A stretch of DNA of 25,467 nt from Ginkgo biloba. Its lineage: Eukaryota > Plantae > Ginkgophyta. The DNA is taken from assembly GCA_024626585.2 (NCBI GenBank), contig JANKJI020000002.1, forward strand, positions 228,261,484 through 228,286,950. The letters run 5' to 3'. Made by a program: the position numbers and the translations under genes. Positions 1 through 25,467 of the stretch are shown piece after piece; positions within the stretch are counted from its first letter, which is position 1, and the number at the start of each line of letters is the position of its first letter. The notes under the pieces were generated by a model. The model was not told the origin of the DNA, did not search any database, and saw nothing but the letters and a program-made list of their open reading frames with translations.

Positions 1-284
1 ACCCTCCAACTAATTTCACAATTCCCTTATGTTAACACCTTATTTTAAGCACTCATACAATTTTCAAGATTATATTCATGGTTTCAAAGACACACTTTGG
101 AAGTTCTGAAAGAAACAAAATGTGCACCAATCCTTTTTATTCATGAGGGGCATGTTACAATAATAATATCAAGAATGGATATTTCTAAAGAAACTCTTTT
201 GTGTGGCCTAAATGAACCTCGTATGGACAAGAGGAGATTATTATAGCATGGAAAAGACCCCTTATTTTATAAAAAGATGAATTC

Positions 285-1204
285 CAAAAAGGACATATCT
301 AAAAAGGGAGACCCCATGTGGAGATCTATTAGGGTTTCACAAGTGAGCCTCCTTACCGATGGAGCTTCTTTGCTTCCCCTAACTCATGAAGAGTTAAGAA
401 ATATTGTTAGAAGAGTCATCATCCTTGCTACATATGGGGGAGCATGGGAGGACCATCTTGGTGTGAGGAGGCTATGGAAAATTCCCTATTTTAATCCTTG
501 GAAGAACTTGTCCCCTATTTCCATCCTCTCTCTGATGGCAATTTAGTGCTCATCCCCTATTCCCGTCCTCTCTTTGATGGTGGTTTGGTATTATCTTACT
601 TCTCAAGTGGTTGTTTCCATATGCTCCAGTGGTGGTAGTGTCTTTAATTCTCTATTGGATACTATCCTCATAAGGTTATGGAAGTTAGGGTCTATTCTTC
701 CTATGGATATGGTGATGGTTCCCTACTCTTGTGACTTTAACTCCCTTCTCCTAATGGTTGTGGCTTCCTTTGGCTTATAGCTAAGTGGAAGGAGGGCATT
801 TTTTATTTTAGGGTTCTCACCTTTAGTGACTATGGTGGGCGCTTTTGTTGTGAAATTTAGTGTTCTATCTTCTCCTAGCATGCTACCATGCAGCTAGGGT
901 GCTTAATGTATGGTGTTTTAGAGGCAGATTCTTCTCTTCTTGCTTGTTCCCACTATTAGGGTTCTTATACCTAGTGTCTAGGGTTTAGTAAATATTTTTT
1001 CTCTCATGGCTCCTTGCATGGTGTCTATTTGACTATTGGCACCCTGTGTGGTGACCATGATTCAATCTACCCTTTGCAGAATTCCTCGCCCTTAGGGTAA
1101 GTTTCTATTGAGGACATTTGGTCTCAAGCCAGGGTTTTGAATGATGTAATTTTTTCAAATCATGCTAATAGAAGAATAAAATAGTTGCAATAAAATATAT
1201 ATAT
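285..1204 (+). mobile_element. 5'-truncated LINE (L1-like) / retroposed insertion
   Basis: Absent from copy 3, where GATGAATTCATCTTGG is contiguous. Flanked by the 8-bp direct repeat ATGAATTC (277-284, 1205-1212). Ends in AATAAA plus an (AT)n tail. The 5' end loosely resembles the HI.RE..CADLL RNase-H-like end of plant LINE ORF2, followed by a long GT-rich 3' UTR. Confidence 0.7.
511..582 (+). repeat. Imperfect ~30-bp direct repeat, 42-bp period, inside the LINE-like insertion
   Basis: tcccctatttccatcctctctctgatggca at 511 and tcccctattcccgtcctctctttgatggtg at 553. Confidence 0.75.
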
Positions 1205-1210
1205 ATGAAT

Positions 1211-2745
1211 TCATCTTGGAATTGAAGCAGCCAAAGTTTGACAATTTCCATCTTCCATGCTAGATGACTATGCTCTCATCAAATTAGAACTTGGAGTACA
1301 GTTTTAAATGTTAAAGTTGATTTTTGGTCTTAGTGAGGATATTAACCATGTCCCCTAATCAATCATATGAGGCCCCTCAATCTTTATTATGATCCCCATA
1401 ATAATAAGTATAGTATGGATTTCCCATTAAAGGGTAAGAGTTCTATTGACTTTCCCTAGATACCAAACCCCTCCATTTTCTCTAATATTTCTAATACCAC
1501 TCCTATAGTATTCCTTACAATGCAAGAACTTGTTGATAGGAATAGCATGACCTACATAGAATAAATGGGCTTGGAAAAAACCCACCTTACCAATGTAACC
1601 ACCTACATTTATCTTTCTAATTTCACTCATCCTACCTCTCTCCCTCATGATAAACTTGAGTAAGGTATATCAAGTCATATTCATCACCTAAATGTAACCA
1701 CTCACATATAGATCATGCACACAACCTATACCCTCCATACTATCCCTCATTCATTTTTATTATCATGTGTTGTACCTAATTGTTACTATCTCTACACCCT
1801 CTCGTTGTTCAAGTATGGTTGCTTTATAGAATATTCCACCAGTGTTCAAGAGATTTTTGGTATCTTCTAAGACATCCCAATGGACCAATCTATGAATAAT
1901 GCATGATATGAATCATGGATCATATGTATTGATATACAGATAATATTAATGAAGGTATATTGTCACTAAATATTAAAGATGCTCGCATGAGTTTGAGTAT
2001 ATCTAGGGTAGGCATGTTGATCGCTAAGTCGACCAGGAAGTGAAGTTTGTACTAGGAAGAAATTTCTCCCTATAAATATTGGTTCCATATCCTAATTAGA
2101 TAAGGATCCCTAAGATAATAAATTCATTATTTCCTAGGTCTCCTCTTACTCCCTAACTTGATTAGGAAAAGACCCAAAAACTAAGACTTTTTTATTTCTC
2201 ACTCAACTAGAAAGTAGTAAGTCACATCAAGATAATATATTTACACACCCCTCCCTAGGTTCTCTCACACACCTTAACTCAATCAGGGATCCAACTATGA
2301 ACCACTACAAGGGATCCACCACTTGTTATAATGATAAGGTGACAATGAGGATTTAAGACCAAAATGATAATGATGCATACGGTGTCTTTTCAAATGCCTA
2401 GATAGAAGATAAATATGAAAACTAGAATGATTGTGTGATAGTGAATTAGTAGTATAAACCCCAAAAAACCATTAATTATCACTATAATCCCTCCTATTAA
2501 TTCTCATATGTGTTTCATTCATCCCTAGTGCTATGCCAAAGAGCCTACCTTATCACTTATAAATATTCCTACTAAGCAAGTTTTATGTCTATGTTCCTAC
2601 CTTATCATGCATCCTTATTTATCCATATCTATGTTCCTACTTCACCAAGTCATTATAATCCATCCAAAATTCTTATTTGATCTTTGTGAGAATCTATAAT
2701 AAGACTAGTCTAATCCCTGCTAATTATTTATGTGAAATTGTGCAT
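1211..2745 (-). pseudogene. ORF-A copy 1: decayed antisense ORF of unknown function within the LTR
   Basis: Minus strand reads ...IINGFLGFILLIHYH...IIIILVLNPH...GVRGD...SCIIHRL...GDEYDL...KDKC.W...GGFFPSPFILCRSCYSY...NSYPLM and is conserved in all three copies. Start and stop are uncertain; an alternative start lies near 2487. Confidence 0.6.
2558..2565 (+). promoter_or_regulatory. Candidate TATA box upstream of ORF-B
   Basis: TATAAATA, also at 6305-6312 in copy 2 (TACAAATA in copy 3), about 240 bp upstream of the ORF-B ATG. Confidence 0.35.
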
Positions 2746-2802
2746 TATAAAAGAACAAAGTGGTCCTAACTATTTTCCTATTCAAAGATTGTGTAGGATA
2801 GC

Positions 2803-3586
2803 ATGAATGCCAGATATGTTTGGGTCACCAAAGTAGTTGAAGACCATTTATACCATTATGATCATGAATGGAAGTTATTCTTTGAAGTGAATGATAATAG
2901 GTAGCACAATCTGGCTTATATAACCTTGTAACAAGCCAAGATACTAGATTATGCATTGGCACCTTAGTTATATCTCATGTATCCTATGGTGATAGAAATG
3001 CTTCATCACCTTGAAGTGGGAGCTTTTTGTTTCCAAGACTGTGTTGTTCCTATTGATGGAGAACTAGTATCAGGGATAACTGGGTTACCCATGGAAGGTG
3101 TAGTTGTTGATCTAAAGAAATAGGCAAAAGGAGTCTATAAAGATTAGGTCGTCTAGAAATTATACTCTAGGTGTAATAAGGTAGATGTATGCAACAAGTC
3201 TAATGAAGGAGCTAAATGGGTTTCTCATATTATAGCTAGGTGATTGGCTTGATGGGATGCCAATACCTATTTGAGCTTGCATTATGCTACTATAACTATA
3301 AGAGTTACAACAAANNNNNNNNNNCTATGTTTAGGCCCCTTGGTTAGATGATAAACTTAAGGAGCACTGCACTTCCTTTCAGATGTTGGGATGCTTGTTT
3401 CTAATGCCTTCTTTGATCACCACCATTTGCATGGAAGCTATGGGGCTTCCTACATGGGTTGATCCAACATCCTAACCATGGTTGAATCTATATGCGTATC
3501 TGTGTATGAAGAAAGATTAGCAAAAGCATAAAACTGTTATGACCCATTTGGAGAACTTCTACACAACTATGTGGTGGCTAAATGAT
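2803..3586 (+). pseudogene. ORF-B copy 1 (N-terminal part): retrotransposon accessory ORF, plant-mobile-domain-like
   Basis: MNARYVWVTKVVEDHLYHYDHEWKLFFEVN...QAKILDYALAP*LYLMYPMV...VVPIDGELVSGITGLPMEG. The same frame is conserved in copy 2 with synonymous changes. Confidence 0.7.
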
Positions 3587-4478
3587 NNNNNNNNNNNNNN
3601 NNNNNNNNNNNNNNNNNNNNNNNNNNNNNNNNNNNNNNNNNNNNNNNNNNNNNNNNNNNNNNNNNNNNNNNNNNNNNNNNNNNNNNGCATAGACTTTCTC
3701 AAAGTATTGAAACTCTACCTTCCCAATACAACAATTCTCATAGAGATATGGAAATATTCATTATTATTAAATATAATATTTTGAGGATTACTACTAGCTT
3801 ATATAGAAGATCCATTCCCTATAAATGAGGTAATGATATTTTGTTAGGATGAATGTATGTTCAACAATAATTTGTTTATAAGAATTAGAAGCAATGGTAT
3901 CCAACCTAGTTTCAACTATTTCCTTCCATTTCCATCTGTCAGTCAACGAGGAGCTGTGACTCAATTGTTTGAGATGGTCACAATCTCACTTGATAGTAGT
4001 CAAATGAAGTGAGTACTCAATCTCAATTGGAAATGGGACAAATTGATTATATTAGGTGTTTATTTTTTGTAAACAGAGGGTGACATTTAATGTTTTAGCA
4101 AGGCTTTCACAACTAATCAATTATTAGGAGAGCCATAATTAGAATCATGAATGATTAGAAGTCCATTTTCCAAATAAGAGCAACAAAATGAAATGCATTT
4201 GCAACCATAGCAACAAGATGTTTCTAGGTTGAGTACCAGCAATGGAGAACGTGATTGCTCCTCATATTTTTTTGTTGATTTTGCAAAAAATGACAACTCT
4301 GAGTTTTGATTGGAACACCATATATCTGAAGGCGAACACATGTATTACTAGTTTTGTCAAACAATGAATGGTTAAATGAACAAGCTAGTATCTGTAGAGG
4401 AGTGACAACAACGTGTGATACACAATGTAATGCTTCATTTTCCAAAAAATAGCACAGTTTGTGTATATAGCGCTGAAT

Positions 4479-4586
4479 TTAACACTAAGCCCTTTGCTCC
4501 ATAAGCACATTATGAGATGCACTTCTTGCAACTTAACACTAAGTCCTTTGCTCCATTAGCACATTATGAGATGCACTTCTTGCAAC
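4479..4586 (+). repeat. Tandem duplication, 2 x 54 bp
   Basis: ttaacactaag(c/t)cctttgctccat(a/t)agcacattatgagatgcacttcttgcaac twice, 2 mismatches. Confidence 0.95.
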
Positions 4587-4949
4587 ATCTTTTACATCCG
4601 CCACACCAATCTTATTGTCTTCCTAAAGTTTGAAGCATCATTAATATTGTTGACACCTTATTTTAAGCACTCATAGAACTTTTAAGATCGGATTCATGAT
4701 TTCACAAACACACTTGGAAGTTCAGGAAGAAATAAAGTATGCATCAAGCCTTGCTATTCATGGAGAGCATGTTACAACAATAATATCAAGAATGGAGCTT
4801 TCCAAAGAAACTCTTTTTATGCGGTTTGAAGTTTCTTTGAGTATATGAACCCGATACAAGAATGAGGATATTATCATAGAATAGAGAAGATTCCAAATTT
4901 TATGGAAGATGAGTNNNNNNNNNNNNNNNNNNNNNNNNNNNNAACTTTG

Positions 4950-6235
4950 ATAACCTCCAACATTCATGTTGGAAGACTATGCTCTTGTCAAGCAAGGAAC
5001 AAGAGCTAACGTCATACATCCTAGTTGTCTTTTTTATTTAGTGAGGGGATGATCCTATCAGAAGCACTAGATTACGTGAAGTGTCAAGGAATGCATCGAA
5101 CATGAGAGGTCTATAATGAAGTCACATCACCCATTCTCATTAAGGGGGAGAAATTATTTATAAGAGAGGTGGTGCCCAAAAATGATATCTCCCATCAGAG
5201 CAAAATAAAGGATGGATTTATCATTAGAGGGTAAGAGTTCCATAGACTCATCCCTCATACTATACCCCTACTTTTGCTTAAATATTTCCAATCCCCCTCC
5301 CTTCATATTCCGTATCATGTTAGAATTTGGTCATAGGAACAACATGACCTATATAGCATAAGTAGGATTAGGGCAAACCTACTCCACCACTGTAATCTCC
5401 CACACTTGTCTTTCGAATTTCACCTTCTCCTTTCTTTCTCTCTATATTCCTAAAGTGCAAAGAATGTATCCTATATCTTTCATATTGTCCTTCGTTAAAC
5501 TTGATTATCTTATGTTGAACTCAACTACTAATACCTCTATTCCCTTTTGTTGGTCGAGCCCTATTGCTTTATATATAAGTTCTCACTAATATTCACAAGC
5601 TTTCTAGCCTTCCAAGATGTTCCCTTGGCCTAGTATTTTAAGTATGCACAAGATACAGCATGACTCATCCGTACTAGGACATATAACAACTTAATTAAGG
5701 TATATTATCATTGAAGACTAAAGATCCTTGCACAAATTTGAGTAACTCCTAGGTAGGCATGGTGATCCCTGGGTCATCTAGGGAATGGTGTCTAAACTAG
5801 GGAGTGGTCAATCCCCAAAAATATTTATGTCATAGTTGAACTAGAGAAGGTTCCCTAAGGAAGGAAAGCCACTACTACCTTGGTCTCCTCTTACTCCCTA
5901 GCTTGATCATGGAGTCATCCACCAACCAAGACATATTTGGTTCTTATTTTGACAGGGAAATGATGAGCCACATCAAGGTAAGGGATTTATATACCCCTTC
6001 GTGGGTTCCCTCTCACTCCTTAACTCAATCAAGGATCTAAACATAAACCAGAATGAGGGATTCATCACTTGATAAAATGGTAAAGTGATAGTGAGGATTA
6101 AATGCTAAAGTAATAATGATGGCTAAGGTGTCTCATTGAATGCCTAATTGACAACTAAAGGCACAATCCAAATCATCCATATAACATTGACTCGCCATCA
6201 CTTTTTCTAAAGAAACCATTAATTATCACTACCAT
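4950..6235 (-). pseudogene. ORF-A copy 2 (most diverged)
   Basis: MVVIINGF...GVRGDQGSSGFPSLGNLL...TQGSPCLPRSYSNLCKDL...KDKCGRLQWW...RSCCSYDQIL...WNSYPLM, with a few frameshifts and many third-position differences versus copies 1 and 3. Confidence 0.6.
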
Positions 6236-6449
6236 CCCCTCTTTTAATGCCCATGCGAGTGCCACTCATCCATAGTGCTATGCCAAAAATCTCACCTTGT
6301 CACTTATAAATATTAAGTTTGCACATATTATACAAAGCAATCTTCTTTGTTTGTGTTTATTTTCCAACTCTATTAAGTCGTTCTAACTCCCCTAAATTCT
6401 TATTTGCTCCTTGTAAGAATTTGTAATAAGTCTAGTCCAAGAGTGTTTA

Positions 6450-9400
6450 GAGCAACATATCTTTTTGGACCACCAAAGTGGTTGAAGACCATTTGGACCA
6501 TTATGATCATGAATTTTATATATTCTATAAATTGAATGAGAACGAGCATCATAATTTGGATTATATATCCTTGCAACAAGCCAGGATACTTGATTATACA
6601 GTGGCACCTCTGTTATATCTCCCATATCCTATGGTGAAATAAATTCCCCATCAATTTAAAGTGGGATAATTATGATTCTAATATAGTATTATTATTCTTG
6701 GTGTATAAATAGTATCAGGAATAACTGGGTTGCTCATAAGATATGCTATAGTTTATTTAAAGGAAGAGGTCAAAGGAGTTAATAAAGATTGGGTCATCCA
6801 AAAATTAGATTCAATAACTATTTGAGATAGCATTAGGCTATCATAATTATAAAATTGACATCAATCCATCTATATGCTTAGGCCCTTTGGTTAGCTAATA
6901 GACTTAAGGAGCACTACACTTCTTCTCAAATGTTGAACCACTCATTTCCAATGCCTTATTTGATCACTACTATTTGCATGAAAGTTATGGGATATCTTGC
7001 ATGGATTGATCCAGCATCCTAGCTCTGGTTGAATCTATACACACATCTACATATAATGAAAGTTCAAGGGAAGGATAAAAAATATATGGCCTATTTTGGA
7101 AACTTCTACACATCTCTATGGTGGTTGAATGATAGATCGTAGAAACTAAAAGGATTCTTTAATATATCGAAAAGAAATGGAGATAACTCCAATGGTAAAA
7201 ATAGTATAATATAACCTATTCCTCTCTATAAGGAATTCCAGATGATAAGAAAATTATTTCATCCTGGCCCCATCTCAGACAGATAGAATATATCATCTAG
7301 GGATTCAAATAAAAATATTAGACTAATTATAACCCCTAAACACAAAGGATTATGGCCATTGATCACCCACTGAATTTCCCAATGGATCAACATAAAATAA
7401 ATATCTTTTTTCACATGAACCCTTTATCCTAGGATTATCACCTCCAAACTTAATAGTGATTTCATTCCTATAATATTAGGAGAATACAATTACTACTGTG
7501 AAATTAAAAGAGACAAAGAAATAATTTTTCTAGGGTTCTAAGTCATCAAAATAGAAACATTTAGAATCTCAGTCTATTTCCTAGGTCCATTCCACTCACA
7601 CTAGAAAAGATGACCATGATAAGAGGAAAGGAGAAGATAAAGGTATATAAAAGAAATAGAAATCAGATAAGGTTAGAGAATAGAAGGCATAATAAGAATG
7701 TTAAAAGGACTCTAGCATCCCATTATTCTACTAATACTTCCAATGATCCTACAACCACATATTCAACACTCAATGTCTCACACAAAGTTATAAAAACCAC
7801 ACCCTTATCTATAAGTCAAATTAATATGTTTTCCCCCACTTCTACTCATCCTATAGTCACCCAAATCCCCTTGACTTAGTGGTATCATGTCTCTTTTAAG
7901 ATAGACCCTTCCTCTGAATCCTCCTCAAATATTATTCTACCCCATGCCCTATAGAAGGTTAAAGAGAAAAGGAAAGGCCACTTCATGCCTATAGTATAAG
8001 TTATCAAAGATACCCTGACCACCCAAGCTACTAGAAGATTAATCTCTAATACAACATAGGAATTAACAATAAGGGTAAGAGACTTAGATCTTGATTTAAT
8101 TCTTTAAGACATCTAATACGACAAGGAAAAAGATTCATAGAAGGATAAGATCAATCTATTACTACATGAGATTAGTGTGTTGGGTATGTTTCCTTTAGAG
8201 GAATGATCCACCCTATCTATAGAATTTCAACCTAACCTCTACCCTCATGTATATATCCTAATATAACAATCATTAGTGTTAAAGGAATCACCCCCAATTC
8301 CTCCCAAAGTACAAACCAAGATAGAATATTTAGAAACTTAGGTTATTAGATTCTAAGGGGAATGTAGCACCATCGAGATGTAACTACAAGAAAAATAAGA
8401 TGTCATTGATGAGATGCATAATAAGGTAAAGAAAAAAGACCAAGACTTCTCTAGTAATATTGATGAGATCTAAAATATGAAGGCAGTCCCTAATTGAATT
8501 ATAACTAATATATAGAAATAGTTATCTTCAGTGAGAGATGATGGTAATGGGATCAAAGGGGAAGTGATTAAAAGCATCAATAAATGTTCAATAGAAGTAC
8601 TATTAATATAGTCCTAGTTGGCAAGGTTGGTATAATTATAAAATCACCTAGTTGTAAAGAAGAAAACTTTAGAAGAGGGTTACTAAGAACTCTTAAGAAT
8701 AATAGACATAGAGAAGTGAGCAAGTAAGGAGGTCACCTGACTCCAATAGAGAAGAGAAATAACATCCCTACAATTGAAGGCTCTAGAAAAAAGGGAAGCT
8801 CATTTTAGTAAATAAATGAAAACCATCCAATTAATCAAGTAAACTCAAAGCCTAATGGATTAGGTCAAATATACCCTAGGGGATACACTAATTTATCAGA
8901 TCCTAATAATCATACATTCAAGAGCTCATCCTACCCATCATCTCTTTTAGGTACTTATCCTAAGAGATGAATCAAGTACAAATGAATATTATGGAAAAAC
9001 AGATTATACCTTCCATGAGCCAGATATCTCATATTCCCCCAAGAACAGATGCAGGTGAAAAGACCCTCAATACTATGGTAATAGAAAAGGACCAAACTCC
9101 CCTAGGTGATATGTCACTTCCCTTAGTGGATCAACTTATTAGGCCAACGAAGGAAGTATATGTACTAAGGAATGATAAAGAGCAAGTAATGATTGTTCCC
9201 TCCAATGAAGTTAAAATGGNNNNNNNNNNTCTTGTCTCCCCCTATAGACTAACCCAAAGAAGAGATTCTTATTTCAACCAAGAAAGAAGTAGAGGCAAGG
9301 AAAACACTTGATACATTAAACATCCCTGATGTTTCCCTCTTAGAAAGTTTATCTTCCCCCATGTGCCCAAGTCCTACTGAGCACTTACTTGAGGATGTGA

Positions 9401-9500
9401 AATCATCAGTGCATCTCTAAAAGAGAAACACTATGGACCCAAAAGGAGATCCCAAAATTATAATAATCATATCCTCCTTAGTGCCTCATATAACCATCCT
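6450..9500 (+). pseudogene. ORF-B copy 2: about 1000-codon accessory ORF (ITGL/PMD-like domain, basic and S/T/P-rich linker, coiled coil)
   Basis: KVVEDHLDHYDHE...QQARILDY...VSGITGL...YA*ALWLANRLKEH...FPMPYLITTICMKVMG. Basic DKRKGEDKG near 7620. About 170 in-frame heptad-like codons at 8305-8870 (KIEYLET*V...LKALEKREAHF) whose stops fit decay of CAA/CAG/CGA. The end is approximate. Confidence 0.7.
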
Positions 9501-9830
9501 CACCTATACCTACTAGATATAGTGCATCTCCCCTAATACAGTATGAGTCATCGATGAGTAAAACTAGTAATGCAGAGCGCTTTGAGAAGTTTTCTCAATT
9601 TCCCCCATAGATATGAATGCATCATTATCATCAAATCTAAATGGAATAATAATTAGAAGAAAAGTCACTCTTTCCATTAGATCCCCTTATAGGATGCATA
9701 CAAAATGATAACATCCATGATAATCATTGTAACCATAACAAGAATCCTCAAGAAACAGTCGTATGCCAACCAGTTGTTGAGAATGGTAATAAATGGTTAT
9801 GACAATTAAGTAACACCTCCGGGTAAAGGC

Positions 9831-9970
9831 TATAAGATGGAAAAAATAAAATGATAAGGGTTTTGAACATTTTGTATGTATGGAAATATATACTTTTGTA
9901 ATTAGGAGTGACTTATTTATAAGCATCACTCTTGGAGTGGGATTATTTTTAGATAATTGAATTTAATAAA
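9831..9970 (+). promoter_or_regulatory. Candidate LTR core promoter and poly(A) signal (U3/R region)
   Basis: TATAAGA at 9831 and AATAAA at 9965, between the end of ORF-B and the inferred LTR end. Motifs only, in AT-rich DNA. Confidence 0.25.
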
Positions 9971-10561
9971 GATTTTAGACTCTCATTTCTAGCTATGTTA
10001 TAATGTAAGCTTGTGAATTCTATCTTCTTATTGAAAGAATTACTTTTCATAATCTGATTCATATGGTTATACTATTGAATTTTAAAGTGAATATCAATTT
10101 GTACATTATCCTTTGTTATTATTCTAATAATTTTTTTTGATTAATATATGAAATGATGTTTATGATTCCCCTTCTTTGCAACTAAAGTAGTCATAAAGTT
10201 ATCCCCACTAGCCTCTATTATGCCTAATCCTTTGCTATTCAATCAAAATCCTAGCCCTTCTGGCATAGTAATTTATGTGGTGAAACTTTCAATTATAACA
10301 TCAAATATTCTTATATTTCTTACTTCTCACATAGATTATCTAGCATGATCCATATCCTGTTTTCTCTTCTTACATATATAGTGTGAATAGTTTTAATTTA
10401 TTTTAATAATTCTTTTGTTCTTTGAAATAAGGGAACTATCCCTCAAATTTTGGAAAGCATTATCTCCTTTTTATTATGTTGAGTTATCCCCTTTCTCTAT
10501 GTTCTAAACAAAATCCTTATAGTTATATTATAAAGGTGCAAACTCAAACATCATAAGTAAT

Positions 10562-10579
10562 TGGTGACCATACTGAAAA
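10562..10579 (+). promoter_or_regulatory. Degenerate primer-binding site (tRNA identity unclear)
   Basis: TGGTGACCATACTGAAAA shortly after ...CAAACA and about 85 bp before the gag-like YTRS start. Loosely resembles the Tat/Ogre TGGCGACTC.GCTGGGGA. Confidence 0.4.
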
Positions 10580-10646
10580 AATCCCAAAGTCTTAGCTAAT
10601 CATTAGTTTAAAATTAAAAAGTGTTAATGATAAAATCACAAGGAGG

Positions 10647-12108
10647 ACATATACAAGATCTCTCAAAGCCCAAGGTATGATTCAATAACTTCTTAGGTAT
10701 CCTCAAGGCAGAAAGAAGAGATGGTCCAAAATTAGTAGAGTCCCCTATACTCTAAAATTTGGTGAACTTGAGTCTTATAAAATTAAGACTTATAGTCTTA
10801 GTCCTCCAAAATTAATTAGGTCTAAATCAAAACAACCAGCATCACCTCCCATGCCTAAAGTTGTTCTTCATGTAAAAGCACATTATTTTCTATCTAATCT
10901 TATCTATCCTATGTCTTCTACTCTCCATATAAGCCACCAATACAAATGGCAATAACTATGCCTTAATGAACTAAATATCGCCTCAATATTGGATAGAGCC
11001 TTGATGATGTTCTCAATAAAGATTGGGATGCATGTCCCAAATTCAAAGGAGATGGTTCAACCTCTAGAGAATAACATGTAGAGATTTTTGTTGTAATATT
11101 TGGCAATTTTAACATAACCATTGAGAACATGGTTTTCAATATGTTCATACACACTTTGGAAGTAAAAGTTATTATATGGTACCAGTCATTACCTAATGGA
11201 TCCATCACTAGATGGGATACTCTCATAAAATACTTTATACCAAACTTCCTCTAAGATAAGACTATGGCAATCATAACCAAGAGTCATCTACTACAAACAA
11301 GGGAAATAAATAAAGTGTTAAAGACTTTGTCTCTCGATATGACGAAACCTTAAATTATATTACATAGAATTCTAGGCCTACTACTGAGGTCTAAAAGGAA
11401 TGATTCCTAGAGGGGCTTGATCCATATATGAGGTATGTAGTAGAAGATAAACTACCTATTGATTTTTAGCCACAAAGACAATATCTATAGACATAGAAGA
11501 AAGATTGATAAAGGTCGATAAAGTTAAACCTTTTAATTTTACTATTCTTAAAGAAAAAAATGGTGAAATTATATCCATGATAAATCCTTTGACTCAAGAA
11601 CTCCTCAAGAGGATAAGTAATAAAATTACTATCTTAAAAATATAATTCAAGGAATAGAACAACAATAAAGTCACCTTCTTACATAGGTCCAAGGAGGATT
11701 TGTTCACTTCTAATCATGAAGTGACTTATGAATATTATCATGATCTTGCTATAAATGAGAAAGATATTAGATATAAGGTTCTAGATAAACCATAGTCAGG
11801 ATCAAAGATTTCCCAGTAGATTTTAATATGAAATATTTAAAGAAGAATATTTTAACCCTTATGATGTATACTTAGTAGAACAAACTAGGTCTCAAGTTGG
11901 TAGAGATAAAATAACACATATTCCTCCTTAGAAATCAAGTAACCTTAATCCCTTAGACTCCTTCAAGACCACCACTTTAATATCTCCTATTCCTACATCC
12001 AATAGGCCTTAATCTATTACCTAAGGATCTATACCTCTATATGTTTTAAGGTTAGACTCCCCTATAAACAAGGCTACTATGAACCTGACCCTCACTCTAT
12101 TCTTCTCC
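10647..12108 (+). pseudogene. gag: Ty3/gypsy (Tat-like) gag, decayed
   Basis: YTRSLKAQG...DWDACPKFKGDGSTSRE*HVEIF...MFIHTLEVKVIIWYQSLPNGSITRWDTL...SVKDFVSRYD...FLEGLDPYMRY, a Retrotrans_gag pattern. Confidence 0.85.
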
Positions 12109-12308
12109 TTATAACTCTATTATTTCCTTTTGTAATATCTTATATATGTAATATCTCTTATATTGTAATATCCCACATGCATTAGTTAGTTGCATGTCGA
12201 GGATAGTTNNNNNNNNNNNNNNNNNNNNNNNNNNNNNNNNNNNNNNNNNNNNNNNNNNNNNNNNNNNNNNNNNNNNNNNNNNNNNNNNNNNNNNNNNNNN
12301 NNNNNNNN

Positions 12309-12360
12309 AAGGTGAGATTCTGTCCATCATGGGAAGTATCTTAAAAAAAATTACACTTAA
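12309..12360 (+). pseudogene. C-terminus of non-chromovirus Ty3/gypsy integrase
   Basis: GEILSI(N)GKYLKKNYT* with a 1-nt deletion; matches the NG.YLKKYY* end of Tat/Ogre/Athila pol. Confidence 0.7.
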
Positions 12361-12490
12361 AATTGTTACTCTAAGAATCTATATAAATATTGTATATATT
12401 AGGTTGTAATGTGTTTAGTGTTGTTCATGTATTTTCGCAAATAAATCAAGTATCCTAATTTTGCACAACCCACTGGGAGTAATCCAAACC

Positions 12491-12502
12491 AAGGAGGACA
12501 CT
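12491..12502 (+). promoter_or_regulatory. Decayed polypurine tract
   Basis: AAGGAGGACACT directly before the LTR start TATTGACACC and 130 bp after the pol stop. Confidence 0.55.
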
Positions 12503-14349
12503 TATTGACACCTTATTTTAGGCACTTATATAATTTACAAGATCATATTCATGGTTTCAAAGACACTCTTTGGAAGTTCAAAAAGAAATAAAATGTGCAC
12601 CAAGCCTTTTTATTTATGAGTTGCACATTACAACAATAATATCAAGAATGGAGATTTTTAAAGAAACTCTTATGTGTGGACTAAAGGTTTTCCCAATCGG
12701 TGAACTTCGTATGGAAAAAAGGAGATTATTACAACATGGAAAAGACCCCTTATTTTCTAAAAGGATGAATTCATCTTGGAATTGAAGTGGTCAAAGTTTG
12801 ACAATTTCTAACTTCCATGCTGAATGACTCTACTCTCGTCAAAGAAGAACCTAAAGTAGAGGTTTATATGTCATAACTTATTTTTGGTCTTCGCAAGGAG
12901 ATGAACCTACGTATATCTATACCTCATCCCCTCATCAATCATGTGAGGCCCCTCAGTCTTCAGTTATGACCCCGACCATAATAAGAAGAGGATGGATTAC
13001 ACATCAGAGGGTAAAAGTTCCATTGACTTTCCCTTCATACCAAATCCCTCCTTCTTCTCTATTATTTCTAATATTTCTCTTATCATCTTCCTCACCATGT
13101 AAGAACCTAGTGATAGGAATAATACAACCTACATAGAAGAAATAGGTTTAGGACAAACCCACCTTACAACTTTAACCACCCACATTTATCTTTCTAATTC
13201 CACTCATCCCACCTCTCTCCCTTAGCATGAACTTGAGCAATGTAGAGTAGGTCATATTCATCACTTGAATATAACCACTCATTTATTACTTCTACACACA
13301 ACCTATACCCTCCATATTATCCCTCACCCAATTTCATTATCCTATGATGGACTTGGCTATCACTATCTCTACACCCTCTTGCTCTTCAAGCCTGCTTTCT
13401 TTATAAAATCTTTCACCAAATTTTACAATATTTATGGCACCTTCCAAGATGTCCCAATTACCTAGTCTATGAATAATGCATGAGCCATAGAATGGCTCAT
13501 ATTTACTAAGATATACAGCATCTTAATCAAGGCAGATCATCACTAAATATTAAAGATCCTCACATGATTTCAAGTATATATGGGGAAGGTATGGTGATCC
13601 CTAGGTCGATCAAGGGGTGGTTTATGTATCAAGTAGTAGTTTCTCCCTCAAAATATTAGCATTCTATCCCAATTAGAGAAGGATGCCTAAGATAGGAAAT
13701 CCATGATTTCTTGGGTCTCCTCTTACTCCCTAACCTGATCAAGGAGAAACCTAACAACCAAAAATAATTAAGTTACATCAAGGAAAGAGAGTTATATAGC
13801 CCTCCCTAAGTTCTCTTACACTCCCTAACTCAGTCAAGGATACAAATATAAATCAGTGTCAAGGGTATTCCACCCATTAAAATGAAAAGGTGATAGTAAG
13901 GATTCAAGACCAAAATGATAATGACATTGAAGGTGTCTTTTTTAACACCTAGCTGAAATCCAAATATATAATCCAAAATGACCATATGGTAGTGAATTAG
14001 CAATACCAACCCTAAAGAACCATTAATTCTCACTACCATCCCTTATCTTAATGCTCATATGTGTGTCACTCATCCCTAACATTATGCCAAAGAGCATGAT
14101 TTATCACTTACAAATATTCCTACTAAGAAAGTTTCATGCACACTCAAAAAAGAATCCTTCTTTCTTAGTGTCTGTGTTCCTACTTCACCAAGTTATTCTA
14201 ATCCCTCCCAAATTATTATATTATCTTTGTGAGAATATATAATATGCCTAGTCTATTCCCTGCCAGTTTCTTCTGTGAAATTATGCATTGTAGAAGAGAA
14301 AAATGGTCCTTATTATTCTTCTAAGCAAAGAGCGTGTAGAGAAGCATAT
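12503..14349 (+). mobile_element. Tat/Ogre-like 3' LTR, copy 3, interrupted at 14350 by another element
   Basis: TATTGACACCTTATTTTAGGCAC after the integrase end and PPT. Colinear with copy 1 (30-284 joined to 1213-2804). Confidence 0.8.
12771..14288 (-). pseudogene. ORF-A copy 3
   Basis: Includes track ORF 13830-14039 (MVVRINGSLGLVLLIHYH...). Continues GVRGDPRNHGFPILGILL...SCEDL*YLVMI...SCIIHRLGNWDILEG...RLEEQEGVEIV...WVRDNMEGIGCV...DEYDLLY...GERWDEWN*KDKCGW...RESQWNFYPLM. Candidate starts are 14039 or 14288. Confidence 0.6.
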
Positions 14350-14543
14350 TGTTAAGCATTGGTATGCCTAACATATGCATAGTGTATCGTACCTCTATTT
14401 ATAATGCATTAATACCATAAGATGAGTACAAACACATACATAAGCCATTGTACATGGATATATGGAAAACTATCCAAGTCATTATATTAGTACTTATACA
14501 AAAGTACATACAACCCTGAAATCCCATTACATTATAATCATCA
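14350..14543 (-). mobile_element. Short (~190 bp) 3' LTR of an Athila-like Ty3/gypsy element
   Basis: Minus strand TGATGATT...CTTAACA with TATAAATAG (14395-14403). It begins exactly where homology to copy 1 stops and is adjacent to a PPT. Confidence 0.65.
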
Positions 14544-14555
14544 TCCCCCACTTAG
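14544..14555 (-). promoter_or_regulatory. Polypurine tract
   Basis: CTAAGTGGGGGA on the minus strand abutting the LTR. Confidence 0.7.
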
Positions 14556-14699
14556 TATCCTATAAGGTTCATATATATATAATGTGCAAATGGTTAAATA
14601 ATTGTTGTAATAGTTATAAAAGTCCCCAACTTGTGTCGATTGTTTCTCCCTAAGTTGGTGAGATGCTATCATTCCTTGACTTACGTCAATGGATCGACT

Positions 14700-16492
14700 G
14701 ATGTCAGCGAAGTATGTTATTATTTGGTGTTAGTGTTGGCCGAGTCCTCTCTAAGATAATTGGTGGATTCTCCTTTATCGGTGTTGGTCAAGTTCTTTTC
14801 AACATGGTCAATGGAATCCCCTTTGTTGGTCAAGGTTATATCCGACATGCATCAAATTCTCTATCCAATGCTCCTCCATTCCTAAAGCTTTGTCTTGTCC
14901 TAAGACAAGGACAAAAATGATTACTAAGTTTGTTATGGAGGAGATGTAGGTTTGACAGTATCAAGAAGAGCCAAAGATAGCTCCATCTATAATTGAGGCC
15001 ACTTCTTAGTGATCTAGGTAACTGATTATAGGTGTGTCTCTATGGTACTGGTGATAGTGGATCCATCAAGTTCTGGTTTGGTGACCTCCTTCTTGATCTA
15101 TCAAAGGTGATCCTGATAAATCTTTTCCTATGAATGCACCTATTTCTCAACAGATTTGATCTTGGATTTATAAAACTGAAGGAGGCCAAAGGTTTTATGT
15201 GTTTCTCCTTAGGTCTAAATGTAGCTTTACTAGGCCTATTGGTAGTGTGGATTTAGGTTGGTTGATTCCTCCATAGCCTCTATTTGCTAGCTCAATTGGT
15301 CGATGATTGTGTTGGCATGTTCCACCTTCAAACGTGCCTCCTACACTATTTATGGCTACTTTTGAAAGTACCAACCTAAGAATCTTTCTTCCTTGACCAT
15401 TGCCTCGACTACCTCTATGTAGGAGGAGTAGGTCGCCAATGACTCTTGGGATTTTTTTTTATCCTATTTAACCTTTTTCTTTCATGCTTGCAACTGCACC
15501 TCATACTCTTATTGAAATATTTAGAGAGATTACAACTCCTTATTGGTGGTCTATTTATATCTCTATAGAGTGGAAATTTGTTGTTCCATTTGACTACCCT
15601 ACTAGGCTTCCCTCCTGCTAGTTTTCTCTTATCAGTGGATAATGGTCCTTAGTATGTTTGTCTCTAAAATATTAGTAGGTAAGTCATGCTAGTCCATGAG
15701 ATAACCCCCTATATCTTTGGTATATTAGACGAGGTTGATCATTTCTTGGGTTGGCTCCTATATCTATTTTTCAAGTGCATTCACTTATTTCAACCAGACC
15801 ATGTTTTCCTCATGCATGATTTGTTGTGTCTGCATGAAAGTCTATGTCAGTAATCTAGATGTGACAATGGTGATAATAATGGGGGATTGACTCAAATCAC
15901 TACCATCAGAATTAACAAAGGTTTGTTAATGTCCCAAAACTTGAGTATGTTGTCCCTCATTACCTTATGCCTGCCATATTTTATACATTCCTTATCGGAC
16001 ATTCCCAAACTACCCATGTTAGTTTACTTTATATTTGTAGAACTTTTATCAGTTGATTATTGTTCCCTAGTTCATGCAGTATCTCCTAGAAGTTATTGTT
16101 CCTTGGTCAGACTAGTGAGTTTGTTGTTTTTTTTCTCATGCTGTTATGACAATGATTATGACTGTTGGAGTGGGTTAGTTTTCAATGACTATTGTTCTTG
16201 TTTAAACATTGGTTCAAGTCGTATCTTTAGCCCTTATATATGGTGCTTATTTTTGTTGTTGCTTTATCTATAGTGATTCAATTTGTTGTTTCTACTCAGT
16301 TTATTATTGTTGCTTGATCTTCTATTGCTGCTCAGTCTGCTATTATTGCTTAGTCTACTCTAATCTTCCCTCTTGCTATTGCTCTATTTGTTGTTACTAT
16401 TCTACCTACCGTGACCTAGTGTCTTATTGTTGCTCTATCTATGGATGATGTTTCTATTAAGATTCCTCCTTTTCTTCCTCCTATCGGTGTTG
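14700..16492 (-). pseudogene. 3' extra ORF (sense to pol): Gln-rich repeats plus coiled coil, decayed
   Basis: Restoring TAA/TAG to Gln gives QVEQQQQIEQQQEGRLEQTKQQQQTEQQQKIKQQQQTEQ at 16250-16490. EARLKVEHANTIIDQLS*QIEAMEES...KIKSVEK at about 15130-15350. Confidence 0.6.
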
Positions 16493-16592
16493 NNNNNNNN
16501 NNNNNNNNNNNNNNNNNNNNNNNNNNNNNNNNNNNNNNNNNNNNNNNNNNNNNNNNNNNNNNNNNNNNNNNNNNNNNNNNNNNNNNNNNNNN

Positions 16593-17390
16593 CCTTATTA
16601 GGTACAACCATCAAGGGTGACACCCATTAATTATCTGATATCAAATATATCATTCCTATAGATAAGATCTTCTCTAATTCTATTTCTATAATTTGCATCG
16701 TATTGGGATTAAGATGGCACTATGGTGATCTTACTAGCTTGGCATTATCTCTAATAAAAATATAGTATTGACAAATGCTTGGTGATATTCCCTTTAATTC
16801 TTTATGGTTCCATGCAAATGCATGTTGATTTTTTCTAAGCAATTCTAAAATATTTTCCTTTTGCTTGGTTGTGTATGGCCTACCAATAAGAAAGGTTTTT
16901 CTTTTTGCAATTTTGATTTCTTCAGTTTGTCATTTTTTCCAATTCTAGGATTGATGATCATTTTATTTTCCTAAAATAATATCTTTAATGTTCATCCCCT
17001 CTATATTAGTCCTTTTCATTTCCCTATAGAGCTCATCATCTTTGTCTCCAATCATGGACTGCTCTAATACCTCCATGACCATCACTTGAGAATCTTTCTC
17101 TTCCCCTTCTTCATTCCAATTAGATATGATAAATTGATATCCTTATGTATCTTCTTAATCCTCATCATAAAATTCTCTCCATTCAATCTAAGAAGTGGAA
17201 AATGGAAGAGGCTTGGTAGGTTTAAATAGTTATAAATACTTATGTTGTGAACTATGTTCTATTACCATTTTTCCTTATTAACATGTGATTACTACATATA
17301 TAGTGGAAAGACACAACCAACCCAAGATGATAGGATATCATTCCAAATACCTCTTGGTTTGTAGGACAATGAAGTCTACAAGGTACTCTC
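16593..17390 (-). pseudogene. pol: Athila-like pol fragment: protease C-terminus to start of reverse transcriptase
   Basis: YLVDFIVLQTK...YPIILG; LELLRKNQHAFAWNHKELKGISPSIC...LNPN...GMIYLISDN*WVSPLMVVPNK. Confidence 0.9.
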
Positions 17391-17494
17391 AATTAGTAAC
17401 AGCTAGAATAATTCCAATTTTGAGTTAGTAAGTTAAGCTAGATTTAGTTAGAAAAGCTCATGTAGGGAATCTTTAGTTAGTTACTATTAATAGA

Positions 17495-17582
17495 TGACAT
17501 GTAAAACATGCAAAATATGTAAGACATGCAAGTGACATGCAAGACATGTAAGTGACATGAAAGACATGCAATTGACATGTAA
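17495..17582 (+). repeat. Short tandem array of GACATGYAA (10-12-bp units, about 8 copies)
   Basis: gacatgtaa-aacatgcaa-aatatgtaa-gacatgcaagt-gacatgcaa-gacatgtaagt-gacatgaaa-gacatgcaatt-gacatgtaa. Probably within an LTR of a further nested element. Confidence 0.85.
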
Positions 17583-19210
17583 CCAAAAATAGAGTNNNNN
17601 NNNNNNNNNNNNNNNNNNNNNNNNNNNNNNNNNNNNNNNNNNNNNNNNNNNNNNNNNNNNNNNNNNNNNNNNNNNNNNNNNNNNNNNNNNNNNNNAAATA
17701 GTAGTTACTAGTTATAATTACCTTCTTCATGATTTATTTTACTTTAGGACACTATAAATTCATGTTTTAGTAGTACTGAATATTCATTGTATATGGTTTT
17801 TTATGAGTCTAGGTCCACATTGTAACAGAGTGTTTACTCCACTAGGGAAGACATAAATTTTCTTTTCAGTTTTTTTTATTTTTCCTTTTAGTAACATTTT
17901 TTATAAATTTATTTTTCATATAGTCTCTATATTTGATTTTTTTCCTCACATAAGATGAATCCATCACAATAGTGCATACACTCATGGAATTATTTACACC
18001 CTTACGAAGTCCATTTTAGACTCTACATAGTCAAAATATTCTTTGAAAGTATTTTTGTGAATGCAAAACATTGATCTCCACTAATCAACATGATTTTTTA
18101 ATCTAACATTCAATTTATCAAAAAAAAAAAAAAATGGGTTGAATTCTACTAGATAGAATTAGCTTTCTATAGTGTACAAAAAAATGCACCAATTTAGTTC
18201 AACGAGTGCACCTTTTTATAGCAATAAAAAATAAAAAATAAAATAAAGGGTTCATCCATACAATTTTTTTATTTTATTTTTCATATTTATAGTCTATCAT
18301 AAATTATAGGTTATTTGTATGGAGGTTACAAATATTATTTTTTAACATTATTATGTCAATTCTTTTGATTTTATTTTTCTAATTATAATATAATTTCTTT
18401 TGTATAGAATTAAAAATATTTGTAGTAGAATTGCTCACTTTTTATGCACACATAACACACCCAAACCTTTAAGAAGTGAGACATATTTTTAGGGGTGTTG
18501 ATGAGACTATGTGTATCATTGAATATGAATGTTGAGACCATATTTCCTTGAGTAAGTTTCATAAAGATGGCAATAGGAGGGAATATGAACTTCCTCCGCT
18601 ATGATAGGGAAATTTCATTATTTCCTGAAAGAAAAAAAAACTATTGTAAGTGGGTTAGTATTTACATAGAATATTCATAGAAAAGGTATAAATTTTTTGT
18701 CATTTTTCCTTATAATAAGAGAAAGTGGATGATACAATGACAAAAGAAAAAATAGGATTTTAAGTTCAGGAATCTAGTACCAACACTCATGTGATGGTAT
18801 GATTAGACTTTAGGAGTTACTAATAGAGAAAAAAATATTTAGGAAAGAGATGGTGGTCAAAACAAATGAATGAAAATACTTAATGATGGGAGCACCGAAA
18901 TTCGCTAATTTTTTTGGGCTTCATCNNNNNNNNNNNNNNNNNNNNNNNNNNNNNNNNNNNNNNNNNNNNNNNNNNNNNNNNNNNNNNNNNNNNNNNNNNN
19001 NNNNNNNNNNNNNNNNNNNNNNNNNATGTAGGATAATGTGGTACTATCCTAACCATATAATGATATAATAAATGTTATATCATTATATGGCCAAAGGGCC
19101 TACCTATAGATCTAAGTATAATATGACAATTGTATAAGCTATGATGATTTAAAAAAAAGAGATGTAAGAAATAGGATATGATTGAATATGCTATAAAATA
19201 TGTGAGAAAG

Positions 19211-19310
19211 TGATATAAGAGCTAAGAAAGGAGTGAATGAGATCCAAAATATTTACAAATTGATATAAGAGCTAAGAATTAAGTGAATAAGCTCCATAAT
19301 ATATACAATA
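19211..19310 (+). repeat. Imperfect tandem duplication, 2 x 50 bp, in probable LTR-derived DNA
   Basis: tgatataagagctaagaa...agtgaat.ag.tcca.aatat.tacaa at 19211 and 19261. Confidence 0.85.
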
Positions 19311-20697
19311 TCCTCCAAATTTCCTAAATGCATCTATGGATGTGATTTGTAGAAATAACATAATGCCCCCCAAAGGTTAAGATCCACATAAATGTAATGA
19401 ATAAGGGTCAAAAGTATTTGGATCAAGCTCAAAACGAAAAATGACCATCGACTACCACCAAATTATATTGTAAAGTACAACCATATTTTACCAAATTGTC
19501 TTTAAAAATTCATATTAGACTACTAATTCAAATGAAAAAAGTACTATCAATACGAATAAGCAATGTAATCAATGATGTTGTCAATGATATTGATGTCAAA
19601 GGGAATTAGTGGAGGGGAAGGTGAGGGTACAATATATAAATAAGATAGCTATAGAGAGAATTTCTTTCATAGATCACAATATCTTCAAATTATTCCTATG
19701 CCAATAGTGCTTGACATAAGCCCATGGCACAACCACATTCACAATGACTCTAATTAAATTCCCAATAATAGAACTCATTCAGAATAAGAACCAATATTCA
19801 AAGTTGAAATAAAAAATAGAAAAAAAAATAATATTTACACCTAACTATCAACATCACTTAATTTTCATATATAAATAAGCATTCACCACATTACATTTAG
19901 AGATGAAAAACCACAACAAATTGATTTTATCAATGAAAAAGGTCTCAGGTGACATGTACATGAATAAAATAACTACAAATATTTCATGCCCATAAAGGGG
20001 AATACATATAAGGTATAGATTCAAATTATGACATCCACCAAAAAGGTACAATAGACAATTAAGATGACTTCCTCCTAATTAGAGATCGTGAGGACAAAGC
20101 CGGGGACAAAGGCCCTTAGATTACTAACAATGATGAGATATATAAATAATGAATAAATGGGAAAACATGGGGAACATAAGGAATGAAAATAAACATACAA
20201 ATTGATTCTCTCACTAGTAGTTATCAATGAAACCCTTTTCTTCTCTTTTTCCTCCTTTTTATACTTTTCTTCCATGACAGGTAGGGTGCTCCTTCATAAC
20301 TGAAAACTAACTTATCTCAATCATTTCTACAACTACTTCCTTTTGGATTAATACTTATTCTTAGATCTATTGCAATTTCTTATAAATATTTCCCTTCTTG
20401 TCTATAGTGATAAAGTTGTGGTGGACATAAATATTTAGAAATTATTCTTCCATATTTTCAATTTCCTTTATTTTTAAATTCATCAAAAAATCCATTTCAT
20501 AGTTGAAATAGTATCTATCCAATAAACAAGACCCCAATATAGTAGAATATAGTATCTACATATCTTGTAATTGTTGGATATGTGTTGAATACTTTGCNNN
20601 NNNNNNNNNNNNNNNNNNNNNNNNNNNNNNNNNNNNNNNNNNNNNNNNNNNNNNNNNNNNNNNNNNNNNNNNNNNNNNNNNNNNNNNNNNNNNNNNN

Positions 20698-20939
20698 AGA
20701 TGGTTGTGCAAGTTTGCACACCATCCCCTCCTCCCAATTTTGTGACTAGTGTGTGCATTGGTGTGTGTGTTATGTTTATGGAGGAGGAGTCTTGAGCATA
20801 GATGCATGCATTCAGTTCTTGGTTAGTTCATGTTGTGTTCATTCAAGCTTTGGGATTAATTTCTCTGTGTTCATTCCGAGTCTTGGGATTATTTTTGCAT
20901 GTTGCGCACACTGATAATTCTACAAAGTGGTCTCAAAGC
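20698..20939 (+). mobile_element. 3' end of a 5' LTR plus tRNA-iMet PBS
   Basis: ...TTCTACA (20924), AAG, then TGGTCTCAAAGC (20928-20939), a 10/12 match to TGGTATCAGAGC. Confidence 0.6.
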
Positions 20940-21439
20940 AGATGGAGGGTTGTTTTGATGAACCTGTGATGGTGTTTGTGAAAGCTTCAGTTTTTGAATG
21001 AGCTTGTGGTTTTTTTTATGAAGTTTTGTGTGTGGCACACACACAAGCAAGTCAAGAACTAGCATAAAAGGACTACATGGTGATTCAACATGAATTAGTG
21101 GAACATGATCAATGAATGTTCTAAATTTCGAAATGGGAATGTGTACATGTGTGGACTACATATGTTTATGCAAAGTTTTTCAGAAGTTGTTGGTGTTAAA
21201 TTTGTGTGGATAATTCTTCCAAAGGCATTTTGTTAGGGTGATGTGAGTGATTCCACCCAACATTATGGTTGCACGCTTCAAAGTAATTGCCAAGTACCAT
21301 TGCATCTTATATGACCAAGAAACATTAAGATAGGCTCCACAAAAGTACGAAGACAAGGAAAGAAGATTAAACCAATACCACATTCTGTCATTATGCATTA
21401 TTTGATAATTCTAAAACATGACATGCACCCTCATAACTA

Positions 21440-21856
21440 ATCATGCCAGGATCATTTGTAGTTGAAGTGTCCTTCGAATCTGAGGGATCAATTTCTTTGT
21501 GAATTGTATGTTATTTCTCCTCTTTAGTTGTTAAAGATCCTTCTTTATACAATTTTAAGAATCTATCTTGTCCCAAGAGAAACTTTAGAATTTTTCCATC
21601 ATCTTCAAATACCCTCCAATGATCTACATTATCAAGTACTGAGGTTTGATTGATTTTAAAATGAGCACTAGAGCTTCACACTCGATCATATTATTAGTAC
21701 ATTTAAAATTCAACCGATATGAAAATGGAATCATATGACAATTAGGAGCATGGAATATAACACTAGCTCCTACCCCTGCCTTTAAATTTGTTCCATAAAA
21801 AGATATGGTCCACATGAGAGTGCTCCTCTTGTTGTCTTCTTCATATTGTTCTTCTT
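21440..21856 (-). pseudogene. Tat-lineage additional (archaeal-type) RNase H fragment with internal deletion
   Basis: WTISFYGTNLKAGVGASVIF...IPFSYRLNFKCTNNMIECEALVL joined directly to SVLDNVDHWRVFEDDGKILKFL. Confidence 0.85.
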
Positions 21857-21956
21857 NNNNNNNNNNNNNNNNNNNNNNNNNNNNNNNNNNNNNNNNNNNN
21901 NNNNNNNNNNNNNNNNNNNNNNNNNNNNNNNNNNNNNNNNNNNNNNNNNNNNNNNN

Positions 21957-22920
21957 TTACTTAATGATCCAATCCAAAATTATATTTAATGGCCTCCTGT
22001 ACCAACCAAAATCCCATTAGATATCATTTAAGTTGTAAGCACAACCTGGTGAGGACCTTACCAATTATATTATGTCCTACCATATTTGGTCTGTAGAAAA
22101 TACTTATCATGATTTATCTATTTTATTATATTTATTTTCAATATCTCTTATTAGACCTACAACTAAGTGGATTTTTTATTTCATACTTTAAGGATTTTAC
22201 TATAGTATTTATTACATACTTTGAAGTCCTAACAAGACAAGATATTGGCCCTAATTTTATTATGAAAATAAGATAAGATACTAGCACAAATATCACCATT
22301 TATATTCACCATTAGAGAGTAATGAAAATCATGTGTAGATATATACCAAGTAACTGAGTAGTTTATGGATATTCTTTTATGAAATATTGACTATCAGGTC
22401 CTTCTTTTAGTTCCTACAGGTAAAGAGGATGTGATAAAGAAGGAACAAACAATTGATGCATCCCATTATAAGAAAGGGTTAATCCATGACTATGTAATTT
22501 ATTCATCTTCTCCTCAATATTTTATTTATCAATACATTATGGTATATGGATTTATCAAGAGGCAAGTCCCTTAATATAGTATGAACCAAGTTCCTTCAAG
22601 TCTCAAAAATATTATGAATTAACTACGTTCTATTAATATTACCTCATCAAAAGGAGAAAATAAGAAATAACAACCATCACATTATAACTCATCATCATAA
22701 TGTCAAGCCCAAGATATAAATGTAATTCATAAGCAAGAGATTAGTAGTGATAGAATAATTTCCACACAAAGGAAGAAGAGTCCATGTGGCAAGTCTAAGG
22801 GGAATAAAAAGAATCATAAAAACCAAGAACAAGTTGCATCCAATTCTCCTAAGAAGAACAATGACAAGAAGAAGAAGAAGAATTTAGATATAATCTCATC
22901 ATAGAAGCAAAGCATTGGTA
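21957..22920 (+). pseudogene. gag: Tat-like gag (second family), decayed
   Basis: LNDPI...WPPVPTKIPLDI...PGEDLTNYIMSYHIW...LFSISLIRPTTKW...R*DTSTNITIYIH; Lys-rich tail at 22770-22880. Confidence 0.8.
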
Positions 22921-23430
22921 AGAAAACTATAAAATAGTGTTATTTAATGAAACTAATAAGCACAATCATTCAAAGTATAGGTAAATTACTAGAATCTAAT
23001 TCATGATGGAAGAAGGAAATAACTAAGAAGTTGTTACACAACCATTTTTAGATATAACAAACTAGTACAATTAGTTCATGGTCCTCAAAACTCTTCATAA
23101 CTAAGTTATTTAAATGTGACTACACAACCAAATGCATAAGTTATACCATCATATACTAACATATAATATGCACACATTCTCATGATTAATATCTTACCAA
23201 TATATGTTCATGTTATAACAAAGGGTATATAATATAAAATCCCTGAGACATAAATACTATAAAAATAACAAACAATAAAAGGTATTAACTAGCTTGGTGC
23301 TTCAATGACTTTCCTAAAACCATAAGAAGTNNNNNNNNNNNNNNNNNNNNNNNNNNNNNNNNNNNNNNNNNNNNNNNNNNNNNNNNNNNNNNNNNNNNNN
23401 NNNNNNNNNNNNNNNNNNNNNNNNNNNNNN

Positions 23431-24417
23431 TTATAGGTGCAAATTAGTAACTCGAGAACTTTATTCCCTCCTTTGCACTTTAGAATCAACATCAAAAGCA
23501 TATTATTTTGGAAAATAATTCTATCTCTAGAAATTACATCACCATAGTTTATTTTGATATGTATCTTAGTGGTTGATTCAAAATTTCCTAATGTAATTAA
23601 TTACAAATTTTGTAGAACTAAGTTATTGTGTCTACTAATATGTGCAATCCCATCTAATTAAACCTAAAATTCAAGAACAGAAATTTTAAAAAATGGACCA
23701 TACACATTAATTTTTACATATCCACACGGGTTTTTCAACTGGAGAAACCCTCTAGGGGAATAAAATTCTAGAATGTCATTAACATTAGTATTTACAATAA
23801 GGGATTACAATTCATATGTTTATTCTTCTATCTTGAGATCTAACACATAGATATTTACATAGTAAATCTAGTTTCCTTTATTTTCTACCATGTTCTTTGA
23901 GTTGTATTCTCCCTCTCTCTCTATGTCCAACTATTCTTTCTTCTAACTTTTATCCCTTTTTCCCTTAGTGTCCATTCAATTTTGTAACCACCAAGGTAGT
24001 TGAATTGTCATGATAACCTGTGGGTTCATTATCATTGCCTTTATGAGAGTGATTTGTTCCTTTGATTTTCCCTCTATCTATCAAACTATTGAAGTATGTG
24101 AATTCTTTCACCTCTGTTAGATTAAGTCTCTCTATCGATGATAATGAAAGACTTGAATTTATGTCCTTCTGCCAATAGTGATAAATTTATCTTTGCATCA
24201 TCTTCCAACACCAAAAAACATATTTTTATGCCCTCTAACAAAAATGACAAGTATTTATACCGTCATTTTCCAACAAATAAATGAATTTACCTTACTTGTT
24301 AATAGTGGCTCATTTTCCCTTGCACCATCAACCGAATCTAAGACTTTATTTAGGACTAACATGGTCTCTTATTTTGGATTTGACAAACAAATCAGACCTC
24401 CCCCTTTTGTGATTTTT
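23431..24417 (-). mobile_element. Probable Ty1/copia (SIRE-like) PPT and LTR fragment
   Basis: Minus strand AAAATCACAAAAGGGGGAG (24398-24416) resembles the SIRE PPT. LTR-like CCCTAGAGGGTTTCTCC motif near 23740-23757. Non-coding; termini not resolved. Confidence 0.4.
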
Positions 24418-24429
24418 TGGTCCCTCAAA

Positions 24430-25467
24430 AATTTCATCCAAAAATGACTTAAAAAATGATTTTCCTTGTCTAATATTATGGACTTTGAAAGTCCAAAGTG
24501 AACCCACATATGATGGAAGAATAATTTGCCCACCTCTTGGCCAGAGATGGTAATCTTGCATGGAATCACCACTTCCATCTTACCAAATCAATCGAACACT
24601 ACTAGAAATTAGTCGTGACCCTATTGCATCTTTGGAAATCCTTTAAGGAAATCCATGGGGATGCTCTCCCATGATCAACATGGTACTGGAAATGGCATAT
24701 ATAATCCTATTATTTTATTGGTAGTCTTTGAGGTACTATAAAAACACATTCCATAATGAACTTAGCAACATCCATCAACATCCATGGATAATACACATAC
24801 CTCTATAGGTTTGAAAGTGTCCTTTTAACTCCAAAGTGTCCCACCACCTTAGAAGTATGAGCTTCTCTCATCAATGCAACTTTCCCATCAAGGATACATA
24901 ACATTTAATTATGATATAATAAACCTTCTTATAAATGAAAATATTATCATTTCTCCCCTTATCATAATGTTGTCATAATTAGATGAAGTACCTTTTCAAC
25001 CTCATATTAGATACTAAATTCCTCTAAAGGAAAAGTTTGTAACTGCATCACCACTATCAAGGAAATCAATTTAGGTAGTCTTCATAGCATGCCATTAATA
25101 TTTTTTATTTCCCCCTTCTTATGCCCAATGACTAGATTAAAATATTCTAGGTACGCCATCTACTTGGCATGCCTTTCCTAATGTAACTTTGACTATGTCT
25201 ACATGAGTTGAAGTGGCCTATGGTTGGTGTTAATCATTGTATTTTTTTCCAAAATGTATGCCCTCCAATTCTTTATCACTTTATGTATAGAATATATCTC
25301 TTTATCATACACTGGGTAATTCAATATAGGTCGCGAAAAGGTTTCAAAATGATACACAATCACTATCCCTTCTTACATAAGGACAACTCCCAATGCATAA
25401 CTTGATGCATCTACCTTAATATCAAAAGGATTTTATAGATTTAGAAAACACAACACTGGTGCTTCAT
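24430..25467 (-). pseudogene. pol: Ty3/gypsy chromovirus-type RNase H plus integrase (HHCC and core N-half), decayed and truncated
   Basis: PFDIKVDASSYALGVVLM...NYPVYDKEIYSI...NHRPL; REAHTSKVVGHFGVKRT...WESIPMDF...GHD*FLVVFD*FGKM...FGLSKSIILDKENHFLSHFW. Confidence 0.9.

Follow-up and report, generated by a model that had tools for sequence, protein, structure and literature searches.

Decayed retrotransposon blocks in Ginkgo biloba that may be giant long terminal repeats with one sense accessory gene

We analysed a window of 25,467 nucleotides of Ginkgo biloba DNA (contig JANKJI020000002.1, positions 228,261,484 to 228,286,950 of the forward strand). It consists of elements nested in one another. 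The features that concern us are the following, in positions of the window.

30..3586, plus strand: copy 1 of a repeated block, comprising the terminus, the ORF-A region and ~250 codons from the start of ORF-B; it ends at an N gap
4648..10553, plus strand: copy 2, a putative complete LTR of ~5.9 kb, with TG at 4648 and CA at 10549-10550 or 10552-10553
5200..6300, no strand assigned: 'ORF-A' region, homologous in three copies, without demonstrable coding signal
6305..6312, plus strand: TATA-like box ~150 bp ahead of ORF-B; its position is identical in copies 1 and 2 and shifted by one base in copy 3
6456..9850, plus strand: ORF-B, a sense gene in decay, at most ~1,100 codons long, with a coding signal that is clear to 9489 and suggestive at 9490-9850
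9913..9970, plus strand: TATA-like site (9918) and AATAAA (9965), the predicted U3/R/U5 boundary region
10562..10575, plus strand: PBS-like site, 8-11 nt past the candidate CA ends
10660..11900, plus strand: decayed gag (Pfam Retrotrans_gag, E 0.051, below the cut-off)
12075..12208, plus strand: start of an unrelated LTR of very high copy number, which sits as a nested insertion between gag and the integrase tail and is followed by a 100-N gap
12309..12360, plus strand: integrase-type C-terminal tail and stop (17 codons, ...GKYLKKNYT*), too short for Pfam
12491..12502, plus strand: PPT-like tract directly before the terminus of copy 3
12503..14348, plus strand: copy 3, the start of a 3' LTR that includes the ORF-A region and is truncated by another insertion at the ORF-B start

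A sequence-only reading of this DNA had proposed that one terminus opens three homologous blocks, and this was borne out. The three blocks lie on the same strand and share a common start base (30, 4648 and 12503), at which homology among them ends exactly; the three left flanks are mutually unrelated. Self-BLAST among the blocks gave E values from 1e-41 to 0. The 17-mer quoted for the terminus is exact in copy 2 but is not found in copies 1 and 3, which begin with TGTTAAC and TATTGAC (TG decayed to TA), respectively. The best-conserved part is the first ~260 bp (73-88% identity), where read coverage is deep. Copy 1 is split by a 920-bp insert at 285-1204. Copy 3 runs for 1846 bp up to the point equivalent to the ORF-B start, where a TG-starting sequence interrupts it at 14349; the claim that this LTR continues through ORF-A to the start of ORF-B therefore stands. 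Contigs from other copies join 14347 to 6459 (two in sequencing run X11 and two in X12).

All copies of the block are heavily decayed and neither ORF-A nor ORF-B is open. Only six stop-free stretches of at least 100 aa occur in the whole window, none of them an intact ORF. With copies 1 and 3 truncated, no intact element, two full direct repeats, target-site duplication or solo LTR was seen. Nothing after 7133 has a second copy in the window, the 3' part being present in copy 2 only. The K2P distance is 0.44 between copies 2 and 3 and 0.26 between copies 1 and 3, which makes it improbable that copies 2 and 3 are the LTR pair of a single insertion.

The start of copy 3 lies 142 nt past the integrase-type stop and directly after AAGGAGGA plus CACT, with no N in 12309-12503. 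The order of integrase stop, PPT and LTR start without a gap, as first read from the letters, was thus confirmed, and the expected LTR start with TG directly after a PPT is present in copy 3 in the decayed form TA. One contig from another copy aligns with 12479-12805 across the PPT-like tract (62 differences), and a contig from a further copy links 12360 to 12457. The tail, which we take to be an integrase-type C-terminus by its motif, consists of only 17 codons after the 100-N gap. No RT, RH or INT core belonging to the family of the block was found in the window; RT and RH are either missing or concealed by the gap. Gag and the integrase tail are separated by that gap and by the unrelated LTR at 12075-12208, which had summed depths of 16,000-250,000 in three contig runs, loose ends, and a purine tract before 12077.

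At the other end of copy 2, the site at 10562, which by its motif is presumably tRNA-Arg-like, was the best-scoring PBS-like TGG site within 4648-14348. No conserved PBS-like site precedes it: the other regex matches (5170, 6602 and 13435) are all inside the block and each occurs in one copy only. The earlier statement that no convincing PBS comes before this point accordingly holds. The CA ends nearest the PBS lie 8 and 11 nt before TGG 10562, and no CA is placed directly at the PBS. An inverted match between the block ends comprises only 7 of 10 positions and ends 17 nt before the PBS-like site. Gag showed stop depletion (z -2.9, 1 of 150 shuffles) and codon periodicity (p 0.001). The proposal that copy 2 reaches a CA, a PBS and gag at about 10550 thus found support in the PBS-like site, with gag weak by its Pfam score. 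A T-rich stretch (43% T) without stop depletion follows 9913-9970.

The frames of ORF-B and ORF-A had been picked by eye ahead of testing. For ORF-B, the coding signature was as strong as that of gag (best-frame cost z -2.6, 1 of 150 shuffles). Periodicity of the form G1>G3>G2 was found in three of four parts (p 0.001, 4e-4 and 9e-6; p 0.37 in the fourth), and N-terminal parts that had been held out reached z 3.5 and 2.8 in the frame expected for ORF-B. Over 118 codons, copies 1 and 2 had no stop in common in the ORF-B frame vs 1-7 in the other five. Coding statistics hence support the claim of a sense gene inside the block, as a relic that is not open. The signal for 9230-9850 alone was not significant (z -0.6), and no purifying selection was seen between copies 1 and 2 (pN/pS 1.06). 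The N-terminal domain of ORF-B is rich in aromatic residues and is joined by a linker rich in S, P and T to a charged part that resembles a coiled coil; from this layout and its motif we assume a protein of the PMD (plant mobile domain, PF10536) plus coiled-coil type, a label that no Pfam match backs. Pieces of ORF-B had no match in Pfam, PDB or databases, with Pfam also missing aRH-like and RT-like relics of neighbouring elements and so having low sensitivity on such decayed DNA. Word-based protein searches confirmed none of 159 candidates for the middle part and none of 181 for the N-terminal alignment; PDB sequence searches gave no match below E 0.4, and AlphaFold models had a mean pLDDT of 33 and 30. 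The TATA-like box at 6305 is weak evidence, TATAA being found 30 times in 4648-10600. We rejected a minus-strand reading, with the TG as the far end and ORF-B as a TatIII-type antisense ORF: gag, integrase tail and PPT beside the block all read on the plus strand, and ORF-B is not followed by any pol on the minus strand.

Contigs of sequencing runs showed homologous copies at other places in the genome, along the entire block. In run X11, which may come from the source sample, contigs of the same locus with no other letters cover 4792-7567 and 7588-9997. Runs X7-X10 and X22-X24, in which few words matched, did not enter the analysis. Among the matches listed (40 of 548), variant-carrying contigs from other copies in each run numbered 33-57 at 4737-4754, 30-41 at 10151, 6-12 at 10554 and 2-8 at 10596. 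Such counts are what a single repeat unit would show at its two ends if fewer copies continued into the internal region. A 2,509-nt contig aligns with 10055-10500 and continues for ~2 kb unlike the window. None of the other-copy pieces listed bridges 9500-9900. Neither terminus was seen among the loose ends listed (24 of 4,168 and 24 of 6,895), a search of low power. In viral contigs, none of 95 and none of 21 pattern matches was confirmed as a related locus, and the terminus pattern had no hit. Its single hit in metagenome contigs lay in a bacterial contig and was discarded as a 24-bp coincidence.

We consider it somewhat more probable than not that the block belongs to an old Tat-like Ty3/gypsy family with ~5.9-kb LTRs and one sense accessory gene, ORF-B, in U3. 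A giant LTR is the most economical reading of the shared terminus, the PPT-like tract, the lack of an earlier conserved PBS and the matching copy numbers at the two ends, and a single family accounts for gag behind the CA end as well as for integrase ahead of the TG start. Of the earlier interpretation, the giant LTR with a relic of one sense gene was kept and the second, divergent gene was dropped.

That fuller version placed ORF-A on the minus and ORF-B on the plus strand of the LTR, as a divergent pair whose expression would start from the 6300-6450 spacer. In its favour, all three copies retain the ORF-A region, and one minus-strand register had the fewest stops in the upper part (40 vs 45-64) together with the most conservative changes (mean BLOSUM 0.60 vs 0.14-0.27), with periodicity at p 0.005 in copy 1. 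The minus strand is also G-rich across the region and would thus decay faster to stops. However, the register scored equally well or better on the plus strand, stop depletion was absent in every copy (minus-strand z +1.3, +0.1 and +0.6), codon-model z values did not exceed 2.3, with strands mixed, and no G1>G2 pattern was found (p 0.18 in copy 3, 0.54 in copy 2). No frame was singled out by dN/dS, which was below 1 in nearly all frames because the decay is transition-rich. A profile of the upper ORF-A alignment had no hit at E 0.001 among 1.84 billion proteins, and a word-based search with copy 2 confirmed none of 260 candidates, its query lying partly in a frame later judged wrong. Identity of copies 1 and 2 is lower in this region (68%) than in ORF-B (76%). 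With no stop depletion, clear codon pattern, settled strand or homolog for ORF-A, the 'divergent two-gene cassette' is unsupported and we regard this version as unlikely. More likely, the 1.1-kb region is non-coding U3 or a gene that was dead before the subfamilies split. It is likewise unlikely that a gymnosperm Tat-type family uses its 5.9-kb LTR as a two-way module, with two U3 accessory genes that are doubled in each element and left whole in solo LTRs. If true, such a module would be a plant counterpart of sag and nef, hidden from surveys by LTR-length caps.

The block could also be a nested mosaic, in which the terminal ~0.7 kb of copy 2 (beginning at a TG in 9809-9915 and ending at 10553), the PBS and gag form a second, short-LTR element inserted in the ORF-B-bearing block; the block would then start as an LTR of undefined true length and end. 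The depth in run X11 rises about sevenfold from ~300 at 9809 to ~2,100 at 9915, after a minimum at 9370-9780. Other copies have an LTR-start-like TG at 9809 (chance in 5.9 kb about 0.03) and the window has one at 9897; the distance between copies 2 and 3 and the abundance of nested elements also suit a mosaic. On the other hand, contigs from other copies still match the window left of 9809 (in each run, 1-4 at 9790 and 5-9 at 9719), no purine tract precedes 9809, and no pile of at least 14 loose contig ends was seen there among the matches listed. A mosaic would further need two Tat-like families interleaved in one orientation, the repeat that follows integrase and PPT is of the 4648 type and not of the 9850 type, and copy numbers match at both block ends. 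A separate nested element comprising the last ~0.7 kb and gag, which had been named as fatal to the giant LTR, is thus weakened by alignments left of 9809, yet the depth jump speaks for it, and we rate it as rather unlikely. Very improbable, in our view, is an array of head-to-tail elements sharing an LTR of a few hundred bases, with ORF-A and ORF-B as Ogre-like 5' internal ORFs. The conservation and deep coverage of the first ~260 bp would agree with such an array, as would the sense PMD and coiled-coil extra ORF that Ogre carries at its 5' end, upstream of gag (PMC4408406). Against it, no PBS-like site past the first 260 bp is conserved in three copies, and the best one comes after ORF-B, directly before gag, preceded by CA and the inverted terminus match. 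This position of the PBS largely refutes the array.

Pol of Ogre, a group described from angiosperms, in contrast to our gymnosperm host, has an integrase-type end. Its LTRs of 1.9-6.5 kb (PMC6431247) include the size of the block, and 89% of Ogre elements in the supplement to PMC6317226 have a tRNA-Arg PBS. Unlike in our block, where the sole good PBS-like site lies between ORF-B and gag, the extra ORFs of Ogre are 3' of the PBS in an internal region of 11-13 kb (PMC6431247). TatII is a gymnosperm lineage of OTA/Tat whose Pol is expected to end in integrase, aRH being upstream of RT, and its sizes of up to 18.1 kb approximate two 5.9-kb LTRs plus gag-pol. It differs in having mostly tRNA-Asp or tRNA-Asn types rather than the tRNA-Arg-like PBS that we presume here. 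The supplement to PMC6317226 gives tRNA-Asp and tRNA-Asn as the main TatII types and lists, for 27 REXdb elements, sense extra ORFs 5' (23%) and 3' (26%) of the polyprotein. This is the pattern that we would expect from an ORF lying within both LTRs. In lineage II, no extra ORFs were found with LTRs capped at 2 kb (PMC4408406). A Pinus taeda element of that lineage (17.7 kb, 1,109 copies; PMC4408406) fits the predicted size but was called under the same cap, and we did not count it as support. TatIII resembles the block as a gymnosperm lineage with a tRNA-Arg PBS in 64% of elements (PMC6317226 supplement) and a PMD extra ORF (PMC4408406). It differs in that this ORF is antisense and in the 3' internal region, with aRH at the very end of Pol. 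ORF-B is in sense orientation, and the presumed integrase-type tail ends pol 142 nt before the terminus. The window holds no pol core or aRH of this family, and the Tat-like label is tentative. In MMTV and HIV, the accessory ORFs sag and nef overlap U3 and are thus copied into both LTRs; these are vertebrate retroviruses with short ORFs and LTRs, for which no relation in sequence is expected. Retrosat2, RIRE3 and RIRE8 of grasses belong to the chromovirus lineage. Their LTRs exceed 3 kb and they have an ORF0 of undescribed function, which differs from ORF-B in lying upstream of gag-pol and was queried apart from the LTR (PMC3485330).

If the giant-LTR reading is correct, ORF-B would lie in U3, upstream of the putative TATA/poly(A) region near 9915-9970. 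On genomic RNA it would then be at the 3' end, between PPT and poly(A) site, and each round of reverse transcription would copy it into both LTRs. Its own promoter, to which the TATA-like box at 6305 would belong, could express it as a separate mRNA that would end at the poly(A) signal of the LTR itself. The protein is likely an accessory factor like those in the internal region of Ogre/TatIII, moved to U3 by recombination, and it would most likely have a nuclear role, directed at silencing or at the RNA of the element. Copies 1 and 3 are sister copies and may represent the LTR pair of a single old insertion; copy 2 with gag would then be nested between them as a second member, more distantly related.

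Solo-LTR formation normally deletes the coding part of an element. A gene in U3 would be duplicated at every replication and would outlast solo-LTR formation. The copies in the window are dead relics. Extra ORFs of plant elements are described as belonging to the internal region (PMC7264820), and in our search of the plant literature we found no ORF described inside an LTR. An accessory gene in the LTR, if true, would occupy a location absent from the descriptions in plant surveys and would point to an annotation blind spot. Such a family would spread accessory genes across a very large genome, each equipped with a promoter and poly(A) site of its own.

Three homologous same-strand blocks start at positions 30, 4648 and 12503 of the window, as found by self-BLAST and alignment. 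All three become homologous at the identical base and have unrelated left flanks, so we conclude that this is a real mobile-element terminus, as the sequence-only reading had proposed. The 17-mer quoted there for it is exact in copy 2, but not in copies 1 and 3. The main features are:

from 30: copy 1
4648-10553: copy 2
~5200-6300, copy 2: ORF-A region, proposed as a minus-strand gene
~6456 to 9489, perhaps 9850, plus strand: ORF-B, a decayed frame
10562: PBS-like TGG site
~10660-11900, plus strand: gag
12309-12360, plus strand: integrase-type tail
12491-12502: purine tract (PPT-like)
from 12503: copy 3, interrupted at 14348

Inspection of the sequence confirmed that an integrase-type stop and a PPT-like tract precede copy 3 without a gap; the order is a 17-codon integrase-type tail, a 142 nt spacer and the purine tract. 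Among the 24 of 20,173 pieces listed, a contig of one other copy of the family aligns across the tract (12479-12805, 62 differences) and another connects 12360 with 12457. We therefore regard this adjacency as a probable family feature rather than the chance insertion that had been raised against it. An identical 10-mer purine tract occurs twice, 80 nt downstream of the PBS-like site (10640-10649) and immediately before copy 3 (12491-12500), possibly by chance. Other-copy contigs connect 14348 directly with 6459 (at least two each in the public sequencing runs X11 and X12), and copy 1, starting at the terminus, extends into ORF-B. The terminus, the ORF-A region and the beginning of ORF-B thus form one unit. 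Both the family and its 5' terminus are real; the reading with a short LTR and internal ORFs is very unlikely. Copy 1 carries a 920-bp insert (285-1204) between two direct copies of an 8-bp sequence (277-284 and 1205-1212); the insert ends in a TA run and has no Pfam match in six frames. Directly upstream of copy 2 is a 54-bp tandem duplication (4479-4586), with a joint at this place in one X11 and one X13 contig.

The window is a heap of old plant retrotransposon relics nested in one another. It is AT-rich, with CpG strongly depleted (observed/expected 0.10-0.15 where measured), contains 848 N and has only six stop-free stretches of at least 100 aa. Neighbouring features are:

12075-12208: beginning of an LTR with very high copy number (summed depth up to 150,000-250,000 in two runs); reads from other copies show a purine tract before it
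14349-16490: TG-starting insertion interrupting copy 3, with a low-complexity N/S/R-rich minus-strand frame near 16200-16490
16594-17200, minus strand: N-terminal RT-like relic, Tat/Athila-type, recognised by eye; no Pfam match
17494-17582: 9/20-bp tandem array
21420-21854, minus strand: aRH-like relic, recognised by eye and given no support by Pfam and PDB searches, then non-coding DNA and a minus-strand purine tract with TG start (20700-20740)
24630-25467, minus strand: relic of another Ty3 element with RNase H (PF17917, E 1e-16) and integrase zinc-finger (PF17921, E 4e-8)

With the aRH recognised by eye, the arrangement at 20700-21854 is the TatIII layout; an excerpt of PMC13477047 restricts TatII and TatIII to gymnosperms. 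Together these would point to a gymnosperm as the host.

The K2P distances were 0.26 (copies 1-3), 0.44 (2-3) and 0.43 (1-2), and copy 2 has 197 private sites in the ORF-A region versus 108 and 104 in the other two. Indels at 1824, 2465, 13401 and 14016, some of them frame-breaking in the ORF-A region, are common to copies 1 and 3 versus copy 2, which makes copies 1 and 3 sister copies on the alignment. Taken with the distances and private sites, they indicate that copies 2 and 3 are probably not two ends of one insertion. That may hold for copies 1 and 3, with copy 2 and gag nested between them. Gag and the integrase tail have a foreign LTR of high copy number and a gap of 100 N between them, so that we infer the link between the two.

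ORF-B passed three coding tests that gag likewise passes or calibrates. Against local dinucleotide shuffles (n=150), stops were depleted in ORF-B (z -2.6, 1/150) and gag (z -2.9, 1/150), with 0.1 to 1.3 in two control regions. Codon periodicity (G1>G3>G2) was significant in three of four ORF-B parts. Under a position model that had been trained with other relics, held-out N-terminal parts scored z 3.5 and 2.8 in the expected frame, and 6873-7560 only 0.6. The coding signal reaches 9489, 9230-9850 by itself being non-significant, and comparing copies 1 and 2 gave a pN/pS of 1.06. An ITGLP motif presumably resembles PMD, a label backed by no search of Pfam, PDB or protein databases. Judged by composition, ORF-B would have an N-terminal domain rich in aromatic residues, an S/P/T-rich linker and a charged helical part, resembling the PMD plus coiled-coil ORFs that part of PMC4408406 describes in Tat lineages IV and V.

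ORF-A failed the tests that ORF-B passed. Its minus-strand stop-depletion z was +1.3, +0.1 and +0.6, no G1>G2 pattern was seen, the best codon-model z (2.3) was matched by the plus strand, and its upper part had no match among 1.84 billion proteins. The divergent minus-strand gene was thus not borne out, and a giant LTR with ORF-A and ORF-B facing apart is doubtful. One ORF-A register does show slightly fewer stops and more conservative changes, and ORF-A may be a gene that decayed earlier.

Copy 2 had been described as reaching a CA, a PBS-like site and gag near 10550. The site at 10562 is the best match among all TGG sites of 4648-14348 to what we take to be the tRNA-Arg-type PBS motif; remaining PBS-like matches lie inside the block, each in one copy only. 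It is followed by a weak gag (Pfam E 0.051, plus coding statistics). The candidate CA ends are 8 and 11 nt upstream of the site, and a 7/10 inverted match with the terminus stops 17 nt upstream of it. REXdb searches for a PBS 0-5 nt downstream (PMC6317226), so this 3' end is not clean.

X11 contigs of the same locus cover 4792-7567 and 7588-9997 with zero differences, this run possibly being that of the source sample, and shorter X12 and X13 pieces agree. By these contigs the 10-N gap at 9220-9229 is probably 0 bases long; for the 28-N gap at 4915-4942 they give either 0 or 23 bases. Among the 40 of 548 rows listed, other-copy contigs with a variant numbered at least 33-57 per run near the 5' end, at least 30-41 at 10151, at least 6-12 at 10554 and at least 2-8 at 10596. 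One 2.5-kb contig departs from the alignment at 10500. These observations fit one repeat unit with two conserved ends, but depth at 80% identity also tracks conservation, and the gag core is deeper still. Neither terminus was among the few loose ends listed (24 of 4,168 and 24 of 6,895), and the read test was therefore unable to fix the termini.

The main rival is a separate short LTR nested in copy 2 and starting in 9809-9915. Depth has its minimum at 9370-9780 and rises about sevenfold across 9809-9915, where LTR-start-like motifs are present. However, other copies also align to the left of these motifs and no purine tract precedes them, and we consider the nested LTR rather unlikely. We lean towards an LTR of ~5.9 kb that contains the relic of one long sense gene.

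MMTV sag and HIV nef are comparison cases for such a layout. The full-text literature searched, with most subscription papers outside its coverage, held nothing on point for an ORF inside a plant LTR and no gymnosperm case. Sections of the review PMC7264820 place additional plant ORFs in the internal region. The block falls within the Ogre LTR range of 1.9-6.5 kb (PMC6431247, in excerpt), and Retrosat2 LTRs exceed 3 kb (PMC3485330, likewise), so its size alone is not new. PMC4408406 set a 2 kb LTR limit. In passages of PMC6317226, TatII has sense extra ORFs on either polyprotein side (23% and 26% of 27 elements) and sizes up to 18.1 kb; the layout may therefore already be within the REXdb data set.

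A TATA-like site at 9918, AATAAA at 9965 and ~560 T-rich bases up to the PBS-like site would make an ordinary R/U5 layout with ORF-B in U3. Copies 1 and 2 share a TATA-like box at 6305 that is off by one base in copy 3; this is weak evidence, as such motifs are common in the region. With this layout, ORF-B would lie at the 3' end of the genomic RNA, reverse transcription would copy it into both LTRs, and it could be transcribed by itself from any LTR, including solo LTRs. Solo LTRs are few in spruce according to part of PMC5751070, so that any solo-module effect would be limited in a conifer. In the way it works, the element would resemble Tat/Ogre elements that carry an accessory gene, a functional likeness rather than a lineage assignment. 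By analogy with the extra ORFs covered in part of PMC7264820, ORF-B most likely had a nuclear accessory role.
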